Shown: in pieces, positions 1 to 45,144 of the stretch | Numbering within the stretch: position 1 is the first letter of the stretch | How the letters are laid out: the number at the start of each line of letters is the position of its first letter | Made by a program: the position numbers and the translations under genes | Notes under the pieces: model-generated | Database searches by the model: none | Seen by the model: only the letters and a program-made list of their open reading frames with translations | Told to the model about the DNA's origin: nothing | IMG/VR virus record: IMGVR_UViG_2851976983_000003 | Source: a virus | Lineage: Duplodnaviria; Heunggongvirae; Uroviricota; Caudoviricetes | Length of the DNA stretch: 45,144 nt | Reading direction: 5' to 3' (one strand)

Positions 1-267
1 TTACTCTGCAGGTGAAGTCGGCCACTCAATATCAGGTGCGGTTGATGTATCAACACGGTTCAGCAACACCCGATACTTCTTCCAGGCTTCCAGCAACGAG
101 TTTTCTTCCTCCGTTGCGATCTCCAGATCTACAGCATCCTGAAGTGGCGCAATATGCTCACTGAATTCCTGGATGTAGAACTGTGTGGTGACGGTCTTCC
201 AGCCATTCGGCTCCTGCTGTATCGAAGCATACCAGGCTATTTCAATATCGCTATGCTGCGGCAGCAT
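1..267 (-). CDS. Tail fibre assembly (Tfa)-like protein, C-terminal-domain fragment; lacks the conserved Tfa N-terminus
   Basis: C-terminal ~40 aa ([29 protein letters not shown]) align with the C-termini of the full-length Tfa copies at 2519-3049 and 3078-3611; the upstream part is replaced by AT-rich DNA. Confidence 0.5.
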
Positions 268-323
268 TTAACCCCTTGTAATTCATCGCCATAATTGATT
301 TAATTCATAAACAAAACTATAAC

Positions 324-992
324 ATGGTGAAATTAATGAAAAAAAACACACATGATGGGGCTAAAATTTACACACCACTTACCCTAAAGCTTTATGACTG
401 GTGGGTTTTGGGAGTATCAAATCGTCTTGCATGGGGATGTCCTACAAAGGAACACCTTCTTCCACACTTTCTGGAACATTTAGGTAACAACCATCTGGAT
501 ATTGGTGTTGGAACTGGTTTTTACCTCACTCACGTACCTGAGAGTAGTCTGATATCTTTAATGGATTTGAACGAAGCTAGCCTGAACGCGGCATCTACAA
601 GGGCTGGGGAATCAAAAATTAAACATAAAATTAGCCATGATGTTTTTGAACCTTATCCCGCGGCGTTACATGGTCAATTTGATTCCATTTCCATGTTTTA
701 CCTTCTTCACTGCCTGCCTGGAAATATATCTACAAAAAGCTGTGTAATACGCAATGCTGCGCAGGCCTTAACTGACGATGGAACTCTATACGGAGCCACA
801 ATTCTTGGCGATGGAGTTGTGCACAATAGCTTCGGTCAAAAACTGATGCGCATTTACAATCAGAAAGGCATCTTTTCAAACACAAAAGATTCCGAAGAAG
901 GCTTAACACATATACTCTCAGAGCATTTCGAGAATGTTAAAACCAAGGTTCAAGGTACTGTAGTAATGTTTTCCGCTTCAGGGAAAAAATAG
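324..992 (+). CDS. Class I SAM-dependent methyltransferase-like protein (moron, AT-rich)
   Basis: Motif I-like LDIGVGTGFY followed by an acidic beta-2 end (LMDLNEASL) and a downstream DVFEP...FDSISMFYLLHCLP segment; GC content visibly lower than the flanking phage genes. Confidence 0.5.
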   Translation: MVKLMKKNTHDGAKIYTPLTLKLYDWWVLGVSNRLAWGCPTKEHLLPHFLEHLGNNHLDIGVGTGFYLTHVPESSLISLMDLNEASLNAASTRAGESKIKHKISHDVFEPYPAALHGQFDSISMFYLLHCLPGNISTKSCVIRNAAQALTDDGTLYGATILGDGVVHNSFGQKLMRIYNQKGIFSNTKDSEEGLTHILSEHFENVKTKVQGTVVMFSASGKK

Positions 993-1067
993 CATCCAAC
1001 CGCAGCACGTTCTTGCTTAAGACGTGCTGCGGCATAATCCCAATGATTACTCCCTGACAGGGTTCGT

Positions 1068-1145
1068 AGGCCACTCAACATCAGGTGCAGTTGATGTATC
1101 AACACGGTTCAGCAACACCCGATACTTTTTCCAGGCTTCCACCAC
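1068..1145. repeat. Second copy of a ~78 bp direct repeat (first copy ~20-97) corresponding to a tfa 3' end
   Basis: Near-identical nucleotide strings ...ggccactcaa(t/c)atcaggtgc(g/a)gttgatgtatcaacacggttcagcaacacccgatactt... at both positions, bracketing the methyltransferase-like gene. Confidence 0.65.
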
Positions 1146-1178
1146 CAGCACGACAAGATGCCGCATACAGTGACCCAG

Positions 1179-1397
1179 TCAGTCCAGTTTCCAGACAACC
1201 AGTGCGTCACCTTTTTGAAGGCGCTTTAAAGCACGTTTTAATCCAGGTCGGCCTGTCCTTGTTCCGCTTAATTTATCTTCAAATATTTGTTCACATCCTG
1301 CACAAACAAGAGCGTTTCGTTGCAGGCCTGTATTCTGGTCATTTGTTGATACCCTTACATAGCCAATCAGCACGCTGAATCTCCCGTCCAAAAGCAC
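1179..1397 (-). pseudogene. pin: Pin/Gin/Hin-family serine DNA invertase, 5' fragment only (about 64 N-terminal codons, then fused to the tfa 3' remnant)
   Basis: Translation VLIGYVRVSTNDQNTGLQRNALVCAGCEQIFEDKLSGTRTGRPGLKRALKRLQKGDALVVWKLD matches the invertase N-terminus including the catalytic-serine region, then stops; the family is ~180-190 aa. Confidence 0.75.
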
Positions 1398-1427
1398 AAA
1401 TCATGCCATGCAGGCCAGAAACGGCCA

Positions 1428-1453
1428 TTATCTAAAACCTCGGTTTACAGGAA
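1428..1453. other. Inversion crossover site (gix/hix-like, 26 bp), outer boundary of the invertible tail-fibre segment
   Basis: ttatctaaaacctcggtttacaggaa is the reverse complement of a near-identical 26-mer at 4559-4584 (23/26 identical), and lies between the pin fragment and the alternative fibre segment. Confidence 0.65.
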
Positions 1454-1477
1454 ACGGTAAACAGGGCCAGGAACGCC

Positions 1478-2518
1478 GTGCAAAAAACTGGCGATACCTT
1501 GTCCGGTGGGCTTACTTTTGCAAACGACTCAATCCTTGCCTGGATTAGAAATACTGACTGGGCAAAGATTGGTTTTAAAAATGATGCTGACAGCGATACT
1601 GATTCATTCATGTGGTTTGAAACAGGCGACAACGGCAATGAATATTTCAAATGGAGAAGCCGCCAGGGCACCACAACAAAAGACCTGATGAATCTTAAAA
1701 GGGATGCTTTGTATGTTCTTGTTAAAGCCCTTTTCAGCAGTGAAGTAAAAATATCGACAGTCAATGCACTGAGGATTTTTAATTCATCCTTTGGTGCTAT
1801 TTTTCGCCGTTCTGAAGAAAGCCTGTATATCATCCCTACACGAGAAAATGAGGGTGAAAATGGAGATATTGGGCCATTAAGGCCATTCAGCATCGACTTA
1901 AGAACAGGAGTTGTGTCTGTTGGTAATGGTGCCAGGATTGATGGCGGGCTGGCACTTGGCACGAATAACGCGTTGGGTGGGAACTCAATTGTTCTTGGTG
2001 ATAATGATACCGGATTTAAACAGAATGGAGACGGTATTCTTGATGTTTATGCTAATAGTCAGCGTGTATTCCGCTTTCAGAATGGAGTGGCTATTGCTTT
2101 TAAAAATATTCAGGCTGGGGATGGTAAAAAATTTACGCTATCCAGCTCCAACAACTCCACGAAGAACGTAGGGTTTAATTTATGGGGGGCTTCATCAAGA
2201 CCAACTGTTGCAGAGCTTGGTGATGATTCAGGCTGGCATTTCTATAGTCAGCGAAATACAGATAACTCAGTAATATTTGCTGTTAACGGTCAGATACAGC
2301 CCAGCAACTGGGGGAATTTTGATTCCCGCTATGTGAAAGATGTTCGCCTGGGTACGCGTGTTGTTCAATTGATGGCGCGTGGTGGTCGTTATGAAAAAGC
2401 CGGACACGCAATTACCGGATTAAGAATCATTGGTGAAGTAGATGGCGATGATGAAGCCATCTTCAGACCAATACAAAAATACATCAATGGCACATGGTAT
2501 AACGTCGCACAGGTGTAA
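1478..2518 (+). CDS. Alternative side-tail-fibre C-terminal variable segment (Sv'-like); expressed only after inversion fuses it to the stf constant part
   Basis: The frame is open back through the crossover site (…ETVNRARNAVQKTGDTLSGG…) and matches the ETVN junction in the stf C-part; fibre-like Gly/Asn-rich sequence followed directly by a tfa gene. Confidence 0.7.
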   Translation: MQKTGDTLSGGLTFANDSILAWIRNTDWAKIGFKNDADSDTDSFMWFETGDNGNEYFKWRSRQGTTTKDLMNLKRDALYVLVKALFSSEVKISTVNALRIFNSSFGAIFRRSEESLYIIPTRENEGENGDIGPLRPFSIDLRTGVVSVGNGARIDGGLALGTNNALGGNSIVLGDNDTGFKQNGDGILDVYANSQRVFRFQNGVAIAFKNIQAGDGKKFTLSSSNNSTKNVGFNLWGASSRPTVAELGDDSGWHFYSQRNTDNSVIFAVNGQIQPSNWGNFDSRYVKDVRLGTRVVQLMARGGRYEKAGHAITGLRIIGEVDGDDEAIFRPIQKYINGTWYNVAQV

Positions 2519-3049
2519 ATGATGCAGCATTTAAAAAATATTAAGTCAGGAAGTCCAAAAACAAAAGAGCAATATCAGCTAACAAAGAATTTTGATGTTA
2601 TCTGGTTATGGTCCGAAGACGGAAAAAACTGGTATGAGGAAGTGAAGAACTTTCAGCCAGACACCATAAAGATTGTTTACGATGAAAATAATATTATTGT
2701 CGCTATCACCAGAGATGCTTCAACGCTTAATCCTGAAGGTTTTAGCGTTGTTGAGGTTCCTGATATTACCTCCAACCGACGTGCTGACGACTCAGGTAAA
2801 TGGATGTTTAAGGATGGTGCTGTGGTTAAACGGATTTATACGGCTGACGAACAGCAACAACAGGCCGAATCACAAAAGGCCGCGTTACTTTCCGAAGCAG
2901 AAAGCGTTATTCAGCCACTGGAACGCGCTGTCAGGCTGAATATGGCAACAGACGAGGAACGCACACGACTGGAAGCATGGGAACGCTACAGTGTTCTGGT
3001 CAGCCGTGTGGATACGGCAAATCCTGAATGGCCACAAAAGCCTGAATAA
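2519..3049 (+). CDS. tfa: Tail fibre assembly protein (Tfa', partner of the alternative fibre segment)
   Basis: 176 aa; [25 protein letters not shown]… typical Tfa N-terminus and C-terminal [14 protein letters not shown] motif; start overlaps the stop of the preceding gene. Confidence 0.85.
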
Positions 3050-3075
3050 AAATTAAGGCCCGATAGCGGGCCTCG
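3044..3075. terminator. Hairpin between the convergent tfa genes (bidirectional terminator candidate)
   Basis: aggcccg-atag-cgggcct stem-loop flanked by an A/T run. Confidence 0.5.
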
Positions 3076-3077
3076 TC

Positions 3078-3611
3078 TCATTCAGGTTGTTCGGGAAATG
3101 TTACTGGCAGGCTGGAGGTGTCTGTAGATTCGACTTTCTGCGCATAGAGCATCCACTCGGTTAATTTTTGTTTATTCTCGTCGGAAATGATGCCCAGCCG
3201 TAGCTGTGAGTCCCATAGCTGGGTTTTATCCCTGACAAGTTGCAACAGGCTTTGCTTTTCATTCTCTGCCTGCTGCCTCTGTTCCTCTTCGGTATAAGTT
3301 CGCTTTATCACTACGCCATCTTTGAACATCCATTTACCCGAAATATCAGCCCGGCGATTTGCTGTAATATCAGGTAATTCAACGACGCTTGCGCCTTCCG
3401 GATTAATTGCTGAAACATCCTTTTCAATACAAATAATAACGCCGTTATGGTCATAGACCATTTTCAAAGTGTCTGGCCGGAAATTCTTTTGTTCCTCATA
3501 CCAGTTTTTTCCATCATCTGAATAAAGCCATCTGATGTTAAATTGCTTTGTTAGCTGGTATTGCTCTTTTGTTTTAGGATTGCCAGCAGTAATGTTTTTT
3601 AAGTGCATCAT
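3078..3611 (-). CDS. tfa: Tail fibre assembly protein Tfa
   Basis: 177 aa, [24 protein letters not shown]…; directly downstream of the stf C-terminal segment. Confidence 0.85.
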   Translation of the reverse strand: MMHLKNITAGNPKTKEQYQLTKQFNIRWLYSDDGKNWYEEQKNFRPDTLKMVYDHNGVIICIEKDVSAINPEGASVVELPDITANRRADISGKWMFKDGVVIKRTYTEEEQRQQAENEKQSLLQLVRDKTQLWDSQLRLGIISDENKQKLTEWMLYAQKVESTDTSSLPVTFPEQPE

Positions 3612-3613
3612 AA

Positions 3614-7891
<4,278 letters not shown>

Positions 7892-7907
7892 ATTCCCCCC
7901 CCCCACA

Positions 7908-7936
7908 AAAAAGCCCGCCTGAACCGGCGGGCTGTC
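7908..7936 (-). terminator. Rho-independent terminator downstream of lom
   Basis: On the minus strand agcccgcc-ggttc-aggcgggct followed by a T run. Confidence 0.55.
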
Positions 7937-7959
7937 ATAACACTGTGTTACCTGGCTAA

Positions 7960-8559
7960 TCAGAATTTATAGCCGACACCCACGATGAAACTGTTGGTAC
8001 GCCAGTCACCGCTGCCGGAGCCTTCATAAGCGACATCAACGGCCACGGATTCGGTCGGGTTAAACTGCACGCCAGCTCCCCACGCCAGAGAGGTATTGCT
8101 GTGGCGACCGTCATCACTTCCGGTCAGCACGTCGTGCGTTTTCCCCTTGTTGTCAGTTACGCGGAGATAATCCCCGGAGAAAGTCGACACACGGCTGTAA
8201 GCCATACCCGCCATCGCATACGCGCTGAACCATTCATTCACGCGTACAGACGGCCCCGCCATCACGCTGAACCAGCGGTTACGCACGGAATCTTCATGCC
8301 AGCGGGTATCGCTGTAATGCGTTTTTTGCTCATCTTTGGCATTGGCATAACTGAATGACGTCACCAGCCCCAGCGTGTCCGTAAACTCATAACGGTATTT
8401 CACGTTAATCCCGTTCAGATTATCGCTGCCGGGAGCGTTCGTACGGGCATGAAGATACCCCGCGCTCAGTGTGGACTGATGTTCAGACGCCCATGCAGGC
8501 GCACCGGATACGGACAGACAGATGGCTGCGGACAGAATAACAGCACATAATTTACGCAT
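7960..8559 (-). CDS. lom: Outer membrane protein Lom (Ail/Lom family)
   Basis: 199 aa, near-colinear with lambda Lom (MRKL…AAICL.VSGAPAWASEHQSTLSAGYLHA… ending GVGYKF). Confidence 0.9.
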   Translation of the reverse strand: MRKLCAVILSAAICLSVSGAPAWASEHQSTLSAGYLHARTNAPGSDNLNGINVKYRYEFTDTLGLVTSFSYANAKDEQKTHYSDTRWHEDSVRNRWFSVMAGPSVRVNEWFSAYAMAGMAYSRVSTFSGDYLRVTDNKGKTHDVLTGSDDGRHSNTSLAWGAGVQFNPTESVAVDVAYEGSGSGDWRTNSFIVGVGYKF

Positions 8560-8626
8560 AATTACCTCTCGCTTTTCTGCAATAAAAAAGGCGCCATTTC
8601 TGGCGCCCGTATATGGGTTATAAAAT

Positions 8627-11600
8627 TCAGCTGATACTGATGCCTGCGGTGGCTTTCTTCATCACCACAACCAGCAAATCGCTGATACTTGCTGTGGGAT
8701 ACCAGTTATTCACCAGCCATGCTGATACCGAAAACTCCAGCGTCATGTGACCGTGACCGGCAGGCATATCAATAACGCCACTGTAAATCAGCGTATTATC
8801 CAGCGCGGTACGGTTATAAATTTCAGCACCGTTTTTCCGCACTATCAGACGGCATGAGGAGTAAATATCAGTATGCTCTCTCTCATGCTTAGCGCCACTG
8901 AATGCCACCGCCGGAATAACAATTTGCCGGTCAAACGGCTGATCGTCATAAACCCTGACGGTAATGGTCCCTGATGGCCACCGCTCCGGTGCACGGGAGT
9001 CCCGGGGGAAAGCTTTGCCCACTGTTTTAACGAGATCGCCTTCAATCTGGTTCGCGGACAGTTTTCCCAGAACCCGGCAGTTCTCGTTAATCGTGACGTT
9101 GTTGAGCGTCCCGGAGTTCGCATTCACACTGCCACTGATATCCGCATTTTTAGCGGTCAGCTTTCCGTCCGGTGTCAGGGAAAATGCCGGAGGATTACCG
9201 CCGCTGGTAATGGTGGGAGCCGTCAGATATTTCAGGAACACTTCGTTCATGAATATCTGATCGCCCTGACCAACAAACATCGGCTTTGTGTTGCCATTCG
9301 CAGGATTAATCATCGCAATCCTGTCTGCCGCCAGCAGCACCTGACTCTGCATGCCTGCTGGCGTATTCTCAATACCGGCACCGATACCCGCGATATAAAG
9401 GCGTCCGTCCTGCATCTGCTGCAGCTTCACAGCCCACATGCTGTTCAGGTTATTATTTGTATCAACCTGAACCTTCTGTATCTGCTGGATCGCTGCACTC
9501 TGGTCTTCCAGTTTCTTATTGACGGTCTGTGTGATTTCATTGCTGACATCCGTAATGGATGTCCTGATTTCAGCCAGGTCAGGCGCAAGCTGACCGTTAT
9601 CAATCTGCGTCCACAGCTCCTGAGCCAGATGGGTTTTCCCTATCTCGCCTTTGAAAAAATCCAGATAGCCGGATGCGTCATCACTCGGCTGACCAACAGC
9701 CTCCACGAATGCCGATTTGCCAACGGTGTTCACACTGCGAACGTAAAAATAATAATTATGGCCCGGCCTGATATTGATACTGGCGGCTATCCAGTACAGC
9801 GCCGTGCCAAGATAGCGTGCTGTGGTTTCAACCTGCCTGATATCCGCAATCCGCTTTTCCGAGAACCAGAACTCAAACTGTACCGTCGGATCATAAACCG
9901 CAAGATGCGGCGTGGCGGTTATCTGAAAATAGCCCGGCGTCAGCTCAATCCGCGACGGTGCTGCCGGTGCGGCAATCCGGAACGATACCGATGCCGGATC
10001 GCCCTGCTGTCCCCACGCATTTACCGCCCGGACTGTCAGCCTGTAATTTCCCAGCGCCAGTTGCGTGAAGCGGTATGTGGTTTCCGTCGTCCTGGCTGTG
10101 CTGACCAGCCGCTCACTGCCGTCATCCGCTGTCACGGTCAGACGGAGCAGGAAACTCACGCCCTTCACCACCTTCGGCGTGTCCCAGCGGGCCAGTACCT
10201 GATACTCCCCGCTGTCTGCGGTGACTTCGGCAGTCAGGTGCTGCACTGCTGGCGGCGTGACACCATTCACCGTGCCGCTCTGGTCGCCGTCAAAGTGCGC
10301 CCCGTTATCCACGATGGCTTCTTTTTCCGGTACATGCTGCACGGCGGTGATGGCATACGTGCCGTCGTCGTTCTCACGGATACTCACGCAGCGGAACAGG
10401 CGCTGGCGTAGCGTCGGCAGCTTCAGCCCCCATACGCTGTATCCGGCAACGCCGTCAGGAACACGGCTCACTTTTACCTTCACGCCGTCGGTGACGGACT
10501 GGACCTCCACGCTGACCGGATTGCCACTTCCGTCAACCAGGCTTATCAGCGTGGTACCGGAGGATGGCAGCGTGATTTCACGGTCGAGCGTCAGCGTCCG
10601 GGTCTGGCTGTTCACCGCCAGCACGCGCCCGCCGGTGCTGATCCCCGCATAGTCATCATCGCAGATTTCAATGACATCGCCCGGCACATGGAGAAGCCCT
10701 TCCGCACCCACGCTGAAGTCCACGGTCTGCGTTTCCAGTAGTTCCGTTTTAATCAGCCACAGCCCGGCGCGGTGCGCCTGCCCCCGGCTGGTACAGCCAA
10801 AAGCATCCATCTTCGTGACGTTACGACCGTAACGGGCAATGGCCTGCGTGTCCTCCACAAGCTCTGTCGCCGTCTCCCAGCCGTTATTCGGGTCAATCCA
10901 GTTCACCTCAACGGCATTATGGCGGTCCTTCAGGGCGCTGAAGCTGTAGCGGAACGGCGCACCATCATCCGGCATCACCACATTACTGCGGTTATAGGTC
11001 CACACCTTATCCGACGGTCGGTCCTGCACGAACGTCAGCGTCTGCCCGTTCCATACCGGCATACAGCGCATCGCCGAGCAGAAATCACTGAGAACATCCC
11101 ACGCCTTGCGCTGTGTGGTCAGCCAGGCATTACAGGTGATGCGCGGCTCCGTGCCACCAAAGCCATCCGGCACCGACTGGTCGCAATTCTGGCCGATGAC
11201 ATACAGCGCCCATTTGTCCACATCCGCCGCACCGAGACGCTTCCCCATGCCGTAGCGCGGATGGGTCAGCATATCCCACAGACACCAGGCCATGTTGTTG
11301 CTGTATGCTGGCTTAAACGTTCCGTCCCAGATACCGCTGTATTGCCGCGTCTGCGGGTTATAGTTCGACGGCACCTGCAGAATGCGCCCGCGAAGATGAT
11401 AATTACGGCTCACCTGCTGGCTGCCGAACTGTTCCGAGTCCACCTGCACGCCGACCAGTGTCGTGTTCGGGTAGCACTGTTTCACATCGATGATTTCGGT
11501 GTATGACGACCAGAGCGTTTTGTTCTGCAGCTGGTCTGTGGTGCTGTCCGGCGTCATTCTGCGCATCCGGATATTAAACGGGCGCGGCGGCAGGTTATCC

Positions 11601-12106
11601 ACCACCACCGAGGCCAGATACTGCGAGGTGGTTTTGCCCTTAATGGTGATGTCTTTTTCCGTCACCCAGCCACCATTACGCTGTATCTGAACCAGCAGGC
11701 GAACTTCCGACGGATTCCGGTCCCCCTTTGAGGTGGTTTCCACCAGTGCCTGCACACCGAAGGTAAAGCGCAGTCGGTCGATGTTTGCCGACGTGATGGC
11801 GCGGGTGATCGGCGTGTCGTATTTCACTTCCGTACCCAACACCGTCTCGGAGCCGGAGGATTCAAATCCCTCCGGCGGAGTCTGCTCCTGCTCACCAGCC
11901 CGGAACACCACCGTGACACCGGCGATGTTGGTATTCCCATCACTGTCCAGCACCGGCGTACTGTTCAGCAGCACGCTTTTTAATCCATCCACCGGACCTT
12001 CAATCGGCCCTTCACTGATGGCATCAATCACACTCAGCAACTGCGTGGACTTCAGGTTGTCCTTCGCTTCGCGCGGGGTATGCCCCTTACTGCTTCCTTT
12101 ACCCAT
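8627..12106 (-). CDS. J: Host specificity / central tail fibre protein J
   Basis: 1159 aa, lambda J-like throughout; position after I and before lom. Confidence 0.95.
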
Positions 12107-12166
12107 TCCTCACGCTCCATAAACGACAAAACCGCCCGCAGGCGGTTTCACATAAAACATTTTGCA

Positions 12167-12808
12167 TCAGCGACCAATCACCACAACCTGACCACCATCC
12201 CCTTCGTCTGCCGTGCTGATCTCCTGAGAAACCACGCGTGACCCCACGCGCATTTCACCGTACAGAACAGGCAGAACATTGCCCTGGGCAACCATGTTAT
12301 CCAGTGAAGAAAAATAGGTGTTCTGTTTGCCGTTATCCGTTGTCTGTGTGCGGGGGGTTTTGGGTTTAGGGGCCAGCATCTGTGCAACACCGCCAAGCGT
12401 CATACTGGCACCGAGAGAAAACAGCAGATTACTCGCCATAATTCCTACCCCCGGCATCCATATAGCAACCGCCATAACAGCCGCCCCCAGCACAGCCTGA
12501 AACACACCGCCACTTTTGGCTCCCGCCAGACGCGGCACGATATGGATCACAGCACCATTTGCCAGCGGTTCATTAAGACGGGCTGATAATTCCGTTTCAC
12601 CTGTATCACGCCCGGCAATGCGTACCTGATACCAGCCGTCGCTCAGCTTCTGACGAAACGCCGGGATCTGCATGGCCAGCGCCCGGATGGCTTCGGCCCC
12701 CGTTTTCACACGCAGATCGATGCGGCGGCCAAATCGTTGTAAATCCCCGTAAAGGCAGATACGTGCCATGCCTGGTGACGCCAGAGGGAGTGTGTGCGTC
12801 GCTGCCAT
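12167..12808 (-). CDS. I: Tail assembly protein I
   Basis: 213 aa, lambda gpI-like. Confidence 0.9.
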   Translation of the reverse strand: MAATHTLPLASPGMARICLYGDLQRFGRRIDLRVKTGAEAIRALAMQIPAFRQKLSDGWYQVRIAGRDTGETELSARLNEPLANGAVIHIVPRLAGAKSGGVFQAVLGAAVMAVAIWMPGVGIMASNLLFSLGASMTLGGVAQMLAPKPKTPRTQTTDNGKQNTYFSSLDNMVAQGNVLPVLYGEMRVGSRVVSQEISTADEGDGGQVVVIGR

Positions 12809-13449
12809 TTGTCGGTATACCTCTCTCGTTTGCTCAGTTGTTCAGGAATATGGTGCAGCAGCTCGCCGTCACCACAGTAAATGGCGGCATGATTCGGCAC
12901 CGATGAACCAAAGCAGCACAGCAGCACATCGCCCGGTTGTGCTGATGACAACGGCACCTGATACAGCCCTGTGGCCTCCAGATTATCCAGATAGAGATTC
13001 TGACCTGATTTCCACCAGTCATCATGTCGGTAAAAATCCGGCAAATCGATACCTGCAAGATGATAGGCATCGCGGAACAGCGTATAACAGTCTGTCACCC
13101 CGTGCTCAAAGCGCCGCCCGGTGAGATGCGGCACACAGCGGAACTTATGAATCACTCCCCGGCAGACCAGCCACCACGGCAAATCACTCTGCACCTGCAG
13201 CCGCCTGTCGGCCTCACTCAGCCAGGGCAGACCAGCGGGGTGGCTGTGGACCAGCGCCACAATCTCACCCTGCATTTCTGCCTGCAGCCAGTCTTCCGGC
13301 GACATACGGAAATACGCCTCCGGCTCACCGGAAATATTCACGCAGGGAAAATATCTTTCCCCCTCCGGCGCTCTCACCACGAAGCCGCACGACTCCGCTG
13401 GCGCACATCGCCGGGCGTGCGCCAGAATCGCTGATTCTGTCTCTGTCAT
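12706..13449 (-). CDS. K: Tail assembly protein K (NlpC/P60 + JAB/MPN-like)
   Basis: Start placed at MTETESAILAHARRCAPAESCGFV by homology with the lambda gpK N-terminus; HSHP metal-binding motif; the ORF track begins 14 codons earlier. Confidence 0.85.
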   Translation of the reverse strand: MTETESAILAHARRCAPAESCGFVVRAPEGERYFPCVNISGEPEAYFRMSPEDWLQAEMQGEIVALVHSHPAGLPWLSEADRRLQVQSDLPWWLVCRGVIHKFRCVPHLTGRRFEHGVTDCYTLFRDAYHLAGIDLPDFYRHDDWWKSGQNLYLDNLEATGLYQVPLSSAQPGDVLLCCFGSSVPNHAAIYCGDGELLHHIPEQLSKRERYTDKWQRRTHSLWRHQAWHVSAFTGIYNDLAAASICV

Positions 13450-13453
13450 GGGA

Positions 13454-14152
13454 TTACTGCGAAAGTTTGTTAATGGAAAGGAAGCCGCCAAAGTTGCCGA
13501 CGTTATTGCGAAACTTACAGCCGCTCAGGCATTTGCTGCATTTATCCTTCGTGATATCGGACGTCGGCTGATCATATTCATCCGCGACCGCCGGACCGTG
13601 ATAACCGCACTCATCGCCGCGATAGGTCCAGATGCAGGTGTTGGCCAGCATGATTCGTCCCGGAAAAACAGCGCCGTCCGTTTCCGTCGGCGTGGACAGT
13701 ACAAAAGAGGCACTGACCGCGCTCAGTTCGCTGCACTGCTCGATGCGCCAGCGGCTGATCACCTCCTGCTCCGGATCGGCGTCACTGTTTCCGTTGACGA
13801 AGTTCACCGCATCCAGAAAACGGGCGTAAACCTTACGCCGGACCACCGTTCCGCCGACCAGACTCTGCAGATCTTCCGCCATCCCGGTGACCATACCGTA
13901 CAGGTTAGAAACCGTCAGCGTGGGGCGCGTACTGGTGCCTTTGCCATTCAGTTCAAAACCACTCCCCTGAATGGGATACGGCTGATACTGTCGCCCCTGC
14001 CAGGTGACCGGCTCACCTTTTTCGTTCTGCTCATTACAGAAAAAATAACGTTCTCCACCGACCTCTGTCAGGTCGATTTCCCAGAGCACCACGCTGGCCG
14101 ACTGCTCCGCACGGGTGCATTCATTCAGTGTTTCCTGTCGGATATCCTGCAT
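13454..14152 (-). CDS. L: Minor tail protein L
   Basis: 232 aa, lambda gpL-like with C-terminal Cys cluster. Confidence 0.9.
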   Translation of the reverse strand: MQDIRQETLNECTRAEQSASVVLWEIDLTEVGGERYFFCNEQNEKGEPVTWQGRQYQPYPIQGSGFELNGKGTSTRPTLTVSNLYGMVTGMAEDLQSLVGGTVVRRKVYARFLDAVNFVNGNSDADPEQEVISRWRIEQCSELSAVSASFVLSTPTETDGAVFPGRIMLANTCIWTYRGDECGYHGPAVADEYDQPTSDITKDKCSKCLSGCKFRNNVGNFGGFLSINKLSQ

Positions 14153-14481
14153 CAGTTCACCACCTGTTCAAACTCTGCGCTGAACTCAACACGCAACATA
14201 CTGACCCGCGACGACCATTTTGCGCAGGTCACCTTTATCTGCCGGTAGCCATAAGGTGGCGTCCACAGAAAGGCCTTCCAGCCCCCGTGCTCAGCCAGAA
14301 ACGATTCCAGTGCCGTGGCCTCCTCACGGGAGACAGACAGCGTCACGCTGTACGTTTTCAGGTCAGCGTTCAGCCCGGCAGGCGCACGCTGAGAATAGCC
14401 ATCACCAAAGCGCACCTTTCTTACGGAAGGGGCCGAAGCCACATCCATACCGGGTTTCACTTTCCAGCGGAAGGTTTTCAT
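14152..14481 (-). CDS. M: Minor tail protein M
   Basis: 109 aa, lambda gpM-like. Confidence 0.9.
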   Translation of the reverse strand: MKTFRWKVKPGMDVASAPSVRKVRFGDGYSQRAPAGLNADLKTYSVTLSVSREEATALESFLAEHGGWKAFLWTPPYGYRQIKVTCAKWSSRVSMLRVEFSAEFEQVVN

Positions 14482-17400
14482 CGTCCACCTCCGGAGAACA
14501 GACCACCATCACGGGACTGCTGTTGCATAAAGTCCGCTGCTGCTTTTTTCCCGAGGTCATAAACCACCTTCAGGGCAGCCGGACCTATCTGCCCGTTCGT
14601 GCCATCGTTATTGATCTCGATGTTGTACTGCGGGGCAAACATCGCCATACCTGAACCACCAATATCCGCCACAACCCCCAGCTTACCGTCAGCACCACGA
14701 CGCAGAGGCAGAATGGCTTCAGGCCCAGCTTCCCCCATCACACCTGCACCTTTTGCAAAAGCAAAAAACGTCGGACGGTTAACCACCGTGCCACTGTAGC
14801 GACTCAAATCAGCAGACTGATAAACACCACCATCAGCATTGGGCGTCACACTGGCAGTTGCTGCACTCCCCCAGCCAAACGCCGAACCAATCCCCTTAAC
14901 TGCCTGCATCATGGACATCTGGGCCATGATTTTTGCCAGATCAGAAAGGAGCGAGGCGGTAAAAGATTTGAAGTTCAGTTTTCCGGTAGTACAGAACGTT
15001 GCCAGTGCATTACCTGCACTGTTAAATGCCGCTGTAAGCATCTGCTCAGCAGTGCCTGCCGCATTATCCGCATCTGCCGTGAAATTCTGAAACGCCCGCA
15101 TAGCACCGTTTTTCCAGTTACCCTGAGCAATTTCAAGCTGTTGCCAGTAACGGCGATTCTCATTCAGTTGTCGGTTCAGGCTCTCCGTCAGCGCCTGCTC
15201 GGCCTTTCTGTAGTCATCCGTGTTATATGTCCCTTTCTGCTCACTATCCCGCCTCAACTGCTCCAGCTGTTGCTGGTATTTCTGGCGAAGACTCAGTTGT
15301 ACCTGATATCGCTGCCGCTGCTGATCACCCATACCCACCGTGGCGATATCCAGGTCATGTTGCTGACGCTGAGCGCGCTCTTCTTCAGCCAGTTGACTGG
15401 TCAGCTGAATTGTTTTTTTCTTCAGCTCGTTGAGTGCCGTCTGTTTCTGAAGCTCCTGCTGTTTTACATCCAGCAGCGTCAGTGCCTGAATCAGTTCATC
15501 TTTACGGGCCAGCACACTCTTTTCATCTGCCGTCAGTTTTTTCCCGTCCAGGTCGCTGATGCGCTGCTGCAGAGCCAGAAGCTGTTTATGCGCTTCTGTC
15601 ATCTTTTCAGTGGCAATGCCTGCTGACTGTCTTGCAGCAGCAATCTGCCCTTCCACCTGTGCCTGTTGCTGACTGTACTGCAGCAATAACCGGGTGGCCT
15701 CATCATTACGGGTTTCGCGTGTTTTTTTCTTACCGGATGCCAGGGCTTTCTCGTAACGTTCATTTTCACGTTGTATCGCCGCATCCCTGACAGCCTGGTC
15801 GGCGTACTGCATGGCATTAATACGCGCAATTTCACGCTGATGTCGTGCTGCTTCCGTTTCATTCATCCGGTTCAGTGCAGCATTTTCAGCATTACGTCGT
15901 TTCTGTTGCTCCTGATAATTCCGCTCTGCCTGCTCTTTTGCATCCTGCAAATCCTTCTGGCGTTTTTTCTCCTGAAGATCGTTAAGACGCTGCTGATCGT
16001 ATTCAACCTGAGAAGATGATGCCGTCCAGGGGAGTCTTTTCGCCCGCGACACTTTCTCCTGTAAAGCGGCAATCTGTTCATCCAGCGAGTCTTCACGACC
16101 AATATTCATGGCCGCATCCCAGAAACGACTCCACAAATCAGACAGATACTTCAGCGTACTGCCAAGCGCATTGAGGTTATTATCAATATCCGCAGTACGC
16201 CGACTGGTTTCCTCTGCCAGTGCAGACATGGCTATCCGTGCAGCATCACTGGACCGCCCCTGATCTCCAAGGACACGTATCTGCTCAAGCTGAGTGGCAG
16301 TAAGAAAATGCAGCTCATTGTCCAGAGCCTTCGCGGCATTTACAGGATCATCCTTCAGCCGCTTAAACTGATTTATGGTATCGCTGACCGACTGGCCAAC
16401 CGATCGCTCCATCTGTGCGGCAGCTCTCGCCACCATACCGATATCGTTTCCACGAAATGCACCACTCCCCACCACCTGAGCCAGCGCACCGGCTGCAGCA
16501 TGTTGCGTGATACCATTCCCGGAAATAGCACGACTGAGCGTCCACAGCTGCCCGGCAGTGACTCCGGCATAATGCCCCGTCAACGACAGCTGGCGGTTAA
16601 ATTCTTCCCCCTCCTTCTGACCGTCATACCAGGCTTTACCCAGACCATAGACGGCCGCGGTAATACCGCCAATAACCCCGCCCAGCATCATGCCTTTCGG
16701 TGACATCAGTGTGTCTATCCATCCGGCACGGTTAGCCAGCGTTATCCCGGATCCCCTCAGCGCCCCTAAATTGCCGCGGGCCAGTTCACCTATCAGAACG
16801 CCTATCTCCTGGCGGGCCGCTGCACTTTTCAGACCCAGCGAATGCGTGGCTTTTCCTGCCCGCTCCATTTTGCGGATATACACTTCTGCAGCACTGCTTA
16901 CCCCCAGCTGGGCTGCCTTGGCACGAAGCAACTCAGAAGATGAAAGATTCTGGCGGGTTGCCTGCTCTTTAAGCTGACGGATAAACGCCACTTTCTGTCG
17001 GGTAGCCTCTTCCTCAGCCTGTGTAAGAACACGGGTTTTCGCCGTAACCTCAGAAATCAGCGCCAGATAATCCTGCTGACCAATCCCGCCACTGTTTCTG
17101 GCCTGTCGGATCTGCTGCTGAATACGCTGTAATTCCTGCAGCCCCGCACTGGCCTGTTTCACACTGTCAATCTGACGATAAAACGCAGCAGCCGCTTTAT
17201 CCTGAGCCTCCGCCAGAGCCATGGTCTGCGCCTGTTCCTCGCGCATTTTCTGGCTCAGTGCCTCCATGCGCTGGCGGGTTTTCTCCACCTCGCGGGCCAT
17301 GCGTTCATGAGCCTGTGCGTTCTTCTCCACCGTCTGCGCATGGACGGATGCGGCTGTTGCAGCCGAAGAAGCCGCCTGCGTTGTCTGCCGGGCGGCCTGA

Positions 17401-17552
17401 GTCTGACGCTCCATAAAACGCTGCATACGGGCAGAAGACCGTTCTGCATCGCTGGCTGCACCATTCAGAAGGTTTTTGATACGGGGAATTTCATTTTTAA
17501 ACTCTGCCGCATCAATCCCCAAATCAATGACCAGGTTGGCTATCTGGTCCAT
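14478..17552 (-). CDS. H: Tail tape measure protein H
   Basis: Start placed at MDQIANLVIDLGIDAAEF (lambda H starts MAEPVGDLVVDLSLDAARF); C-terminus …INNDGTNGQIGPAALK…RDGGLFSGGGR matches lambda H; long coiled-coil interior. Confidence 0.9.
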   Translation of the reverse strand: MDQIANLVIDLGIDAAEFKNEIPRIKNLLNGAASDAERSSARMQRFMERQTQAARQTTQAASSAATAASVHAQTVEKNAQAHERMAREVEKTRQRMEALSQKMREEQAQTMALAEAQDKAAAAFYRQIDSVKQASAGLQELQRIQQQIRQARNSGGIGQQDYLALISEVTAKTRVLTQAEEEATRQKVAFIRQLKEQATRQNLSSSELLRAKAAQLGVSSAAEVYIRKMERAGKATHSLGLKSAAARQEIGVLIGELARGNLGALRGSGITLANRAGWIDTLMSPKGMMLGGVIGGITAAVYGLGKAWYDGQKEGEEFNRQLSLTGHYAGVTAGQLWTLSRAISGNGITQHAAAGALAQVVGSGAFRGNDIGMVARAAAQMERSVGQSVSDTINQFKRLKDDPVNAAKALDNELHFLTATQLEQIRVLGDQGRSSDAARIAMSALAEETSRRTADIDNNLNALGSTLKYLSDLWSRFWDAAMNIGREDSLDEQIAALQEKVSRAKRLPWTASSSQVEYDQQRLNDLQEKKRQKDLQDAKEQAERNYQEQQKRRNAENAALNRMNETEAARHQREIARINAMQYADQAVRDAAIQRENERYEKALASGKKKTRETRNDEATRLLLQYSQQQAQVEGQIAAARQSAGIATEKMTEAHKQLLALQQRISDLDGKKLTADEKSVLARKDELIQALTLLDVKQQELQKQTALNELKKKTIQLTSQLAEEERAQRQQHDLDIATVGMGDQQRQRYQVQLSLRQKYQQQLEQLRRDSEQKGTYNTDDYRKAEQALTESLNRQLNENRRYWQQLEIAQGNWKNGAMRAFQNFTADADNAAGTAEQMLTAAFNSAGNALATFCTTGKLNFKSFTASLLSDLAKIMAQMSMMQAVKGIGSAFGWGSAATASVTPNADGGVYQSADLSRYSGTVVNRPTFFAFAKGAGVMGEAGPEAILPLRRGADGKLGVVADIGGSGMAMFAPQYNIEINNDGTNGQIGPAALKVVYDLGKKAAADFMQQQSRDGGLFSGGGR

Positions 17553-17853
17553 AACGCACACCTCCGGAAATACCTTCCCCAAGATGCATCAGTTCTTCGT
17601 CCGTTCGCTCCGGTATCCCGTTCTCTTCCGGTAAAAGGCTGAAATCAGCCACCGCAGCATCACTGCTGCCGGACACCATTCTCACGATCAATGCCTTCAG
17701 CGAGGCAAACTGCGCATCCATCCACACATCACTGAAGCTCTGCATCCGGAAATAATCGCCCCACTCACCAAGCTCAGTGGCCGACATTTCCGACAGCATC
17801 CGCCGCCAGTCTGCCCGCCGGAACTCCCGGGCAAGCCGCATGACAAACTGCAT
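17524..17853 (-). CDS. T: Tail assembly chaperone T segment (expressed as a G-T fusion by programmed -1 frameshift)
   Basis: Lambda gpT-like sequence in the -1 frame relative to G; frame open upstream into the 3' end of G across ccggaaaag. Confidence 0.7.
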   Translation of the reverse strand: MQFVMRLAREFRRADWRRMLSEMSATELGEWGDYFRMQSFSDVWMDAQFASLKALIVRMVSGSSDAAVADFSLLPEENGIPERTDEELMHLGEGISGGVRYGPDSQPGH

Positions 17854-17861
17854 TTCCCGCG

Positions 17862-18290
17862 TCAGGACTTTTCCGGCGTCAGCACCTCATGCTCCAAATC
17901 CCCGGTATTCTCAATGGCCCCCATACCGCTCAGCGACAGAACCATCTCCGCCCCCGCACCCAGGGCATCATACGACCATGTTGTAATAACGGATGCGTAA
18001 AGCGTCTCAACATCCTGAGACTGTTCCGCATTCCACAGTGAGCGGGAAACCAGCCAGGCATTGATATCCATCCCCATCCGCAGAAAAGCAATCTGTCGTT
18101 CAGCCTCCGGCAGTTCTCCCTCCCCGGCATCAAACTTTGCCGTTCGCTGCTGAACAAACGTCAGATATTCAATTCTCTGCAGCCCGGACAGCTCACTGAG
18201 CACCACGGACTGTTTTTCATAATTAAACGTGTCCTGTTTCAGAAACATCATGTTCTCCACCTGCAAAAAAGCCCCGGATAACCGGGGCAA
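17862..18290 (-). CDS. G: Tail assembly chaperone G
   Basis: 142 aa, lambda gpG-like; located between V and T. Confidence 0.85.
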   Translation of the reverse strand: MPRLSGAFLQVENMMFLKQDTFNYEKQSVVLSELSGLQRIEYLTFVQQRTAKFDAGEGELPEAERQIAFLRMGMDINAWLVSRSLWNAEQSQDVETLYASVITTWSYDALGAGAEMVLSLSGMGAIENTGDLEHEVLTPEKS

Positions 18291-18308
18291 ATGATGAGTA
18301 TCGTCCTG

Positions 18309-19052
18309 TTAACCTGCTGCGCTGACAGCCACCGTAGCCACTGCCACAAAATCGCCGTCAGAAGTCATGCCCACAATGCTGACACTGCCCTGCTTCACGC
18401 CTTTCACCGTGGCCACAAGCCCGTTCAGGGTCACCGTGGCAGTCTGTGGATCTGTCGAATGCACACTGATCGCTTTGTCACTGGCTCCGTCAGGTTTTAC
18501 TGTAAAGGTCAGCGTGGTGGTTGCTCCCACTTTTACACTGGCAGATGCCGGTGCCACTGTCAGTCCGGTAACGCTCACTGTTTCAGTGCCTTCCTCTGCC
18601 AGATACGGACGCCCCACACCGCTGATTTTCACTGTGCGGGTCATCACGTCTTTTGAGGCAATGGTTTTACCCAGTGCGCTCAGCCAGCCACGGAAAACAT
18701 CAACAGTGCCGTTGGGATATTTGATACGAAACGCGCAGACTTCACCGGAGTCGAACAACTGAACCAGTTTTTTCTGCCCGCTGTCACCCGGACGCCAGGC
18801 CAGCGTCGCCGAAGTATCACCGACGGATTTCTGCCCCTGGGTTGTCGTTTTCCAGTCTGCATCTTCATCATCGAGATAAGTGTCATCTTCTGCATCAGCG
18901 GTCATTTCGCCAGGTTGCAGATCCTTCACCATCGCAAGACGCAGCCAGTCAGTGTCCGACAGAGGATTCGCAAACGCATCGCCGTTGCCGGTGTACATCC
19001 AGAACGTCGTCCCCGCACCTTTCGTCTTTGCCAGTGGATTTGGTGTGGTCAT
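18309..19052 (-). CDS. V: Major tail protein V (with C-terminal Ig-like domain)
   Basis: Start placed at MTTPNPLAKTKGAGTTFW (lambda V: MPVPNPTMPVKGAGTTLW). Confidence 0.9.
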   Translation of the reverse strand: MTTPNPLAKTKGAGTTFWMYTGNGDAFANPLSDTDWLRLAMVKDLQPGEMTADAEDDTYLDDEDADWKTTTQGQKSVGDTSATLAWRPGDSGQKKLVQLFDSGEVCAFRIKYPNGTVDVFRGWLSALGKTIASKDVMTRTVKISGVGRPYLAEEGTETVSVTGLTVAPASASVKVGATTTLTFTVKPDGASDKAISVHSTDPQTATVTLNGLVATVKGVKQGSVSIVGMTSDGDFVAVATVAVSAAG

Positions 19053-19062
19053 TACCACCTCC

Positions 19063-19476
19063 TTAATTCGTGTACGTGATCTGGTACGTGATTTCCGCCA
19101 TCGCCCAGGTGGCCATCTCATTATCACGTTGATAGTTAAAACCGAGTGGGATCAGGGTGTCGATGAGTCCGGAAAGTGCCGGTACATCATTCAGGGCAGG
19201 AAAAATGGTGCTCTCCATCCACATATCCAGCTCTGAATCCGGTGCCTGTGCCCGGATGAAGACGGCAATATGCAGAACAGCCTGCCAGTCATCTTCATCT
19301 GTCATTTTTCCGGTGTACTGAGCATCACTCAGCCACACCGCCACGGCAGGCAGTTCCTGCGCATCAACAAATGCCGGAAGCCCGTCAAAAAACGTGGCGC
19401 TGTCTCCACACTGTTCCCGAAGGCGTGCCAGTACGACCTGGCGGATTTGTGTATGTCGGTTCATCGGGTCAGCCAT
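19063..19476 (-). CDS. U: Tail terminator protein U
   Basis: 137 aa; conserved ATFFDG…PAVAVWL motif of lambda gpU. Confidence 0.85.
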   Translation of the reverse strand: MADPMNRHTQIRQVVLARLREQCGDSATFFDGLPAFVDAQELPAVAVWLSDAQYTGKMTDEDDWQAVLHIAVFIRAQAPDSELDMWMESTIFPALNDVPALSGLIDTLIPLGFNYQRDNEMATWAMAEITYQITYTN

Positions 19477-20039
19477 AATCTCAGTTGTTGTTTCAGTGCA
19501 TACCCCAGCTGTTTCGGCATTTCCGCAGCAATGATGCGGTCGCGGGCATCTTCAAATGCCTGTGTCAGCGGTCCGGACAGCGGGATTTTCACCACATCAA
19601 TGGGGTAACGATTTTTGCCATCAATACGCCGCATCACATGCCAGCGACCATTCGCCAGTTGCTGAATAAACGCATCCCGGAAAAGATATTTACCCACCTT
19701 CAGCACACTTCCACGGTACTGCAGTTTTCCACCACGCCGGGCCAGTCTGACCCGGGCTGTCCCCAGCTTAATGGCGGGCAGATTGCCCCGGTTAATGCGG
19801 ATCCTGGCCGTCATTTTTCCTGACGGACTGGCTTTAAACACCCGGACACGCTGACGTACCAGTTTCAGGGGGATCCCTTTCACCTGGTTATCTCCCGCAA
19901 CGGTATTCCCGGCAACCTGCCGGGTGGCAACCGAGACCGCTTTCTGTGCCACACGGTTTATCGCCCATGCGCTGGCCTGTGGCACCATACGGGTATCAAG
20001 ACTGTTCAGATTGCGGATGGCGTTTTCAAGGCCTTTCAT
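19461..20039 (-). CDS. Z: Tail completion protein Z
   Basis: Start placed at MKGLENAIRNLNSLDTR (lambda Z: MKGLEEAIQNLNSLDTR). Confidence 0.8.
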   Translation of the reverse strand: MKGLENAIRNLNSLDTRMVPQASAWAINRVAQKAVSVATRQVAGNTVAGDNQVKGIPLKLVRQRVRVFKASPSGKMTARIRINRGNLPAIKLGTARVRLARRGGKLQYRGSVLKVGKYLFRDAFIQQLANGRWHVMRRIDGKNRYPIDVVKIPLSGPLTQAFEDARDRIIAAEMPKQLGYALKQQLRLWLTR

Positions 20040-20424
20040 AATATCGTCCTGTACTGATATCACCCCGGGAACTGTCACACCGTTGCAGGCGGATATAACA
20101 GCATCCCCCGTCGTCCGGAGTAATGCGATCCACCCGAAAAAGATCCCCGCCAACCTCCAGCGTATCCAGACGGCGTAGCCCCGTAATATCTGCTGTTTTC
20201 ACAAACAAAGACGGTGAAGAATCTTCAAACCGTACACCTCCGGCAACGAACGAAATTTTTTCAGGATCATCAAAAACACCCCTGAGTGTTTTTCCTTCAA
20301 GCTGACCGGACGTAATTACCGTCGTAATCCCCATATGACAAAGAATGACCGCGTCAGCCATGGCGACGGCGGCATCAAACGGATTATCGAAATCTGCCAC
20401 CTTTCCCCCCCCCACATTCAACAC
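20026..20424 (-). CDS. FII: Head-tail connector FII
   Basis: Contains ADFDNPFDAA…GVFDDPE…SPSLFV…PDDGG matching lambda FII; the true start is probably the GTG before ADFDN, near 20400. Confidence 0.8.
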   Translation of the reverse strand: MLNVGGGKVADFDNPFDAAVAMADAVILCHMGITTVITSGQLEGKTLRGVFDDPEKISFVAGGVRFEDSSPSLFVKTADITGLRRLDTLEVGGDLFRVDRITPDDGGCCYIRLQRCDSSRGDISTGRYYERP

Positions 20425-20798
20425 ATTTTCACGAGGCCACTTTCTGCCATGCTGGCTGCCACCACAGCAGATACACGAAACACGTCTCCCGGACGTACAA
20501 ATGCCACGGGGTTATCCCGTGTGGCGTGAAGTGCATTGACATGTAACATCACCACAGCTTTGACCATGACCATATCCACAGAATTTCGGTTCTCACTCTC
20601 CCCACGTTCGGATCGTGTTTCGTTTTTTTGTTGTGGTTCTTCATTATCCTTATACAGGCCGTCTGAACTATCACTTAATTCTTCTTCCCACTCCGCCAGG
20701 CGTTGTTCAAGATCAGCTTTAGAGCCTGAAATATCGGCATCGCGCCCGAGTACTGCCGCCAGATCCTGAAGACGCGCTGTTATTTCTTCTTTTGTCAT
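20418..20798 (-). CDS. FI: DNA packaging / head assembly protein FI
   Basis: Start placed at MTKEEITARLQ (lambda FI: MTKDELIARLR); C-terminus …HVNALHATRDNPVAFV… matches. Confidence 0.8.
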   Translation of the reverse strand: MTKEEITARLQDLAAVLGRDADISGSKADLEQRLAEWEEELSDSSDGLYKDNEEPQQKNETRSERGESENRNSVDMVMVKAVVMLHVNALHATRDNPVAFVRPGDVFRVSAVVAASMAESGLVKMC

Positions 20799-20848
20799 CA
20801 CATCTCTCCTGTGCGATAAAGAAAAAGGCGGGAATATCCCGCCTGACC

Positions 20849-21877
20849 TTATTTCACCTGAACCACCACAAACGCGTCCGGATCCGGCAACACCATCAAC
20901 GGCGCAGACTGCGTCATGGTATATTCGCACCCCGGGTCCCCCACCTCTAACCAGTGTTTCGGATAACGAATTGCAGAGGTAATCCCTTCACTCAGCGCCT
21001 GGTTATCCTGGATTGCGCCATAACAACGGACACCCTCCACCTGAGTGTTTCCAAGAATCAGTGTGCCTTCCGGCAGATAACGCTGCTCATCGCCGTTTTC
21101 ATCAACATACGTTGTTTTCGCCACCATGATGGCCAGATCACCGTAATAACCTTTAAAAGAAACCACGGACCCCAAATCTTTCAGCGCGGTTTCCAGTTCA
21201 GATTTTGAGCCACGGCGGGTATCCAGTTTTTCACGAAACAGTTTAAAACCGTTCAGCATACGCCAGACAGTACCGTCCATAATCGCAATATTGATGGTAC
21301 CGGAAGCGAAATCGCAGTACGCATCCAGATCATGCGTTGGATCAAAGGTGTCAGCATTCTGCTGTGACCATTCGCGTCCGCTAGCCTGCGTAATGTTATT
21401 GGCGGCAGAACGCCCAAAATCCACTTCCACCGTCTCAAACTGTTCACCGCTCATGGTGTACTTACCCTGCAGAACAGCGCTGACCGCCTGCATTTCTTCC
21501 ACCTGCACAATCGCCTGTTCTTCCTGTTTCAGGTTGTCAGTCAGAATACGCAGGCGACGGTAGGCCGGGTCATTAAGACGGGCCGGATCTTCCCCCGGAA
21601 GACGCTCCACCGCCTGCTGATAATCCAGCCGGTGTTTTGGTTTAACATAGCCGGGGCGTAACACGCGGGTTTCACCACCACGACTGCGCAGTACCTTACC
21701 TGACACAACCGGAGACACATATGCCGCAACCGGTGTTTTTCCGGTGATTTTATCCAGCATCACTTCCTGAGTATGGAAAGTGACCGTACGACGAAAAAAC
21801 AGCTCCAGAAACAGCGCACGGAATTTCACTTTCTGCTCGGTGTAGCCGAGCAACTGACGCGTGGTAAATAACCCCAT
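20849..21877 (-). CDS. E: Major capsid protein E
   Basis: Start placed at MGLFTTRQLL; strong colinearity with lambda gpE (EEMQAVSAVLQGKYTM…, KLDTRRGS.SELETA…). Confidence 0.9.
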   Translation of the reverse strand: MGLFTTRQLLGYTEQKVKFRALFLELFFRRTVTFHTQEVMLDKITGKTPVAAYVSPVVSGKVLRSRGGETRVLRPGYVKPKHRLDYQQAVERLPGEDPARLNDPAYRRLRILTDNLKQEEQAIVQVEEMQAVSAVLQGKYTMSGEQFETVEVDFGRSAANNITQASGREWSQQNADTFDPTHDLDAYCDFASGTINIAIMDGTVWRMLNGFKLFREKLDTRRGSKSELETALKDLGSVVSFKGYYGDLAIMVAKTTYVDENGDEQRYLPEGTLILGNTQVEGVRCYGAIQDNQALSEGITSAIRYPKHWLEVGDPGCEYTMTQSAPLMVLPDPDAFVVVQVK

Positions 21878-21945
21878 AATTGACTTTCCTTTAAAAACAC
21901 AAACGGGCCGCATCGCGACCCGTTTTTCAGTTAATCACTTCACCA

Positions 21946-22281
21946 TCAGGCGTGGCTGATGGCACTTCCCACAAATGCGTTGGCTTTTTTCACCGCATCC
22001 ACAGAGTCAGGCCAGACCAGCGACTCAGTGGCAAACGTACCGCTTTTGTAGTACGTCAGTGCGAGCTCGGTCCCGGCCAGCGCCAGTGCCAGCACCCCCA
22101 CAGCCGTTCCGGCTTTCTGACCATCCCATGCCACCAGTTTTCCGCTGGCGTCATCCAGCATCAGTGGCGTCAGTGAAGGCGTGGCAACACTGATACCACT
22201 GGTACCTGTTGCGGTATACACCGGATCGCTTCCGGCAAAAATGCGCCTGTCCGCGCGCTTTTCTGTGGTGGTTTTAATCAT
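21946..22281 (-). CDS. D: Head decoration protein D
   Basis: 111 aa, lambda gpD-like (TPLMLDDASGKLVAWDG…YYKSGTF). Confidence 0.9.
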   Translation of the reverse strand: MIKTTTEKRADRRIFAGSDPVYTATGTSGISVATPSLTPLMLDDASGKLVAWDGQKAGTAVGVLALALAGTELALTYYKSGTFATESLVWPDSVDAVKKANAFVGSAISHA

Positions 22282-22318
22282 TTTCAGTCTCCTGATTTAT
22301 CTGAATCACGGATAACGC

Positions 22319-23935
22319 TTACGGCATACTCATCAGCAGATCTTCTTCTCCGTGCCCGGCAGTTCCGCCTCCGGAAACCGCACTGGCAGCATGCTGTGCC
22401 ATAAAGCGATCAAAAAGTGCTTCCTGTGACGGTTGCGATGCCGCCGGTGCGGCTGCCAGCAACGTTTTCGCCTGCGCCACCGTCATTCCCGGTTGTTCTG
22501 CCAGTGCCTGTGCAAGTTGCTTGCGCCCTTTCGCCTCCGGCAGCGCCATAATCTGATCGCCGACACTTGCAGAACCGGCAACCGGTGCCGCCGCCAGTAA
22601 CGTTTTTGCCTGGTCAACGGTCATTCCCGGCTGTTCAGCCAGCGCCTGCGCGAGTTGTTCACGCCCTTTAGCTTCCGGCAACGCCATAATCTGATCGCCT
22701 GCGCCTGCAGCACTGGCAGCAGGGGCTGCCGCCAGAAACGCTTTCGCCTGCTCCACCGTCATCCCAGGTTGACCTGCCAGCATCTGTGCCAGTTGCTCAC
22801 GCCCCTTTGCTTCCGGCAGCGCCATAATCTGATCACCCGTGCTGTCAGTACCGGCAACCGGCGCAGCTGCAAGCAACGTTTTCGCCTGCTCAACCGTCAT
22901 TCCAGGCTGACCTGCCAGCATTTGCGCCAGTTGCTCGCGCCCTTTCGCCTCCTGACAATTCAGGATCCCCATCACGCGCTGATTTTCCTGGGCCACCGCT
23001 TCAGCAACGGTGAGATTTTTAACAGTCATTGCATTCTCCTTCGTAACAGAGTCATTCAGTGCAGAAACCATCACTTCAACGGCATCTGCAGCATTAATCA
23101 GTTGATCAGCCAGACCTGCATCAATGCCTGCCTGACCGTCATAAACGGCAGCCTCGGTATTCATCACCGCCTCTGAACTCAGCCCCGTATAAAGCGCCAC
23201 CTTGTCGACAAACATCCGGCGGGCCTCATCAATACGGCGCTGAAAATCTGCACGCACACCTGCCGGCAATGCCTGAATACTGTTGCCGTCAACCTTGTGC
23301 CGCCCGGAGTAAATCAGCGTGATGTCCACCCCTTCCTGTGCCAGTTGTTTCTCGTAACTGGTGTGCGCCATCATCACACCAATCGAACCAATTTTTGCCG
23401 TCTGCGTGACCAGCCGACGCGTACAGGCTGCCGCCAGCAACATGGCGGCTGAACAGGCCATGTCATTGCACAGCGCCCACACGGGCTTCTGTTCCCGCAG
23501 GCGGTAAATCATGTCAGCACAGTCAAACGCCCCGGCAGCCTGACCGCCCGGGCTGTCGATATCCAGCAAAATGCCGCGCACATCCGGATCATTCACCGCC
23601 ATCTGAAGACGGGCCGTCAGGCCGTCATAACCTGTCATGCCGGAGTAAGGGCGCAGGGTACCCAGTTTATGCACCAGCGTGCCGCTCACCGGCAGAATGG
23701 CGATGCCATTCTTCACCTGGTAACTCTTTGCCGGACGCTGACCACCCGCCATATAGTCAGTCACAGCCAGTTGCATACCATCAGCATCAAGCTGAACAGC
23801 CTGCTGAGGAACAGCAAGGCTGTCGGCCCCTATCTCCTTACCCAGCGCGCAAAAGAAAACCCGCGCATAGGCGGGTTCCAGTAAAAGCGGCTCATTAAAT
23901 GCCATGGCGGCAATATGCGATAAATTACGACGCAT
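22319..23935 (-). CDS. C: Head protease/scaffold C (S49 peptidase) with in-frame Nu3-like scaffold C-terminal region, expanded by tandem repeats
   Basis: N-terminus HIAAMAFNEPLLLEPAYARVFFCAL matches lambda gpC; the C-terminal third carries four tandem ~39-aa units (ALPEAKGREQLAQ.LA.QPGMTV.QAK..LAAAP…GDQIM). Confidence 0.9.
   Translation of the reverse strand: MRRNLSHIAAMAFNEPLLLEPAYARVFFCALGKEIGADSLAVPQQAVQLDADGMQLAVTDYMAGGQRPAKSYQVKNGIAILPVSGTLVHKLGTLRPYSGMTGYDGLTARLQMAVNDPDVRGILLDIDSPGGQAAGAFDCADMIYRLREQKPVWALCNDMACSAAMLLAAACTRRLVTQTAKIGSIGVMMAHTSYEKQLAQEGVDITLIYSGRHKVDGNSIQALPAGVRADFQRRIDEARRMFVDKVALYTGLSSEAVMNTEAAVYDGQAGIDAGLADQLINAADAVEVMVSALNDSVTKENAMTVKNLTVAEAVAQENQRVMGILNCQEAKGREQLAQMLAGQPGMTVEQAKTLLAAAPVAGTDSTGDQIMALPEAKGREQLAQMLAGQPGMTVEQAKAFLAAAPAASAAGAGDQIMALPEAKGREQLAQALAEQPGMTVDQAKTLLAAAPVAGSASVGDQIMALPEAKGRKQLAQALAEQPGMTVAQAKTLLAAAPAASQPSQEALFDRFMAQHAASAVSGGGTAGHGEEDLLMSMP
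22441..22960. repeat. Tandem ~117-bp coding repeats (about 4.5 copies) inside the C/Nu3 scaffold region
   Basis: Recurring nucleotide unit …cggcagcgccataatctgatc…gtcattcc(c/a)gg(c/t)tg… with period ~117 bp; the corresponding lambda segment is single-copy. Confidence 0.7.
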
Positions 23936-25496
23936 CGCCTTTTCCTCCCGTTGTCTGTCGGATCTGCTGCTGAAACGTATCCTTTATCCAGATGGGGCGG
24001 GGAAGACCGGCAGCCTGTCGCTCCTGGCTTTCACGCAGTTGCTGGCGGAAAATCTCCTGATAGTCATCTCCCATCAGGGCCAGCTCCTTCTCGTACGTAC
24101 TCAGGCCACCTTCAATACGCATCACCGCCTCCTGCACCTCCTTAAGGCCATCAATCGCCATGCGGCCGGCACCAATCCACTCGGCACGACACCACCCGGA
24201 ACGGGCCTCCCAGAATGAGAAACGGGATTCCGGCGGGCGGATCACACCGCGAATAAGGGCTTCCTCCAGCCAGCAGGCAAACATCTGTGACGCCAGTCGG
24301 CTGGCCACAAATTTTCGTTTCCCCATAAAATACCGCCACGACTCATTGGCGGATGCCCTGGCACTGGAATAACTGACCTGTGAATAATCACGGGAAAGCT
24401 GCTCATAGGACACGCCCAGTCCGGCAGCAATGTAACGTAACAGCGCCTTTTCCAGTTCAGAGAAACCATTATCCGCATTCTGTGCTGTCTGCAGATTCAG
24501 TGAATCCCCCGGATAAAGATGCGGAATACGAACCCCACCCATCTTTACCGTATTGGTGGCGTAATAGCGCGCATAGCCTTTCATGATGGTGTTCAGGGGA
24601 TTTTTACCGCCATTTCCCACCCCGGCGATATATTCAAATGCTTTTTCCGAATCCAGTGTGGATTCAATCGTCGCGGCATACATCGCCCGCACCACCGCCG
24701 ACTGCAGTTGCGTGGCCTGCAGTGTGTCGAGCATCTTGAGGCGCTCCATCACGGAATAAAACTGGTTGGCCCCGCGCGTCTGTCCGTCCTCCTGTGGCTG
24801 AAACACATGGATCATTCCCGGCCGCCCGGAGGGCAGCGTCGCCGCAATCCGTGTCCAGTTGCTGACACCGTAGCCAGGCCAGTCATCGTTCTGAACATGA
24901 TAAGCCATCGCCTTTCCGTAACGGTTGATTTCCACTCCGGCACGCATAAAACGATCGCCGATGCCATAACCGGGCGTGCTGACGCGCTTCGGACTGATGG
25001 TCTTGAATTTTGTTCTGAATAATGACGTGGATTCCGTATCCCATACGGGCTGGACAAAAATTTCACCGTTAAACGTATGAACGCCCACCCCTTCACGAAT
25101 AAATTCGGTAAACGAACGACGTCCCTCCACATCCATCGAACCAAACACAGGATCGCAATATTCCATCCACGCCGCCTCCACATCTTCAATAAAGGCATGC
25201 GAATCAGCTTCCGACATCCCCAGCCAGCGCCAGTTGGGTCGGTAGCTCAGGCGAAACATGTGGCCGACGATATGGTCTTTATGAATTTCCACAGCATTTG
25301 CGGCAATACCGTTGTTACGGACCAGATCATCCGCACGGGCGTTACCCAGCTGAATGGAAGGTAAGAGCGCCACGTCGGCACTTTCCGGTGCAGGCAGCCA
25401 TTCTGCCATTTGCCCACCGAACCCGGAACCACCACCAGAATATCCCATGCCTTGCCGTAAAGGCTGCCCATGAATATCCACCAGTTCCCCGTTCAC
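23925..25496 (-). CDS. B: Portal protein B
   Basis: 523 aa, lambda gpB-like. Confidence 0.95.
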   Translation of the reverse strand: MNGELVDIHGQPLRQGMGYSGGGSGFGGQMAEWLPAPESADVALLPSIQLGNARADDLVRNNGIAANAVEIHKDHIVGHMFRLSYRPNWRWLGMSEADSHAFIEDVEAAWMEYCDPVFGSMDVEGRRSFTEFIREGVGVHTFNGEIFVQPVWDTESTSLFRTKFKTISPKRVSTPGYGIGDRFMRAGVEINRYGKAMAYHVQNDDWPGYGVSNWTRIAATLPSGRPGMIHVFQPQEDGQTRGANQFYSVMERLKMLDTLQATQLQSAVVRAMYAATIESTLDSEKAFEYIAGVGNGGKNPLNTIMKGYARYYATNTVKMGGVRIPHLYPGDSLNLQTAQNADNGFSELEKALLRYIAAGLGVSYEQLSRDYSQVSYSSARASANESWRYFMGKRKFVASRLASQMFACWLEEALIRGVIRPPESRFSFWEARSGWCRAEWIGAGRMAIDGLKEVQEAVMRIEGGLSTYEKELALMGDDYQEIFRQQLRESQERQAAGLPRPIWIKDTFQQQIRQTTGGKGDAS

Positions 25497-25705
25497 AGCC
25501 CCACTCCTGCCGGACCACGACGCCGTCCGGATACACCCAGCGCACTTTCCAGCTTTTCAATATACTGACGCAGTTCACCAATTGTCGCCCGCGAATACTG
25601 AACCTGACGCCCGTCCTTGCTGACGGAAACCACAGCACGTCCGATCATCAGTTCATGTAACGCCCGACGGGCATCACAAAGCATTTCATGCGTATAAATC
25701 ATCAC
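25493..25705 (-). CDS. W: Head-tail joining protein W
   Basis: 70 aa; ARRALHELMIGRAVVSVSKDGRQVQY…RRRGPAG matches lambda gpW. Confidence 0.85.
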   Translation of the reverse strand: MMIYTHEMLCDARRALHELMIGRAVVSVSKDGRQVQYSRATIGELRQYIEKLESALGVSGRRRGPAGVGL

Positions 25706-27625
25706 TTATCCTCCACTCAGAGCAGCTGCGATTTCTTCAATAGTCATTTCATCGTCGTCCTGTTCATCTCTTCTGGCGCGGGCCAGTGCATCCAGATCCA
25801 GTTGCCACCGCTGAACGGAAATGCGCAGCGCTGCATAGGCATACACCAGACAGTCCAGGGCTTCATTACGCCGTTTTCTGGCATCCCACTGGAGTTTCAC
25901 CCGCCCGTTCACAACTTTTTCAACCAGCTCTTCTGCCACGAGTTGTTTAGCTTCAACATCAGAAAAAATGTCCGGGTTATCCAGAAAACGGAAGGTATAC
26001 GGTGCTACTTCACTGGCAGATACCACCGGCAGGGCAAAACGCGCATACAGCATTTCCTTGACGGTATCGGAACCCACCTCACACAAAAACACCCCACGCT
26101 GGTTTCGCTTTTTTGGCATGGTGATCACCGGCTTGCCGTACACCGACGCCCCTTTGATGGGGAGCACAAAAAAAGTGCCGTGTTTTCTGGATCGCTGATA
26201 CACAATGTCCTGGTCAATACCACCGGTATCCCAGCAGACGCGGGAAATGGAAATTTCAGTGCCATCTGCATGACGGTATTTTTTCCGGATCACGGCATCA
26301 ACGCGTTTAAGGGTGTCCTCATCTTCCGGTCTCCCCATGATGATCTGCTTGTCAATCAGAAAAGCTTCTTCGCCAGGAGCCCAGCCCCAGACATAAATCT
26401 CATAACGGTTTTTCTGAGAGTCGATCCCTGCGGTCAGGTAAACCACCCGCAGGGGAACCTGCGCATCATAGTGGCAGACTTTTTCCAGCAACAACTCAAA
26501 GCTCAGTTTTTCTGCCACAGCCTCTTCATAAGGCTCCCCCAGCGTGGTGTTAATGAACGTCTTGACGCCATTCGGATCCTTCAGTGCATCAAGCCAGTCA
26601 TAAACAATCTGTACCCAGGTGGTGAACGGGCTGTATGCCGTCCAGATGTGGTACGAGATTGAGCGCGGTGGCGGGATTTCCTCATCACCGGCGCTGTAAA
26701 ATGTCAGACCGTCACGCGTCCACATCCCGGTATTGTCACAAATCCACCGCCCGTCGGTCTGGTCAAGTTCCGACTGCCGGATCACACAGCCATTATGTTC
26801 ACACAGGTAATACACCGTTTCCGGTTTACCCTTCTCCCATTTCAGGCCAAACGGCGTCGCATCATCGCCAAACTTCAGATACTGGGCTTCACCACAATGA
26901 GGGCAAGGGACATAAAATCGCATGAAATGCGCAGATTCATTCGCGGCTTTTTCAATCTGGCAAAAACCTTTAATTTTGGGCGTTGAGCCGCGTATGGATT
27001 TAGGCCATACCGAACCTTCGATACGCTTATCGCCAAGCAGGGTTGGTGAACCTTCTTTTTCCACATCCGGTTCAAACGAGGAGAGTTCGTCATAGCAGAC
27101 CACATCCACAGATTTTTCACGGTAGTTTTTGGCAGCAGCTCCGCCCAGACACCAGAATCCCACACCGGAGGAGAAACGTTTCAGGGTAAGCGTGTTGTCC
27201 CGATGTTTTCTGCCAAACCACGGAGCCAGCTCCAGTAATACAGGAACGTCTCTTATCGTTGGTTCGACATGGGATTTCATAAAATCTTCTGCCGCAGAAT
27301 CTGTCGGCTGAAAAAGCAGGCTGTTACGGGATTTGTGTTCAATAAAATAAGCCTCCACCCCCAACAGCATTTTGGTGTAACCAACACGCGCCGATTTAAT
27401 CAGATTAACGGTGCGGATCCGGTCATTCCCCATGCTGTTCATGATGGCAACCTGAAACGGCAGTGTTTCCCATTGCCCGGGAGTATATGAAGACTCTTTT
27501 GGCAGATAATAATACTGATCAGCCCACTGAACTGTCGTCAGTGGTACCGGAATATTGAGAGATACAAGCCCTGTTGCTATCGCACCGGCTGCATTAGCTG
27601 CCTTCTGTGCGTCTGAAATCATCAA
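25706..27625 (-). CDS. A: Terminase large subunit A
   Basis: 639 aa, lambda gpA-like; start overlaps the end of nu1 as in lambda. Confidence 0.95.
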
Positions 27626-28142
27626 TCCACCCGCCTACGTTCTCACCAGCTTTAGCTGCAACGTTGGAGGCTTTTGCGATTTCAGTTTTCACCACATCAA
27701 GGTGTGACGGTGAAATATCCGGATATTTACGCTGTAATGTCAGCGGCACACGTACAAGTATCCCCGAAATCTCCTGTGCCACACGTTGCAGAATGAAGGT
27801 AAACAATTCCGTTTCCAGTACCAGCCCTTCTTCGCGGGCATTCTTCAGTTCCTGTGCATCAGCCTGTGCTTTTGTGAGTCGGTAGCGTTCATAATCAATG
27901 GTGCCGGGTTGTAAATCTGATTCCGCAGCCGCACGCAAATCCTCGGTCTCTTTGCGGAGTTTTTCGTTTTCAATATCGGCTTCGCGTTGCGCATACCACT
28001 GAATTGCCATGGAGGTATCAAATACAGATTCAACGCCCTTACCACCTCCGGAGACGCAAGGGAGTCCCTGAGACTGCCAGCGTTCAATCGTTCGCGGATC
28101 CACGTTGAAAATTTCGGCAAGTTTCTTTTTGTTAACCTTCAT
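27594..28142 (-). CDS. nu1: Terminase small subunit Nu1
   Basis: 182 aa; [28 protein letters not shown]…ADIENEKLR…[29 protein letters not shown] closely matches lambda Nu1. Confidence 0.9.
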
Positions 28143-28149
28143 GAAACAG

Positions 28150-28330
28150 TCTCACAACAAACACAGGGTCCGACATGAAAGTGCCCGAAAATGACTTTTT
28201 TAGGCGTTTTCATGTCGGACCTTTTACGGATTCGATATTAGAAAAAACAAATAGTTATGTTCGAGAAGTACCGACATGATTTTCCCCGGAAAATTTTCAT
28301 AAATAGCGAAAACCCGCGCGCCTTCCGCCC
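28150..28330 (-). other. cos site: cosN-like nick region (12-nt end GGGCGGAAGGCG at 28319-28330) plus cosB with three ATGTCGG-type repeats
   Basis: Minus strand reads GGGCGGAAGGCGCGCGGGTTTTCGCTATTTATGAAAATTTTCCGG, nearly identical to the lambda left end GGGCGGCGACCTCGCGGGTTTTCGCTATTTATGAAAATTTTCCGG; about 180 bp upstream of nu1. Confidence 0.75.
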
Positions 28331-28604
28331 CGTGGCAGGCCACCCCACCGGAAGGACCCGCACAAATGAGAGCTTTTATCATTAACATTTACAGATAAGA
28401 TGACGTACATCATTGAAACGCCATTCAGCCATATACCGGCAGCATTCGTAGTTGCACTCCGTAACCCTGCGACTAAGGTTGAAAGCATGGCCATCTTTTT
28501 GCCACCGGCAAATCTTCAATGGATTTCCCCTGCCGGTTTTTTATTTCTCACATTATCGCAGCCACTCAGTGTGAAGGGCTGCTGTAATGCCGCAATCTTT
28601 TTTA

Positions 28605-28632
28605 ACATGAAAAAGGCCGCAGAGCGGCCTTT
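28605..28632 (-). terminator. Rho-independent terminator downstream of the 71-aa ORF
   Basis: ggccgc-aga-gcggcc stem followed on the minus strand by a T-rich run. Confidence 0.55.
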
Positions 28633-28651
28633 ATGGTTTATTGACAATTGA

Positions 28652-28867
28652 TTAAGACGTGTGGCACTTATTGGCACACCAATAGCAACCATTCACCCGG
28701 GAATATCCTTTGGCCTTTGCCTCTGTTACCGCCGAAGAACAATCACTATAGTAACCAAGGTAATCGCGGTTAGCTACAGCAGGAAGATATGAACATTCCT
28801 CAGCATGCACCTCATGATCGCCATTGCTCTGAGCATTTTTGTTCACGTAATAGTGTTTAAAAACCAT
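28652..28867 (-). CDS. Hypothetical small Cys/His-rich protein (moron between lysis genes and cos)
   Basis: 71-aa ORF with 5 Cys and several His (…NGCYWCANKCH), in AT-rich DNA and followed by a terminator; function unknown. Confidence 0.4.
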   Translation of the reverse strand: MVFKHYYVNKNAQSNGDHEVHAEECSYLPAVANRDYLGYYSDCSSAVTEAKAKGYSRVNGCYWCANKCHTS

Positions 28868-28990
28868 TGTATAACTCCATGTTGACGCTGATATTCAGCA
28901 TTAACATGCTATATCACCAATTACACAAACATAAGCTTGTTATTTCAATTAGTTGATAACGATCACCACTGAACTTTGGACTTGCGAAAT

Positions 28991-29200
28991 TCAAATGTTT
29001 TTCTGACTATTATTGGGCCGATAAACAGATATTATTTGAGCGTTTTGGTTCATTACATAAGCAATATCTCCATCTTTCAGAATGACTTTCCCATCCTTTC
29101 CCGATACGGCAATACTCCGCTGCTCTGGATGATAGCCAATGCTACGCCCGCAATGGAGCTCTTCCCCACCATTTTGAGACATGACTTTTACAGTTAACAT
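28991..29200 (-). CDS. Hypothetical small protein
   Basis: 69-aa ORF in an AT-rich segment in late-gene orientation; no recognisable motif. Confidence 0.3.
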   Translation of the reverse strand: MLTVKVMSQNGGEELHCGRSIGYHPEQRSIAVSGKDGKVILKDGDIAYVMNQNAQIISVYRPNNSQKNI

Positions 29201-29287
29201 TTTTCTGCTCCTATTTAGATGCCCTTTCCATCCGGGCCACTGTTCAAAGTAAATTTAGATTCAACAATATTCTGCTCTTACAGGCGA

Positions 29288-29470
29288 TCAGTTCTGCATA
29301 CACTGCCTGGCACTTTCGACAATTTCGCAGACCTGCGAGGCCGTATCGAAAAGCTGGCGCACCTTATCCAGGCTAACGCATCCCACCAGGAAAAAAGGCA
29401 CCAGTATCGCTACCAGTGCCCATTTCGCCGCCGTTCGCGGCATTCTGTGTGTCCAGTGTTTTCGGCTCAT
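29288..29470 (-). CDS. Putative small lipoprotein (possible spanin-like lysis accessory protein)
   Basis: Start placed at MSRKHW…; signal-like hydrophobic stretch and lipobox-like FFLVGC; overlaps the 3' end of the endolysin gene. Not Pro-rich like Rz1. Confidence 0.4.
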   Translation of the reverse strand: MSRKHWTHRMPRTAAKWALVAILVPFFLVGCVSLDKVRQLFDTASQVCEIVESARQCMQN

Positions 29471-29484
29471 AAACCACCTGGTTA

Positions 29485-29868
29485 TTAGCGCTTCAACTGA
29501 AAGTGAGGCCCGTCTTTCAGTGTTTTCCAGTCCCCGCCCCATTCGATGGCAGTTCCCAGCTCTGCGGCAGCCTGCTTAAATGCCTGCGCGATTTTCTCGT
29601 ACAGAGGCCAGTCCCATGACACCTGGCTACCAATGTAGGCCACAACATCCACCGCATCACCGGTCAGGTGGCGGCTGTTCATGGTCTGGCTTTTCCCTTC
29701 CGCGACCAGCTGCTTCTGGCGATACTTACTGCGCAGGCCTTCCGTAATACCGAAGTCAACCTCCGTCAGCTCCAGCGCACGGCGAACAACAGCAACCAGC
29801 TGTGGTTTGACGCCCTCCAGATTTTTCTCACTTCGACGACTGAATCTGAATTTACCGGGCATACTCAC
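29485..29868 (-). CDS. Endolysin, peptidase M15-type (L-alanyl-D-glutamate endopeptidase-like)
   Basis: 127 aa; SRHLTGDAVDV and GGDW…DGPHFQ zinc-binding motifs typical of M15 peptidases; sits in the lysis cassette. Confidence 0.8.
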   Translation of the reverse strand: MSMPGKFRFSRRSEKNLEGVKPQLVAVVRRALELTEVDFGITEGLRSKYRQKQLVAEGKSQTMNSRHLTGDAVDVVAYIGSQVSWDWPLYEKIAQAFKQAAAELGTAIEWGGDWKTLKDGPHFQLKR

Positions 29869-30140
29869 CTCCGTAATGAAAGGATTTTTGAAACGTTCCC
29901 GCGTGCACGTATCACCAGCACGCAGAACAGCAGATTAAGCCCCACCGCCAGCCAGTTCGCCGCTAACGGGCGACCGCACAGATAACTGAGTGGTGCAAAG
30001 GCATACAGCAGCATCAGCAGCCAGGCCAGCCATGACATCAGCGGCTTATGTCTGGAATCGCGACGACGATAAAAAAAGAGCGTCAGCACGATAACCGTGC
30101 ATAACGCCACATTCAGCAATCCGGGAAGGTTACTTAACAT
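29865..30140 (-). CDS. Putative lysis-cassette membrane protein (holin/antiholin-like, 2-3 TM segments)
   Basis: Start placed at MLSNLPGLLNVALCTVIVLTLFFY…; hydrophobic helices; between the holin-like gene and the endolysin. Confidence 0.45.
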   Translation of the reverse strand: MLSNLPGLLNVALCTVIVLTLFFYRRRDSRHKPLMSWLAWLLMLLYAFAPLSYLCGRPLAANWLAVGLNLLFCVLVIRARGNVSKILSLRR

Positions 30141-30522
30141 TGCCGCCACCTCCGCCCCGCAGGCGGGAGAACACACCGGACACCAGCGATGCAATATCCT
30201 GCTGGTGGATGAACGACAGAACCTTCACCGACACCACCGATACCAGCACCGCACACAGCGCATCTGCCGATGTACCGTCATACCCTGTTTTTGATGCAAT
30301 CCAGGCTGACAGCACACGCGCTCCCAGCACGCCGACAATAAACGACACCAGAAAATGCGCCACCACACGCCAGACTGAAAGCGCCTGCGGCATCGTTGCC
30401 ACAAATAACGCCCCGGCGAACGCACCAAACACAATCCCGAAATCCGTTCCGGTAAACAGCCCGTACACCGTCGCCCCACCGAGCGCCGCAGCCGTGCCGG
30501 AACCGGATAAGGGTTCAGACAT
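30130..30522 (-). CDS. Putative holin (multi-TM, Gly/Ala-rich)
   Basis: Start placed at MSEPLSGSGTAAALGG…; several hydrophobic segments; first gene of the lysis cassette. Confidence 0.5.
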   Translation of the reverse strand: MSEPLSGSGTAAALGGATVYGLFTGTDFGIVFGAFAGALFVATMPQALSVWRVVAHFLVSFIVGVLGARVLSAWIASKTGYDGTSADALCAVLVSVVSVKVLSFIHQQDIASLVSGVFSRLRGGGGGNVK

Positions 30523-30539
30523 ACGTTTTTCTCCTGTAA

Positions 30540-30565
30540 ATAAAAAAGGGCCGCCAGCGGCCCGT
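30540..30565 (-). terminator. Rho-independent terminator immediately upstream of the lysis cassette
   Basis: gggccgc-ca-gcggccc hairpin followed on the minus strand by TTTTTTATTT. Confidence 0.6.
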
Positions 30566-30689
30566 AAAAACACCCCGTCAAAGGCACCCGCAGATGCCTT
30601 TTGCGCGGCGTTATTTGATGTGATATGCGCCGGGTGTGGCGAGGATATGAAAAAGGCCCGCCGTAGCGAGCCATGAAAAAAAAATGAAT

Positions 30690-30718
30690 AAAAAAAACCG
30701 CCTGGTGCGGCGGTTAAG
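30690..30718 (-). terminator. Second rho-independent terminator between the tRNA array and the holin
   Basis: aaccgcc-tggtgc-ggcggtt hairpin followed on the minus strand by a long T run. Confidence 0.55.
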
Positions 30719-30990
30719 GATGTATTTCCAGGTTTTGCTTAGTACGCGATTAATCTCAACGTTATTCTGAGCGATGCTTACAACATCGGAATGATGCATC
30801 ACCGACCCTGCCAGGAAATACAAAATCTCCACCGATAATGCACCATTCTGCTGTCGTAAAAAAATCAGCACTGAGGCTACACCTGGCCTCAAATTATAGC
30901 CAGAGAACAGAATGCTTTTTCAAAACAACCTGCTCCCACGTAATAAAAAATACACCAGTGCCGCAATACAATAAGGCTTGTTGCAAATGC

Positions 30991-31065
<75 letters not shown>

Positions 31066-31068
31066 ATA

Positions 31069-31144
<76 letters not shown>

Positions 31145-31146
31145 AC

Positions 31147-31223
31147 TGGACCGCCACCGGGGACTCGAACCTCGCACACTCAACTTAAAGGGTTGACGCT
31201 CTTTCCTGATGAACTGGTGACAG
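31147..31223 (-). tRNA. tRNA-like gene, atypical (anticodon loop CCUUUAA, nominal anticodon UUU; possibly degenerate)
   Basis: 77-nt foldable cloverleaf with encoded CCA, but two G-U pairs in the acceptor stem, C at position 8, C at position 33 and an A-C mismatch in the T stem. Confidence 0.45.
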
Positions 31224-31224
31224 T

Positions 31225-31300
31225 TGGTGGCCCTTGCTGGATTTGAACCAGCGACCTGGCGATTATGAGTCGCTCGCTCTCACCACTGAGCTAAAGGGCC
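31225..31300 (-). tRNA. tRNA-Ile2/Met-type (anticodon CAU; ileZ/ileX-like)
   Basis: 76-nt cloverleaf, acceptor ggccctt/aagggcc, anticodon loop ctcataa, T-loop ttcaaat, CCA. Confidence 0.8.
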
Positions 31301-31349
31301 GGGAGCAGAATAATAATGGTGCGTAATTAATTCTGCAATCTCATCCGTT

Positions 31350-32399
31350 TCAAACGATTAAATCCTGAACTTCCCTGACTGTCTGTTCAAAACGTCCTGT
31401 CTCCAGCTCAACACCAATCGCACAACGCCCCAGTGCCATCGCCGCTTTTACCGTTGAACCTGAACCCATAAAAAAATCTGCAACCAGGTCTCCCGGACGA
31501 CTGCTCGCGTTGATTATCTGCTGCAGCATTTCTGCCGGTTTTTCGCACGGATGTTTCCCTGGATAGTACTGCACCGGTTTATGCGTCCAGACATCGGTGT
31601 ACGGAACCTGCGCCGTCACACCGAAATACCGCCGCAAATTTTTATATTCACTCAGCAATTCCGTATACTGCCGGTTCAGCTCACTGTATGTGCTGACCAG
31701 CTGGTGGTGTGGTTTTTCCAGTTCCCCGCGCTGATGTTTTTCTGCCGCAACACGCGCAAACAACGCCTGCAATTTGTTGTAATCACCCTCGTTCGGTAAC
31801 TGCCACTGACTGGTACCAAACCAGTGCGAAGCCATGTTTTTCTTTCCGGTGGCTTCCGCTATCTGTTTTGACGTTATTCCCAGTGATTTACGCGCATCAC
31901 GAAAGTAAGAAATCAGCGGGGCCATGACGTGCTGTTTTAGCTCGCGCCCCTGTGCCACATAGCCATCATCTTTCGGGCGATACGGTCCCTGATAATGTTC
32001 TGCAAACAGAATGCGCTCTGTTGCCGGAAAATACGCCCGCAGACTTTCCTTATTGCACCCGTTCCAGCGTCCGGACGGCTTCGCCCAGATAATGTGGTTC
32101 AGCACATTAAAGCGCTCACGCATCATGATTTCGGTGTCAGATGCCAGGCGATGACCACAGAACAGGTAAAGACTTCCGGCAGGCTTCAGTACCCGCCAGA
32201 ACTGCGCCAGACACTGGTCCAGCCATTTCAGGTAATCATCGTCGCCCTCCCACTGGTTATCCCAGCCCTCGGGCTTCACTTTAAAGTATGGCGGGTCTGT
32301 GACTATCAGATCGACAGAGTTTTCCGGTAAGGTCTGGATAAATTTCAGGCAATCAGCGTTGATTAACTCACAACTGGATATTTTTACAGTATTAGTCAT
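31350..32399 (-). CDS. Orphan DNA methyltransferase (N6-adenine/N4-cytosine, DPPY motif)
   Basis: 349 aa; IVTDPPYF catalytic motif near the N-terminus and FMGSGST SAM-binding motif near the C-terminus; no adjacent restriction endonuclease gene. Confidence 0.85.
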   Translation of the reverse strand: MTNTVKISSCELINADCLKFIQTLPENSVDLIVTDPPYFKVKPEGWDNQWEGDDDYLKWLDQCLAQFWRVLKPAGSLYLFCGHRLASDTEIMMRERFNVLNHIIWAKPSGRWNGCNKESLRAYFPATERILFAEHYQGPYRPKDDGYVAQGRELKQHVMAPLISYFRDARKSLGITSKQIAEATGKKNMASHWFGTSQWQLPNEGDYNKLQALFARVAAEKHQRGELEKPHHQLVSTYSELNRQYTELLSEYKNLRRYFGVTAQVPYTDVWTHKPVQYYPGKHPCEKPAEMLQQIINASSRPGDLVADFFMGSGSTVKAAMALGRCAIGVELETGRFEQTVREVQDLIV

Positions 32400-32549
32400 A
32401 GATCAATAAGCACTTCTCTGATAGGCTCATACTGCTTTTGCGCAAAGCAGATGGGCCTGAGGTTTGCTTGTGACCCCAACGCATGAGCAGATGGCTGGCA
32501 GGTGCCGCTAACACCCACCAGCCGCCCATTACCACAAATTAAAAAGCCT

Positions 32550-32747
32550 TCACTGCAGAAGGCGTCTGTAACAACCGAACTGATAATCTGCCAGACCCGC
32601 CATAACAAGCTGGGTCAGGATTAACTGGCAGCGTTCGCGTGAAAGGTAAGTATTCTGCGCAATTTCCCCGACGGTCGCCGGTTCGGTGACGCTTAATTCA
32701 TTAAACACCACTCTGGCGGTTTCGGTCATATCCTGCTGTTTTAGCAT
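32550..32747 (-). CDS. Hypothetical small protein (possible winged-helix/HTH)
   Basis: Start placed at MLKQQDMTETARVVFNELSV…; short ORF upstream of the methyltransferase; function unknown. Confidence 0.35.
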   Translation of the reverse strand: MLKQQDMTETARVVFNELSVTEPATVGEIAQNTYLSRERCQLILTQLVMAGLADYQFGCYRRLLQ

Positions 32748-32966
32748 GTCTTTTTCCCTTTTCTGGTTAACGTGACATACCAATAACTCTTGTCTAAAAA
32801 GCCAGCAAGCTGAAAGACCGGTATTCGCAACCACCAGCGCGTTTAACGTACTGCATCAATTTTCGAGCATAAAAAGACCGCCTGAGGGCAGCCTTTTTAC
32901 ATTAAAATTAAGTTTTCTTTAACTATGTTGTATGTGAAATTAGCATTCCCTACTGAGTTTATACAA

Positions 32967-33710
32967 CTAATCTGACGTCACACGCACCATTATACTTACT
33001 AAAGAAAAGTCATCATCAGGTCCGGCTCTCTCTATACGACGCAAAATGCCATTAGAAAACTTCTGACTATTACTCATCGTATTTGATGTAAATCTGGGGC
33101 GTTTTTCCCAAACGTTATGAACCCCATCAGACATGATACACAGATGATATACCCCGTTAATACTAGGTAAATCTTTCCATGTGATAAAATCACAGTCGTA
33201 TTCCATATCAACATTTGAGGCTATAGCCGTCGTTAAGATATTTTTGCCCGGTTTATCCTTCAAATCTCTGGGTTTAAAAATATTCTGATCAATTAGCATC
33301 TGATGCCTGGTATCGTCCTTCGTCAATTGGTATGCTTTCTTCTCTCCAATGCAATACAAACGACAATCACCAATATGACCAATAATAATTCCGCTATCAC
33401 AAACATAACAAAACGTAAGTGTAGTAGCAGCTTTATCGAACTCATCATTAACATCAGCTAACGACATAACCTTTCGCTTAACTTCATCAAATACATCCGG
33501 AACTGTGTCAAAAGATAAGCTTGTCAATGCTGAAAGTTCAGCAATTGCCATTGATGAAGCCTGACTGGCACCAGTGTATGAACCTACACCATCAGCTACG
33601 GCAAATAAGATGCCATCCCCTACAATTTTGGGAGGAAGCAATGAATCTTCGTTGACCCTACCTGGTTCTTTTGGATACGAGAATGATGAAGTCGCTATCA
33701 GCTGAATCAT
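32967..33710 (-). CDS. PP2C-family Ser/Thr protein phosphatase
   Basis: 247 aa; PP2C motifs AVADGVGS, GDCRLY, SDGV and a C-terminal acidic DDD cluster; start ATG overlaps the kinase stop (ATGA). Confidence 0.8.
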   Translation of the reverse strand: MIQLIATSSFSYPKEPGRVNEDSLLPPKIVGDGILFAVADGVGSYTGASQASSMAIAELSALTSLSFDTVPDVFDEVKRKVMSLADVNDEFDKAATTLTFCYVCDSGIIIGHIGDCRLYCIGEKKAYQLTKDDTRHQMLIDQNIFKPRDLKDKPGKNILTTAIASNVDMEYDCDFITWKDLPSINGVYHLCIMSDGVHNVWEKRPRFTSNTMSNSQKFSNGILRRIERAGPDDDFSLVSIMVRVTSD

Positions 33711-34471
33711 GACTCACTCCTTAAAAAAGAATGCACAAAATCAAACGCCACATCATCTATTGTCTGATATCTATCATCTTTATCCATCCTGGTACACTTC
33801 GCTATGATAGGCTTTATTTTTTTATCATCTAAATTTAAGTCCTCAATTAACCGCCCCACCGCATAAACATCAGTCTTAACTGAATACTCGGCATTATATA
33901 AAATCTCGGGAGCCATATATCTTGTACTTCCCATACGGGTACCGATCTCGGTCAATTTAGTGGTATCCCCTTCGGGATTTGTATCTTTTACCAGACCAAA
34001 ATCAGACACCTTGTATGTTCCGTCGCTAAATCGCAAGACATTAAATGGTTTTATATCTCTGTGTAAATAGCCTTTCGCATGGATGTGAGCTACACCATCT
34101 AATACCATTTTCACTATTGAAATTTTTTGATCTGTTGTAAGAAGGTTGTTCGTTATTTCGTGCTCAAGATCACATTCTGCTTTATCCATAATGAACCATG
34201 GATTCTCGGCAAACAAATCGCACAAATAAATAGGAACAATATTGCTATGTACGCAATGTGATTGATACACGACCTCCCTTTTAAAACGCCTTCTAAACTG
34301 CTCTATTTGCGCCAAAAGCTCTGGTTTTTCGGGGGCTAAAACCTTTCTAGCATAATCCCCACATTCACCCTTGTTGAGGTTGTAAACCTTAACGTGTTCA
34401 ACAAAGCCAAATGCACCCCTTCCAATCAACTGAATTCGTTTTATAAAGTAATTACCGTGCTGTTCTTCCAT
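33707..34471 (-). CDS. Hanks-type (eukaryotic-like) Ser/Thr protein kinase
   Basis: Complete catalytic motif set: G-loop GRGAFG, lysine in YARKV, HRDIKPFN catalytic loop, DFG, APE (YMAPE), DVYAVG. Start placed at MEEQHGNYF; the ORF track starts 25 codons upstream. AT-rich. Confidence 0.85.
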   Translation of the reverse strand: MEEQHGNYFIKRIQLIGRGAFGFVEHVKVYNLNKGECGDYARKVLAPEKPELLAQIEQFRRRFKREVVYQSHCVHSNIVPIYLCDLFAENPWFIMDKAECDLEHEITNNLLTTDQKISIVKMVLDGVAHIHAKGYLHRDIKPFNVLRFSDGTYKVSDFGLVKDTNPEGDTTKLTEIGTRMGSTRYMAPEILYNAEYSVKTDVYAVGRLIEDLNLDDKKIKPIIAKCTRMDKDDRYQTIDDVAFDFVHSFLRSES

Positions 34472-34544
34472 TAAGCTCACCGACCTAAATTGTAAGAATA
34501 TCCATATCTTACAACTACAGATAAAAAGGTCCACAGAGTTAAGC

Positions 34545-34569
34545 AAAAAACCCGCATTTAAGCGGGTTT
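34545..34569 (-). terminator. Rho-independent terminator just downstream of the Q-like gene (tR'-like candidate)
   Basis: Minus strand aaacccgc-ttaaat-gcgggttt followed by TTTTGCTT. Confidence 0.55.
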
Positions 34570-34615
34570 ACACACTATACGGCAAAATATCACATTTACA
34601 TAAAATGTATGCGAT

Positions 34616-35311
34616 TTAATTGACTTTTGCAATATCTCGTCGTGAAAAGGTCGCTTTTTGTTGCGATCTCATTTTCACGGTGCAAATCAAGGATTCTGTA
34701 TCGAGTTTCTTAAAAATGTCGCACATCTCACGCCAGTAGTTCGCATAATTATGGCTCCAGTTGTCAGGCTTAACTCCACACAGTCTGGCAAGTTCCTGTC
34801 GCTGGTAGACGTCACGCCCAGTAATCCTCCCCCTGACATCCTGCGCCGCCAGCCAGATTAATTTCTTCAGACGCTCAAGCGTTTTCCCTGTAATTTTTCT
34901 GGTGCCAAAATGCACCTGAAACTTATCCCACGCCCATTTCGCAATGACCACCTGATAATCCCAACTCGGATTTTCACTGTATACCCACAGCACCCACGCC
35001 TTCTGATGCTCTTCAAGAGACAGAACGGCGCGTCGCCATGATGATGTCGAAAACTCAACCGGACTGACCAGGGCAATTGATGAACCTTTCGCCAGCGATT
35101 GCTTTCCCGGGATTGGTGGATTATCCCGCGTTATCATTTTTCCAGTCACTTCATCGCGGTACCGGATTTTTTTACGCCTGTAACGCCCTGTATCGAACAT
35201 GGCATTCTCTTGCCAGGCTTCAAGCTGACCTTTTGTTGCCCCACTCAAATCAGCGGTGGCGATAATGAGCTGCTCACGCACAAACTGTAAATACTGGTTA
35301 TTCATGCGCAC
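34616..35311 (-). CDS. Putative late-gene antiterminator (Q-like), assigned mainly by position
   Basis: 231-aa basic protein immediately downstream of rusA and upstream of a terminator and the late region, the position Q occupies in lambdoid phages; no motif confidently recognised. Confidence 0.45.
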   Translation of the reverse strand: MRMNNQYLQFVREQLIIATADLSGATKGQLEAWQENAMFDTGRYRRKKIRYRDEVTGKMITRDNPPIPGKQSLAKGSSIALVSPVEFSTSSWRRAVLSLEEHQKAWVLWVYSENPSWDYQVVIAKWAWDKFQVHFGTRKITGKTLERLKKLIWLAAQDVRGRITGRDVYQRQELARLCGVKPDNWSHNYANYWREMCDIFKKLDTESLICTVKMRSQQKATFSRRDIAKVN

Positions 35312-35667
35312 TCCAGTTCTGTGATTTTTATCCCCAGCCGCCCACCAGGAACGAGCTGACCGCGCACAATATTGATTTCATCAAACTGCTCGTCGTCTAT
35401 GAGAAGTCCGGCATGCGTCAGCGCATCCAGTGGTGCTTTCAGGATATTGTCCAGGTCACGACGACGTTTATCCGGTGGCTCTGCAATAATCTTTATCACC
35501 AGCCGTCCGGACAGGTTTAATTTCAGTCGCTGCTGGCGAACAATAAGCGCCACATCACGGCGATAACGCTCACCGGCTTTTGATACAAAATATGTGCTGC
35601 CACGACGTCGCCAGTAAGTGTTCACCGTTGGCGGGTAAGGCAAAACAAATTCTATGCGTTCAGTCAT
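35302..35667 (-). CDS. rusA: Holliday junction resolvase RusA
   Basis: 121 aa; YPPTVNTYW and DLDN motifs characteristic of RusA. Confidence 0.85.
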   Translation of the reverse strand: MTERIEFVLPYPPTVNTYWRRRGSTYFVSKAGERYRRDVALIVRQQRLKLNLSGRLVIKIIAEPPDKRRRDLDNILKAPLDALTHAGLLIDDEQFDEINIVRGQLVPGGRLGIKITELECA

Positions 35668-36723
35668 TCATGCTTTCCACTTCAGGACACCCGAATTTCT
35701 CGCGTGCATTAAAAAACGAATCAGCAACAACAGCTGGCTGCCGTGTTTTTCTTCAAAATCTTTTACCCCGGCGTGTAGTTCGCTATGGCATTTACGGCAC
35801 AGCGGAATAACAAACAAATCATCAGCCTTTGTTCCCATCCCTCCTAGTCCATGACCAATGATGTGATGCGGATCATCTGCCTGATTACCGCACGTCATGC
35901 ATTTCTGCGTTTTTACCCAGCGCGTGTATACAGGCATCTCTTCCCGTTGTGGTTTCTGGCGCTGGAGATACTGAGCCGGTGACTCCGGATCAACGGCAAT
36001 GCTGACCACCGTCTTTTCCTGTGGCGGGTTTTGCTGGTGGGCGTGAGGCAGTAGCGCAATATTTTTTGTGCGCTGCTTCAGCATGCTGGTGGCGGTCTGC
36101 TCTCCCGGCACGATGTCGCTCTCGCGGTATACTGAGCGAATTTTTTCCGCGCGTAATCCCAGCGAACGACGTAATACCGTCTCCGGTAGTGCGTCCGCTA
36201 CGTTATTTATGGTTGCCCACCAGGATAATTCAGCCAGCGATAATTCCCGCTCCTGCGTGCCATTCATTGCGTGGCGGATGACATCAATCATCCATGCTGA
36301 CAGGTTTTGGTGAGCAAGCTGCCCGAGTGATTCGGAAGTCTGGTCACGCAGCTGGTTGTCGCAGTGCCAGCACAACACCATCGCGCCGGTACCGTAACGA
36401 TGTATGACGGTTTCACTGTGATGATAGTCACCATGAGGCCACTGGCAGGATTTAACGTGGCGTAACAGCCAGTCAGACAGTGCACCAGCACCACCAGCAG
36501 TACGAATCACCCGCTCATCGCTGAAAAATGGCAGTAATGATTTATCCTCCGCCAGCGGCTGGCGAACAGCAGGAACGACTCCGGACGGCAGACCGCGCAT
36601 GCTTTTCGGTTCCGGCTCCACCAGAACTCGAGGGTTATGAAATACCTGCATGGATTCACGGCCCGGCTTAACGATCACCAGCCCGAGTTCCGGTACCAGA
36701 ACAGGTCGAAGTAATACCCGCAC
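35668..36723 (-). CDS. DUF968-like prophage protein with C-terminal HNH-like Cys/His motif (YdfU-like)
   Basis: 351 aa; C-terminal CMTCGNQADDPHHIIGHGLGGMGTKADDLFVIPLCRKCHSELH. Confidence 0.65.
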   Translation of the reverse strand: MRVLLRPVLVPELGLVIVKPGRESMQVFHNPRVLVEPEPKSMRGLPSGVVPAVRQPLAEDKSLLPFFSDERVIRTAGGAGALSDWLLRHVKSCQWPHGDYHHSETVIHRYGTGAMVLCWHCDNQLRDQTSESLGQLAHQNLSAWMIDVIRHAMNGTQERELSLAELSWWATINNVADALPETVLRRSLGLRAEKIRSVYRESDIVPGEQTATSMLKQRTKNIALLPHAHQQNPPQEKTVVSIAVDPESPAQYLQRQKPQREEMPVYTRWVKTQKCMTCGNQADDPHHIIGHGLGGMGTKADDLFVIPLCRKCHSELHAGVKDFEEKHGSQLLLLIRFLMHARNSGVLKWKA

Positions 36724-36724
36724 G

Positions 36725-37084
36725 TTACCTCCAGATGCGTTGCTGGAATGTGCGGGACGGACGCGGTGGGCGTTCAGAGTAAGGAAGCCTGACGGAGATT
36801 ATCCAGTGACGATAATCGAGGCTGAGGGCTTTCTTAATCTCGTATCCGTGTCTGCGGTAGCACTGAATTAGCCACTCGGCCTGTTCTTCAGTGCATGGGG
36901 GATGCTGGAGCCAGTCAGATTTGAAAGTGCGGGAACGCCGCCCGTGCCTGCTGGCAAAGACGGCAGAATCATCAGAATTGTGTAATTTGGTATCGTGCGC
37001 CATCGGTTGTCTCTGCTGGCGCAGCAGGTGCCAGTTGTTCAGGCTGGCGTGCGAATTGTAAACCAGAATGCCAGGAAAAAACAA
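36725..37084 (-). CDS. Hypothetical protein (real start likely at the internal Met near 37003)
   Basis: ORF abutting the DUF968 gene; the 5' end of the long ORF overlaps an upstream terminator hairpin, arguing for the shorter form. Confidence 0.35.
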   Translation of the reverse strand: MFFPGILVYNSHASLNNWHLLRQQRQPMAHDTKLHNSDDSAVFASRHGRRSRTFKSDWLQHPPCTEEQAEWLIQCYRRHGYEIKKALSLDYRHWIISVRLPYSERPPRPSRTFQQRIWR

Positions 37085-37100
37085 AACCCGCCGAAGCGGG
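37076..37100 (-). terminator. Rho-independent terminator downstream of the lipoprotein gene
   Basis: acccgc-ttcg-gcgggt hairpin followed on the minus strand by TTTTGTTTTTT. Confidence 0.5.
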
Positions 37101-37299
37101 TATGCTAAAACAAACTGAAAGTAATATACCGGACTTGTAAAGGAACGATAGAATAATTATTGGATTAAACCCTGACTCAATCCAGATTTCATAGGCAACA
37201 ACTACGGACTAATCATCACAGTCATGTTTGATAGGCTTAGTCCACATTGGGTGAGGGTTTACGGCGTTTTCACTAATAATTTATCGTCCAAGCTATACA

Positions 37300-37692
37300 C
37301 TACTGCCCTGTTTTAACGAAGTTTTTAAAGGAAACAACTGCCTGATAGGGGTTTGGTTGACAGCCAAACATATTATCGCAAAAAGGCTTGATGAAAATTC
37401 TTGAGGATCCATCTTCATTTGGCATTTTACTCACTTGATAAGCGAGGAATGGACTATTTGGAGAGGGATTATAAGTGGAAATTAGCGTGTCTGTCGCCGT
37501 TTGAATTTTCCATGAGGAATTATTAGCCAACCAGAATTGCGCTCGTTTCCAATAAAAGTCACATTGCTTTTCATCATTACATGTTAGTGGCTTCATTGCT
37601 TCTGCTTTCAACGCTGGATCGACCTTTGCTGCACACCCTCCCAACATTACTGTTGCAATCATTACACCTGCGACTAAAACAAGTTTCTTCAT
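37300..37692 (-). CDS. Putative lipoprotein (moron, AT-rich)
   Basis: 130 aa; signal peptide with lipobox MLGGC (MKKLVLVAGVMIATVMLGGCAAK); several Cys in the mature part. Confidence 0.6.
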   Translation of the reverse strand: MKKLVLVAGVMIATVMLGGCAAKVDPALKAEAMKPLTCNDEKQCDFYWKRAQFWLANNSSWKIQTATDTLISTYNPSPNSPFLAYQVSKMPNEDGSSRIFIKPFCDNMFGCQPNPYQAVVSFKNFVKTGQ

Positions 37693-37753
37693 ATCCCTGT
37701 GAACCGCCCCGGAAATCCTGGAGACTAAACTCCCTGAGAAAGAGGTAAACAGG

Positions 37754-38080
37754 ATGACTAAAAATACTCGTTTTTCCCCCGAAGTCCGTCAGCGGGCGAT
37801 TCGTATGGTTCTGGAAAGTCAGGATGAATATGACTCACAGTGGGCGGCAATTTGTTCCATTGCCCCAAAGATTGGCTGTACGCCGGAGACTCTGCGTGTC
37901 TGGGTTCGCCAGCATGAGCGGGATACCGGGGGCGGTGATGGTGGGCTCACCAGCGCTGAACGTCAGCGTCTGAAAGAGCTGGAACGTGAAAATCGTGAAC
38001 TGCGCCGCAGTAACGATATCCTTCGCCAGGCTTCCGCTTATTTTGCGAAGGCGGAGTTCGACCGCCTCTGGAAAAAATGA
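37754..38080 (+). CDS. IS3-family transposase OrfA (HTH/leucine zipper)
   Basis: 108 aa, [50 protein letters not shown]…. Confidence 0.9.
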
Positions 38081-38967
38081 TGCCACTGCTGGATAAGCTG
38101 CGTGAGCAGTACGGGGTCGGACCGGTATGCAGCGAACTGCATATTGCCCCGTCAACGTATTACCATTGTCAGCAACAGCGACATCATCCGGATAAACGCA
38201 GTGCCCGTGCGCAGCACGACGACTGGCTGAAGAGAGAGATACAGCGCGTATACGATGAAAATCATCAGGTGTACGGTGTGCGTAAAGTCTGGCGTCAGTT
38301 GTTACGGGAAGGAATCAGGGTGGCCAGATGTACAGTGGCACGTCTCATGGCGGTTATGGGACTTGCCGGTGTTCTCCGGGGTAAAAAGGTCCGTACGACC
38401 ATCAGCCGGAAAGCCGTTGCCGCAGGCGACCGCGTAAACCGTCAGTTCGTGGCAGAACGACCTGACCAGCTGTGGGTGGCTGATTTTACTTACGTCAGCA
38501 CATGGCAGGGCTTCGTCTATGTGGCGTTTATCATTGATGTGTTTGCCGGATACATCGTGGGGTGGCGGGTCTCATCGTCTATGGAAACGACATTCGTGCT
38601 GGATGCGCTGGAGCAGGCGTTGTGGGCCCGTCGTCCGTCTGGCACCATCCATCACAGCGATAAAGGCTCTCAGTATGTGTCACTGGCCTATACGGAGCGA
38701 CTAAAAGAAGCCGGATTACTGGCATCAACAGGGAGTACAGGCGACTCGTATGACAACGCGATGGCTGAGAGCATCAATGGTCTTTACAAAGCGGAGGTAA
38801 TACACCGTAAGAGCTGGAAAAACCGTGCAGAAGTGGAACTGGCCACACTAACGTGGGTGGACTGGTATAACAATCGACGATTGCTGGGAAGGCTGGGCCA
38901 TACTCCTCCGGCAGAAGCAGAAAAAGCTTATTATGCTTCCATCGGAAACGATGATCTGGCAGCCTGA
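38077..38967 (+). CDS. IS3-family transposase OrfB (DDE integrase core)
   Basis: 296 aa with DDE/rve-type core (…WVADFTYV…HHSDKGSQY…DNAMAES…); overlaps orfA. Confidence 0.9.
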
Positions 38968-39149
38968 GTTCACAGATAAAACACTCTCCAGGAAACCCGG
39001 GGCGGTTCACTGCCCCATCAATAAAAGTTCGGTTCTCTAATAACTAGAGTTAATCAACGAAAAAAAACGCCGAAGCGGGTTAAGTGCGGGTGCGTTGAGG
39101 ATGCCTGACTCATCAGAGGTGGCGAGGGATTTCTCCCTCACCTGGTCTC

Positions 39150-39305
39150 TTACTCCTCAGGTTCGTAAGCTGTGAAGACAGCGACCTCCGTCTGGCCGGT
39201 TCGGATTCGTACCTCGCAGAGGTCTTTCCTCGTTACCAGTGCCGTCACTATGACGGTTAAACAGATGACGATCAGGGCGATTAACATCGCCTTTTGCTGC
39301 TTCAT
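39150..39305 (-). CDS. hok: Hok/Gef-family type I toxin (HokD-like)
   Basis: 51 aa MKQQKAMLIALIVICLTVIVTALVTRKDLCEVRIRTGQTEVAVFTAYEPEE, a canonical Hok sequence; the in-frame upstream extension in the ORF track (39150-39362) could be a mok-like leader frame. Confidence 0.85.
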   Translation of the reverse strand: MKQQKAMLIALIVICLTVIVTALVTRKDLCEVRIRTGQTEVAVFTAYEPEE

Positions 39306-39595
39306 AGCCTGCTTCTCCTTGCCTTTCGGCACGTAAGAGGCTAACCTAGATTTGCCGTTCATAGATTGAGCCTCAGATTAATGTTAAGCGTCTTGCAGGA
39401 CGCGTAATGTTAACTGGGGCTTTTCTCTATCTGCCTTTGGTGTTCATGCCTGAGACAGATAGCCTCAAGCACCCGCAGCAATTCTACTTAACTCCCCTTT
39501 CACTGCAAACCGTTTTTATCCCCAGCGGCAAATCGAATACACAACAAGTGCTACCGCCATTGCAATTCCTGTCGTTGTGAATGCCTCCGGCCAGG

Positions 39596-40069
39596 TCATC
39601 GTAAAACATCCTCCGCGCTTATCAGCCCATTCCGCTCCAGATACCCCATCGCCATATCCGGTAATTTGCAATCTGGTTTCGCTTTTTTCAACTGACTTAC
39701 CAATTGTTTAACCAGCATTGTCAACTCTTCCTCATGTGAAAGTGATGCCGGTTGCGCAGCGTACAGGGGTTTTGGCGCAATGGCTGAGTGTTTTGCGTAT
39801 GCCGCAACAGATTCAGCATTGAACAAAACCATATTGTGAGCACAGGACCATGCAACTGGCATTGCTTCAAGTGAGGCAAGCGCAATACGGGCAAGCTCAA
39901 GATCCATTTCAATGGCAACTCTTGAAGTCTTAAACACGGTCTGTCGCGCAGCAAATTTCATGGATTTCACACTTTCATTAGCATGAGCAATCAATTGCTC
40001 TCTGGTAAATTTCGTCATATTTTTCTCATCCAGTCCTGTCGCTATGCCTGCGCAACCATTACCCCACAA
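39596..40069 (-). CDS. Hypothetical prophage protein
   Basis: 157-aa ORF (possible start at MTKFTREQ…) in the nin-equivalent region; no motif recognised. Confidence 0.4.
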   Translation of the reverse strand: MWGNGCAGIATGLDEKNMTKFTREQLIAHANESVKSMKFAARQTVFKTSRVAIEMDLELARIALASLEAMPVAWSCAHNMVLFNAESVAAYAKHSAIAPKPLYAAQPASLSHEEELTMLVKQLVSQLKKAKPDCKLPDMAMGYLERNGLISAEDVLR

Positions 40070-40189
40070 TTACATCACAGGGGGTAATGGTTGCAATTCA
40101 GTGGCCACCGCGAGATTCACACCATTCACAATAAATCATAAAAATACACGCAATCACAGACCATAATATAAGAACTGTTTCGGCCACAA

Positions 40190-40540
40190 TCACAAGACCT
40201 TCCCACATTTCTTTTTCCCACACCTCCTGAAACCAGAGAATCGGCATATCGCCCCCCTCTGAAAAATAACCACATGCCCCAGTTTCTCCGCCAGAGCCAG
40301 TTCCGCTTTAGCGCCTGCTGACCGTTGCCAGTCTTTCAGCATATAAATCACATCCACGCTACGTATCATTGCCATGCAGATATCCATGTACTGCGGCTGT
40401 GTCAGCCCGTCCGGAAGTACTGCCGGGTTTAAGACGGTATGCCCTTCCCGTTTCAGTTCCTCTTCCGCATTGTGAAACGCCTCACGGTTGAAATTTTTAT
40501 ACCCGGTCATTGGACCGGCGATATAGACTCTCACCCTCAC
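40190..40540 (-). CDS. Hypothetical protein, possibly DUF4406 / nucleoside 2-deoxyribosyltransferase-like
   Basis: 116 aa; N-terminal VYIAGPMTG motif resembles that fold; C-terminal Cys/Lys-rich tail. Confidence 0.45.
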   Translation of the reverse strand: MRVRVYIAGPMTGYKNFNREAFHNAEEELKREGHTVLNPAVLPDGLTQPQYMDICMAMIRSVDVIYMLKDWQRSAGAKAELALAEKLGHVVIFQRGAICRFSGFRRCGKKKCGKVL

Positions 40541-40932
40541 GCCATCACCTCCTGAAAATTACCCTGATAAAACGCCAGCACTCGCTGCATAACCTCACTC
40601 TTCCGGCACTCGCGACAGATTATGTTCTGGCTCCTGTCGTAGCGGCGTATTTCTCCGTCTGGTAACTTTCGAATCAGTGTCAGGTCGGTTCTTTTCTCCG
40701 GTGTCTTACGCCATACGCGATACGCCTGCTCTGATGCAAAAACACCGTACTTCCCGGACATGTATAAATCGCCACAAGCCAGCACATCCACAAGGCAGCG
40801 TCGGACCAAATGCCAGCCTGCCCCAGTCGCTCTCTCCAGTTGCGACATCGTCATGCGTTCATTTTTGCGTACCAACCCGATAATTCGTGCCTTCAGCTCT
40901 TCCCGCTGTTCGAGAGAAAAAGGTTTCGCCAT
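40537..40932 (-). CDS. Hypothetical protein with HTH-like segment
   Basis: 131 aa; MTMSQLERATGAGWHLVRRCL resembles a DNA-binding helix-turn-helix. Confidence 0.4.
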   Translation of the reverse strand: MAKPFSLEQREELKARIIGLVRKNERMTMSQLERATGAGWHLVRRCLVDVLACGDLYMSGKYGVFASEQAYRVWRKTPEKRTDLTLIRKLPDGEIRRYDRSQNIICRECRKSEVMQRVLAFYQGNFQEVMA

Positions 40933-40946
40933 AAATCCTCCTGAAA

Positions 40947-41693
40947 TTACTTCACAACCCTCAGGTGTCTGACATTCGAACGCCAGCTCTCCCAGTTAAA
41001 ATTCACCCAGCGACCACCGTTCATGACCATGCGGTCCATTACACGCTCGCCAAGAAGCGTACTCATCGCTACGTGGTTCAGGTTCGTCAGCATTCCGACA
41101 CTACGCATCGAAGCCGTTCTGCGGTCGACTATCTGGTTCAGCGTGACCTGCTCGTTGCGCGTATCCCGCTGCATTCCGATTTCATCCAGGACAAGCAGGT
41201 CAACATCACACAACCCCTGTAAAAATTTTTCGCCTGAGTTTTTGTTGTCGTAGCTGTTGTGTAACGCCAGCATCACATCAGCCACCGTTATCACAATCAC
41301 GCTGCGACCTTTCGCCAGAAGATGATTGCCAATGGCGGCTGCAAGGTGGTTCTTTCCGGTACCCGGCTTACCGCTGAACACAAAATTCGTGCCCCCGGTC
41401 ATCAGTTCGTCAGCGATGGATTTTGCCTGGCTCAGCGCGTGTTTTTGCCCGTCGTTCTGCACCTGATAATTCGCAAACGAGCATTTGCTGTGCAGAGGCT
41501 GGATGCCCGAACGATTCAGGATTTTTTCCACCCGCAACTGGCGATTCTGGCGGTTGATCTCCTCGCTACGTTTTCGCCCTTCTGCTAGTTGCCACTCGCG
41601 CCACTCGTCCACTGTCCGGTACGGCGCGATTACATGCTGCGGGGCCAGCTTACGGATACGCTCAAGAACACCACCTGCCGCGATATTTTTCAT
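40947..41693 (-). CDS. DnaC-like replicative helicase loader (IstB-like AAA+ ATPase)
   Basis: 248 aa; Walker A GKPGTGKNHL, Walker B LLVLDEIG; follows the O-like gene. Confidence 0.85.
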   Translation of the reverse strand: MKNIAAGGVLERIRKLAPQHVIAPYRTVDEWREWQLAEGRKRSEEINRQNRQLRVEKILNRSGIQPLHSKCSFANYQVQNDGQKHALSQAKSIADELMTGGTNFVFSGKPGTGKNHLAAAIGNHLLAKGRSVIVITVADVMLALHNSYDNKNSGEKFLQGLCDVDLLVLDEIGMQRDTRNEQVTLNQIVDRRTASMRSVGMLTNLNHVAMSTLLGERVMDRMVMNGGRWVNFNWESWRSNVRHLRVVK

Positions 41694-41699
41694 GGCCCG

Positions 41700-42647
41700 T
41701 TACCCCCTGAACCCCGGTGGAATTTCGGTATCCGGCTCAGAAATATGATTCACACAACGCTGTACAGACGAACGCCCCAGGCGGATAACCAGTTCATCCC
41801 ATTTTTCGCGAAGCTTTGACGGACTCATGATATTTTTTACCCAGAATGGATCCCGCTGCACCCGACCAAACATTTCACAAATTTGTCTGTGAGTTCTGCC
41901 ATCCAGCATCCGCATTGTGCGCACGTCGTTGGCCCATGCGGTCCAGTTGGGTTCTTTCGGTCGCGAAATCTCGCCATCATCGCTGGCGGCCTGCTCGTAA
42001 AGACTCACGATTCGCCCCCAGATCCACTGCGCACACGCTAAATCTTCCTGGCTACCCCACTGGCGTTTTTTCGCACTGAACACAACCGCGTCAGGGTGTC
42101 GGGTTAAAAAGTCCTGTTCAGCCGTCTGCATGTCCGGTTGCGAAGCTTCCGGACGAAAAGATCTTTTATCTGACGGATCAGGTTTTAATACTGACGGATC
42201 GGGGCCAACCATCGCCCCCCTATCCGACTGTTTTTTATCAACTGTTGATCCATCAAAATTTGATGGGTCAACCGTTGAGGGGGCAATATTTGACGGGTCA
42301 TTTTTTGCCTGGCTAATTTTTCTTTTCGGTTTATATGCCTCACGCGCTGCCGCTGCTGCTGCTTCGAGTTTTTCCACATTAAGACGGTAGATATTGCTTT
42401 CATTACGCCCACCGACCTTACGTTCCTCCTTCGTCAGCCAGCCGTTCTTTTCCAGTTCTGCTATCGCAGCTTTAACCGTTGATTCACTCTTTGCCCCAAT
42501 CTGACGACGAATAGTCTCCACTGCAGGCCATGACACACCTTCGTCATTGCTGTAATCTGCAAGGCGAGCCATAACTGCCACCCTGGATAAGATCATGCCG
42601 GTGAAGGCACACCCTTCCCAGACAAGACCATGAAGCTTGCTGCTCAT
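41700..42647 (-). CDS. Replication initiation protein (O-like; N-terminal winged-helix, C-terminal DUF1376/YdaU-like region)
   Basis: 315 aa; N-terminal DNA-binding-like domain; internal near-duplicate peptide DPSNIAPSTVDPSNFDGSTVD; lies between the CII-like and DnaC-like genes. Confidence 0.55.
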   Translation of the reverse strand: MSSKLHGLVWEGCAFTGMILSRVAVMARLADYSNDEGVSWPAVETIRRQIGAKSESTVKAAIAELEKNGWLTKEERKVGGRNESNIYRLNVEKLEAAAAAAREAYKPKRKISQAKNDPSNIAPSTVDPSNFDGSTVDKKQSDRGAMVGPDPSVLKPDPSDKRSFRPEASQPDMQTAEQDFLTRHPDAVVFSAKKRQWGSQEDLACAQWIWGRIVSLYEQAASDDGEISRPKEPNWTAWANDVRTMRMLDGRTHRQICEMFGRVQRDPFWVKNIMSPSKLREKWDELVIRLGRSSVQRCVNHISEPDTEIPPGFRG

Positions 42648-42670
42648 AAAAAACTCCGAACACCGTGCTT

Positions 42671-43096
42671 TTAGTGCATCACCAAGGCATTTCCTGCCGG
42701 GCCACCACGATTCATCTGATTGAAACCAGCGATCGCCACTGCGACAAAATCATCAGCGTCTCTCACCAGTCGTTCCCGCGTCTCCACCAGCTCCCGAAAC
42801 CAGGCTGAACTGTGGCTGCGCATTCGGGCCACCAGCAGAGGTGGCATTGCTTTTTCGATAGCCGGTAACAACGCCTGAATTTTTTTAACCGCATCAGGAG
42901 TGTCTTTCTCTACCCAGCGGAAAATTTTCTGGGTATTGCGAGCCAGGGCTTCCGGATGGCTGTCGTCATACAGTTCAGGAAACGTCATTCCCTGCTCGAA
43001 ATACGCTTTGGTAATCTCTGCAGCCGGTACTTTCTCGCCGTCCGGATGCGCCCAGGCATTCATCGCCATGCGGATGTGTTCATGCTTGATTTTCAT
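42671..43096 (-). CDS. CII-like / YdaT-family early regulatory protein
   Basis: 141 aa, N-terminus MKIKHEHIRMAM…; immediately downstream of cro in the early-right operon. Confidence 0.45.
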   Translation of the reverse strand: MKIKHEHIRMAMNAWAHPDGEKVPAAEITKAYFEQGMTFPELYDDSHPEALARNTQKIFRWVEKDTPDAVKKIQALLPAIEKAMPPLLVARMRSHSSAWFRELVETRERLVRDADDFVAVAIAGFNQMNRGGPAGNALVMH

Positions 43097-43320
43097 GAAT
43101 CACTCTTCCTTTCGCTCTGAGTGGTATCCTTCTTTTTGTAAAGCTCTGGGTCCAAAGATAATTTTCCCTTGGAGTATGCAGCAGCTTCCGCAGCTCTCCC
43201 TTTCGGAACTATTTCACCGGGGCGCTTACGCCACATGTAAATAGCTTCGCGGGTTATCCCATAAAAATCAGCGACCCTCTGAACAGAGCCAAAAAACTGA
43301 ACAAGTTCATCAACTCGCAT
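43093..43320 (-). CDS. cro: Cro-like HTH repressor
   Basis: 75 aa; divergent from cI across an operator-containing intergenic region; HTH-like FYGITREAIYMWRKR. Confidence 0.7.
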   Translation of the reverse strand: MRVDELVQFFGSVQRVADFYGITREAIYMWRKRPGEIVPKGRAAEAAAYSKGKLSLDPELYKKKDTTQSERKSDS

Positions 43321-43416
43321 TTCACCCTCCTAAAATCTAAGTATTTTTAGATTACAGGATAATTTTTTTTAGGTCAATGCAATCTAAAATAATTTATATT
43401 CAACTCGCGGGAGAAA
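43321..43416. promoter_or_regulatory. Immunity-region OR/PR/PRM intergenic region with operator-like palindromes
   Basis: Palindrome aatctaa-gtattt-ttagatt (43334-43353) and a related partial site gcaatctaaaataatttat; cI and cro diverge from this region. Confidence 0.5.
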
Positions 43417-44064
43417 ATGATGGAAAGCCTTGGCATCAGGCTTAAGAAACTCAGAAAAGATAAGGGACTCACCCAAGTAGAACTGGGTAAGCTTTCAGGC
43501 GTGACTGGGGTTACTATAGGGTACTGGGAGAAAGATCTAAACGAACCCGGCAGCAAAGCTCTAAGTAAGTTAGCCCAAGCATTAGGAACTACTGAGTCCT
43601 ATCTCCTGTATGGAGTATCGTCTCCTGAACTATCTTTTGTGCAGAACAATCCAGGCACCAAGATCCCCTACCTTTCGTGGGGTGACGCGATTTCTTTCCT
43701 AATCTTAGAAGGAGAGAAAACAATGGGAAATGTCGATAGGATCACCACATTCTTTGATGTAGTGGAAGGTGATTTTGCCGTTTCAATGCCTGATGACACT
43801 ATGCATAACCCCTCAGGGTCGCCAAGTATCCCAGTTGGTGCCACTGTGATCCTAAGACCAAGAGAAAGTTATAAAAATGGCAGTATCGTCGCTGTAATAG
43901 TTCCAGATCCTCTTACAAATGAACCGTCTATGACTATAAAAAAATTAGTTATTGATGGAAAACTTGTGTATTTAAGTCCTCTCAATCCGCGCTATCAATC
44001 ATCCTTGCTTACGCCAGAGTGTAAAATTGTTGCCGTAGCAAAAGGTGTACAGTTCAACCTATAA
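43417..44064 (+). CDS. cI: CI-like prophage repressor (HTH_XRE N-terminal domain + LexA-like S24 peptidase domain)
   Basis: 215 aa; HTH LTQVELGKLSGVTGVTIGYWE; S24 motifs GDFAVSM (Ser) and KKLVIDGK (Lys). Confidence 0.9.
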   Translation: MMESLGIRLKKLRKDKGLTQVELGKLSGVTGVTIGYWEKDLNEPGSKALSKLAQALGTTESYLLYGVSSPELSFVQNNPGTKIPYLSWGDAISFLILEGEKTMGNVDRITTFFDVVEGDFAVSMPDDTMHNPSGSPSIPVGATVILRPRESYKNGSIVAVIVPDPLTNEPSMTIKKLVIDGKLVYLSPLNPRYQSSLLTPECKIVAVAKGVQFNL

Positions 44065-44087
44065 CCCTGCCATGTTCTTGAACTTAA

Positions 44088-44112
44088 GGTCGGTTATGCC
44101 GACCTTTTTTTT
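44088..44112 (+). terminator. Rho-independent terminator downstream of cI
   Basis: ggtcgg-ttatg-ccgacc followed by TTTTTTTT. Confidence 0.65.
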
Positions 44113-44119
44113 AAATTAA

Positions 44120-44165
44120 TTTAGATTCCTCTTGACTATAAAACTAAATACTTTTAGATTTATAG
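44120..44165 (+). promoter_or_regulatory. Candidate PL/OL-type promoter-operator region
   Basis: -35 TTGACT (44132-44137), 17-bp spacer, -10 TAGATT (44155-44160); overlaps operator-like sequences related to the OR palindrome (ttagatt…aaatacttttagattt). Confidence 0.4.
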
Positions 44166-44260
44166 TATGCCAACCCACCCCGCCCCACAGAACGCCGGGC
44201 AATACTTCGAGTTACCAGGCAGTGGTCAGGGGGTAAGTAGCCAGCCCGAGGCGTAAGAAC

Positions 44261-44494
44261 ATGACGGCAGGGTTCAACTTTAATAACTATGCAGCAGGTT
44301 TTTGTTCCGCTACCCCGGCGTTAAGGGGAAATGAGGTCAGCATGGATACTATCGATCTTGGCAACAACGAATCTCTGGTGTGCGGCGTGTTTCCCAACCA
44401 GGACGGCACGTTCACCGCGATGACGTATACCAAAAGCAAAACGTTTAAAACCGAAGCTGGCGCGCATCGCTGGTTAGCAAGAAACTCTGACTGA
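44261..44494 (+). CDS. Hypothetical small protein (first gene downstream of cI; not N-like)
   Basis: 77-aa ORF (possible shorter form from MDTIDLG…); not Arg-rich; stop overlaps the next gene's start (ATGA at 44494). Confidence 0.35.
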   Translation: MTAGFNFNNYAAGFCSATPALRGNEVSMDTIDLGNNESLVCGVFPNQDGTFTAMTYTKSKTFKTEAGAHRWLARNSD

Positions 44495-45144
44495 TGAGGT
44501 TGACGATGGAATTTAAAGATTTACCTACTTCAATCCAGGAGATTGCAGCACACACACTTCGTCATCGTCTGAACGAACTTGCATTGGAATCGGTAACGAA
44601 AAAAGACACTGATAATATGGCTCGTAATGTGCGCGATGCGTTTACCGGATTGTATTTCTGTGCGTCTGTAAATAAACACGACTCAGATAGTGTGGCAAAT
44701 AAAATTGCAGAAACGACAGCGCAAAACATCAATACGAAACCAACGGAAGAAGAAATTGATCAGTTTGCTCATGATGCTGGTTTAAAAAACAAGAAAGAAA
44801 AATCGCCATATGCGGGGAACATGTTTGTTTATGACAATCTCATCAGAATTCGTGGCGAAATTCCGGCGGAATACCTGGCAAGAGTCCATCAGGCATTGCT
44901 TAAAAATCTGGAAACAGAATTATTTGATGGCAACACTAACGGTTTCTTCATGGTATCAGGCCTTGAGAAAGACTGGGATGCAGAAAAACGCTGGAATGTT
45001 GCCACATGGTTATTCAGTAACAGAGCCGCTGCCCTGGAAGCTTCGGCATGTATTTGCGGCCTGTTCTTAACAGACCACAAATATAATCTGGATGTGTACA
45101 GTTATATTTACGCTGAACACGGTCCGCTCTGGATTGACTGGTAA
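44494..45144 (+). CDS. Hypothetical protein (216 aa), translationally coupled to the preceding ORF
   Basis: Complete ORF ending at the last base of the window; no recognisable catalytic motif. Confidence 0.45.
   Translation: MRLTMEFKDLPTSIQEIAAHTLRHRLNELALESVTKKDTDNMARNVRDAFTGLYFCASVNKHDSDSVANKIAETTAQNINTKPTEEEIDQFAHDAGLKNKKEKSPYAGNMFVYDNLIRIRGEIPAEYLARVHQALLKNLETELFDGNTNGFFMVSGLEKDWDAEKRWNVATWLFSNRAAALEASACICGLFLTDHKYNLDVYSYIYAEHGPLWIDW

Follow-up and report, generated by a model that had tools for sequence, protein, structure and literature searches.

The ybcY cassette is already annotated in Escherichia coli K-12 and is carried by most E. coli lambdoid prophages; in the K-12 prophage DLP12 it is arranged as tfaX-ybcY-tfaD. 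Invertible tail-fibre segments are described from Mu (G/gin), P1 (C/cin), e14 (P/pin) and P2-like equivalents. They share 26-bp inverted sites, one of which is located inside stf, and a choice of two stf C-termini, each paired with a tfa of its own; the gene for the invertase adjoins one site. Such a segment can be served by a different element: the P segment of e14 is inverted by PinQ, which belongs to prophage Qin (PMC12529663). The window analyzed here is a stretch of 45,144 nucleotides from a tailed-phage genome (IMG/VR record IMGVR_UViG_2851976983_000003), and both systems meet near its left end (Table 1). The original prediction, made from the letters alone, described positions 1–1400 as a methyltransferase-like cargo gene inserted between duplicated tfa 3′ ends and tied the truncation of a pin invertase to that insertion. 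With a probability of roughly 0.8, we favor two separate histories, an old ybcY cassette and the independent replacement of the adjoining tail-fibre module. Striking as it looks, the arrangement is ordinary phage mosaicism, of a kind that is standard and long annotated in E. coli prophages, and its novelty is low.

Table 1. Features of the left end of the window (positions in nucleotides from the first letter of the window)
Feature	Position	Strand	Basis or remark
Left tfa remnant ORF, 88 aa	1..267	−	Caudo_TAP 75–131/131
Direct repeat copy 1	17..95		79 nt, 94% identical to copy 2
Putative ybcY promoter and 5′ region	268..335	+	Consensus scan, K-12 genomic SELEX
ybcY, predicted class I SAM-dependent methyltransferase	336..992	+	Pfam, phrog_2132, K-12 identity, AlphaFold2 model
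GC-rich hairpin between the convergent ybcY and tfa stop codons	1000..1032		86-nt fold
Right tfa stub, last ~30 codons and stop of a lambda-type tfa	1047..1144	−	Near-identical to the PhiR26_1 tfa 3′ end
Direct repeat copy 2	1066..1144		Pairs with copy 1
pin/gin-family invertase remnant, ~codons 1–77, TGA at codon 65	1145..1373	−	Pfam Resolvase 2–73/145
Proximal 26-bp crossover site (pix/gix-like)	1428..1453	+	One of two inverted copies in the window
Invertible segment, 3,129 bp	1442..4570		ORFs and Pfam, in-silico inversion
stf C-terminal part, expressed orientation	3614..5061	−	
Distal crossover site, within stf	4559..4584	−	2 mismatches to the proximal site

The analysis confirms the direct repeat; its copies match at 74 of 79 positions without gaps, and a repeat of such length and identity in a 45-kb window is not due to chance. 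Each copy codes for the motif conserved at the C-terminus of tail-fibre assembly proteins (Pfam Caudo_TAP), the right-hand copy covering positions 104–130 of 131 and the left-hand copy the range given in Table 1. The left remnant consists of the C-terminal third of such a protein and 30 unrelated N-terminal residues; it is matched by phrog_2341 along its whole length (88/88), is labeled partial in RefSeq and lies 231 bp from potB. Its reading frame is interrupted by a nonsense codon at codon 4 in H10407 and, according to RefSeq, by an internal stop in K-12. The right stub follows the 3′ end of the intact PhiR26_1 tfa, to which it is near-identical, as far as ~1142; there the window departs from intact tfa and invertase homology begins, in frame. 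In phage PhiR26_1, the sequence of the second repeat copy closes an intact tfa of 194 aa, contrary to the expectation that the repeat would not belong to an intact longer gene in related genomes.

One intact ORF (324–992, 222 aa, or 218 aa if read from ATG 336) lies between the repeat copies. Because the homologues and the phrog_2132 profile align with residues 5–222 only, the true start is more probably ATG 336 than ATG 324. The gene is AT-rich (40.8% GC, against 51.0% for the window), as had been noted, and is 98.2% identical in nucleotides to K-12 ybcY; phrog_2132 is matched over its full length (E 4.1e-156, profile positions 1–218 of 218), which assigns the product to the YbcY family (K-12 b0562). 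A consensus scan predicts the promoter TTAACC-16-CATAAT at 268–295, and the hexamers TTGATT-17-TATAAC at 295–323 are the same as those of the RpoD constitutive promoter listed for K-12 ybcY, which was found by genomic SELEX together with an H-NS site within the same spacer (PMC3946193). The 86-nt fold that spans the hairpin has an energy of −33.6 kcal/mol (z = −6.35), and the hairpin sequence is kept in every cassette aligned; no T-run terminator was scored at 1000–1032, and the hairpin is a probable bidirectional transcription stop. The gene is oriented against the late operon, with its own predicted promoter, hairpin stop and atypical GC content, and it is absent from lambda at the same position, where tfa is followed by ea47. 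By these sequence features, ybcY qualifies as a putative moron-like cargo gene at the distal end of the tail-fibre module, in agreement with the original prediction.

The unit of tfa remnant, ybcY and tfa 3′ end is that of DLP12, with which the window shares gene order, orientation, inner boundaries, hairpin and promoter hexamers. Different from the window, a 2-nt deletion destroys ATG 336 in K-12 ybcY, and the right-hand tfa of K-12 (tfaD) keeps more of its length and is fused to the remnant of a terminase, whereas in the window ~30 codons are fused to the pin remnant. Across K-12 DLP12, PhiR26_1 and ev243, which have the same layout, window positions ~95–1144 align collinearly and are near-identical. 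The lambdoid phages PhiR26_1, ev243, 2G7b, Kati and Turner encode YbcY proteins of 98.6–99.5% identity and carry the cassette directly after the tail-fibre genes; PhiR26_1 has its intact lambda-type tfa in place of the pin-tfa fusion of the window, and in ev243 yet another, third junction lies ~74 nt inside the tfa stub. In the viable lambdoid ybcY phages, a hydrolase gene and ompT come next; the window instead leads directly to the attachment site.

In total, 3833 of 5426 complete E. coli genomes (~70%) contain ybcY DNA, at 95–100% identity, and 14 sequenced phage records contain it as well. Every locus examined has its inner cassette boundaries at the same points, which indicates one ancient assembly. 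Its outer contexts are at least four: appY; an alpha/beta hydrolase and ompT; the potB attachment site; and Rha/ash near ompW. The 3′ end of the left remnant (window 1–95) is mosaic, as K-12, PhiR26_1/ev243, JJ2434 and the window all differ there, and the inward part is near-identical. Owing to this mosaic outer edge and the variety of outer contexts, we conclude that the tfa 3′ ends are sequences of repeated recombination and that exchange within them moves the cassette as a unit.

The pin remnant abuts the second repeat copy, as originally described, and the join to tfa is in frame. The prediction gave pin about 64 codons; this holds for the open frame, which ends at a TGA (1179–1181) after codon 64, but the invertase homology runs on to ~codon 77, and the TGA at codon 65 is an internal CGA-to-TGA nonsense change. 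The N-terminal YVRVST serine motif is still present, the DNA-binding domain is missing entirely and the catalytic domain for the most part, and with a partial Resolvase match, no HTH_7 and a stop at codon 65 the remnant is not a functional Gin/Pin/Cin/Hin invertase. Positions 1183–1480 are 93–96% identical to the invertase loci of Mu, D108, SfMu and P2-like (Xuanwuvirus) phages; positions 1145–1182 (invertase codons 65–77) align with more distant invertases only, and no exact parent was found for these codons. The whole 1–1500 arrangement occurs in 408 genomes, including prophages at another integration site (ST131 strain JJ2434), and P2-like prophages contain intact invertases with the same kind of invertible stf/tfa layout and a different stf-tip cassette.

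Both 26-bp crossover sites, which lie in inverted orientation and for which the chance expectation is none, are intact in the window. They enclose two alternative stf C-termini with their two tfa genes, and in-silico inversion of the segment yields an in-frame alternative stf. The prophage of strain TW10573, located at the same potB site and carrying the same truncated pin, is the window with 1442–4570 inverted, with 2 mismatches in 5,061 nt. Since TW10573 carries the exact inverted isomer, the sequences indicate that the segment still inverts after the truncation of pin. This continued switching of a segment once served by pin had been missed by the original prediction. Both orientations are common among junction-bearing records, although these counts may include loci with an intact pin.

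As the invertase of the window is cut to ~77 codons and carries a nonsense codon, any inversion must occur in trans, presumably by an invertase encoded elsewhere in the cell. A search with the C-terminal half of the invertase listed, among its matches, an intact P2-type invertase elsewhere on the JJ2434 chromosome; among the 60 matches listed for this query, none was an intact invertase of the window's own genome or of its closest relative, 503025. The hin enhancer is 65 bp in length and located ~100 bp from one hix site (PMC3798978). The equivalent position in the window, ~1275–1340, falls inside the retained 5′ part of pin, which is 93–96% identical to Mu gin; by analogy, a Fis-dependent enhancer is probably retained there. 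The stf C-terminal part is severed upstream from the N-terminal part by an IS21-family insertion, and three relatives (503025, 503440 and 503829), all 100% identical over 1–1500, are free of this insertion.

We propose that positions 1–1400 represent the attachment-site end of a lambdoid prophage integrated beside potB. An old and widely shared cassette, comprising the remnant of an earlier tfa, ybcY, the hairpin and the 3′ end of a working tfa, would have supplied the left part, with ybcY read against the late operon from its own sigma-70 promoter. The direct repeat consists of two tfa 3′ ends encoding the conserved C-terminal motif, and the cassette would pass between lambdoid prophages as a unit, with exchange points inside the tfa ends. 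In a separate event, a Mu/P2-type module, made up of a constant stf part, the invertible segment with two stf-tip/tfa pairs and the invertase, would have replaced the resident lambda-type stf C-terminus and all of tfa but the last ~30 codons. The distal join would have formed illegitimately, with invertase codon ~77 fused in frame to tfa; the dead remnant would later have gained its nonsense codon, and the segment would go on inverting through a related invertase encoded elsewhere in the cell. The order of events could also be reversed, with the pin-tfa fusion formed in a phage without ybcY and the cassette arriving later. The layout, the junctions and the inversion are shown directly by the sequences; the order of events, the enzyme acting in trans, the enhancer and the class of substrate are deduced.

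The protein encoded by ybcY scores above the Pfam gathering thresholds of Methyltransf_12, _23, _25 and _11. None of 33 homologues deviates from the glycine-rich motif I that follows strand 1 (DIGVGTG, residues 59–65) or from the acidic D81 that closes strand 2, and 58 alignment columns are invariant across the Enterobacterales homologues. Conserved residues include C39, H57, H105-D106, H129-C130, H167-N168 and Y178-N179. The AlphaFold2 model is confident (pLDDT 90.1, pTM 0.87) and of Rossmann-like fold, it contains a seven-stranded sheet (residues 56–60, 76–80, 99–103, 119–125, 149–160, 202–210 and 213–221), the last two strands of which form a hairpin. A Foldseek search with the model returned more than 1300 PDB methyltransferase matches at E ≤ 0.001; the top matches include PmtA (8ys9), juvenile hormone acid methyltransferase, phosphoethanolamine N-methyltransferase, polyketide C-methyltransferase domains, NovO/CouO and UbiG. 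On motif and model evidence together, YbcY is predicted with confidence to be a class I (Rossmann-fold) SAM methyltransferase, as anticipated. The nearest solved structures are mostly small-molecule and lipid methyltransferases and include no DNA methyltransferases, which supports a small-molecule type rather than a DNA methyltransferase.

Named-family matches in NCBIfam were below threshold; RquA and CpaM, which scored 16.9 and 17.4 bits against cut-offs of 175 and 180 bits, were rejected. PmtA (8ys9), DhpI (3ou2), juvenile hormone acid methyltransferase (7ec0) and UbiG (4kdc) share only 13–21% identity with YbcY, and for its motifs LYDWWVL..SN..AW.C.T, HD, YLLHCLPG and YNxKGIFSN we identified no counterpart in any characterized enzyme; YbcY is not placed in any of these families. 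A defense-system role was also discarded, the only PADLOC match being at chance level (14 bits). Domain fusions in distant relatives are mostly unannotated extensions, with one cytochrome P450 and one RCC1; they are suggestive at best of small-molecule chemistry. The literature searched yielded no functional study of, or experimental data on, ybcY or its product. We infer that YbcY is an H-NS-silenced methyltransferase, expressed by the lysogen, whose substrate is either a lipid head group or a small and probably hydrophobic molecule; the lipid or hydrophobic substrate is suggested by the nearest structural neighbors PmtA, juvenile hormone acid methyltransferase and UbiG.

Three other explanations deserve consideration. 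That ybcY was inserted as cargo into this very prophage by recombination between tfa-like sequences, with the loss of most of pin in the same event, would account for the mosaic left edge beside a near-identical inner part and for the different outer contexts. However, recent insertion is contradicted by the same cassette with the same inner boundaries in K-12, ST131, H10407 and free phages, a distribution that points to one ancient assembly; the right-hand copy is simply the end of a tfa that is intact in PhiR26_1, and the pin remnant derives from a different type of phage, so that its truncation belongs to the import of the invertible module. Related genomes were compared, as the original prediction had called for: lambda has no ybcY. 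The product expected from loss of ybcY through the repeat, in which a single repeat copy links the potB flank to the pin remnant, had no match at ≥80% query cover in any of 5426 genomes, the best matches starting at query position 217 and thus covering repeat copy 2 only. We consider such a single cargo insertion quite improbable. An even less probable view is that all of 1–1400, ybcY included, is decaying prophage debris without current function. It agrees with the pseudogene state of both tfa pieces and pin, with the IS-broken stf of the window, with the frameshifted and hence dispensable ybcY of K-12, and with the lack of a phenotype of a K-12 ybcY mutant in the single screen found (PMC2408971). 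Against this, most genomes by far have an unbroken ORF (6589 sequences of 222 aa fall into one cluster at 90% identity), its substitutions are few and mostly synonymous (4:1 and 5:1, for example, among intact E. coli alleles), homologues across Enterobacterales show strong conservation, and viable, plaque-forming phages keep the cassette.

Least probable of all, in our judgment, is that YbcY methylates DNA or RNA, for anti-restriction, epigenetic control or tRNA modification. YbcY has neither a Pfam DNA methyltransferase domain nor a (D/N/S)PP(Y/F) motif; at 218 aa it is without a target-recognition domain and, with PC/ENV motifs also considered, fits neither the N6A/N4C nor the C5 type of DNA methyltransferase. 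Structure and profile searches match it best to enzymes that act on small molecules or lipids, the prophage already encodes a separate DNA methyltransferase (31350–32399), and ybcY is read against the late operon from its own promoter. The homologues of 56–70% identity in Salmonella and Enterobacter, which are stand-alone chromosomal genes in unrelated neighborhoods, also argue against a nucleic-acid role.

Returning to the two-history reading, it may be extended, though only as a doubtful proposal, to a state in which YbcY is a selected lysogenic-conversion enzyme acting on a membrane lipid head group or another hydrophobic small molecule and, separately, the pin remnant is kept for its enhancer in cis. 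If so, YbcY would alter the envelope or metabolic properties of the lysogen, and the enhancer would let other invertases of the cell go on switching the orphan tail-fibre segment. The gene is among the most widespread phage-borne E. coli genes without an assigned function, and a confident model now places its product among small-molecule and lipid methyltransferases, so that a test by lipidomics or metabolomics would be simple to set up.

Compared to the segments of the Mu G/gin type, the invertase region of the window retains 93–96% DNA identity to gin of Mu and D108 and to the invertases of P2-like prophages. Different from them, the module resides in a lambdoid prophage, where it is joined to a lambda-type stf N-terminal domain, and of its invertase only ~77 codons remain, one of them a nonsense codon. 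The window and TW10573 together provide a clean natural case of a host-range segment that flipped after its own invertase had died, and the pair supports the view that Gin/Pin-family invertases are a resource shared across the prophages of one cell. In the PinQ/e14 system, as in the trans model proposed here, the tail-fibre segment of one prophage is flipped by a serine invertase from elsewhere; however, the resident pinE of e14 is intact, whereas the resident invertase of the window is dead, which would make its segment fully dependent on another element.

Both ends of ybcY are flanked by the 3′ end of a tail-fibre assembly (tfa) gene. The two copies form a direct repeat of 79 nt (17–95 and 1066–1144), which aligns without gaps at 74 of 79 identical positions. 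The original prediction had described a ~78-bp repeat of this kind together with an AT-rich methyltransferase ORF and a truncated invertase, and all of these elements were confirmed. Copy 1 lies in a left tfa remnant that matches phrog_2341 along all 88 residues. This remnant carries a nonsense mutation at codon 4 in enterotoxigenic E. coli (ETEC) H10407 and a marked internal stop in K-12, and its C-terminus is scrambled in the lambdoid phages ev243 and PhiR26_1; therefore, it is not conserved as a gene. Copy 1 is the leftover of an earlier tfa. In related phages, copy 2 terminates a working tfa; the view that the repeat belongs to no intact longer gene in relatives fails for this copy, which ends the intact 194-aa tfa of PhiR26_1.

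Features of the window and their positions
Feature	Position	Strand	Remarks
Left tfa remnant, 88-aa ORF, holds copy 1	1–267	−	residues 31–87 match the last 57 positions of Pfam Caudo_TAP
Second promoter candidate, TTAACC-16-CATAAT	268–295		consensus scan
ybcY promoter, TTGATT-17-TATAAC	295–323
ybcY ORF	324–992	+	above gathering thresholds of four generic class I methyltransferase families (Pfam)
45-aa RefSeq "hypothetical protein"	937–1074	−	overlaps ybcY 3′ end and hairpin
Hairpin	1000–1032		between convergent ybcY and tfa stop codons
Copy 2 frame, 39 codons	1047–1166	−	Caudo_TAP positions 104–130
pin remnant ORF	1179–1397	−	first half of Resolvase catalytic domain
Crossover site, 26 bp, TTATCTAAAACCTCGGTTTACAGGAA	1428–1453		inverted partner with two mismatches at 4559–4584, inside stf
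IS21-family insertion, 1,959 bp	5062–7020		splits constant part of stf; absent from closest complete genomes 503025, 503440 and 503829
IS21-family element ORF, 340 aa	5146–6168	+	rve and HTH domains
Methyltransferase and tRNA region	30991–32399		all on the minus strand; DNA methyltransferase gene at 31350–32399, then three tRNA genes
Adjacent genes for a Ser/Thr protein kinase and a PP2C phosphatase	32967–34471	−	downstream of Q antiterminator
IS3-family element (IS1203)	37754–38967		adjoins hokD (39150–39305)

The remnant of the invertase gene pin lies to the right of copy 2, and the minus-strand translation of 1397–1047 begins VLLDGRFSVLIGYVRVSTNDQ. Up to codon 64, its DNA is almost identical to the intact invertase of a P2-like prophage of strain SE11, and its identity to invertase loci from Mu, D108, SfMu and P2-like (Xuanwuvirus) phages is 93–96%. 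At codon 65, TGA takes the place of the arginine codon of intact genes. For the following twelve codons, alignments were obtained only with more distant invertases; this stretch appears to resemble the P1 Cin sequence. At about 1142–1145 the pin frame enters the last ~30 tfa codons without a shift. Because homology and frame both continue past the TGA, the remnant is about 77 codons long, was fused in frame and acquired the nonsense mutation later; the ~64 N-terminal codons proposed before correspond to the open frame only. The whole 1–1500 arrangement is present in 408 genomes, including prophages at a different integration site in the ST131 strain JJ2434; this number and the second site indicate that the fusion is a single old event that has since spread. 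In JJ2434, the same pin–tfa–ybcY module is found in a prophage near trpA/ompW.

The crossover site and its inverted partner in stf are not expected by chance. In silico inversion of 1442–4570 produced an open alternative stf, and strain TW10573 has a prophage that is likewise integrated at the potB site, shares the truncated pin and corresponds to this inverted window with 2 mismatches in the first 5,061 nt (99.96% identity outside the inversion). Junction queries for the inverted and native states each matched many genomes; the totals at ≥80% coverage, 135 and 216 genomes, respectively, are upper bounds that may include intact-pin loci, and the best 25 listed records in each search cover the query from base 1, hence including the pin–tfa join. 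As a 77-codon fragment without the DNA-binding domain, the remnant cannot be an invertase. The window and TW10573 share this dead invertase, yet the 3.1-kb segment is exactly inverted between them, so inversion is presumably catalysed in trans. The JJ2434 chromosome encodes an intact P2-type invertase elsewhere (NZ_CP013835.1, 954884–955484), about 0.53 Mb from the module. A published precedent comes from prophage e14, whose P segment is inverted by PinQ, the invertase of prophage Qin (PMC12529663). The Fis-dependent enhancer of hin is 65 bp in size and located about 100 bp from one hix site (PMC3798978); by analogy, a Fis-type enhancer would fall within the retained 5′ part of pin.

In P2-like prophages, an intact invertase is followed by an invertible arrangement of the kind present in the window (silent stf tip, tfa, tfa and stf); its stf-tip cassette is unlike that of the window, and the module is located between tail genes and baseplate genes. 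In the window, the module is joined to a RefSeq "prophage tail fiber N-terminal domain-containing" protein downstream of lom and J. In the simplest history, a P2- or Mu-type element would have donated a patch to a lambdoid phage that already carried tfa–ybcY, with one crossover in stf and an illegitimate join between the invertase gene and the tfa end. The alternative is the reverse order, in which the fusion came first and the cassette (tfa remnant, ybcY and tfa 3′ end) arrived later; receipt of the patch by a tfa–ybcY phage is the simpler of the two. Exchange of modules between phage types is routine, and the pin fusion is an instance of it.

The GC content of the ybcY ORF is 40.8%, compared to 51.0% for the window. 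Because homologues and phrog_2132 begin at YbcY residue 5, translation probably starts at ATG 336. A GGTGA sequence precedes this codon, and a 2-nt deletion in K-12 takes out exactly this ATG. The ybcY promoter is listed, along with an H-NS site, in a genomic SELEX study of RpoD holoenzyme (PMC3946193). The hairpin downstream is strong, with an 86-nt fold of −33.6 kcal/mol (z = −6.35). Seven E. coli ybcY alleles show few differences, which are mostly synonymous except in the K-12 pseudogene. The overlapping 45-aa ORF, which K-12 records name "nucleocapsid protein", seems to be a spurious annotation copied into many genomes.

The AlphaFold2 model of YbcY (pLDDT 90.1, pTM 0.87) has the canonical seven-strand sheet of a SAM-methyltransferase. 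A protein lacking a Rossmann-like SAM fold would have contradicted the original prediction; the model thus leaves that prediction unrefuted. Its top Foldseek match is a bacterial phosphatidylethanolamine N-methyltransferase (8ys9, E 2.7e-12, TM 0.66–0.71), followed by juvenile hormone acid methyltransferase, phosphoethanolamine N-methyltransferases and polyketide C-methyltransferase domains, and further by SgvM, NovO/CouO, NodS and UbiG. Against solved structures, the family profile matched only juvenile hormone acid methyltransferase (E 8.6e-6) and UbiG. An exhaustive search recovered 1320 representative clusters at E ≤ 0.001, and the homologue alignment has 58 invariant columns. Across Enterobacterales, relatives with 56–70% identity sit on the chromosome as stand-alone genes; a fusion to a cytochrome P450 occurs in one distant relative. 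No function was obtained for YbcY from NCBIfam, PADLOC or PHROGs. From sequence and model, we conclude that YbcY is a class I methyltransferase, probably functional, from an uncharacterised subfamily, and that its substrate is most probably a small molecule or a lipid rather than DNA; as an enzyme class, the proposed small-molecule type is upheld by the fold and profile matches.

Window 1–1500 is 100% identical to three Indian ETEC chromosomes (503025, 503440 and 503829) and 98.5% identical to H10407, and its counterpart in all four is the end of a lambdoid prophage. The potB stop codon is 231 bp from base 1. The rest of the window encodes stf, lom, J, tail, head, terminase and lysis genes, Q and the immunity region. 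Owing to the IS21-family insertion in stf, the side tail fibre gene is broken in this prophage copy; besides the 340-aa ORF, the element contains another open frame (~278 codons). Its terminal inverted repeats are imperfect, and 5 bp of target sequence (TTTCG) appear to be duplicated. The kinase/phosphatase pair occupies a position where lambdoid phages carry accessory genes, and the IS3-family element is in the early region. The third tRNA is tRNA-Met(CAT) by ARAGORN versus tRNA-Ile in RefSeq, which would fit a lysidine-modified CAT anticodon.

The cassette is nearly ubiquitous and already annotated in K-12. Its reading as a local, recent insertion tied to pin truncation was wrong. Its 779 nt at 268–1046 are found at 95–100% identity in 3833 of 5426 complete E. 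coli genomes, and the protein in 14 phage records (98.6–99.5% identity), one of which labels it "putative uncharacterized protein YbcY". In the cryptic K-12 prophage DLP12, a frameshifted class I methyltransferase lies between two tail-fibre assembly fragments, adjoining appY and ompT; we take these genes to be tfaX, ybcY (b0562) and tfaD. The order in PhiR26_1 is J, lom, stf, intact lambda-type tfa, ybcY (opposite strand), 101-aa tfa fragment, hydrolase and ompT. A four-way alignment with K-12, PhiR26_1 and ev243 shows window ~95–1144 to be collinear and almost identical in all of them, including the divergent promoter region and the hairpin; since these three share it, the tfa 3′-end bracket is a property of the cassette wherever found.

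Outward of ~95, the left tfa remnant differs among K-12, the phages, JJ2434 and the window, and the DNA beyond is appY, a hydrolase, the potB attachment site or a Rha/ash region near ompW, depending on the locus. The right side has three states: intact tfa (PhiR26_1), a ~74-nt stub joined to a different fibre module (ev243) and the pin fusion (window). In ev243 (about 6720–6870), the ~74 nt of tfa 3′ end beside ybcY are followed by an unrelated fibre and chaperone module. Here, a module was replaced independently for a second time, and the crossover again fell in this tfa tail. Taken together, the variable left outer DNA and the three right-side states indicate that the conserved C-terminal tfa motif is a common exchange sequence for tail-fibre modules and cargo; exchange at tfa ends is thus the surviving part of the proposed mechanism. 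The ybcY-deleted product of recombination between the repeats of this prophage was absent from all 5426 genomes searched. The interest of the locus is modest, limited to an orphaned but still-switching segment and a very common methyltransferase without assigned function. Lambda has a tfa of the same type followed directly by ea47, without ybcY.

Follow-up and report, generated by a model that had tools for sequence, protein, structure and literature searches.

The window analysed here, a stretch of 45,144 nucleotides from a virus of the Caudoviricetes (IMG/VR record IMGVR_UViG_2851976983_000003), carries head genes in the order terminase, head-tail joining, portal, protease, decoration and major capsid, with the last 11 nt of the portal gene lying within the 5' end of the protease gene (Table 1). 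The 538-aa product of the protease gene corresponds to WP_001716441.1 in RefSeq, which labels these genes merely "S49 family peptidase". Residues 146-290 match Pfam PF01343 (Peptidase_S49) with an E-value of 2.9e-33, exceeding the curated cut-off, and the protease part also matches the SppA structures 3rst and 4kwb (E = 1e-16); the protein as a whole is assigned to PHROG 53, "head maturation protease" (E = 5.5e-218). Its first 290 residues are about 75% identical to phage 21 gp5, identity to lambda gpC is 54%, and Ser162 aligns with gpC Ser166, the catalytic residue of the lambda enzyme. The neighbouring major capsid protein, the presumed assembly partner of the scaffold, shares 83.5% identity with phage 21 gp7 and 58% with lambda gpE. 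On the strength of these homologies and of its location, flanked by the portal gene and by the decoration and major capsid genes, the gene can be assigned as the C/Nu3-type prohead protease-scaffold gene of a lambda-like E. coli prophage, in agreement with the identification made in an earlier note on this DNA and with the lengths given there (538 aa, against 439 aa for lambda gpC). The prophage runs past the left end of the annotated stretch of about 50 kb.

Table 1. Features of the protease-scaffold locus, in coordinates of the window.
Feature	Coordinates	Strand	Basis or remark
Portal gene, lambda B homologue (62% identical)	23925..25496	minus	ORF, RefSeq annotation
Prohead protease/scaffold gene, homologue of lambda C and phage 21 gene 5	22319..23935	minus	ORF, 538 aa, 56.1 kDa
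Peptidase S49 catalytic domain (aa 146-290)	23066..23500	minus	Pfam, SppA structure matches, alignment
Shine-Dalgarno AAGGAG	23036..23041	minus	read from sequence TTACGAAGGAGAATGCAATGACT
Putative nested in-frame scaffold ORF, Nu3 / phage 21 gp6-like, from Met303	22319..23029	minus	sequence
Unit 1, aa 320-365, RVMGILNCQEAKGREQLAQMLAGQPGMTVEQAKTLLAAAP plus linker VAGTDS	22841..22978	minus	orthologue of lambda's one unit
Unit 2, aa 366-411	22703..22840	minus	recently duplicated in the 5-unit STEC005 allele
Unit 3, aa 412-457	22565..22702	minus	96% nt identity to STEC005 unit 4, its positional orthologue
Unit 4, aa 458-503	22427..22564	minus	sequence, alignment
Conserved C-terminal tail, aa 504-538, QEALFDRFMAQH...EEDLLMSMP	22322..22426	minus	alignment
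Head decoration gene, lambda D / phage 21 shp homologue	21946..22281	minus	ORF, RefSeq annotation
Major capsid protein gene, 342 aa	20849..21877	minus	ORF, RefSeq annotation

Downstream of the catalytic domain, Tandem Repeats Finder reports a repeat at 22444-22952 with a period of 138 bp, 3.7 copies, 80% matches, no indels and a score of 591. The autocorrelation of the interval 22427-22978 agrees with this period, reaching 0.742 at a lag of 138 and 0.714 at a lag of 276, compared to a maximum of 0.396 in 500 dinucleotide-preserving shuffles. The tandem, in-frame repeat that the earlier note had placed at 22441-22960 is therefore present, but its period is 138 bp (46 aa) and not the proposed 117 bp or so (39 aa), a lag at which the autocorrelation (0.308) is no higher than background. 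The shorter figure reflects the length of the conserved core alone (about 40 aa), since each core is followed by a linker of 6-8 Ala, Gly, Ser or Thr residues that completes the 46-aa period. Likewise, the "four and a half" copies resolve into four full units, starting at residues 320, 366, 412 and 458, and a degenerate stub; the C-terminal tail opens with ALFDRFMAQH, which is similar to a unit's first helix and may explain the extra half copy. The tail ends in a DLLxxxP motif common to the window, lambda (DLLNTPV) and phage 21 (MLMAMP).

The array has no match in Rfam, and promoter- and terminator-like sites within 21800-24200 occur at shuffle expectation. Furthermore, 113 of the 178 differences between units fall at the third codon position of the minus-strand gene frame, and an element acting at the RNA or DNA level was accordingly rejected. 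A plus-strand ORF of 173 aa lies antisense to the gene (22655-23176); its most likely origin is the repetition of GC-rich codons, which would create it incidentally.

Immediately upstream of the array, the AAGGAG sequence is followed, after a 6-nt spacer, by an internal ATG at 23029 (Met303), which together make a strong ribosome-binding site and start. Both are colinear with the annotated ribosome-binding site and start of phage 21 gene 6 (M81255), consistent with the proposal that this part of the gene is equivalent to Nu3. Translation from this start should yield a Nu3/gp6-like scaffold, with a predicted length of 236 aa, a mass of 23.9 kDa, a pI of 4.9 and all four units. Because the internal start lies just upstream of the array, the units are expected in both the 56-kDa protease and the 24-kDa scaffold. 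RefSeq does not annotate the nested ORF for the window gene; elsewhere, gene callers often report ORFs of about 200 aa from the equivalent of Met303 (for instance P0003, P0009, P0012 and P0096).

AlphaFold2 models a single unit as three helices with a pLDDT of 82, and in the whole 236-aa product the helical units reach a pLDDT of about 85-90, linkers fall below 50 and the pTM is 0.28. With moderate confidence, these predictions suggest that the unit is a small three-helix module and that the array resembles beads on flexible linkers. This reading is not easily squared with Medina et al. 2011, whose title calls lambda gpNu3 intrinsically disordered. Fold searches returned nothing significant, and no relative of the unit was matched among solved structures. 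The only strong sequence match was to 8vd6, "CAP REPEAT", in each of whose repeats the matching segment recurs; it was rejected as a relative, since the similarity covers only a generic helix-turn segment (profile positions 18-35) at 7.4 bits and an individual E-value of 39 per stretch.

Relatives of the gene do not share one copy number: alleles with one, two, three, four and five units were all observed. Among 5,426 complete E. coli genomes, the 1-unit lambda-type gene occurs in 3,141 and the 3-unit phage 21-type gene in 1,866, while the 4-unit type, with the window's length of 1617 bp, is found in about 95 and the 5-unit type in nine. A profile of the unit compared with 1.84 billion representative proteins gave 1,550 matches. 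Most are to single units, either close to the C-terminal end of S49 peptidases that are about 430-530 aa long or in small free-standing proteins; two-unit proteins of Bradyrhizobium and Afipia are also among the matches. A narrow genome-wide alignment survey of the species yielded no more than four loci which, going by the length of the match, would hold three units. A second copy of the gene in UMNF18 was discarded as a copy-number allele, being a truncated remnant beside a pseudogene. The alleles with two, three, four and five units share a 342-aa capsid protein that is 94-100% identical, a comparison that draws on IMG/VR contigs of uncertain assembly quality for the 2-unit alleles, the 3-unit alleles and one 5-unit allele (L054); it gave no support to a larger or different capsid as the correlate of more units. 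Since some units of sister alleles are identical at the DNA level, copy number appears to change by unequal recombination or slippage.

The four units of the window are old, well conserved and under purifying selection. Among themselves they are 64-78% identical in nucleotide sequence, with synonymous sites near saturation (between-unit pS of 0.52-0.63, similar to the value of 0.57 between the protease domains of the window and phage 21), and yet the protein sequences of units 2-4 remain 82-93% identical. The between-unit dN/dS is 0.03-0.43, and orthologous comparisons give 0.13 for the repeat region and 0.11 for the protease domain. From enterobacteria to Bradyrhizobium, positions A11, G13, A18 and A22 of the core are invariant and E10, R14, L17 and others nearly so. 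Positional orthologues across alleles are 95-99% identical, far closer than the paralogous units within the window. This divergence, together with the recurrence of the same 1617-bp gene in about 95 genomes, indicates that the array is neither an assembly artefact nor the result of fresh slippage. Repeats are open to mis-assembly, and some draft contigs do stop inside the array, leaving partial proteins at their ends (P0005 and P0007), but a mis-joined or over-expanded repeat can practically be dismissed here: the sequence is 99.9-100% identical in four complete genomes, its length is the same in complete genomes from many laboratories, the frame is intact with differences patterned by codon position, and the units are too diverged to confuse an assembler. 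The hazard of assembly collapse anticipated in the earlier note is similarly low for the window allele, in which exact matches between units are at most 23 nt long, but real for sister alleles with exact repeats of 144 nt (STEC005) and 353 nt (L054), and the copy number of alleles with DNA-identical units is open to mis-counting in short-read assemblies. These same sister alleles are what would favour a recent origin of the array by replication slippage in this strain or prophage, with neutral or slightly harmful effect, as units 2 and 3 of STEC005 are 96% identical and L054 has three DNA-identical units. For the window, we find this origin highly improbable, given its diverged units, their positional orthology across alleles and a four-unit gene fixed at 1617 bp across lineages up to 12% apart at the nucleotide level. 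Nor is the expansion recent or private to this prophage, because phage 21 and Gifsy-1 already carry three units.

Taken together, these results lead us to think it fairly probable that the locus as a whole is explained by an old, selectively maintained array of multivalent contact modules shared by the protease and its nested scaffold. The modules would act as redundant protein-protein contacts, strung as beads on flexible linkers, tethering scaffold and protease to one another, to the inner face of the capsid shell as it assembles, or in both ways, and the protease would destroy them after completion of the shell. The single copy of lambda would represent the founding unit, from which module number would shift through exchange or slippage between units, with a range of at least two to five tolerated by the same capsid protein. 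In lambda, the interaction partners of Nu3 include E, C, B and Nu3 itself (PMC3224144). We found no binding partner of the unit reported in the literature, and a text search for descriptions of the Tri boxes of phage 21 or for a domain map of Nu3 gave nothing usable. The tolerance of two to five units could equally mean that individual units matter little, and it is also compatible with a passive spacer or ruler, in which units lacking a specific partner would do no more than lend length or bulk to a mostly disordered scaffold that occupies the inside of the prohead, while the conserved C-terminal tail targets the capsid. The low-confidence linkers and low overall pTM, the reported disorder of gpNu3 and the conservation of the DLLxxxP tail from lambda to the window regardless of unit number all fit a spacer. 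However, the tight maintenance of a 40-aa core, with between-unit dN/dS values down to 0.03-0.07, an orthologous value of 0.13 and invariant positions, the pLDDT of 82 for a single unit and the confinement of spacer-like behaviour to the 6-8 residue linkers make it, in our judgement, an unlikely account. The units might instead mediate scaffold-scaffold or scaffold-protease association rather than capsid binding, so that more units would build higher-order networks. The Nu3-Nu3 and C-Nu3 interactions of lambda (PMC3224144) and the presence of the whole array in both protease and scaffold are in line with self-association; the lambda study, however, did not map the interacting regions, the present results fit self-association and capsid binding alike, and the idea is a sub-case of the contact-module interpretation with a different partner. 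We give it a rather low likelihood.

A more speculative extension of the contact-module interpretation, to which we attach little probability, is that module number serves as an evolvable dial on scaffold valency, with one to five capsid-contact modules of like function and with the near-identical proteins of units 2-4 reflecting one shared binding surface. If so, the dial would change how many capsid subunits are bridged by each scaffold or protease molecule, altering nucleation rate, scaffold:capsid stoichiometry and protease loading, and the gain or loss of units by unequal recombination would let lambdoid phages quickly retune head assembly after swaps of head genes. The alleles with one, two, three, four and five units amount to a naturally occurring allelic series, in which the capsid protein often hardly changes, and so offer a ready test of the role of the modules and of scaffold valency. 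Otherwise the locus is ordinary for the window, consisting of a common prophage gene family and a known repeat.

[quoted passage not shown] Searches revealed no sequence similarity and no significant structural similarity between its C-terminal domain and the unit, and the P22 motif is single and terminal, whereas the module of the window is repeated and internal and, in the longer of its two products, forms part of a protease. The five-unit allele WP_250696612.1 (584 aa), carried by nine STEC genomes of E. coli, STEC005 among them, belongs to the same lineage as the window gene. Its protease domain is 98% and its capsid protein 97% identical to those of the window, and its units 1, 4 and 5 are orthologous to window units 1, 3 and 4; the extra unit derives from a recent duplication of unit 2, which left two copies with 96% nucleotide identity and the 144-nt exact repeat. 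In Salmonella, Gifsy-1 STM2605 ("Lambda gpC homolog") has the same architecture, with units that are positional orthologues of those of phage 21, but with three units, a length of 498 aa and a protease domain that is about 68% identical.

Lambda gpC and gpNu3 share with the window the S49 protease with its conserved serine and the DLLxxxP tail, and their overlapping genes with a common C-terminus correspond to the arrangement predicted for the window. As had been proposed, the unit is single-copy in lambda, with exactly one in gpC (aa 360-399) compared to four in the window. In lambda gpC, furthermore, about 30 additional residues (28 alignment columns) precede the unit, the lambda capsid protein is only 58% identical to that of the window, and the annotated start of Nu3, Met239, lies inside the protease domain, where the window has Ile; the putative scaffold start of the window is instead at Met303, the phage 21 position.

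Phage 21 genes 5 and 6 provide a precedent. They lie where the window gene lies, flanked by the portal gene on one side and the decoration and capsid genes on the other, have a nested internal start like the one predicted for the window, and contain tandem in-frame units spaced by about 140 bp in the region common to protease and scaffold. The GenBank record of the phage 21 head gene operon (M81255) annotates these copies as Tri1, Tri and Tri3 boxes, still with "function unknown". A hidden Markov model built from the window units matches phage 21 gp5 at residues 321-355, 369-406 and 416-451 (43-56 bits each), coinciding with the annotated boxes at 324-358, 371-407 and 418-455, and unit identities range from 47% to 80%. 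The two arrays differ in that phage 21 has three units, mutually 47-53% identical, in a 501-aa protein, compared to four units in the 538-aa protein of the window. Judged by these alignments, the array of the window is a four-copy variant of the Tri box repeat known from phage 21, and no new type of element is involved.

The repeat array lies in a gene that is almost certainly a protease/scaffold gene of the lambda C and phage 21 gene 5 type; the earlier note had proposed a C/Nu3 scaffold-protease gene from sequence. Its 538-aa product carries a Peptidase_S49 domain at aa 146-290 (PF01343, E 2.9e-33) and has matches at E 5.5e-218 to PHROG 53 ('head maturation protease') and at E 1e-16 to SppA crystal structures; Ser162 aligns with Ser166 of lambda gpC. 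Consistent with this identification, the gene sits in a lambdoid prophage with the portal gene on one side, the two sharing 11 nt, and the decoration and major capsid genes on the other. The head module is of phage 21 rather than lambda type: its capsid protein shares 83.5% identity with phage 21 gp7 and 58% with lambda gpE, and its protease domain shares about 75% with phage 21 gp5. In E. coli 503025 (NZ_CP025892.1), whose chromosome includes a stretch identical to the window, RefSeq gives the gene no label beyond 'S49 family peptidase' (WP_001716441.1). Within the late operon, the decoration and major capsid genes are separated by a strong terminator-like hairpin (11 pairs, 7 of them G-C, then a T-run) that may act in mRNA stability or attenuation.

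Tandem Repeats Finder reported a single strong array with a period of 138 (3.7 copies, 80% matches, no indels, score 591). Autocorrelation across 22427-22978 yielded identical-base fractions of 0.742 at lag 138 and 0.714 at lag 276, against a maximum across all lags of 0.396 in 500 dinucleotide-preserving shuffles. The tandem repeat is therefore real, far above chance, and its period is 138 bp (46 aa) rather than the ~117 bp (39 aa) previously put forward, a lag at which identity (0.308) falls below the shuffle maximum. Each unit joins a conserved ~40-aa core (xGDQIMALPEAKGREQLAQxLAxQPGMTVxQAKxLLAAAP) to a variable linker, 6-8 residues of Ala, Gly, Ser or Thr. The in-frame reading and the protein length given by the earlier note both hold; its array is genuine, and its 'four and a half' copies become four full units and a tail, 'ALFDRFMAQH', which resembles helix 1 of another, degenerate unit and probably accounts for the additional half.

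Immediately upstream of the array, an AAGGAG motif and a 6-nt spacer precede an in-frame ATG (Met303), colinear with the ribosome-binding site and start that are annotated in phage 21 for gene 6, its counterpart of Nu3. Lambda Nu3 begins at Met239 of gpC; that start is not conserved here, where Ile occupies the aligned position. We infer that a nested scaffold holding all four units is expressed from Met303, with a predicted product of 236 aa (23.9 kDa, acidic). Despite the strong internal SD and ATG, RefSeq carries no nested Nu3/gp6-like scaffold gene at 22319-23029, and this ORF is likewise missing from the annotation of the other E. coli genome records examined.

Coordinates of features in the window and of two sister alleles with exact repeats
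Feature	Position	Strand	Remarks
IS009 small-RNA match	41-244	-	Rfam, 129 bits
Tail-fibre end	about 1400-3700
Terminator-like hairpin	21901-21925	-
Protease/scaffold gene	22319-23935	-	538-aa ORF
Tandem array	22444-22952		Tandem Repeats Finder
Full units 1-4	aa 320, 366, 412, 458 (starts)	-	within 538-aa ORF
Met303 ATG	23029		putative nested start
tRNA-Gly	30994-31065	-
tRNA-Thr	31072-31144	-
tRNA-Ile	31228-31300	-
DNA methyltransferase gene	31350-32399	-
PP2C-family phosphatase gene	32967-33710	-
Serine/threonine protein kinase gene	33707-34546	-	as listed; RefSeq 765 bp
IS1203 (IS3-family) transposase	about 37754-38967
ALIL frameshift pseudoknot of IS1203	38035-38151		Rfam match
sok	39300-39474
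Sister allele L054 (IMGVR_UViG_2547132418_000009), with exact direct repeat in the array (length in last column)	2501-3346		353 nt
Sister allele L004 (STEC005), with exact direct repeat in the array (length in last column)	1501-3255		144 nt

The window's four units are 64-78% identical in nucleotides and 65-85% in amino acids, with a longest exact match of 23 nt. Nei-Gojobori pS among them is 0.52-0.63, no lower than the 0.57 that separates the window and phage 21 protease domains, dN/dS is 0.03-0.43, and 113 of 178 differences in the unit cores fall at codon position 3 of the minus-strand frame. Positional orthologue units are 95-99% identical across alleles, compared to 64-78% for paralogous units within one gene. 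Relative to VG35A2, a four-unit relative with 88% nucleotide identity, the repeat region has a dN/dS of 0.13 and the protease domain one of 0.11. Taken together, pS, dN/dS, codon-position bias, match length and orthologue identity show that the array is old and protein-coding, with purifying selection on every unit. An assembly artefact, which the earlier note had named as a refuting outcome, was rejected on the divergence, coding character and selection of the units; replication slippage, an origin that the note had contemplated, was rejected as a fresh source given the pS values and the short exact matches.

Among 5,426 complete E. coli genomes, the lambda-type gene with one unit (1320 bp) occurs in 3,141, the phage 21-type gene with three units (1506 bp) in 1,866, the window's four-unit type (1617 bp; 1608-1618 bp throughout among the matches listed) in about 95, and a five-unit type (1755 bp, 584 aa) in nine, all STEC. 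The latter's fifth unit arose by recent duplication of unit 2 (96% nucleotide identity, 144-nt exact repeat). An IMG/VR scan returned 430 related stretches, the best 80 of which comprised two with 2 units, 32 with 3, 45 with 4 and one with 5. In the clade to which the window belongs (protease domain at least 93% identical, capsid protein 94-100%), IMG/VR assemblies of unknown quality present alleles of 2 units (L064, L065), 3 units (L057, L059, L062) and 5 units (L054, with three DNA-identical internal units and a 353-nt exact repeat). Copy number, which the earlier note had allowed might be constant among relatives, thus ranges over 1, 2, 3, 4 and 5, and it shifts without a change of capsid protein, via unequal recombination or slippage where units are similar enough. 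In alleles with long exact repeats (L054, STEC005), copy number taken from short-read assemblies cannot be relied on, and frequent deletion or expansion is to be expected.

Searched with a profile of the unit, 1.84 billion representative proteins yielded 1,550 that carry it. A recount of the best 150 assigned one unit to 135, two to 11 and three to 3, with one listed protein below the recount thresholds. Two-unit stand-alone proteins of 160-230 aa occur in the alpha-proteobacteria Bradyrhizobium and Afipia (P0071, P0078, P0079, P0088), and duplicated units therefore also exist in lineages far from enterobacterial phages.

Lambda's scaffold is Nu3 and its protease gpC. In the AlphaFold2 model of a single unit (pLDDT 82, pTM 0.51), one short helix precedes two longer ones, and a structure-sequence search returned no solved structure related to it by sequence. 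The 236-aa product (helical units pLDDT ~85-90, linkers <50, pTM 0.28) is predicted to be beads-on-a-string, with no fixed unit-unit geometry. Interactions on record in lambda are Nu3-E, Nu3-Nu3, Nu3-B and C-Nu3 (PMC3224144), and in other phages small helical scaffolding-protein motifs contact the capsid protein N-arm (PMC11922011).

Judged from the repeat anatomy, the units are most likely independent contact modules, four of which would allow scaffold and protease to bind multivalently to the shell's inner surface, to each other or to both, until the protease removes them once assembly is over. The main rival holds that the units provide length or bulk only, with the conserved C-terminal tail doing the targeting. 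Tolerance of two to five units, and the intrinsic disorder of lambda gpNu3 reported in the title of a cited paper, counsel caution on binding modules, whereas the tight conservation of the core against free linkers is unlike a pure spacer. We propose the binding-module mechanism tentatively, at slightly less than an even chance, and regard the whole explanation, identification and mechanism together, as moderately probable. The alleles of one to five units form a natural allelic series, whose chief use lies in working out the module's role.

Elsewhere in the prophage, the kinase and phosphatase genes are adjacent and lie immediately downstream of the Q antiterminator gene, the usual site of prophage accessory ('moron') genes. 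The methyltransferase gene and the three tRNA genes after it lie upstream of the lysis genes, which is where Stx phages carry their Shiga toxin genes; this slot (30994-32399) contains no toxin gene. IS1203 is inserted in the early region and adjoins a hokD/sok toxin-antitoxin locus. The tail-fibre end, with opposed tail-fibre-assembly genes, several truncated tail-fibre fragments and a 64-aa recombinase remnant, looks like a decayed invertible segment. The IS009 match is near the window's chromosomal end, outside the head-gene region.

The four-unit type is in no record of a 50,697-record phage collection (best protein identity 67%), and searches that yielded little of use found no description of the four-unit allele, the 1-5 copy-number series or several copy numbers with one capsid protein. 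Features of this kind are already known, and genes of this family abound in E. coli prophages. Compared with the window's four units, lambda gpC (439 aa) has exactly one (aa 360-399), as the earlier note had stated, and phage 21 gp5 (501 aa) and Gifsy-1 STM2605 (498 aa) have three each. In M81255, the phage 21 record, three repeat_regions are named 'Tri1 box', 'Tri box' and 'Tri3 box' ('function unknown; putative'), corresponding to aa 324-358, 371-407 and 418-455 of gp5. Matches to an HMM trained on the window units alone (aa 321-355, 369-406 and 416-451) coincide with these boxes, indicating that the window array is a four-copy version of the Tri-box repeat of phage 21.

Follow-up and report, generated by a model that had tools for sequence, protein, structure and literature searches.

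We characterized two small genes that lie between the lysis genes and cos of a lambdoid E. coli prophage, derived from a tailed phage (Caudoviricetes; IMG/VR virus record IMGVR_UViG_2851976983_000003). Hereafter, the window denotes the whole 45,144-nt stretch of DNA that was analyzed. On the evidence of sequence comparison, ORF71 (71 aa; 28652..28867, minus strand) and ORF69 (69 aa; 28991..29200, minus strand) are genuine, conserved and mobile genes that evolve under purifying selection and are presumably translated. Both ORFs, and the richness of the former in Cys and His (5 Cys and 4 His in 71 aa), had been pointed out in a preliminary description of this DNA, and both were found where it had placed them. 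On balance, the region is probably best understood as two separate mobile morons, one of which would encode a zinc-stabilized binding protein and the other a phage accessory or inhibitor protein. The moron-like position of ORF71 in other temperate phages, and that of ORF69 in the tRNA or anti-defence region of T5-like phages, suggest that they may serve in lysogenic conversion or anti-defence.

The variable slot and its two genes

Prophages in E. coli E24377A and in a number of further strains, mainly enterotoxigenic ones (ETEC), match the 1.2 kb around both ORFs with 100% identity. Prophage genes are here carried on the minus strand, on which three tRNA genes (tRNA-Met, tRNA-Thr and tRNA-Gly; 31300-30991) are followed by two holins (PF16931 and PF05449), an M15 endolysin, a 60-aa ORF with a lipobox, ORF69, ORF71, a terminator, the cos region, the small terminase gene Nu1 (PF07471, E = 9e-85) and the large terminase gene. 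GC content was 0.33-0.44 over 28.6-29.2 kb compared to 0.50-0.58 in the flanks. For phages phi458 and cdtI, only the cos-proximal flank was homologous, ending at approximately 28591, and for phage phiP27 only the lysis-side flank, beginning at approximately 29262. Given that homology breaks on both sides, the 670-bp block between these points (28592..29261; 40% GC) is an insertion in a variable slot. An AT-rich moron slot between the lysis genes and cos, as had been proposed from the sequence, is borne out. The ORF69-ORF71 pair was present in 44 of 5,426 E. coli genomes, and nine further genomes contained ORF71 alone. Patchy presence with two-sided homology breaks, deviant GC content and, for ORF71, a terminator of its own are features by which morons are recognized, and all of them were observed here.

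Several additional features of the locus were detected. A perfect 14-bp inverted repeat, GGTCCGACATGAAA...TTTCATGTCGGACC, occupies window 28168-28220, between cos and the start of Nu1; its only matches in Rfam were spurious sub-threshold hits to microRNAs, and an Rfam scan of 28100-29500 gave no match at gathering score. The ORF that follows the endolysin (29288-29470, minus strand; phrog_7528; 60 aa from the annotated start) contains a signal peptide and a lipobox (LVGC) and resembles an o-spanin or lipoprotein; an obvious partner i-spanin gene was not seen. A terminator-like hairpin was called within this ORF (29421-29396). In E24377A, the small terminase gene is directly before a Lom pseudogene and stfR, and head and tail genes are deleted. 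The large terminase gene of the window (25706-27625) is intact, and the window therefore derives from a more complete copy of this prophage than that of E24377A. In a Salmonella prophage (L011; 4370-4591 and 5248-5790), the slot occupied by the pair additionally contains DUF465, a second DUF2514 (Rz-like) gene and an opposite-strand DUF4145 gene, which shows that many different cargo genes accumulate in the slot.

Both ORFs are preceded by Shine-Dalgarno sequences (GGAG at 28878-28875 for ORF71 and AGGAG at 29212-29208 for ORF69). ORF length is uninformative in this region, because dinucleotide shuffles of 28592-29261 often yielded ORFs of similar size (at least one ORF of at least 65 aa in 54% of shuffles, and two on one strand in 7%). 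The gene status of both ORFs comes instead from homology, purifying selection and confident structure models. One or both ORFs might be regarded as chance open frames in AT-rich spacer DNA, given the frequency of such frames in the shuffles and the omission of ORF71 by RefSeq/PGAP from all four E. coli records inspected (E24377A, 504838, 67-1 and STEC316). However, this reading is refuted by the conservation data and retains a negligible probability: the ORFs have hundreds to thousands of homologues, the models reach a pLDDT of 95.6 for ORF71 and 91 for ORF69, and the reading frame is conserved in the sense direction only. An antisense ORF of 73 aa is also open in the window, but stops interrupt the antisense frame in relatives; for ORF69, the sense frame is open in eight of eight relatives, whereas antisense frames carry stops. 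Conservation and purifying selection had been named beforehand among the tests for these ORFs, and both were found, with approximately 1,900 cluster representatives for ORF71 and 180 protein clusters for ORF69. Comparison of ORF71 with its Salmonella prophage copy (75% amino acid identity) gave a dN/dS of 0.12, with synonymous sites near saturation, and pN/pS for ORF69 was 0.35.

ORF69 corresponds to RefSeq WP_000958717.1 ('hypothetical protein'). ORF71 has been annotated by GenBank submitters, and the exact protein occurs on at least 1,000 contigs. The RefSeq records of 504838 and 67-1 annotate instead a 58-aa protein, WP_001382523.1 (window 28516-28692, minus strand), whose frame overlaps the 3' end of ORF71 and crosses the terminator hairpin. 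This ORF is probably spurious.

ORF71: family, predicted metal site and cassette

ORF71 matched phrog_4298 over nearly its full length (E = 4.5e-32; residues 3-70 aligned to profile positions 1-69 of 70). Neither ORF71 nor ORF69 had a match in Pfam or NCBIfam, and PADLOC-DB HMMs gave no match at E <= 1 for either protein or for the neighboring lipobox ORF. Searches of PDB sequences with ORF71, by sequence and by profile, returned nothing significant, and a Pfam scan of 116 homologues at E <= 10 produced scattered noise only (for example Fer4 and MYND). The family itself is large. In a word-indexed search, all 812 candidates were ORF71 homologues (approximately 68 aa, 57-75% identity), every one of them labelled 'hypothetical', and an exhaustive profile search identified 1,922 representatives of 50% clusters at E <= 1e-3, including 941 at E <= 1e-10. 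Nearly all members are stand-alone proteins of approximately 68 aa with 55-75% identity; no domain fusions were found among the longer members, which showed only low-complexity or miscalled N- or C-terminal extensions. A scan of one genome per species yielded at least 582 confirmed loci, mostly from Bacteroidota among the matches listed. Other taxa included Acidobacteriota, Alpha- and Gammaproteobacteria, Actinomycetota, Planctomycetota, Gemmatimonadota, Myxococcota, Calditrichia, Fusobacteriota and Patescibacteria, and overall the family was represented in at least ten bacterial phyla. Literature searches by sequence motifs, accessions and PHROG identifier retrieved no paper on ORF71 or ORF69, and neither protein was present in the supplements of an accessory-gene screen (PMC12373910).

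The AlphaFold model of ORF71, built with 116 sequences, consists of strands at residues 4-9, 18-22, 34-40 and 58-60 and a helix at 43-52. Four residues, H21, C25, C61 and C64 (HX3C...CX2C), were essentially invariant across approximately 270 diverse homologues. C43 and C68 were lost together in nine of these sequences and singly in five and three, respectively, and H18 and H69 varied independently, with Tyr in place of the former and Asp, Tyr or Asn in place of the latter. This pattern indicates one essential tetrahedral site, H-X3-C...C-X2-C, and a separate, dispensable C43/C68 pair, which might serve as a weak second site or form a disulfide bond. ORF71 is thus very probably a metal-binding mini-protein, as had been suspected from its composition, and the predicted metal is most likely zinc, or possibly an iron-sulfur center. 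The zinc-ribbon fold that had been envisaged is not supported: a zinc ribbon has two CxxC-type knuckles on beta-hairpins, which make up a single zinc site in a three-stranded sheet, and this arrangement was not found. We propose that ORF71 is a cytoplasmic protein whose fold would be held by the single metal site (H21-X3-C25 and C61-X2-C64), and that the invariant loop YYVNKNAQSNGDHEVH adjacent to the metal is its probable binding surface. Identity of 55-75% between proteins from E. coli prophages and those from Bacteroidota and Acidobacteriota suggests that the ligand of this surface is probably universally conserved. A nucleic acid would be the leading guess; simple binding to DNA is not favored, since the protein carries no net charge.

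Two other readings of the Cys/His pattern were considered. Five conserved Cys residues, including C61-X2-C64-X3-C68 together with the distant C25 and C43, might indicate an iron-sulfur or redox-sensing mini-protein in place of a structural zinc protein. Several family members had weak matches to Fer4 (best E = 0.005), the family profile gave weak similarities to PsaC/Fer4 (E of about 2-10), and the coupled behavior of C43 and C68 would fit a redox disulfide. On the other hand, the Fer4 and PsaC matches are non-significant and confined to the last 20 residues, a His (H21) is among the near-invariant positions, and C43/C68 is dispensable in at least nine members, leaving three Cys and one His that fit zinc better; we regard an iron-sulfur or redox role as unlikely. 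The second reading, which makes ORF71 a genuine alkyl-acceptor or DNA-repair domain of the Ada type, is very improbable. Although Foldseek detected no PDB neighbor for the ORF71 model, the nearest structural likeness that could be named is the N-terminal zinc domain of E. coli Ada (PF02805; PDB 1eyf and 1u8b; sequence checked against PDB 1wpk). Its topology is strand-strand-[X3C]-strand-helix-[CX2C], and ORF71 matches this order and spacing: CX3C...CX2C in Ada and HX3C...CX2C in ORF71 have similar spacing, with (C/H)X3C following strand 2 and CX2C following the helix. However, Ada has a four-Cys zinc site that includes the nucleophilic Cys38, whereas the first ligand of ORF71, at the position of this acceptor, is an invariant His. 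In addition, no PF02805 match was obtained for ORF71 or any of the 116 homologues, even at E <= 10, hhalign of the ORF71 family against Ada residues 1-92 gave a probability of 0.1%, and ORF71 has neither an HTH nor an AraC partner domain. Because profile similarity to Ada is absent and the methyl-acceptor Cys is replaced by His, ORF71 is similar to the zinc module of Ada without belonging to its family.

ORF71 is part of a cassette in which a conserved leader of approximately 110 nt precedes the ORF and a dedicated terminator follows it. The terminator (28612..28632, minus strand), which had been noted earlier, lies 20 nt past the stop codon and is a GC-rich hairpin (-14.3 kcal/mol, z = -2.98) in which a 9-bp stem with 6 GC pairs closes a 3-nt loop, followed by a T-run. 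The Salmonella copy (L011) and the Klebsiella/Enterobacter-type copy (L212) have a terminator at the same position with a different stem sequence; no terminator was found directly 3' of ORF69 in the window. Within the leader, a 7-bp hairpin (AUGCUGA-loop-UCAGCGU; 28885..28901, minus strand) is conserved in relatives. Its stem was kept in five sequences, three of them with a G-U wobble, and the loop varied (AUA or AAAAA). The upstream end of the cassette is marked by a conserved 14-nt box, TGATCGTTATCAAC (28952..28965, minus strand), an imperfect inverted repeat that reads TTGAT-N4-ATCAA in Salmonella and may be an operator. Both the hairpin and the box are putative regulatory elements. A weak promoter candidate, TTGAAA-17 nt-TGTAAT (28920..28948, minus strand), was recognized by reading the sequence; the consensus scan did not call it, and relatives do not share its -35 element. 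A scan of 28100-29600 found no consensus sigma-70 promoter, which weakens the case for independent expression in the lysogen. The location of ORF71 and ORF69 on the late-gene strand leads us to expect Q-antiterminated late transcription, and the self-contained ORF71 cassette would be consistent with independent, possibly regulated, expression in the lysogen.

The cassette was found in a variety of contexts. In prophages of Shiga toxin-producing E. coli (STEC; L204, L206 and STEC316) it occurs without ORF69, elsewhere within the lysis region. The phage collection contained ORF71 in Vibrio inovirus vB_VipaK, Streptococcus prophages, Staphylococcus phage 187 and Erysipelothrix SE-1; it is flanked by opposite-strand genes in phage 187 and in vB_VipaK, and it is co-oriented with integrase and repressor genes in Streptococcus Javan420. 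On bacterial chromosomes, ORF71 was located in variable regions beside IS1595 transposases, a SIR2 and DUF87 pair, RmuC or a methyltransferase-HNH gene, and no conserved neighbors were detected outside Bacteroidota.

Homologues of ORF71 in Bacteroidota (Flavobacterium, Chryseobacterium, Pedobacter and others) were observed just 3' of genes for a TPR-histidine kinase and a response regulator with Response_reg and DUF5932 domains. This setting was present in seven loci (L100, L110, L111, L116, L126, L146 and L163) and in about 30 further loci of the species scan. The homologue belongs there to an array of small genes, all on one strand, that are arranged differently from genome to genome and include DUF4236, DUF1508/YegP, an HSDR_N-like nuclease, DUF4407, DUF6804, SNase, an EEP nuclease, bPH_3+SHOCT, TM2, a YidD-like gene and a Cys-rich SH3_3 protein. 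The array is an uncharacterized variable island and possibly a regulon of the two-component system.

The ORF71 family, with approximately 1,900 clusters, moves between chromosomes, an inovirus and siphoviruses that infect Gram-negative or Gram-positive hosts. It has no Pfam or NCBIfam model and no solved structure, and thousands of genes could be annotated together once its metal site and its ligand are defined.

ORF69 and its linkage to ORF71

ORF69 matched the entire phrog_3909 profile (E = 3.2e-36; residues 1-64 aligned to positions 1-64 of 64), and its model is all-beta. Nearly all of its clusters come from phages and prophages of Enterobacterales. Homologues were detected in 252 phage records, mostly T5-like Demerecviridae together with Vequintavirinae. 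Six virulent phages were inspected (Sugarland, Mydo, AKFV33, S116, KpS11 and SP15), and in every one the gene lay inside or at the edge of a tRNA array, a few to about 200 nt away from a tRNA; the flanking tRNAs differed by genus (loci L014, 3001-3192; L016, 2501-2695; L177, L178 and L179, each 1201-1395; L262, 6001-6195).

ORF69 and ORF71 were adjacent in 62 of 80 ORF71-bearing viral loci when both gene orders were counted, an association far above chance. Obligate co-occurrence would mark a toxin-antitoxin-like pair; here, frequent adjacency stands beside a wide distribution of each gene alone. The order seen in the window, ORF69 then ORF71 with a 127-nt gap, was found in all 25 near-identical IMG/VR loci, which are E. 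coli-type prophages. Among more divergent viral contigs with ORF71 (56-66% identity), 37 of 53 showed the reversed order, in most cases with some 70-75 nt between the genes. Salmonella prophages kept the E. coli gene order at 75-78% amino acid identity, with a different endolysin alongside.

Persistence of the adjacency in both orders, and of the same pair in Salmonella beside that different endolysin, could mean that ORF71 and ORF69 constitute one functional two-gene module, such as an effector paired with a modulator or antidote. On this view, ORF69 without its partner would serve T5-like virulent phages as a counter-measure, in the manner of T4 Dmd, which replaces a host antitoxin. We consider such a module improbable. 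ORF71 occurs without ORF69 in hundreds of bacterial genomes, in phages of Gram-positive bacteria and in an inovirus, and ORF69 lacks its partner in the genomes of about 250 virulent phages and at 42 of the 55 divergent prophage loci. Moreover, where the order is reversed, both genes have terminators of their own, one of which stands between them, and a single rearrangement combined with tight physical linkage could yield both orders. Because each gene is abundant alone and the linkage is explicable by one rearrangement, two autonomous morons that often travel together were ranked above an obligate module. A bolder proposal is that ORF71 represents a pan-bacterial mobile metal-binding family that built a new activity on an Ada-like HX3C...CX2C core, and that it is partnered or countered in enterobacterial prophages by the phage-only ORF69. 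This proposal is decidedly unlikely; if true, it would describe a new prophage-encoded conflict module whose viral antidote, ORF69, is kept in the tRNA or anti-defence regions of T5-like phages and Vequintavirinae.

The linkage of the genes in both orders provides a concrete, testable hypothesis. If neither gene gives a phenotype, they would merely be two more conserved hypothetical morons.

Comparison with known phage systems

Both proteins are already catalogued as PHROGs of unknown function. The matches of ORF71 to phrog_4298 and of ORF69 to phrog_3909 are full-length and highly significant, but these entries carry no function, and the bacterial ORF71 family far exceeds the phage catalogue.

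The moron concept for lambdoid phages reportedly goes back to Hendrix and Juhala. In lambda, bor is located between Rz and cos, on the strand opposite to the late genes. The preliminary description had likened the present genes to bor, and the analogy holds for position, as the slot between the lysis cassette and cos is common to bor and to ORF69/ORF71. Like lambdoid morons, ORF69 and ORF71 are AT-rich relative to their flanks and patchily distributed among related phages, and ORF71 has its own terminator. The analogy does not extend further: ORF71 and ORF69 are on the late-gene strand, whereas bor is on the opposite one, and neither is related in sequence to Bor or Lom. A Bor/Lom-type outer-membrane protein was rejected for both ORFs, as neither has a hydrophobic N-terminus, a signal peptide, a lipobox or a Pfam match.

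For ORF69, the closest setting is that of phage SP15, which has a tRNA-rich, dispensable 'anti-defence island' of approximately 8 kb that encodes Rad, tRNA-Tyr and anti-Ec83 genes (Azam et al., bioRxiv 10.1101/2023.03.15.532788). In the same part of the SP15 genome, the ORF69 homologue ORF58 terminates the tRNA array that also holds Rad, tRNA-Tyr and other anti-retron genes; no activity was attributed to ORF58 there, and it may be located just outside the 8-kb deletion. ORF69 of the window, unlike SP15 ORF58, is separated from the three tRNA genes of its prophage by 1.8 kb and the lysis cassette. This context hints at an anti-defence or host-takeover role, although location at tRNA arrays could merely reflect the plasticity of such regions. 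Given that ORF69 is near-ubiquitous in T5-like phages, in a region that holds anti-defence genes, it is a candidate counter-defence or host-takeover factor, and one that would be cheap to test. In addition, ORF69 shows a weak resemblance to T4 Dmd (PDB 5hy3_B) and AcrIF9 (7chr_A), which are small all-beta phage inhibitors. Together with its placement in the tRNA and anti-defence regions of T5-like phages, this likeness suggests that ORF69 may bind and block a host factor.

Follow-up and report, generated by a model that had tools for sequence, protein, structure and literature searches.

A small lipoprotein at the Rz/Rz1 position of phiP27-type lysis cassettes is a candidate for a new route of phage outer-membrane opening

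We know of only one answer so far to the question of how phages without recognizable spanins breach the outer membrane, namely the disruptin of phage phiKT. This single small non-spanin protein (gp28) disrupts the outer membrane in a spanin-less phage (bioRxiv 10.1101/515445). Among Stx phages, Rz has been found in 277 of 279, and the two exceptions are phiP27-like Stx2e phages with a metallopeptidase endolysin (PMC8136144). The phiP27 homolog of the protein considered here is cataloged as a singleton o-spanin together with a 64-amino-acid "i-spanin," and phiP27 is classed as a "separated" two-component system, whose combined periplasmic length of 62 residues is the shortest in the catalog (Kongari et al. 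2018, PMC6139136).

The stretch of DNA analyzed here (the window; 45,144 nucleotides, IMG/VR record IMGVR_UViG_2851976983_000003) carries four tightly packed lysis genes on its minus strand, which encode a Phage_holin_8 protein, a Phage_holin_3_7 protein, an M15 endolysin, and a prolipoprotein. This stretch is 100% identical to a prophage of E. coli E24377A. The cassette is of the phiP27 type, which is already in the literature and is not new. E. coli E24377A and 351 of 5426 complete E. coli genomes (∼6%) have prophages with identical or nearly identical cassettes, and among deposited phage genomes phiP27, phiSTEC1575-Stx2k, and vB_Apl-pPE4 carry this cassette. In phiP27 (NC_003356), the same four genes (L28–L30 plus an unannotated or misannotated lipoprotein ORF) occur in the same order with ∼90% DNA identity, the lipoproteins are 88% identical, and a tRNA cluster and a DNA methyltransferase gene likewise lie upstream. 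However, an insert of ∼480 bp containing a 90-amino-acid antisense ORF separates the endolysin and lipoprotein genes of phiP27, whereas the two are directly adjacent here. Moreover, phiP27 has stx2e upstream and non-lambda packaging genes, whereas the virion genes of the window are lambda-like. An earlier note on this DNA described the lysis module as being of a non-lambda type, and this description is correct: an M15 peptidase replaces the R transglycosylase, and two overlapping holin-family genes are present. The modular mosaicism that it proposed is also strongly supported, in that the same cassette is joined to differing packaging modules and the endolysin is swapped between M15 and GH108 types.

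The first gene of the cassette (30130..30522, minus strand) encodes a membrane protein of 130 amino acids with about four hydrophobic segments. It matches Phage_holin_8 (PF16931, E=2.6e-22, 79.7 bits versus a cut-off of 26.4) and phrog_198, annotated "holin" (E=4.4e-42), and its RefSeq counterpart is WP_001294587.1, a "putative holin." An AGGAGA Shine–Dalgarno sequence is located 7 nt upstream of its ATG. The second gene (29865..30140, minus strand), which shares an 11-nt overlap with the first and is preceded by GGAGG 8 nt ahead of its ATG, encodes a protein of 91 amino acids that matches Phage_holin_3_7 (PF05449, E=1.8e-21, 76.4 bits versus a cut-off of 25.4) and phrog_217, also annotated "holin" (E=2e-37). 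Its three transmembrane domains (TMDs), as judged from hydropathy, its basic cytoplasmic loop (RRRDSRHK), and its basic C-terminal tail are described by a predicted class-I holin topology. A scan of IMG/VR with a divergent Phage_holin_8 protein returned two loci, which is too few for a holin-based survey.

The third gene (29485..29862, minus strand) encodes a soluble endolysin of 125 amino acids of the M15C L-alanyl-D-glutamate endopeptidase type. Matches were obtained to Peptidase_M15_4 (PF13539, E=1.6e-12, 48.2 bits versus a cut-off of 25), to the endolysin family phrog_465 (E=1.9e-75), and to the PDB entries 23ri, 8q2g, and ChiX 5opz (E ∼1e-43 to 9e-43) and the T5 endolysin 2mxz (E=1.6e-23). 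The residues of the zinc and catalytic motif, H65-x6-D72 ... D117-x2-H120, align with those of 23ri and ChiX. Hydropathy analysis of the 125 residues reveals no signal, SAR, or TM/hydrophobic segment. With neither a signal peptide nor a SAR domain, the endolysin is predicted to be of the canonical holin-dependent type.

The fourth gene (29288..29470, minus strand) encodes a prolipoprotein of 60 amino acids that matches phrog_7528, a family of "unknown function" (E=1e-35). A long basic n-region (MSRKHWTHRMPRTAAK) is followed by an h-region and the lipobox LVG/C, in which the cysteine is Cys31. The mature peptide (CVSLDKVRQLFDTASQVCEIVESARQCMQN) is 30 amino acids long, contains no Pro, has a net charge of −1, and is predicted to form an amphipathic helix (muH=0.55). 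Because the residue at position +2 is Val, the mature lipopeptide should go to the outer membrane. Across the family the lipobox is invariant as L[VA]GC and the +2 residue is V, A, T, S, G, or E, never D; we infer that the lipoprotein localizes to the outer membrane.

The existence of a small lipoprotein gene noted earlier is upheld, but its reported overlap with the 3′ end of the endolysin gene is not. The real start is a conserved ATG at position 29470, located 14 nt past the endolysin stop codon and preceded by AGGTGG 3 nt upstream. An ORF of 84 amino acids can be drawn, although this is only the longest ORF; its N-terminal extension simply reads the endolysin 3′ end in another frame and is missing from loci with GH108 in place of M15. 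A short form of 51 amino acids is excluded because Met10 is not conserved across the family. We found no promoter-like site ahead of the lipoprotein gene, which is translationally close-coupled to the gene upstream (by the 14-nt gap here and by 4-nt overlaps elsewhere).

Sequence conservation indicates that this ORF is under purifying selection, with a dN/dS of 0.195 over its full length and of 0.17 within the mature part. Of 54 unique sequences, 53 retain an intact ORF, and the n-region of the signal peptide is conserved at the protein level (pN 0.08 versus pS 0.29). All of 18 diverse members have Cys48 and Cys57, separated by eight or nine residues, and both are kept together with the lipobox across a family that has diverged to 28%–35% identity. 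Many RefSeq genomes nevertheless leave the ORF unannotated.

Searches for relatives of the lipoprotein outside its own family gave no informative match. There is no Pfam match at E≤0.1 and none in NCBIfam or PADLOC, phrog_7528 is the only match in PHROGs, and no similarity to BRP, entericidin, or any o-spanin family was found. An exhaustive HMM search of 1.84 billion representative proteins matched only 23 clusters and therefore provides no bridge to a known family. The family profile gave only spurious Cys-rich or PCNA matches against the PDB. An hhalign comparison with LysC-like o-spanins from the M15 cassettes of Serratia and Yersinia gave a probability of 4%, with an alignment confined to the signal peptide. 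AlphaFold2, supplied with the 23-sequence alignment, predicts a single long helix at low confidence (pLDDT 65, pTM 0.30), so the model is too weak for a fold search.

A putative RNA feature is embedded in this gene. A hairpin with an 11-bp stem and a T-run (29396..29421, minus strand), found in a terminator scan, occupies codons 17–27 of the signal peptide and resembles an intrinsic terminator. Its fold energy is about −20 kcal/mol, and it is kept in 26 of 28 unique variants, including those of Yersinia and Citrobacter. Synonymous diversity in codons 17–25 is strongly reduced (pS=0.069 versus 0.24–0.36 in the rest of the gene). Rfam identified only three tRNAs between positions 28100 and 31400 and did not match the hairpin. 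The terminator scan located three successive terminator-like hairpins on the minus strand just upstream of the first holin gene (30548..30715; at 30715–30696, 30672–30655, and 30563–30548). In total, the scanned region contains 13 terminator-like sites, versus 4.0±2.2 in shuffled sequences. The identical E24377A prophage has an antiterminator Q gene upstream, and the three hairpins are presumably barriers that are read through by Q antitermination ahead of the late lysis operon.

The position of the lipoprotein gene is constant. It is the last lysis gene in 100 of 100 loci, whichever of three types of holin, two types of endolysin, and several packaging modules it accompanies. Among 87 loci, of which 80 are IMG/VR contigs and the others phage and E. 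coli records, it lies downstream from the Phage_holin_8, Phage_holin_3_7, and endolysin genes, in that order, in every case, and the endolysin is M15 in 56 and GH108 in 29. Some divergent homologs follow the same two holin genes and then a GH108 or M15 gene, with a 4-nt overlap or a 6-nt gap, and others follow a lambda-S-type Phage_holin_3_1 gene and then M15 or GH108. The packaging modules beside the cassette are of at least four unrelated kinds: lambda-like, HNH/Terminase_4 myovirus, Terminase_6/Mu-F, and Terminase_2. Other small genes are inserted between endolysin and lipoprotein in ∼40 of the 87 loci. The region from the endolysin to cos is a known moron hot spot, as exemplified by bor in lambda and LT-IIb in SerU.

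Comparison with homologous cassettes reveals that the lipoprotein takes the Rz/Rz1 slot. Downstream from close M15 homologs in Serratia, Yersinia, Oceanisphaera, Massilia, and Neisseriaceae there is a canonical i-spanin gene at a distance of 12–39 nt, with a Pro-rich o-spanin gene embedded in it or overlapping it; downstream from the Citrobacter braakii M15 gene (93% identical), the lipoprotein is found at +19. Likewise, the order in PhiR12_2 is R-tm60-tm44-Rz/Rz1, versus GH108-tm60-tm44-lipoprotein in E. coli EC11, and DNA homology between the two is 84% over tm60-tm44 and then stops. The sole lipoprotein copy in phage GER2, which has an S-R-Rz arrangement, is a pseudogene with in-frame stops. 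In ∼35 E. coli records, among them that of O104:H4 C227-11, the copies are only 60%–80% identical and have no gene annotation.

To these observations can be added the results of a search for spanin genes. A six-frame lipobox scan of the 45-kb window with all start codons yielded only the gene at 29288..29470 and an unrelated lipoprotein of 130 amino acids at 37300..37692. No i-spanin-like ORF (an N-terminal TMD followed by a charged tail) is present in any frame of the window, and tblastn with lambda Rz and Rz1 queries returned nothing there. The same topology scan recovers Rz, Rz1, and the SAR endolysin in phage GER2. ORFs in alternative frames of the holin genes, including one of 149 amino acids, are Arg/Cys-rich and have no TMD or lipobox. 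The earlier note had reported no recognizable Rz/Rz1 and had named an Rz/Rz1 pair embedded in another frame as the finding that would overturn its view; lipobox, topology, and tblastn searches of the window uncovered no such pair. They leave the small lipoprotein as the only spanin candidate in the window, and its mature part is Pro-free, in line with the earlier description of it as not Pro-rich. When 100 lipoprotein loci were scanned between −3 kb and +2 kb, irrespective of protein family, no recurrent ORF with an N-terminal TMD and a charged tail emerged besides the prolipoprotein itself, and an i-spanin gene is missing from the window and from 97 of the 99 other loci.

The most likely explanation, to which we assign an even chance, is that the lipoprotein is a partner-less outer-membrane lysis factor that would replace Rz/Rz1 in the phiP27-type cassette. 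The Phage_holin_3_7 protein with its three TMDs, perhaps together with or regulated by the Phage_holin_8 protein, would make the inner membrane permeable at a defined moment. The endolysin, a soluble M15 L-Ala-D-Glu endopeptidase, would then cross and cut the peptide stems of the cell wall. The 60-amino-acid prolipoprotein would receive its lipid, be cut at Cys31, and reach the inner leaflet of the outer membrane as an amphipathic, helical lipopeptide of 30 residues that contains Cys. This lipopeptide may perform the third lysis step, the breach of the outer membrane, with no dedicated inner-membrane partner from the phage. Most plausibly, the accumulated lipopeptide would directly destabilize the outer membrane in the manner of colicin lysis (BRP) proteins or entericidin B, and oligomers held by the two invariant cysteines may take part. 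Without a phage inner-membrane partner, the lipoprotein would be neither a two-component spanin nor a unimolecular spanin of the T1 type.

We infer both the role in outer-membrane disruption and the mode of action, and the case for the role is built wholly on position and association. The proposal in the earlier note that this may be an unusual spanin gains positional evidence from the gene order. Several points run counter to the mechanism. A lipopeptide of 30 residues is too short to span the periplasm, and its net charge makes the mature peptide non-cationic. Moreover, to our knowledge no spanin works without an inner-membrane anchor.

It is possible, though doubtful, that the gene instead encodes an accessory lipoprotein, of the late or moron kind, that is merely carried along behind the lysis genes and does not disrupt the outer membrane, so that the phage is truly spanin-less. 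Such a protein could act in lysis timing or superinfection exclusion or have a function at the surface or in virulence. Because phages can do without spanins under some laboratory conditions, one that truly lacks them is conceivable. Other roles are known for small phage lipoproteins such as Bor, Cor, and T5 Llp, and the present family has no homology with any lysis protein family. The slot after the endolysin also takes unrelated inserts (KilA-N, a 93-amino-acid ORF, tm57/tm60/tm44, and LT-IIb), and no spanin was found in 91 of 677 (∼13%) phages of Gram-negative hosts (PMC6139136). However, this gene lacks a promoter-like site and is close-coupled to its upstream neighbor, and across unrelated virion modules its companions are lysis genes, not tail or receptor genes. 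It also swaps with Rz/Rz1 at exactly the same junction, has decayed in the Rz-bearing GER2, and has no PADLOC match, all of which argue against an accessory role.

A second alternative, which we consider unlikely, is that the lipoprotein is a true o-spanin and acts with an unrecognized inner-membrane partner in a two-component system; this partner could be a holin-family protein, a small TMD protein, a host inner-membrane protein, or the uncleaved precursor. The lipobox, the place after the endolysin, and the conserved periplasmic cysteines are all hallmarks of o-spanins, and T4 PseT.2 likewise has two essential C-terminal cysteines (PMC6139136). The unusually long n-region that is conserved at the protein level is also consistent with this alternative, as is the published classification of phiP27. 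Yet the phiP27 "i-spanin" ORF begins with TTG, has no PHROG match, and is antisense to the 90-amino-acid ORF, which matches phrog_36812. Its absence from the window and its presence in only two of 87 loci make the published pairing look spurious. Nor is any partner constant, since the holin type switches between Phage_holin_8 plus Phage_holin_3_7 and Phage_holin_3_1. Two loci (L098 and L099) have, ∼245 bp downstream, a gene for a 144-amino-acid protein with an N-terminal TMD and a charged tail (phrog_6169, unknown function), which would suit an i-spanin, but it occurs in these two only. The small TMD proteins tm57, tm60, and tm44 were rejected as i-spanins because they have C-terminal anchors and are also found between R and canonical Rz in PhiR12_2; tm60 and tm44 have no periplasmic domain. 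Finally, 30 residues are too short to bridge the periplasm.

Quite improbable, in our judgment, is a bolder form of the partner-less proposal, in which the lipoprotein is self-sufficient and represents a third class of outer-membrane lysis protein. In one version, after loss of the wall, the mature outer-membrane lipopeptide might pair via the two invariant cysteines with its own uncleaved precursor, which the long basic signal-anchor would retain in the inner membrane, and the two would make up a minimal homotypic "spanin." In the other, a BRP/entericidin-like permeabilizer might have been recruited by phages in place of Rz/Rz1, with the signal-peptide hairpin gating its dose. Barely credible is the notion that there is no functional protein and that the conserved DNA is only an RNA hairpin or terminator or a relic of a module junction: The hairpin with its T-run and reduced synonymous variation and the missing RefSeq annotations favor it, but it conflicts with the dN/dS of the mature region outside the hairpin, the lipobox and two cysteines that are invariant in the diverged family, the nearly always intact ORF, and the good Shine–Dalgarno sequence.

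A partner-less lysis factor, if confirmed as working alone, would constitute a new class of outer-membrane disruptor and a genetic part of very small size with which lysis or outer-membrane permeabilization could be controlled, and the catalog entry of phiP27 as a two-component spanin would need correcting. If the lipoprotein is not a lysis factor, the cassette is an ordinary mosaic module that has already been described. The family offers a clean case that is tractable in E. coli, with a 30-residue lipopeptide exactly at the Rz/Rz1 place, and established assays include complementation of lambda Rz/Rz1 amber mutants and the spherical-cell phenotype in Mg2+. Its members span Stx2e and Stx2k toxin phages and ETEC prophages, and the lipoprotein also bears on toxin release from Stx2e and Stx2k prophages. 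We view it as a good candidate for a new route by which phages open the outer membrane.

Among known outer-membrane lysis systems, the two-component spanins (lambda Rz/Rz1, P2 LysB/LysC, T4 PseT.3/PseT.2, and Serratia ChiY/ChiZ beside ChiX) resemble this locus in their o-spanin half. The shared features are an outer-membrane lipoprotein signal, the position of last lysis gene, conserved periplasmic cysteines, and the same slot behind both homologous M15 endolysins and the tm60-tm44 pair. In contrast, the mature part of o-spanins has 40 amino acids or more versus 30 here, where the peptide is Pro-free and predicted to be helical. At the sequence level, this locus has the o-spanin signal and the conserved cysteines of a two-component system, but not an i-spanin gene or a bridging length. 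Indeed, the shortest total in the Kongari catalog, 62 residues, is composed of this lipoprotein family and the doubtful i-spanin. The unimolecular spanin T1 gp11 is alike in that one gene, whose product has an N-terminal lipoprotein signal, stands in for Rz/Rz1. However, the lipoprotein described here has no C-terminal TMD and no hydrophobic segment past residue 38 (maximum hydropathy after the signal peptide, 0.22), and it is far too short to reach the inner membrane.

Two kinds of single small protein offer further comparisons. Disruptin phiKT gp28 is like a cationic antimicrobial peptide, whereas the mature peptide here is slightly negative, and gp28 is not known to have a lipoprotein signal. 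Colicin lysis proteins or BRPs (Lysis_col) and entericidin B (Entericidin) differ in context, which here is a phage late operon, and BRPs do not have the two invariant cysteines; with no Pfam match at E≤0.1 and none in NCBIfam, the lipoprotein belongs to neither PF02402 nor PF08085. BRP permeabilization depends on OmpLA. Nevertheless, both the size class and the lipobox are alike: BRPs and entericidins are made as precursors of 45–60 amino acids, yield mature lipopeptides of ∼27–33 amino acids, and permeabilize or lyse the outer membrane as lone lipopeptides, which by analogy would be the function of the present lipoprotein.

The four close-packed genes of the lysis cassette occupy the minus strand of the window, running from 30522 to 29288. 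The first encodes a 130-aa Phage_holin_8 membrane protein (30130..30522, −; PF16931, E=2.6e-22; phrog_198 'holin'). The second, which overlaps it by 11 nt, encodes a 91-aa Phage_holin_3_7 protein (29865..30140, −; PF05449, E=1.8e-21; phrog_217) with three hydrophobic segments, a basic loop, and a basic C-terminal tail. Next comes a 125-aa M15 endolysin, a soluble peptidase (29485..29862, −; PF13539 Peptidase_M15_4; phrog_465 endolysin, E=1.9e-75) that aligns end to end with the solved L-Ala-D-Glu endopeptidases 23ri, 8q2g, and Serratia ChiX 5opz (E about 1e-43) and T5 endolysin 2mxz (E=1.6e-23), retaining the H-x6-D and D-x2-H motifs. The last gene is the 60-aa lipoprotein ORF (29288..29470, −), whose sole match is phrog_7528, where function is not annotated. 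These findings bear out the earlier description of a holin-like protein, a second membrane protein, an M15 endolysin, and a small lipoprotein.

Because the endolysin carries no signal or SAR sequence, a large-hole holin is needed. The natural candidate, judging from its three predicted TMDs in class-I holin topology, is the Phage_holin_3_7 protein; the Phage_holin_8 protein may act as a co-holin, as an antiholin, or in some other way. A single lambda-S-type holin suffices in distant cassettes.

Upstream of the first holin gene are three terminator-like hairpins, as would suit a late operon under Q antitermination; the identical E24377A prophage has an antiterminator Q gene upstream of the cassette. 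Two of these hairpins are overlapped by the 86-aa 'hypothetical protein' WP_000904532.1 (30611-30871, −), which has no match in Pfam, PHROG, or NCBIfam and whose 'TMD' (FFLFIFF...) is encoded by terminator T-runs; it is probably not a real gene. At 30991-31300 and 31350-32399 (−), a tRNA cluster is found between the cassette and a DNA methyltransferase gene; the cluster comprises Gly-TCC, Thr-TGT, and a CAT-anticodon tRNA called Met by ARAGORN and Ile by RefSeq. The equivalent slot in phiP27 holds tRNAs plus stx2e, whereas SerU-LTIIb has LT-IIb toxin genes just past the endolysin. The ORFs at 32967-34546 (−), upstream of the methyltransferase, have counterparts in the related E24377A prophage with serine/threonine kinase and PP2C phosphatase annotations, an unusual pair near a lambdoid late region. 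Beyond the lipoprotein and upstream of the small terminase gene are two small ORFs (28991-29200 and 28652-28867; phrog_3909 and phrog_4298), followed at 28612-28632 by a perfect bidirectional terminator-like hairpin with a 9-bp stem and T-runs on both strands.

The cassette as such is not new and belongs to the known phiP27 type. A 2.1-kb stretch of the window is 100% identical to prophages of E. coli E24377A and four other strains, and the RefSeq entry for the lipoprotein is the 'hypothetical protein' WP_126125481.1. In the E24377A copy of the prophage (NC_009801.1 1283292-1284043, versus window 25706-28142), a deletion extends from inside the small terminase gene to a truncated lom, so that head and tail genes are missing there. 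A large-terminase ORF of 639 aa and the complete series of virion genes are still present in the window, which thus derives from an intact relative, not from E24377A itself. Stx2e phage phiP27 has a cassette with about 90% identity to the one in the window, and phiSTEC1575-Stx2k and vB_Apl-pPE4 have it too. Of 5426 complete E. coli genomes, 351 carry the lipoprotein gene, in at most seven copies each. Among Stx phages, 277 of 279 carry the Rz phamily, and the two exceptions are phiP27-like phages with a metallopeptidase endolysin (Pinto et al. 2021, PMC8136144).

The best-supported reading, which we would put at about an even chance, is that the lipoprotein provides the outer-membrane step of the cassette, having replaced the lambda-type spanin Rz/Rz1. 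Gene identities, topology signals, selection, gene position, and the lack of a partner gene are all observed directly, while the outer-membrane location of the lipoprotein, its lytic role, and its mode of action are inferred. The order holin8, holin3_7, endolysin, optional small genes, lipoprotein holds in all 87 loci compared, with an M15 endolysin in 56 and a GH108 enzyme in 29; the lipoprotein directly follows the endolysin in about half of them, the window included. A Yersinia enterocolitica prophage, a Cronobacter prophage, and two metagenomic contigs keep this four-gene order, with an overlap of 4 nt or a gap of 6 nt, next to HNH/Terminase_4 myovirus, Terminase_6/Mu-F, or Terminase_2 genes. 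In the most distant clade one lambda-S-type Phage_holin_3_1 gene stands in place of two holin genes, followed by an M15 or GH108 endolysin and then the lipoprotein. There (L095/L096, 4450-5310; L098/L099, L098 4461-4895) the gene 3′ of the lipoprotein is one of two, encoding either a 286-aa alpha/beta-hydrolase (phrog_789, esterase/lipase) or a 144-aa protein with an N-terminal TMD and charged tail (phrog_6169), which could be an additional envelope-directed lysis factor in these phages.

The slot itself was compared among 80 genomic loci encoding relatives of the M15 enzyme. Close relatives in Serratia, Yersinia, Oceanisphaera, Massilia, and Neisseriaceae have a classical i-spanin gene 12-39 nt downstream with an embedded or overlapping Pro-rich o-spanin gene, and a 93% identical enzyme in Citrobacter braakii has the 60-aa lipoprotein at +19. 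A sharper comparison is offered by the small membrane protein pair tm60-tm44 (phrog_1115, phrog_4906). In phage PhiR12_2 this pair has lysozyme R on one side and Rz/Rz1 on the other, and in E. coli EC11 it is flanked by GH108 and the lipoprotein; identity between the two DNAs is 84% over tm60-tm44, after which they split into Rz versus lipoprotein. These very small, C-terminally anchored proteins, tm60/tm57 (phrog_1115/4493) and tm44 (L005 3376-3710, L003 2645-2818, L182 2501-2829), are candidate lysis accessory factors. In either type of cassette their place is after the endolysin and before the outer-membrane lysis gene, and in phiSTEC1575-Stx2k, too, they precede the lipoprotein.

A doubtful but appreciable alternative is that the lipoprotein is an accessory or moron product and the phage is truly spanin-less; the stretch from the endolysin to cos is known as a hot spot for insertions. 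The constancy of the arrangement across holins, endolysins, and virion types instead ties the lipoprotein to lysis function as such. Stx phage GER2 possesses a canonical S-R-Rz cassette, and its sole copy of the lipoprotein gene (L092 3483-3692), located between the Rz region and the terminase genes, has decayed and contains in-frame stop codons. In E. coli, about 35 records, among them the O104:H4 outbreak strain (C227-11, NZ_CP011331.1 1860538-1860721), contain copies known at the DNA level that are only 60-80% identical and have no annotated gene.

The lipoprotein might also be an o-spanin whose inner-membrane partner is unrecognised, which we consider unlikely. It is as part of a two-component spanin, of the 'separated' kind, that phiP27 has been catalogued (Kongari et al. 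2018, PMC6139136): the o-spanin listed (NC_003356 20706-20861) is a 51-aa form of the lipoprotein, the i-spanin has 64 aa (NC_003356 20348-20542), and with 62 periplasmic residues in all, the pair is the shortest in that catalogue. The i-spanin ORF (L001 3345-3539) has a TTG start and no PHROG match, is antisense to a 90-aa ORF matching phrog_36812, and lies within an insert of roughly 480 bp that is present in 2 of 87 loci and absent from the window. It is probably spurious, and on this basis the published two-component assignment fails for the lipoprotein family.

Scans for another partner were likewise negative. A lipoprotein-signal scan of the whole 45-kb window, in six frames and from every possible start codon, returned only the cassette lipoprotein and an unrelated 130-aa early-region lipoprotein (37300-37692, −; lipobox LGG|C; phrog_16082) weakly matching the Cor superinfection-exclusion family (E=0.007). 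Searching the window for an N-terminal TMD with a hydrophilic charged tail gave lom, hok-like, and tail proteins, with no i-spanin-like ORF, and tblastn with lambda Rz and Rz1 queries found neither in the window or 86 related loci. The same topology scan recovered Rz, embedded Rz1, and the SAR endolysin in phage GER2 and is therefore sensitive enough. When 100 lipoprotein-bearing loci were scanned from −3 kb to +2 kb without reference to protein families, no ORF of this topology recurred apart from the prolipoprotein itself; the 144-aa candidate partner was limited to two loci. The earlier note had recognized no Rz/Rz1, and a pair in another frame was looked for in the window and not found; the cassette observation is real and its interpretation was essentially right.

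The lipoprotein begins with a highly basic n-region of 16 residues, followed by a hydrophobic core and the lipobox L-V-G-C. The predicted mature peptide of 30 residues, CVSLDKVRQLFDTASQVCEIVESARQCMQN, has a net charge of −1, a strong helical hydrophobic moment (0.55), two further cysteines, and no proline, in agreement with the earlier remark that it is not Pro-rich. Three observations place its start at ATG 29470: this codon lies 14 nt past the endolysin stop with AGGTGG 3 nt upstream; residues 2-9 are kept as protein while their codons vary synonymously; and Met10, the start used by some gene callers and by Kongari et al., is swapped for V, I, T, or Q in many homologues. The overlap with the endolysin 3′ end that had been described does not hold, since the 84-aa version is merely the longest ORF. 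Among 47 unique intact genes, dN/dS is 0.195 for the whole gene and 0.17 for the mature part, and the lipobox Gly-Cys and both downstream cysteines are invariant even in members only 28-35% identical. These selection data contradict the notion that the ORF is a non-coding relic, which is very improbable.

Two features of the gene's 5′ portion were also noted. The n-region (codons 1-16, 29425-29470) is unusually long, with a charge of about +5, and is conserved as protein even in distant members (motif RKHWTHRxPR; pN 0.08 versus pS 0.29). Such conservation is unexpected in a cleaved signal peptide and recalls the stable signal peptides of colicin lysis proteins. Codons 17-27 (29396-29421, −) embed an intrinsic-terminator-like hairpin with an 11-bp stem, a T-run, and a fold energy of about −20 kcal/mol, kept in 26 of 28 unique variants, including those of Yersinia, Citrobacter, and Cronobacter. 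Synonymous diversity (pS) is 0.069 in codons 17-25 versus 0.24-0.36 in the rest of the gene, which implies nucleotide-level selection on the hairpin region.

The new result is that the two-component assignment in the catalogue fails and that, across many mosaic contexts, the lipoprotein occupies the Rz/Rz1 slot by itself, which makes it a credible new variant of outer-membrane lysis factor. Its putative role in outer-membrane lysis is directly testable in E. coli. The family is small and isolated, with only 23 clusters recovered when 1.84 billion representative proteins were searched exhaustively by HMM. No matches were found in Pfam (Lysis_col, Entericidin, and Rz1 included), NCBIfam, or PADLOC, nor was homology to LysC-like o-spanins detectable (hhalign probability 4%). 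The lipoprotein differs from two-component spanins in having no i-spanin and from unimolecular spanins in having no C-terminal TMD; it therefore belongs to neither, lacking a defining feature of each known spanin class, and its 30 mature residues are too few to span the periplasm. Its nearest functional analogues would be the colicin lysis (BRP) proteins and entericidin B, small bacteriolytic lipoproteins of the same size that share a lipobox with it but have no sequence relationship to it.

Follow-up and report, generated by a model that had tools for sequence, protein, structure and literature searches.

A probable tRNA-operon trailer ending in tandem terminators ahead of the lysis genes of a lambdoid prophage

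Introduction

The qut site of phage 82 includes a sigma-70-dependent pause at +25. The hallmarks described for the late promoter pR′ of this phage include a pause element resembling an extended -10 sequence, with TGn, and a GCC discriminator (PMC5001585). In phage 434, a membrane-protein gene and a DUF3927 (TciB) gene come after the PR′ unit. The late region of Stx phages of the Sp5/933W type has the order PR′, StxS, tR′, tRNA promoter, tRNAs, stx, (STnc100/PasD), lysis genes, and mapping in an Stx2a phage located the start of tRNA transcription in the stretch from tR′ to the tRNAs (PMC7547250). The sRNAs and terminators known from the region separating Q and the lysis genes include StxS, PasA/C/D and STnc100.

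Morons are accessory cassettes, composed of promoter, gene and terminator, within lambdoid late operons. The put RNA of phage HK022 is a pair of neighbouring stem-loops, each about 30-35 nt long, located just downstream of the promoter. RNAs of the 3′ETS-leuZ type are sRNAs from the 3′ external transcribed spacers of tRNA operons, with Hfq/sponge activity.

Here, the interval between the tRNA genes and the holin gene (30990-30523, hereafter the spacer) is described for a tailed-phage sequence of 45,144 nt, the whole of which is referred to as the window. The spacer is likely to serve as the untranslated 3′ trailer of the prophage tRNA operon, ending in a stack of terminators that shields the lysis and morphogenesis genes.

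Results and Discussion

Organization of the spacer

The spacer is 468 nt long, non-coding and mosaic, and has a minus-strand sense. After tRNA-Gly it contains Domain I with its U7 tract, Domain II, an sRNA-like segment ending in T1, then T2, T3, T4 and the holin ribosome-binding site (Table 1). Sequences, folds, conservation, covariation and mosaic boundaries were observed directly. Four canonical terminators are present within 174 nt of the coding strand; T1 to T4 each have a G+C-rich stem-loop with a U tract within 0-2 nt on the transcribed strand, the opposite strand has no T tract at any of them, and all point towards the lysis genes. T1, T2 and T4 were found by the terminator scan, with stem energies of -11 to -13 kcal/mol, and T3 was found by folding (-23.8 kcal/mol). 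The closing stem of Domain I, followed by U7, makes a fifth terminator-like structure. Six terminator-like matches were counted in the spacer, against 1.0 ± 1.0 in shuffles, and 25 in the surrounding 12 kb, against 13.4 ± 4.3. The two hairpins of the original prediction, at 30690-30718 and 30540-30565, do exist on the minus (coding) strand, as T1 (30715-30696) and T4 (30563-30548), and both are terminators; the total on this strand is four, T2 and T3 having been missed.

Table 1. Coordinates of features in and around the spacer. Positions are those of the window.
Feature	Position	Strand	Description or source
82-type late promoter PR′, qut-like pause element and first terminator	34542..34632	-	Overlaps the 3′ end of Q
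PR′ -35	34632-34627	-	TTGCAA; 17-nt spacing to -10
PR′ -10	34609-34604	-	TACATT
PR′ predicted +1	34597	-	
Extended -10-like pause element	34592-34584	-	TGATATTTT
GCC discriminator	34583-34581	-	+15 to +17
PR′ terminator	34569-34548	-	Hairpin and U tract, at about +29
Candidate sigma-70 tRNA promoter	31310..31338	-	TTGCAG 31338-31333, 17-nt spacer, TATTAT 31315-31310
tRNA array	30991..31300	-	ARAGORN, Rfam, RefSeq annotation of E24377A
tRNA-Ile2/Met(CAU)	31300-31225	-	
Degenerate tRNA-like remnant	31224-31145	-	
tRNA-Thr(UGU)	31144-31069	-	
tRNA-Gly(UCC)	31065-30991	-	
Domain I, four-way-junction RNA	30858..30962	-	Closing stem GGCACUG 30962-30956/CAGUGCU 30873-30867, three internal hairpins, U7 30864-30858
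Domain II	30777..30860	-	Conserved 84-nt long hairpin with asymmetric internal loop (UGGCAGGG)
Module A	30716..30776	-	A/U-rich, weakly structured, between Domain II and T1; mosaic mapping
T1	30688..30715	-	AACCGCCGCACCAGGCGGTT 30715-30696; 7-bp stem AACCGCC/GGCGGUU, then T8 (two counted in the stem by the scan)
T2	30650..30672	-	GGCTCGCTACGGCGGGCC 30672-30655; GGCUCGC-UACG-GCGGGCC, then U5
Junction for TerB and DUF3927 accessory cassette ("moron")	30615..30621	-	Cassette absent in the window; pairwise mapping
T3	30566..30610	-	Extended hairpin 30610-30571; CGCC/GGGGUG around GGCAUC-UGCG-GGUGCC, then U5
T4	30542..30563	-	GGGCCGCTGGCGGCCC 30563-30548; GGGCCGC-UGGC-GGCCC, then U6
Holin Shine-Dalgarno and start	30535-30531; 30522	-	AGGAG; ATG; T4 ends 7 nt before AGGAG
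Further terminators 3′ of the lysis genes	29421-29396; 28632-28612	-	Same sense

The T1 stem is conserved and its loop variable in 18 of 19 annotated relatives, the stem being invariant with at least ten different loops, and in 100 of 120 IMG/VR contigs the T1 motif lies 50-200 nt downstream of Domain II. T4 is conserved, with G-C to G-U changes, before three different lysis cassettes (holin/M15, holin/GH108 and essD/rrrD); its motif was found in 81 of the 120 contigs, some of which are truncated. Both T1 and T4 are kept across prophages that differ in lysis cassette and antiterminator, and T3 is kept, with changes, in most relatives. T2 (18 out of 120 contigs) has a homologue directly 3′ of the tRNA array in the O157 prophage L006; in relatives it precedes the TerB accessory cassette. 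According to the mosaic mapping, every terminator coincides with the edge of a module. The TerB-DUF3927 cassette lies between T2 and T3 in relatives, and in five of these (L005, L020, L021, L024, and L026) its insertion falls between spacer positions 370 and 376. As in morons, terminators are at the edges of exchangeable cassettes; in contrast, the window has no such cassette and the flanking terminators are left side by side.

The tRNA promoter

The candidate promoter upstream of the tRNA array ends 9 nt before the first tRNA. TATTAT is found with a TTGCAA, TTGCGG, or TTGATT -35 sequence at equal distance in the prophages L017, L019, and L029 and the O157 locus L006. We infer from this conservation that a sigma-70 promoter would drive the tRNA array, and the mapped tRNA start of the Stx2a phage (PMC7547250) occupies the corresponding position. 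The window shares with the Stx phages the order antiterminator, PR′, terminator, own tRNA promoter, tRNAs, accessory cassette, terminators/sRNAs, and holin, and its tRNA promoter is nearly identical in sequence to that of the O157 prophage. The tRNA sets differ, being Ile2-Thr-Gly in the window and Ile-Arg-Arg in the Stx phages, and there is no toxin in the window. Among the O157 genomes listed in the searches, the T2 segment is the only part that matches, and no Domain I/II trailer was detected.

The late promoter adjoining Q

The Q protein of the window has 68 % identity to phage 82 Q and matches Pfam PF06323. At the end of its gene, 34632-34542 contains a promoter, a pause element, GCC at +15 to +17, and a downstream terminator, all of the 82 type and in agreement with the published features of 82 pR′ (PMC5001585). 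An alignment showed this block to be conserved in phage 434, whose annotation lists the hairpin as a terminator, and in the prophages L019 and L029, where Q and PR′ are directly followed by the tRNAs, the spacer, and the holin. This region is a candidate late promoter PR′ with a qut-like site. As in late control of phages 82 and 434, the promoter overlaps the end of Q and the terminator hairpin comes directly after the pause element and GCC; the window differs in that its unit is 3.6 kb upstream of the spacer, with accessory genes, tRNAs, and trailer, approximately 4 kb in all, separating PR′ from the lysis genes.

At least seven same-sense terminators lie between this promoter and the holin: the PR′ hairpin, a hairpin at 32563-32546, the Domain I stem with U7, and T1 to T4. 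The original prediction had the lysis and morphogenesis genes behind terminators and dependent on antitermination. Same-sense intrinsic terminators do precede these genes, and with at least seven of them to be passed before the holin, lysis and morphogenesis gene expression should need Q-type processive antitermination; the support in both cases is from architecture, not experiment.

The original prediction also suggested that the true late promoter, or a second one, is in the spacer together with qut, near a minus-strand TATAAT at about 30886-30891; Q would then act there and the downstream hairpins would be tR′. The hexamer exists, although its position is 30898-30893, 7 nt from that reported. 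It is a perfect -10 sequence, with TTGAAA (30923-30918) upstream and terminators 180-350 nt further on, and related prophages have, after Domain II, an STnc100/PasD-like sRNA, of a family found near Q genes. Even so, a late promoter at this site is very unlikely. TTGAAA is the closest -35 sequence and is 19 nt away, the scan for promoters with 16-18-nt spacing found no promoter-like site in 30990-30523, and no -10-like pause repeat with TGn and GCC discriminator is present in the spacer downstream of 30893. One TATAAT is not above chance, there being seven in the window against 12.6 ± 3.2 expected. Only three of 66 distinct sequences have it; nearly all relatives with the same version of Domain I have TATGAT, TGTGAT, TATGTT, TATGGT, or TATTAT at this position, and the second sequence version lacks it. 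The hexamer sits in the 5′ arm of the third hairpin of Domain I, a helix kept by covariation. Adjacency to and covariation with a cognate Q are likewise lacking: the spacer modules are found behind three unrelated antiterminator families (Q82-type, DUF1133, and a small Q family), and both sequence versions of the spacer occur irrespective of antiterminator type. A Q-specific qut would be expected to vary with the antiterminator type. Since a complete 82-type PR′, with pause element and terminator, is directly at Q and conserved with phage 434, the late promoter is not in the spacer. The spacer TATAAT is a nonconserved G-to-A variant within a structural helix, a chance match and not a late promoter. 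A holin promoter inside T3/T4 was considered separately and rejected; TTGACG at approximately 30579-30574 has no -10 partner.

The folded trailer RNA

Domain I begins 28 nt after tRNA-Gly, with a minimum free energy of -37.3 kcal/mol (z -4.2). Its two sequence versions fold alike, and every helix shows compensatory changes. Domain II has a minimum free energy of -35.2 kcal/mol (z -5.4) on the minus strand, compared with -18.9 kcal/mol on the plus strand. Over both domains, 97.6 % of cells are paired, compared with 35-50 % in slid controls, and 16 pairs are changed on both sides, compared with three to six in the controls; none of 500 shuffles reached the observed values. Covariation was confirmed on 66 distinct sequences, as for a structured non-coding RNA. 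The domains are positioned as a trailer, between the last tRNA and the operon terminator and on the same strand, with U7 and T1 following. Domain I is probably a terminator or the 3′ trailer of the tRNA operon; with U7 it would be an unusual, multi-branched terminator, and it may not terminate. Neither ARAGORN nor Rfam identified Domain I as a degenerate tRNA, and no T-loop or D-loop signatures were seen.

Domain II was found in 385 of 5426 E. coli genomes (approximately 7 % of complete genomes), at 76-100 % identity. Domains I and II are present in more than 120 IMG/VR prophage contigs, and tRNA-Gly is at a fixed distance in 106 out of 120. Using the 20-nt core of Domain II against one genome per species, the sole plausible true match was in Escherichia ruysiae, the others being chance-like and in unrelated taxa. 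Within the phage collection, only two records, SerU-LTIIb and vB_EcoS-683R6, have Domain II. The strong conservation of Domain II and its compensatory changes are not explained by insulation.

When the window and four related loci were searched against Rfam, with gathering and E-value thresholds, no non-tRNA family was above threshold in the spacer; the sub-threshold matches were weak ones to STnc100, sroB, CyaR, and miRNA-like families. Compared with 3′ETS-leuZ-type RNAs, the trailer is similar in being a structured RNA directly after the last tRNA of the operon, bounded by an intrinsic terminator. It differs in being much larger (approximately 100-300 nt) and phage-borne. We tentatively suggest that Domains I and II are an undescribed, covariation-supported RNA family tied to tRNA-Gly(UCC) of Escherichia lambdoid prophages and having a function of its own, possibly as a stable trailer RNA acting as an sRNA sponge.

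In many relatives, a STnc100/PasD-like sRNA module of approximately 150 nt (module B) is in place of module A and ends in the same T1. With 27.3 bits (E 4.5e-4) against RF02076, module B of the relative L017 falls short of the gathering score; this match suggests that module B, and module B only, is distantly related to STnc100. Against the same family, with its gathering score of 47, window positions 30643-30758 reached 17.3 bits (E 0.29). Identity with the Pas sRNAs of EPEC E2348/69 (PP2 locus) was also rejected, there being no BLAST similarity of the spacer to PasD2, PasA, or their flanks. Module A has the same niche as the STnc100 (RF02076) and PasD sRNAs, between antiterminator and lysis genes, and the same end, a hairpin and U tract; however, it is unrelated and shorter. 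PasD2 has its own TTGACT promoter, whereas none was seen for module A, and alignments inspected by eye and the promoter scan revealed no conserved promoter before either Domain II or module A.

Alternative explanations

RefSeq has a hypothetical protein of 86 aa, WP_000904532.1, annotated at 30871-30611 in E24377A and related genomes, and the open frame does exist. It is extremely improbable that the interval encodes this protein, however, because the frame crosses Domain II, T1, and T2, reading poly-T tracts as phenylalanine runs, and because substitutions in it are even over the three codon positions (70/85/68). Length differences that shift the frame were found in 11 of 17 relatives, frameshifts or stops are present in most, and many have unrelated sequence in place of module A; with no codon-position bias and the frame not kept, the coding hypothesis was rejected. 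The position of Domain II, a conserved structured RNA directly upstream of the terminator stack in the same transcript, is also what would be expected of an RNA antiterminator that acts in cis like HK022 put, letting polymerase from the tRNA promoter pass T1 to T4 under some condition. This is scarcely more credible. Domain II does not conform to put, since its consensus fold is a single 84-nt hairpin rather than two adjacent stem-loops; in addition, constitutive read-through into the holin gene would be lethal, and the prophage has a Q protein together with a qut site of its own.

The coincidence of terminators with mosaic boundaries, the absence of the TerB cassette exactly between T2 and T3, and the presence of T2 in so few contigs could all be accounted for if the tandem terminators were neutral scars of mosaic recombination, one for each exchanged module (tRNA array, sRNA module, TerB cassette, and lysis cassette), without selected function. 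This is improbable, given that T1 and T4 are kept whatever the neighbouring modules, that their stems are preserved while the loops vary, and that every terminator is oriented towards the lysis genes. A less remote alternative, although still a doubtful one, is that the interval chiefly yields regulatory RNA: Domains I and II would be a stable trailer of the tRNA transcript (3′ external transcribed spacer), module A with T1 would be an Hfq-type sRNA released by processing (with RNase III or RNase E, for instance) where the Domain II hairpin has its base, and the terminators would be mainly sRNA 3′ ends. This is compatible with insulation. It draws on the covariation-supported folds, the strand asymmetry of Domain II, the tight linkage to tRNA-Gly, the module in relatives that ends in the same T1, and the wealth of sRNAs between Q and lysis genes shown by StxS, PasA/C/D, and STnc100; T1 itself resembles an sRNA 3′ end, with a hairpin and U8 preceded by A/U-rich sequence, and there are the weak matches to sRNA families. 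It has against it that neither Domain II nor module A has a promoter that could be found, that no Rfam family reaches threshold in the window, and that BLAST gives no similarity to PasD2 or PasA. Moreover, if Domain I with U7 terminates efficiently, the downstream part would be made only in lytic growth.

Proposed function

As an insulating trailer of the tRNA operon, the spacer would be transcribed in the lysogen from the tRNA promoter and from the promoters of the upstream kinase/phosphatase/methylase accessory genes, through the tRNAs, and transcription would be stopped stepwise at the Domain I stem with U7, T1, T2, T3, and finally T4, next to the holin ribosome-binding site. The phage-82-type Q would modify RNA polymerase paused at PR′/qut beside its own gene (34632-34581), polymerase modified in this way would read through every terminator, and only then would the late genes be expressed. 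Promoter activity, termination, and Q-dependent read-through are predictions in this scheme. The number of terminators would be due to modular assembly, with T1 closing the unit of tRNA-Gly, Domain I, Domain II, and sRNA-like module, T2 being the one found behind tRNA arrays in other prophages, and T3 and T4 following the TerB-DUF3927 cassette where it is present. Four to five terminators exceed what insulation requires, and some may be hitch-hikers of module exchange or sRNA 3′ ends. The prophage may be defective.

Conclusions

The annotation of this region can be corrected in three respects: the RefSeq "hypothetical protein" in the gap is almost certainly no gene, the position of the late promoter beside Q can be given to the base, and the lysis cassette is behind a conserved multi-terminator barrier. 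The terminator barrier is ordinary lambda-type safety design, and novelty is confined to the folded trailer RNA. The barrier explains how constitutively transcribed tRNAs and accessory genes can be next to a holin without host killing, and the trailer RNA, which has no Rfam family, adds a candidate to the regulatory RNAs between Q and the lysis genes, such as StxS, PasA/C/D, and STnc100.

Organisation of the late region

The window represents a lambdoid prophage from enterotoxigenic E. coli (ETEC), and 30400-31100, the interval of interest with its flanks, has 100 % identity to E24377A and several ETEC isolates. In two related E. coli prophages (L019 and L029), Q and the late promoter (PR') block are followed by ~200 nt, the tRNA array, the same spacer and the holin gene, without the 2.9-kb block of kinase, phosphatase, 65-aa ORF and methylase genes. 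These genes are therefore taken to be an insertion into a conserved layout of Q, PR', tRNAs, spacer and lysis genes. The kinase (eukaryote-like) and PP2C phosphatase genes overlap (32967-34471, minus strand) and lie directly 3′ of PR' and its terminator, tR'. Elsewhere in the window, matches at the Rfam gathering threshold are an IS009 RNA (41-244, minus), an ALIL pseudoknot (38035-38151, plus), which serves IS3-family insertion sequences as a frameshift element, and sok (39300-39474, minus), the antitoxin RNA of the hok/sok type I toxin-antitoxin system.

Features of the late region, in the direction of late transcription
Feature	Position	Strand	Description
DUF968 gene, RusA		minus	5′ of Q
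Q	35305-34616	minus	Pfam PF06323
PR' -35, TTGCAA	34632-34627	minus	Directly at Q gene end
PR' -10, TACATT	34609-34604	minus	17-nt spacer after TTGCAA
Predicted start of PR'	34597	minus	
Extended -10-like element	34592-34584	minus	TGATATTTT
GCC	34583-34581	minus	+15 to +17; A/T-rich stretch next
Hairpin	34569-34542	minus	AAACCCGC...GCGGGUUU, then Us
Ser/Thr kinase, PP2C phosphatase, 65-aa ORF, N6/N4 DNA methylase		minus	Between Q and tRNAs
Further terminators	34569-34548 (the PR' hairpin above), 32563-32546	minus	Before tRNAs
Candidate sigma-70 promoter	31338-31310	minus	TTGCAG-17-TATTAT, 9 nt before first tRNA
tRNA array	31300-30991	minus	tRNA-Ile2(CAU), degenerate tRNA-like remnant, tRNA-Thr, tRNA-Gly
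Spacer	30990-30523		468 nt, between tRNA-Gly and holin
(A) Domain I	30962-30858	minus	Closed by a 7-bp stem, GGCACUG/CAGUGCU; three hairpins inside; U7 tract
(B) Domain II	30860-30777	minus	84-nt hairpin, shared by all relatives examined
(C) Module A	30776-30716	minus	Swapped for ~150-nt module in many relatives
(D) T1	30715-30696	minus	Terminator, then eight T
(E) T2	30672-30655	minus	Terminator (scan), then five T
(F) Short universal segment	30652-30621	minus	
(G) T3, T4 and ribosome-binding site	30615-30523	minus	Precedes three different lysis cassettes
T3, extended hairpin	30610-30571	minus	Terminator (folding, -23.8 kcal/mol), then five T
T4	30563-30548	minus	Terminator, then six T
Holin	ATG at 30522	minus	Phage_holin_8
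Second holin, M15 endolysin, Rz-like genes, small and large terminase subunits		minus	3′ of first holin, in this order
Further terminators	29421-29396, 28632-28612	minus	Behind lysis genes

The tRNA at 31225-31300 (minus) is called tRNA-Met(CAT) by ARAGORN and the identical E24377A gene is tRNA-Ile in RefSeq, meaning a tRNA-Ile2 with lysidine modification, of the ileX/ileZ kind that lambdoid prophages typically carry. Between it and tRNA-Thr is an 80-nt degenerate tRNA-like remnant (31145-31224, minus), with acceptor-like ACCGCCA/UGGCGGU and T-arm-like GGTTCGAGTCCCC sequences, the sole match of which is tRNA-Sec (15.6 bits). A similar remnant is at the equivalent place in an O157 prophage (L006, 2322-2407). 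For the candidate promoter of the array, TATTAT with a TTGCAA, TTGCGG or TTGATT -35 is kept at equal distance in other prophages, one from O157, and in the Stx2a phage, mapping placed a primary transcription start for the tRNAs in the stretch from tR' to the first of them (PMC7547250).

Predicted location of the late promoter

Over its full length, the Q protein has 68 % identity to phage 82 Q. For the 82 pR', a near-consensus -10-like pause element that includes an extended -10, GCC as discriminator at +15-17 and pausing at +25 have been described (PMC5001585); the sequence features of this description are present in the predicted block at the Q gene end. Phage 434 also has a Q82-like gene and a PR' block that aligns with the window, its hairpin being annotated as a terminator by the authors of 434; the block can likewise be aligned with L019 and L029.

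The original prediction had proposed that the late promoter and Q-utilisation site (qut) could instead be within the spacer, where a TATAAT had been noted. The hexamer is present, at 30898-30893, 7 nt from the position reported. However, the window contains seven TATAAT against 12.6 expected, so a single one is not above chance, the best -35 for it, TTGAAA, is separated by 19 nt, and scanning found no promoter-like sites in the spacer. Within Domain I, which exists in two sequence versions sharing one four-way junction, it is part of the third hairpin, on the 5′ arm. Relatives with the same version have TATGAT, TGTGAT, TATGTT, TATGGT or TATTAT at this site, which in the other version lacks a hexamer of this kind; in all, TATAAT is present in three of 66 distinct sequences. 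The hexamer reflects one G-to-A substitution, by which a pair is preserved, G-U becoming A-U.

Each Q protein recognises its own qut site specifically, therefore a qut site would be expected to follow the antiterminator type. The spacer modules, with either Domain I version, are instead found behind Q82-type antiterminators (window, L019, L029), DUF1133 (L003, L004) and a small Q-family protein (L022). With a complete predicted PR'/qut already at Q, and neither a properly spaced promoter nor a pause element in the spacer, a late promoter within the spacer is not supported.

Terminators of the spacer

The two hairpins originally predicted are T1 and T4, both at the places reported; the count was incomplete, T2 and T3 having been missed. 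T3 escapes the terminator scan because of an internal loop and was recovered by a folding script in the window and most relatives. The spacer has six terminator-like matches, compared to 1.0 ± 1.0 in shuffles. From a background of 13.4 per 24 kb of strand, ~0.1 would be expected on one strand in the 176 nt of T1-T4, where three are found by the scan criteria (P about 1e-4, our own Poisson estimate). No T tract lies behind any of T1-T4 on the plus strand, hence all four are unidirectional. T1 is kept in 18 of 19 annotated relatives, the exception being a SerU-LTIIb copy (L002a) with a mutated 3′ arm, and a T2 homologue is directly 3′ of the tRNA array in an O157 prophage. Beyond the spacer, the site at 28612-28632, located after the lysis region and before the small terminase gene, is a perfect 9-bp hairpin (AAAGGCCGC-NNN-GCGGCCTTT), terminator-like on both strands.

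A folded, mosaic spacer

The spacer is non-coding. The RefSeq 'hypothetical protein' WP_000904532.1 (30611-30871, minus), which spans Domain II, T1 and T2, is almost certainly a spurious ORF: substitutions are 70/85/68 over the three codon positions, showing no codon-position bias, 11 of 17 relatives have frameshifting length differences, and many have stops.

For Domains I and II, RNAalifold returned the same structure from 18 sequences and then from 66 distinct sequences. With the 18 sequences aligned, pairing extends to 97.6 % of cells (35-50 % in controls with partners slid 1-3 columns) and 16 pairs are changed on both sides (3-6 in the slid controls), values reached in none of 500 shuffles. 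Many of the pairs are G-U, and Domain II folds at -35.2 kcal/mol on the minus strand, compared to -18.9 on the plus, therefore the structure is that of an RNA transcribed in the same direction as the late genes. Rfam 15 has no matching family for Domain I or Domain II. Domain II is present in 385 of 5426 complete E. coli genomes (76-100 % identity, up to five copies), in two records only of the phage collection, essentially only in Escherichia ruysiae among other species' reference genomes, and in >120 IMG/VR prophage contigs. Among 120 of these contigs, the tRNA-Gly(UCC) end is 196-219 nt upstream of the Domain II 3′ end in 106, the T1 motif is 50-200 nt downstream of Domain II in 100, and the T4 and T2 motifs are present in 81 and 18, respectively.

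Mapping among relatives shows the spacer to be a mosaic of modules. The ~150-nt alternative to module A matches STnc100, a prophage sRNA family (27 bits, E 4.5e-4; specific but sub-threshold), with GGUGAA..CC..GCGG and CGGGAGGCACCCG in common. Such distant STnc100/PasD-like sequences, below the Rfam threshold, are between Domain II and T1 in L017 (1587-1781, 27 bits), L023 (1284-1473, 24 bits) and other loci. The match begins inside the Domain II 3′ arm, which hints that the 5′ end may be made by processing. In five relatives a TerB and DUF3927 accessory cassette separates segments F and G, where the window has the junction only. A ~240-nt insert between T1 and segment F in APEC O1 (L004, ~1880-2130) and the first copy in SerU-LTIIb (L002), absent from the window, has two hairpins with GGGACAA(A/C)GTCC after each. 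SerU-LTIIb carries the tRNA-Gly/Domain I-II/terminators/holin unit twice in tandem (1201-2424 and 3107-4127), with differing Domain I versions and with holin1a and holin1.

Possible role of the spacer

As the candidate tRNA promoter precedes the first tRNA, in a lysogen a Q-independent promoter would fire toward the holin from about 780 nt upstream, and its transcripts would have to be stopped on the way. The Domain I-U7, T1, T2, T3 and T4 stack is placed such that it could halt this transcription before the holin, while Q-modified polymerase from PR' would pass the stack and the four further terminators before the tRNAs and behind the lysis genes. That Q overrides terminators downstream of PR' is established lambdoid logic (summarised in PMC7547250). 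The dependence of the late genes on antitermination, as originally proposed, is well founded, judging from an architecture in which terminators precede the lysis genes; the original observation was largely right, if incomplete.

Insulation does not account for the strong conservation of Domains I and II. The interval from Q to the lysis genes is a known site of clustered prophage sRNAs: StxS is located between PR' and tR' (PMC7547250), PasA, PasC and PasD adjoin holin-lysozyme operons and Q genes, and STnc100 is 75 nt behind stx2. Module A of the window has no recognisable membership in the StxS, PasA/C/D or STnc100 families. The position of Domains I and II directly behind the last tRNA and ahead of an sRNA-like module ending in T1 suggests three possible roles: as a stable trailer RNA derived from the tRNA operon, as a processing site, the ~30-bp imperfect helix being of a kind that RNase III would cleave, or as the 5′ portion of some longer RNA with a regulatory function. 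The spacer arrangement is an ordinary lambdoid design, to which the folded trailer behind the tRNAs adds something new, if modest.

Follow-up and report, generated by a model that had tools for sequence, protein, structure and literature searches.

The window (the whole stretch of 45,144 nucleotides that was analysed) carries an apparently intact lambda-like prophage, whose Q-to-lysis stretch houses a DNA methyltransferase gene flanked by a kinase/PP2C cassette and three tRNAs. The features of this region, from Q downwards, are as follows.

34616..35311, minus strand: antitermination protein Q, upstream controller of the module's late transcript (Pfam Phage_antiter_Q, E=4e-84)
34545..34569, minus strand: terminator-like hairpin, 47 nt past the Q stop codon (terminator scan)
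33707..34471/34546: Ser/Thr kinase, upstream of the methyltransferase module
32967..33710: PP2C phosphatase, upstream of the methyltransferase module
32871..32893, minus strand: terminator-like hairpin after the PP2C gene (our reading of the sequence and alignment; terminator scan silent)
32772..32809, minus strand: 38 nt block conserved in all genera, CTTGCTG-N10-CAGAGTTAYMTGTRTGTCAC, upstream of the small ORF
32550..32747, minus strand: small ORF, 65 aa, winged-helix-type protein, phrog_331 (fold prediction, homologues and synteny)
32536..32563, minus strand: intrinsic-terminator-like hairpin and U-tract, GCCTTC-TGCAGT-GAAGGC TTTTTAATTT (terminator scan and sequence)
32400..32536, minus strand: conserved structured non-coding leader, 137 nt (alignments and pairing statistics)
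32482-32530, 32466-32475, 32423-32458 and 32401-32411, minus strand: leader parts HP-A, P4 5′ arm, HP-B and P4 3′ arm, respectively
31350..32399, minus strand: M.EcoGII-family beta-class N6-adenine DNA methyltransferase, 349 aa (Pfam, M.EcoGII alignment, motifs and PADLOC)
31225..31300, minus strand: first tRNA past the methyltransferase, anticodon CAU (Met according to ARAGORN, ileZ-like tRNA-Ile according to RefSeq)
31069-31144 and 30991-31065: second and third tRNAs, downstream of the methyltransferase

Two holins and an M15 endolysin also lie downstream of the methyltransferase gene, and the minus strand is shared by Q, the holins, the endolysin, Nu1, gpA, the portal, the protease, the tape measure and J. 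An earlier note on this DNA had recognised a DPPY DNA methyltransferase as an orphan of the late region, and profile, motifs and neighbours all agree with that description; the label "orphan" is correct because no nuclease or restriction enzyme was found among the neighbouring ORFs scanned against Pfam. Of 5426 complete E. coli genomes, 2872 contain DNA that matches the module. Stx phages carry the module immediately before the toxin genes, within one late transcript, and the CAU tRNA falls within a conserved block common to the window and these phages.

The methyltransferase matched Pfam N6_N4_Mtase (PF01555) over residues 29-340 with E=2.1e-44 and 152.5 bits against a cut-off of 26.7, and the PADLOC model MTase_II (PDLC03265) with E=4e-159. 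Its motif order is that of the beta class, with DPPY at 35-38 (motif IV), a central variable region and FMGSG at 310-314 (motif I, FxGxG). Alignment to M.EcoGII, using a copy from an error-bearing machine-read table, gave 316 of 350 positions identical (approximately 90%) over the full length of both 349 aa proteins, and the two gap positions probably stem from misreadings in that table. Approximately 34 residues separate the two enzymes, many of them in the central region. Identity to the reconstructed relatives Anc291 and SUPREM was 85% and 71%, respectively. The sequence is nested, with M.EcoGII on one side and likewise non-specific reconstructed ancestors on the other. Phage 1720a-02 gave a direct match to the methyltransferase and agrees with the window in its small ORF, leader and tRNA neighbourhood, and a profile search of viral contigs for distant relatives gave, among the matches listed, only sequences of at least 90% identity. 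A PDB sequence search found no solved structure of the M.EcoGII family, only motif-level matches; the two conserved halves of the protein align separately to M.RsrI, CcrM and 8urk. Judged on its sequence, the enzyme is a prophage member of the characterised M.EcoGI/M.EcoGII family.

M.EcoGII is sold commercially and is used in chromatin and RNA footprinting. Both M.EcoGII and M.EcoGI come from E. coli O104:H4 C227-11, and phage 1720a-02 was named by the same authors as the carrier of a very similar methyltransferase (Murray et al. 2018, PMC5778455). With M.EcoGII, methylation of dA reached 99% in vitro and, from a plasmid, 86% in vivo; the enzyme acted on ssRNA and DNA:RNA hybrids in vitro, was not expressed in the native lysogen, and was toxic when expressed, constitutive clones being sick; anti-restriction is the role that its characterisers proposed for the family (PMC5778455). 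The earlier note had likewise named protection from host restriction as the usual role of such phage enzymes. Lysogens with M.EcoGI/II or O111 homologues showed no chromosomal hypermethylation, and the genes were reported to be transcriptionally silent there and to be toxic on expression. [quoted passage not shown] Our literature search for studies of M.EcoGII expression in induced lysogens found nothing relevant.

Upstream of the methyltransferase, a GTG-started frame at 32550..32834 on the minus strand would encode 94 aa. The true start of the small ORF was placed at the ATG at 32747, giving 65 aa, because this is the start in the RefSeq annotation of identical DNA from E24377A and because homologues share the conserved N-terminus MLKQQDMTE. 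The possible HTH that had been suggested for this ORF gained support from three sources: a sub-threshold Pfam TrmB match (E=0.0057, 16.9 bits, under the cut-off of 25.6), an AlphaFold model in the form of a three-helix bundle (mean pLDDT 72.5), and Foldseek matches to the winged-helix domains of IclR, Rrf2 and MarR regulators, with TM 0.55-0.70 and E-values that were not significant, the best being an IclR-type winged helix (E=0.064, TM 0.70). PF17782 was present in a few of the homologues. We therefore read the small protein as having, by prediction, a generic winged-helix fold of nucleic-acid-binding type. PADLOC gave no match for either the small ORF or PP2C, and NCBIfam gave none for the small ORF. 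A further suggestion, that the ORF might belong with the kinase/phosphatase moron, was contradicted by its neighbourhoods, in which a kinase or PP2C stands beside it in 1-2 of 160 related loci, against an immediately downstream methyltransferase in 58 of 80 species-representative loci and 73 of 80 viral loci. The distance between the ORF and the methyltransferase is constant (147-154 nt in Enterobacteriaceae), and the order is kept from Escherichia to Proteus.

The conserved 38 nt block reads TTGCTG-17 nt-TAYMTG, which weakly suggests a promoter-like or operator-like element. It showed no consensus RNA fold (0 pairs), and no C-box-type dyad-symmetric repeat was seen in it. It is conceivable that the winged-helix protein is a dedicated regulator of the methyltransferase, either binding the leader RNA and so exposing the start site, in the manner of Com of phage Mu, or binding the block that precedes its own gene to set the timing of transcription, in the manner of a C (controller) protein. 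The tight gene order and constant spacing, the position of a 38 nt block shared by all genera just upstream, the type of fold predicted and the toxicity of the downstream enzyme would all fit such a role. Against this, unrelated genes occupy the position of the small ORF in 13 species-representative loci that keep the leader and the methyltransferase; as the leader persists there without it, an obligatory partnership with the small protein is excluded. It also has no Com-like zinc-finger cysteines and is not Xre-type, the block has no C-box dyad, and the lack of a PADLOC or NCBIfam match weighs in the same direction. On balance we hold a dedicated regulator to be unlikely, though still a serious proposition.

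Terminator-like hairpins stand at three points between Q and the methyltransferase. The first, shortly after Q, may be the tR′ of the late promoter region. Its partner pR′ was not located with confidence; the sigma-70 scan gave no promoter just downstream of Q and called none in the post-Q region, the conserved 38 nt block or the leader. At the position equivalent to the second hairpin, phages phiP27, 1720a-02 and Stx2a_WGPS2 hold AAACCCGCCGC..GGCGGGTTTTTTT. The third contains the TGA stop codon of the small ORF. Its stem is kept in other genera by compensatory changes (CTTC/GAAG, CTCC/GGAG, CGCC/GGCG and TGCC/GGCA), its U-tract is poor in many genera, and the hairpin is absent in Proteus.

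The leader that follows, which the earlier note had missed together with the stop-codon hairpin, is more conserved than either of its flanking genes, and among IMG/VR sequences the methyltransferase follows it in 77 of 79 testable occurrences. In the proposed fold 93.7% of alignment cells were paired, compared with 30-44% in slid controls, and ten pairs varied on both sides, a number reached in none of 500 shuffles; the minimum free energy had z=-3.95. Compensatory double changes were found in three of the four helices, as where the pair GGCTGGTGGGTG/CACCCGGCCAGCC becomes GACTGTAAAAGTG/CACCTTTACAGTC in Proteus and GACTGATACATG/CATGTAGCAGTC in Gilliamella. The P4 3′ arm abuts the methyltransferase AUG, with the last helix ending 1 nt before it. 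The predicted unpaired probability of the start region was 0.39, compared with 0.47 when the upstream sequence was shuffled, and it was lower in 32 of 43 cases; start-region accessibility is thus only slightly below that of the controls, which argues weakly for sequestration of the RBS. No match to Rfam 15 at E<=1 other than the tRNAs was found across 30400-35400, searching 32380-32600 alone (221 nt) gave only chance-level matches (E 4.7-8.9), and a full-text literature search with four leader sequence strings found no paper. A coding function for the leader was rejected, as homologues do not keep the 47 aa ORF of the window, their frames and stops shift on both strands, and frame-shifting indels are present in 1720a-02 and WGPS2. 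We also dropped a nut-like (boxA/boxB) or HK022 put-like element: the order of elements does not fit, and Proteus has not kept the boxA-like string. We consider the leader to be a modestly interesting candidate cis-regulatory RNA that may control the toxic methyltransferase.

Shared boundary sequences are a feature of lambdoid mosaics, and the spacer could accordingly be read as a DNA-level element, either a promoter or operator or a recombination "linker" between phage modules, rather than as a functional RNA. Many leader columns are invariant and hence carry no pairing information, and a TGTG(N)AAAT string at the 5′ edge of the leader resembles an extended -10. The compensatory double changes argue against this reading, as do the lack, in many members, of the conserved -11 A in the -10-like hexamer and the reported silence of the genes in lysogens, which a constitutive promoter in the spacer would contradict. 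We find a purely DNA-level role distinctly unlikely.

The specificity of the enzyme bears on how its activity should be sought. A REBASE comparison had been proposed to find its target specificity, but the M.EcoGI/M.EcoGII family methylates adenine in any context and no such target exists. The earlier note had further held that its view would be refuted if no new methylation motif appeared on induction or expression. That test is wrong because an M.EcoGII-type enzyme is expected to give no motif, and the proper readout is a global rise in m6A. Any-context methylation by the allele in the window is an extrapolation from its approximately 90% identity to M.EcoGII, given the residues that differ between the two. 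A sequence-specific orphan enzyme that guards the phage against one restriction specificity, and that would yield a new motif on induction, might be considered given that most beta-class N6_N4 methyltransferases are site-specific, including the nearest solved structures (8urk/9c3u, M.RsrI, CcrM and M.MboIIA), and that M.PflMI, the closest site-specific relative of the clade according to the SUPREM authors, recognises CCANNNNNTGG. However, the resemblance to the solved enzymes does not extend beyond the catalytic and SAM motifs, M.PflMI is only approximately 27% identical to M.EcoGII (SUPREM authors), and the full-length identity to M.EcoGII and nesting among non-specific ancestors make site specificity very unlikely here. 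Equally improbable, if not slightly more so, is a physiological substrate other than phage DNA, whether RNA, on the strength of the in vitro activity on ssRNA and DNA:RNA hybrids, or the host chromosome, with the enzyme as an epigenetic lysogenic-conversion factor, as the RNA activity is weaker and varies approximately 12-fold among relatives, a variation that the SUPREM authors put down to neutral drift in a promiscuous activity, and chromosomal hypermethylation is not seen in the lysogens mentioned above.

The explanation that we favour, and hold to be probable, is that the window encodes an M.EcoGII-family enzyme expressed late under Q that hypermethylates phage DNA, with the hairpins and leader as a hypothetical further layer of control. 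The enzyme would move a methyl group from SAM to adenine N6 in essentially any sequence context. As the gene follows Q and precedes the genes for lysis, packaging and morphogenesis on the same strand, behind at least three terminator-like hairpins, we infer that it is silent in the lysogen and transcribed only once Q-modified RNA polymerase reads through after induction. Replicating phage DNA would then be hypermethylated before packaging, as the characterisers of M.EcoGII also proposed, and progeny entering the next host would withstand many of its adenine-sensitive restriction systems. The conserved module runs from the promoter/operator-like block through the 65 aa ORF, the stop-codon hairpin, the 137 nt leader and the methyltransferase to the ileZ-like tRNA. 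Within it, hairpin and leader may add post-initiation control on top of Q, if readthrough of the terminator depends on ribosomes completing the small ORF and the fold of the leader gates initiation of methyltransferase translation.

A bolder form of this proposal is that the leader represents a cis-regulatory RNA of a class not yet described that specifically serves M.EcoGII-type genes and forms a multi-layer gate together with the stop-codon terminator and the winged-helix ORF; we give this somewhat less than an even chance. Such a gate, if real, would restrict a host-toxic, context-independent methylase to a brief period of late-lytic synthesis, and would explain why M.EcoGII-type genes, which have DNA matches in roughly half of the complete E. 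coli genomes, are never seen to act in lysogens. For annotators and methylome studies, there is no motif to seek from genes of this type, and the finding of no motif does not mean that the enzyme is inactive. The small ORF, terminator and leader are concrete elements that can be mutated to study how expression of M.EcoGII-type genes is controlled.

Among known systems, M.EcoGII and M.EcoGI share with the window enzyme the 349 aa length, beta-class architecture, prophage location and orphan status; the published work deals with the enzyme alone, and the upstream small ORF, stop-codon hairpin and leader go unmentioned there (PMC5778455). T4 Dam, P1 Dmt and VT2-Sa Dam resemble the window methyltransferase as phage N6-adenine methylation without a nuclease and with a presumed anti-restriction role, but they belong to the alpha or gamma class and recognise GATC or similar sites, whereas the M.EcoGII family is beta-class and context-independent. 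The C-protein units of type II R-M systems likewise have a small HTH ORF upstream of, and co-oriented with, a gene that is harmful if expressed prematurely, with a conserved block upstream. In contrast to the window locus, where neither C-boxes nor a nuclease was found, C proteins are Xre-type, bind dyad-symmetric C-boxes and control the nuclease rather than the methylase.

In attenuators of the pyrE/pyrBI type, a ribosome finishing the upstream ORF prevents formation of the terminator hairpin. By analogy with these, where the stop codon of the upstream ORF also lies in or next to an intrinsic terminator, coupling of ribosome and polymerase in the window module would suppress termination; unlike them, the module has no known nucleotide-sensing pause, and the U-tract is poor in many homologues. 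The com-mom operon of Mu has a toxic, adenine-modifying enzyme expressed late, an ORF of about 60 aa before it, mRNA structure by the start codon and several layers of control, and its likeness to the window module is one of layout only. The com gene overlaps mom and encodes a zinc-finger protein that binds RNA, and Mom does not belong to the SAM methyltransferases. The small ORF of the window is instead set apart from the methyltransferase by a hairpin and 137 nt (a 150 nt gap) and is dispensable in some lineages. A Mu Com-type activator was rejected for it on account of that gap and of its predicted three-helix, winged-helix fold with only two cysteines, compared with the four of Com. The enzyme itself is thus already known and ordinary, and the new points at this locus are the stop-codon hairpin and the conserved leader.

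The methyltransferase gene and the small ORF 5′ of it lie within the late operon of an apparently complete lambda-like prophage, with the following features:

34616-35311 (-): antiterminator Q (Pfam Phage_antiter_Q, E=4e-84)
32967-34546 (-): Ser/Thr kinase and PP2C phosphatase in a low-GC stretch (GC 0.39-0.41)
32772-32809 (-): 38-nt block, CTTGCTG-N10-CAGAGTTAYMTGTRTGTCAC, 25-62 nt 5′ of the small-ORF ATG in the window
32550-32747 (-): small ORF, between PP2C and the methyltransferase
32536-32563 (-): stop-codon hairpin, GCCTTC-TGCAGT-GAAGGC then TTTTTAATTT, enclosing the small-ORF TGA
32400-32536 (-): leader, predicted to form a four-helix fold with HP-A (P1/P2), its long hairpin; HP-B, its second hairpin; and P4, a helix of GGUCAcAAGC with GCUUacUGAUC that encloses HP-B and ends one base 5′ of the AUG
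31350-32399 (-): methyltransferase, 349 aa (Pfam N6_N4_Mtase, E=2e-44)
3′ of the methyltransferase (-): three tRNAs, then two holins and an M15 endolysin
after the endolysin, same order (-): Nu1, gpA terminase, lambda-type portal, S49 protease, tape measure and J

No nuclease was found among the neighbouring ORFs scanned around the methyltransferase, which upholds the earlier note's description of an orphan enzyme without a restriction partner in the late region. ETEC prophage DNA, including that of E24377A, is 100% identical across the 1485 bases under study (31350-32834), and 2872 of 5426 complete E. coli genomes match this query. The tRNA at 31225-31300 (-), with anticodon CAU, is called tRNA-Met by ARAGORN and tRNA-Ile (ileZ-like) in RefSeq and in Stx phage records of the homologous gene; it is presumably lysidine-modified. 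The tRNAs are followed, ahead of the first holin, by a stack of three terminator-like hairpins (30548-30715, -), in a slot that is the stx position in phiP27 and Stx2 phages and here holds only an 86-aa hypothetical ORF (RefSeq). The 3′ end of Q and some 35 nt past its stop (34580-34632, -) are conserved in phages with the same Q type and contain TTGCAA-17 nt-TACATT, then a TATAGT element and a terminator, plausibly a candidate pR′/pause/tR′ arrangement.

The DNA under study is 83–91% identical to the Q-stx segment of phiP27 and many Stx2 phages, and also matches phage 1720a-02, named by Murray et al. as carrying a gene very similar to M.EcoGII (PMC5778455). M.EcoGII is a 349-aa beta-class enzyme from an E. 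coli O104:H4 prophage that methylates adenine in every sequence context, modifying 86% of dA in vivo when plasmid-borne and as much as 99% in vitro; ssDNA, RNA and hybrids are substrates too. Its native lysogen does not express it, and constitutive expression makes cells sick (PMC5778455). End-to-end alignment gave 316 of 350 identities to M.EcoGII, probably a slight underestimate because the reference sequence came from a machine-read supplementary table with obvious errors (SUPREM paper, PMC11551740). Identity was 85% to Anc291 and 71% to SUPREM, reconstructed relatives that keep non-site-specific activity. M.PflMI, the closest relative with a defined site, shares only about 27% identity with M.EcoGII (PMC11551740). 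On these identities, and given the distance of M.PflMI, we place the enzyme in the M.EcoGI/II family and infer that it is non-specific. Homologues in O111 STEC (about 93% similarity) are listed as "nonspecific", and lysogen methylomes carry no signal from them. Residues 165-193 (31821-31907, -), in the central 'target recognition' region, include a helix-turn-helix-like stretch, LGITSKQIAEATGKKNMASHW, which weakly matches a transcriptional-regulator family in PHROG (E=0.0064).

The enzyme is thus a further case of an already well-characterised kind, and the emphasis of the earlier note on specificity needs correction: a REBASE comparison for target specificity has nothing to return for such a family. 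As a non-specific enzyme yields no motif, the absence of a new methylation motif on induction would wrongly refute its function; what should be measured is the overall m6A fraction in virion DNA.

On identical DNA, RefSeq annotates the small ORF as 65 aa from the ATG at 32747. Homologues in other genera all begin MLKQQDMTE with an AAGG/AGGT Shine-Dalgarno ahead, and upstream of this start the homologues do not align as coding sequence; by this alignment the GTG-started frame of 94 aa extends too far 5′. The 65-aa protein is a member of phrog_331, a family of unknown function, and has a sub-threshold Pfam match to TrmB. A database of 5.8 billion proteins yields about 335 matching clusters, and all organism-named matches are from Enterobacterales. 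Its AlphaFold model is a three-helix bundle (mean pLDDT 72.5), closest, though not significantly, to winged-helix domains of IclR, Rrf2 and MarR regulators.

We compared 80 loci from GTDB species representatives (methyltransferase 56–91% identical, Escherichia to Proteus, Xenorhabdus and Gilliamella) and 80 IMG/VR loci. A small-ORF homologue lies directly 5′ of the methyltransferase in 58 and 73 of these, respectively; a kinase or PP2C gene accompanies the methyltransferase in only 1–2 of the 160. Between Q and the small ORF, phiP27 carries a GIY-YIG nuclease, Stx2a_WGPS2 has two ORFs on the opposite strand, 1720a-02 has nothing and the window has the kinase and PP2C; the Q type varies among these phages. 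We therefore assign the small ORF to the methyltransferase module and not, as the earlier note had considered possible, to the kinase/phosphatase moron; that cassette was inserted separately, into a slot whose contents vary. Among the anti-phage kinase models of PADLOC, the kinase matches mad6 (E=1e-39), PD-T4-6 (E=1e-34) and Stk2 (E=5e-28), and the low-GC insert is probably a prophage defence moron in the Q-methyltransferase slot.

All genera, from Escherichia to Xenorhabdus and Proteus, keep the 38-nt block, with AGAGTTA invariant, and it gave no consensus RNA fold. It reads TTGCTG-17 nt-TAYMTG, which departs from the canonical sigma-70 promoter and would at most be a weak one; an operator is an equally good reading, and the block may also be an activator-dependent promoter.

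The conserved leader and stop-codon hairpin are the sole parts of the locus worth following up. Across genera the 3′ arm of the hairpin co-varies with its coding 5′ arm (CTCC/GGAG, CGCC/GGCG, TGCC/GGCA), so the stem is under selection, and the covariation suggests translation-coupled readthrough. In the E. coli phages a good U-tract follows; in several other genera it is poor, and Proteus lacks it. From hairpin to AUG the spacer is conserved in length, measuring 147–154 nt in Enterobacteriaceae, 138–142 nt in Proteus and Morganella and, at most loci of Xenorhabdus and Photorhabdus, 76–101 nt.

Pairwise nucleotide identity averages 82% in the leader versus 72% in the methyltransferase CDS; the leader comes out ahead in 95% of 150 random pairs, and its conservation exceeds that of both flanking genes. 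It contains no conserved reading frame on either strand and folds well (z=-3.95). Among 43 distinct sequences, which also served to derive the structure, 93.7% of cells are paired versus 30–44% with partners slid, and 10 pairs changed on both sides, counts that none of 500 shuffles reached. In Proteus and Gilliamella, HP-A and P4 each carry several compensatory changes; in Xenorhabdus and Photorhabdus HP-A is retained and the 3′ part is shorter. At 13 loci the small ORF has given way to unrelated genes, yet the leader still accompanies the methyltransferase, and 77 of 79 testable IMG/VR occurrences of a 21-nt leader string precede the methyltransferase at the expected distance. At the two exceptions (contigs L101, about 1700-2082, and L139, about 12800-13200) the leader is cut just past HP-A and a different ORF, of 237 aa, replaces the methyltransferase, showing a recombination breakpoint inside the leader. 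Rfam 15 holds no family matching the leader and its strings were found in no open-access paper; as far as these searches reach, structured leader and hairpin are undescribed.

Family membership, late-operon position, the conserved module layout and the covarying conservation of hairpin and leader are shown by the sequences compared; non-specific adenine methylation, lysogen silence and toxicity are carried over from the literature on close relatives. Transcription of the methyltransferase would need Q-mediated readthrough of hairpins at 34545-34569, 32871-32893 and 32536-32563, and the enzyme would hypermethylate phage DNA before packaging, blunting restriction in the next host. A ribosome ending at the TGA might melt the stop-codon hairpin, coupling methyltransferase transcription to small-ORF translation, and the leader, via P4 beside the AUG, might limit or time methyltransferase translation. 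The methyltransferase start has no recognisable Shine-Dalgarno, and its predicted accessibility is only marginally reduced. The layout of the module resembles Mu com-mom and C-protein control units, but because the features tested for both families were absent here, the likeness is one of analogy only.
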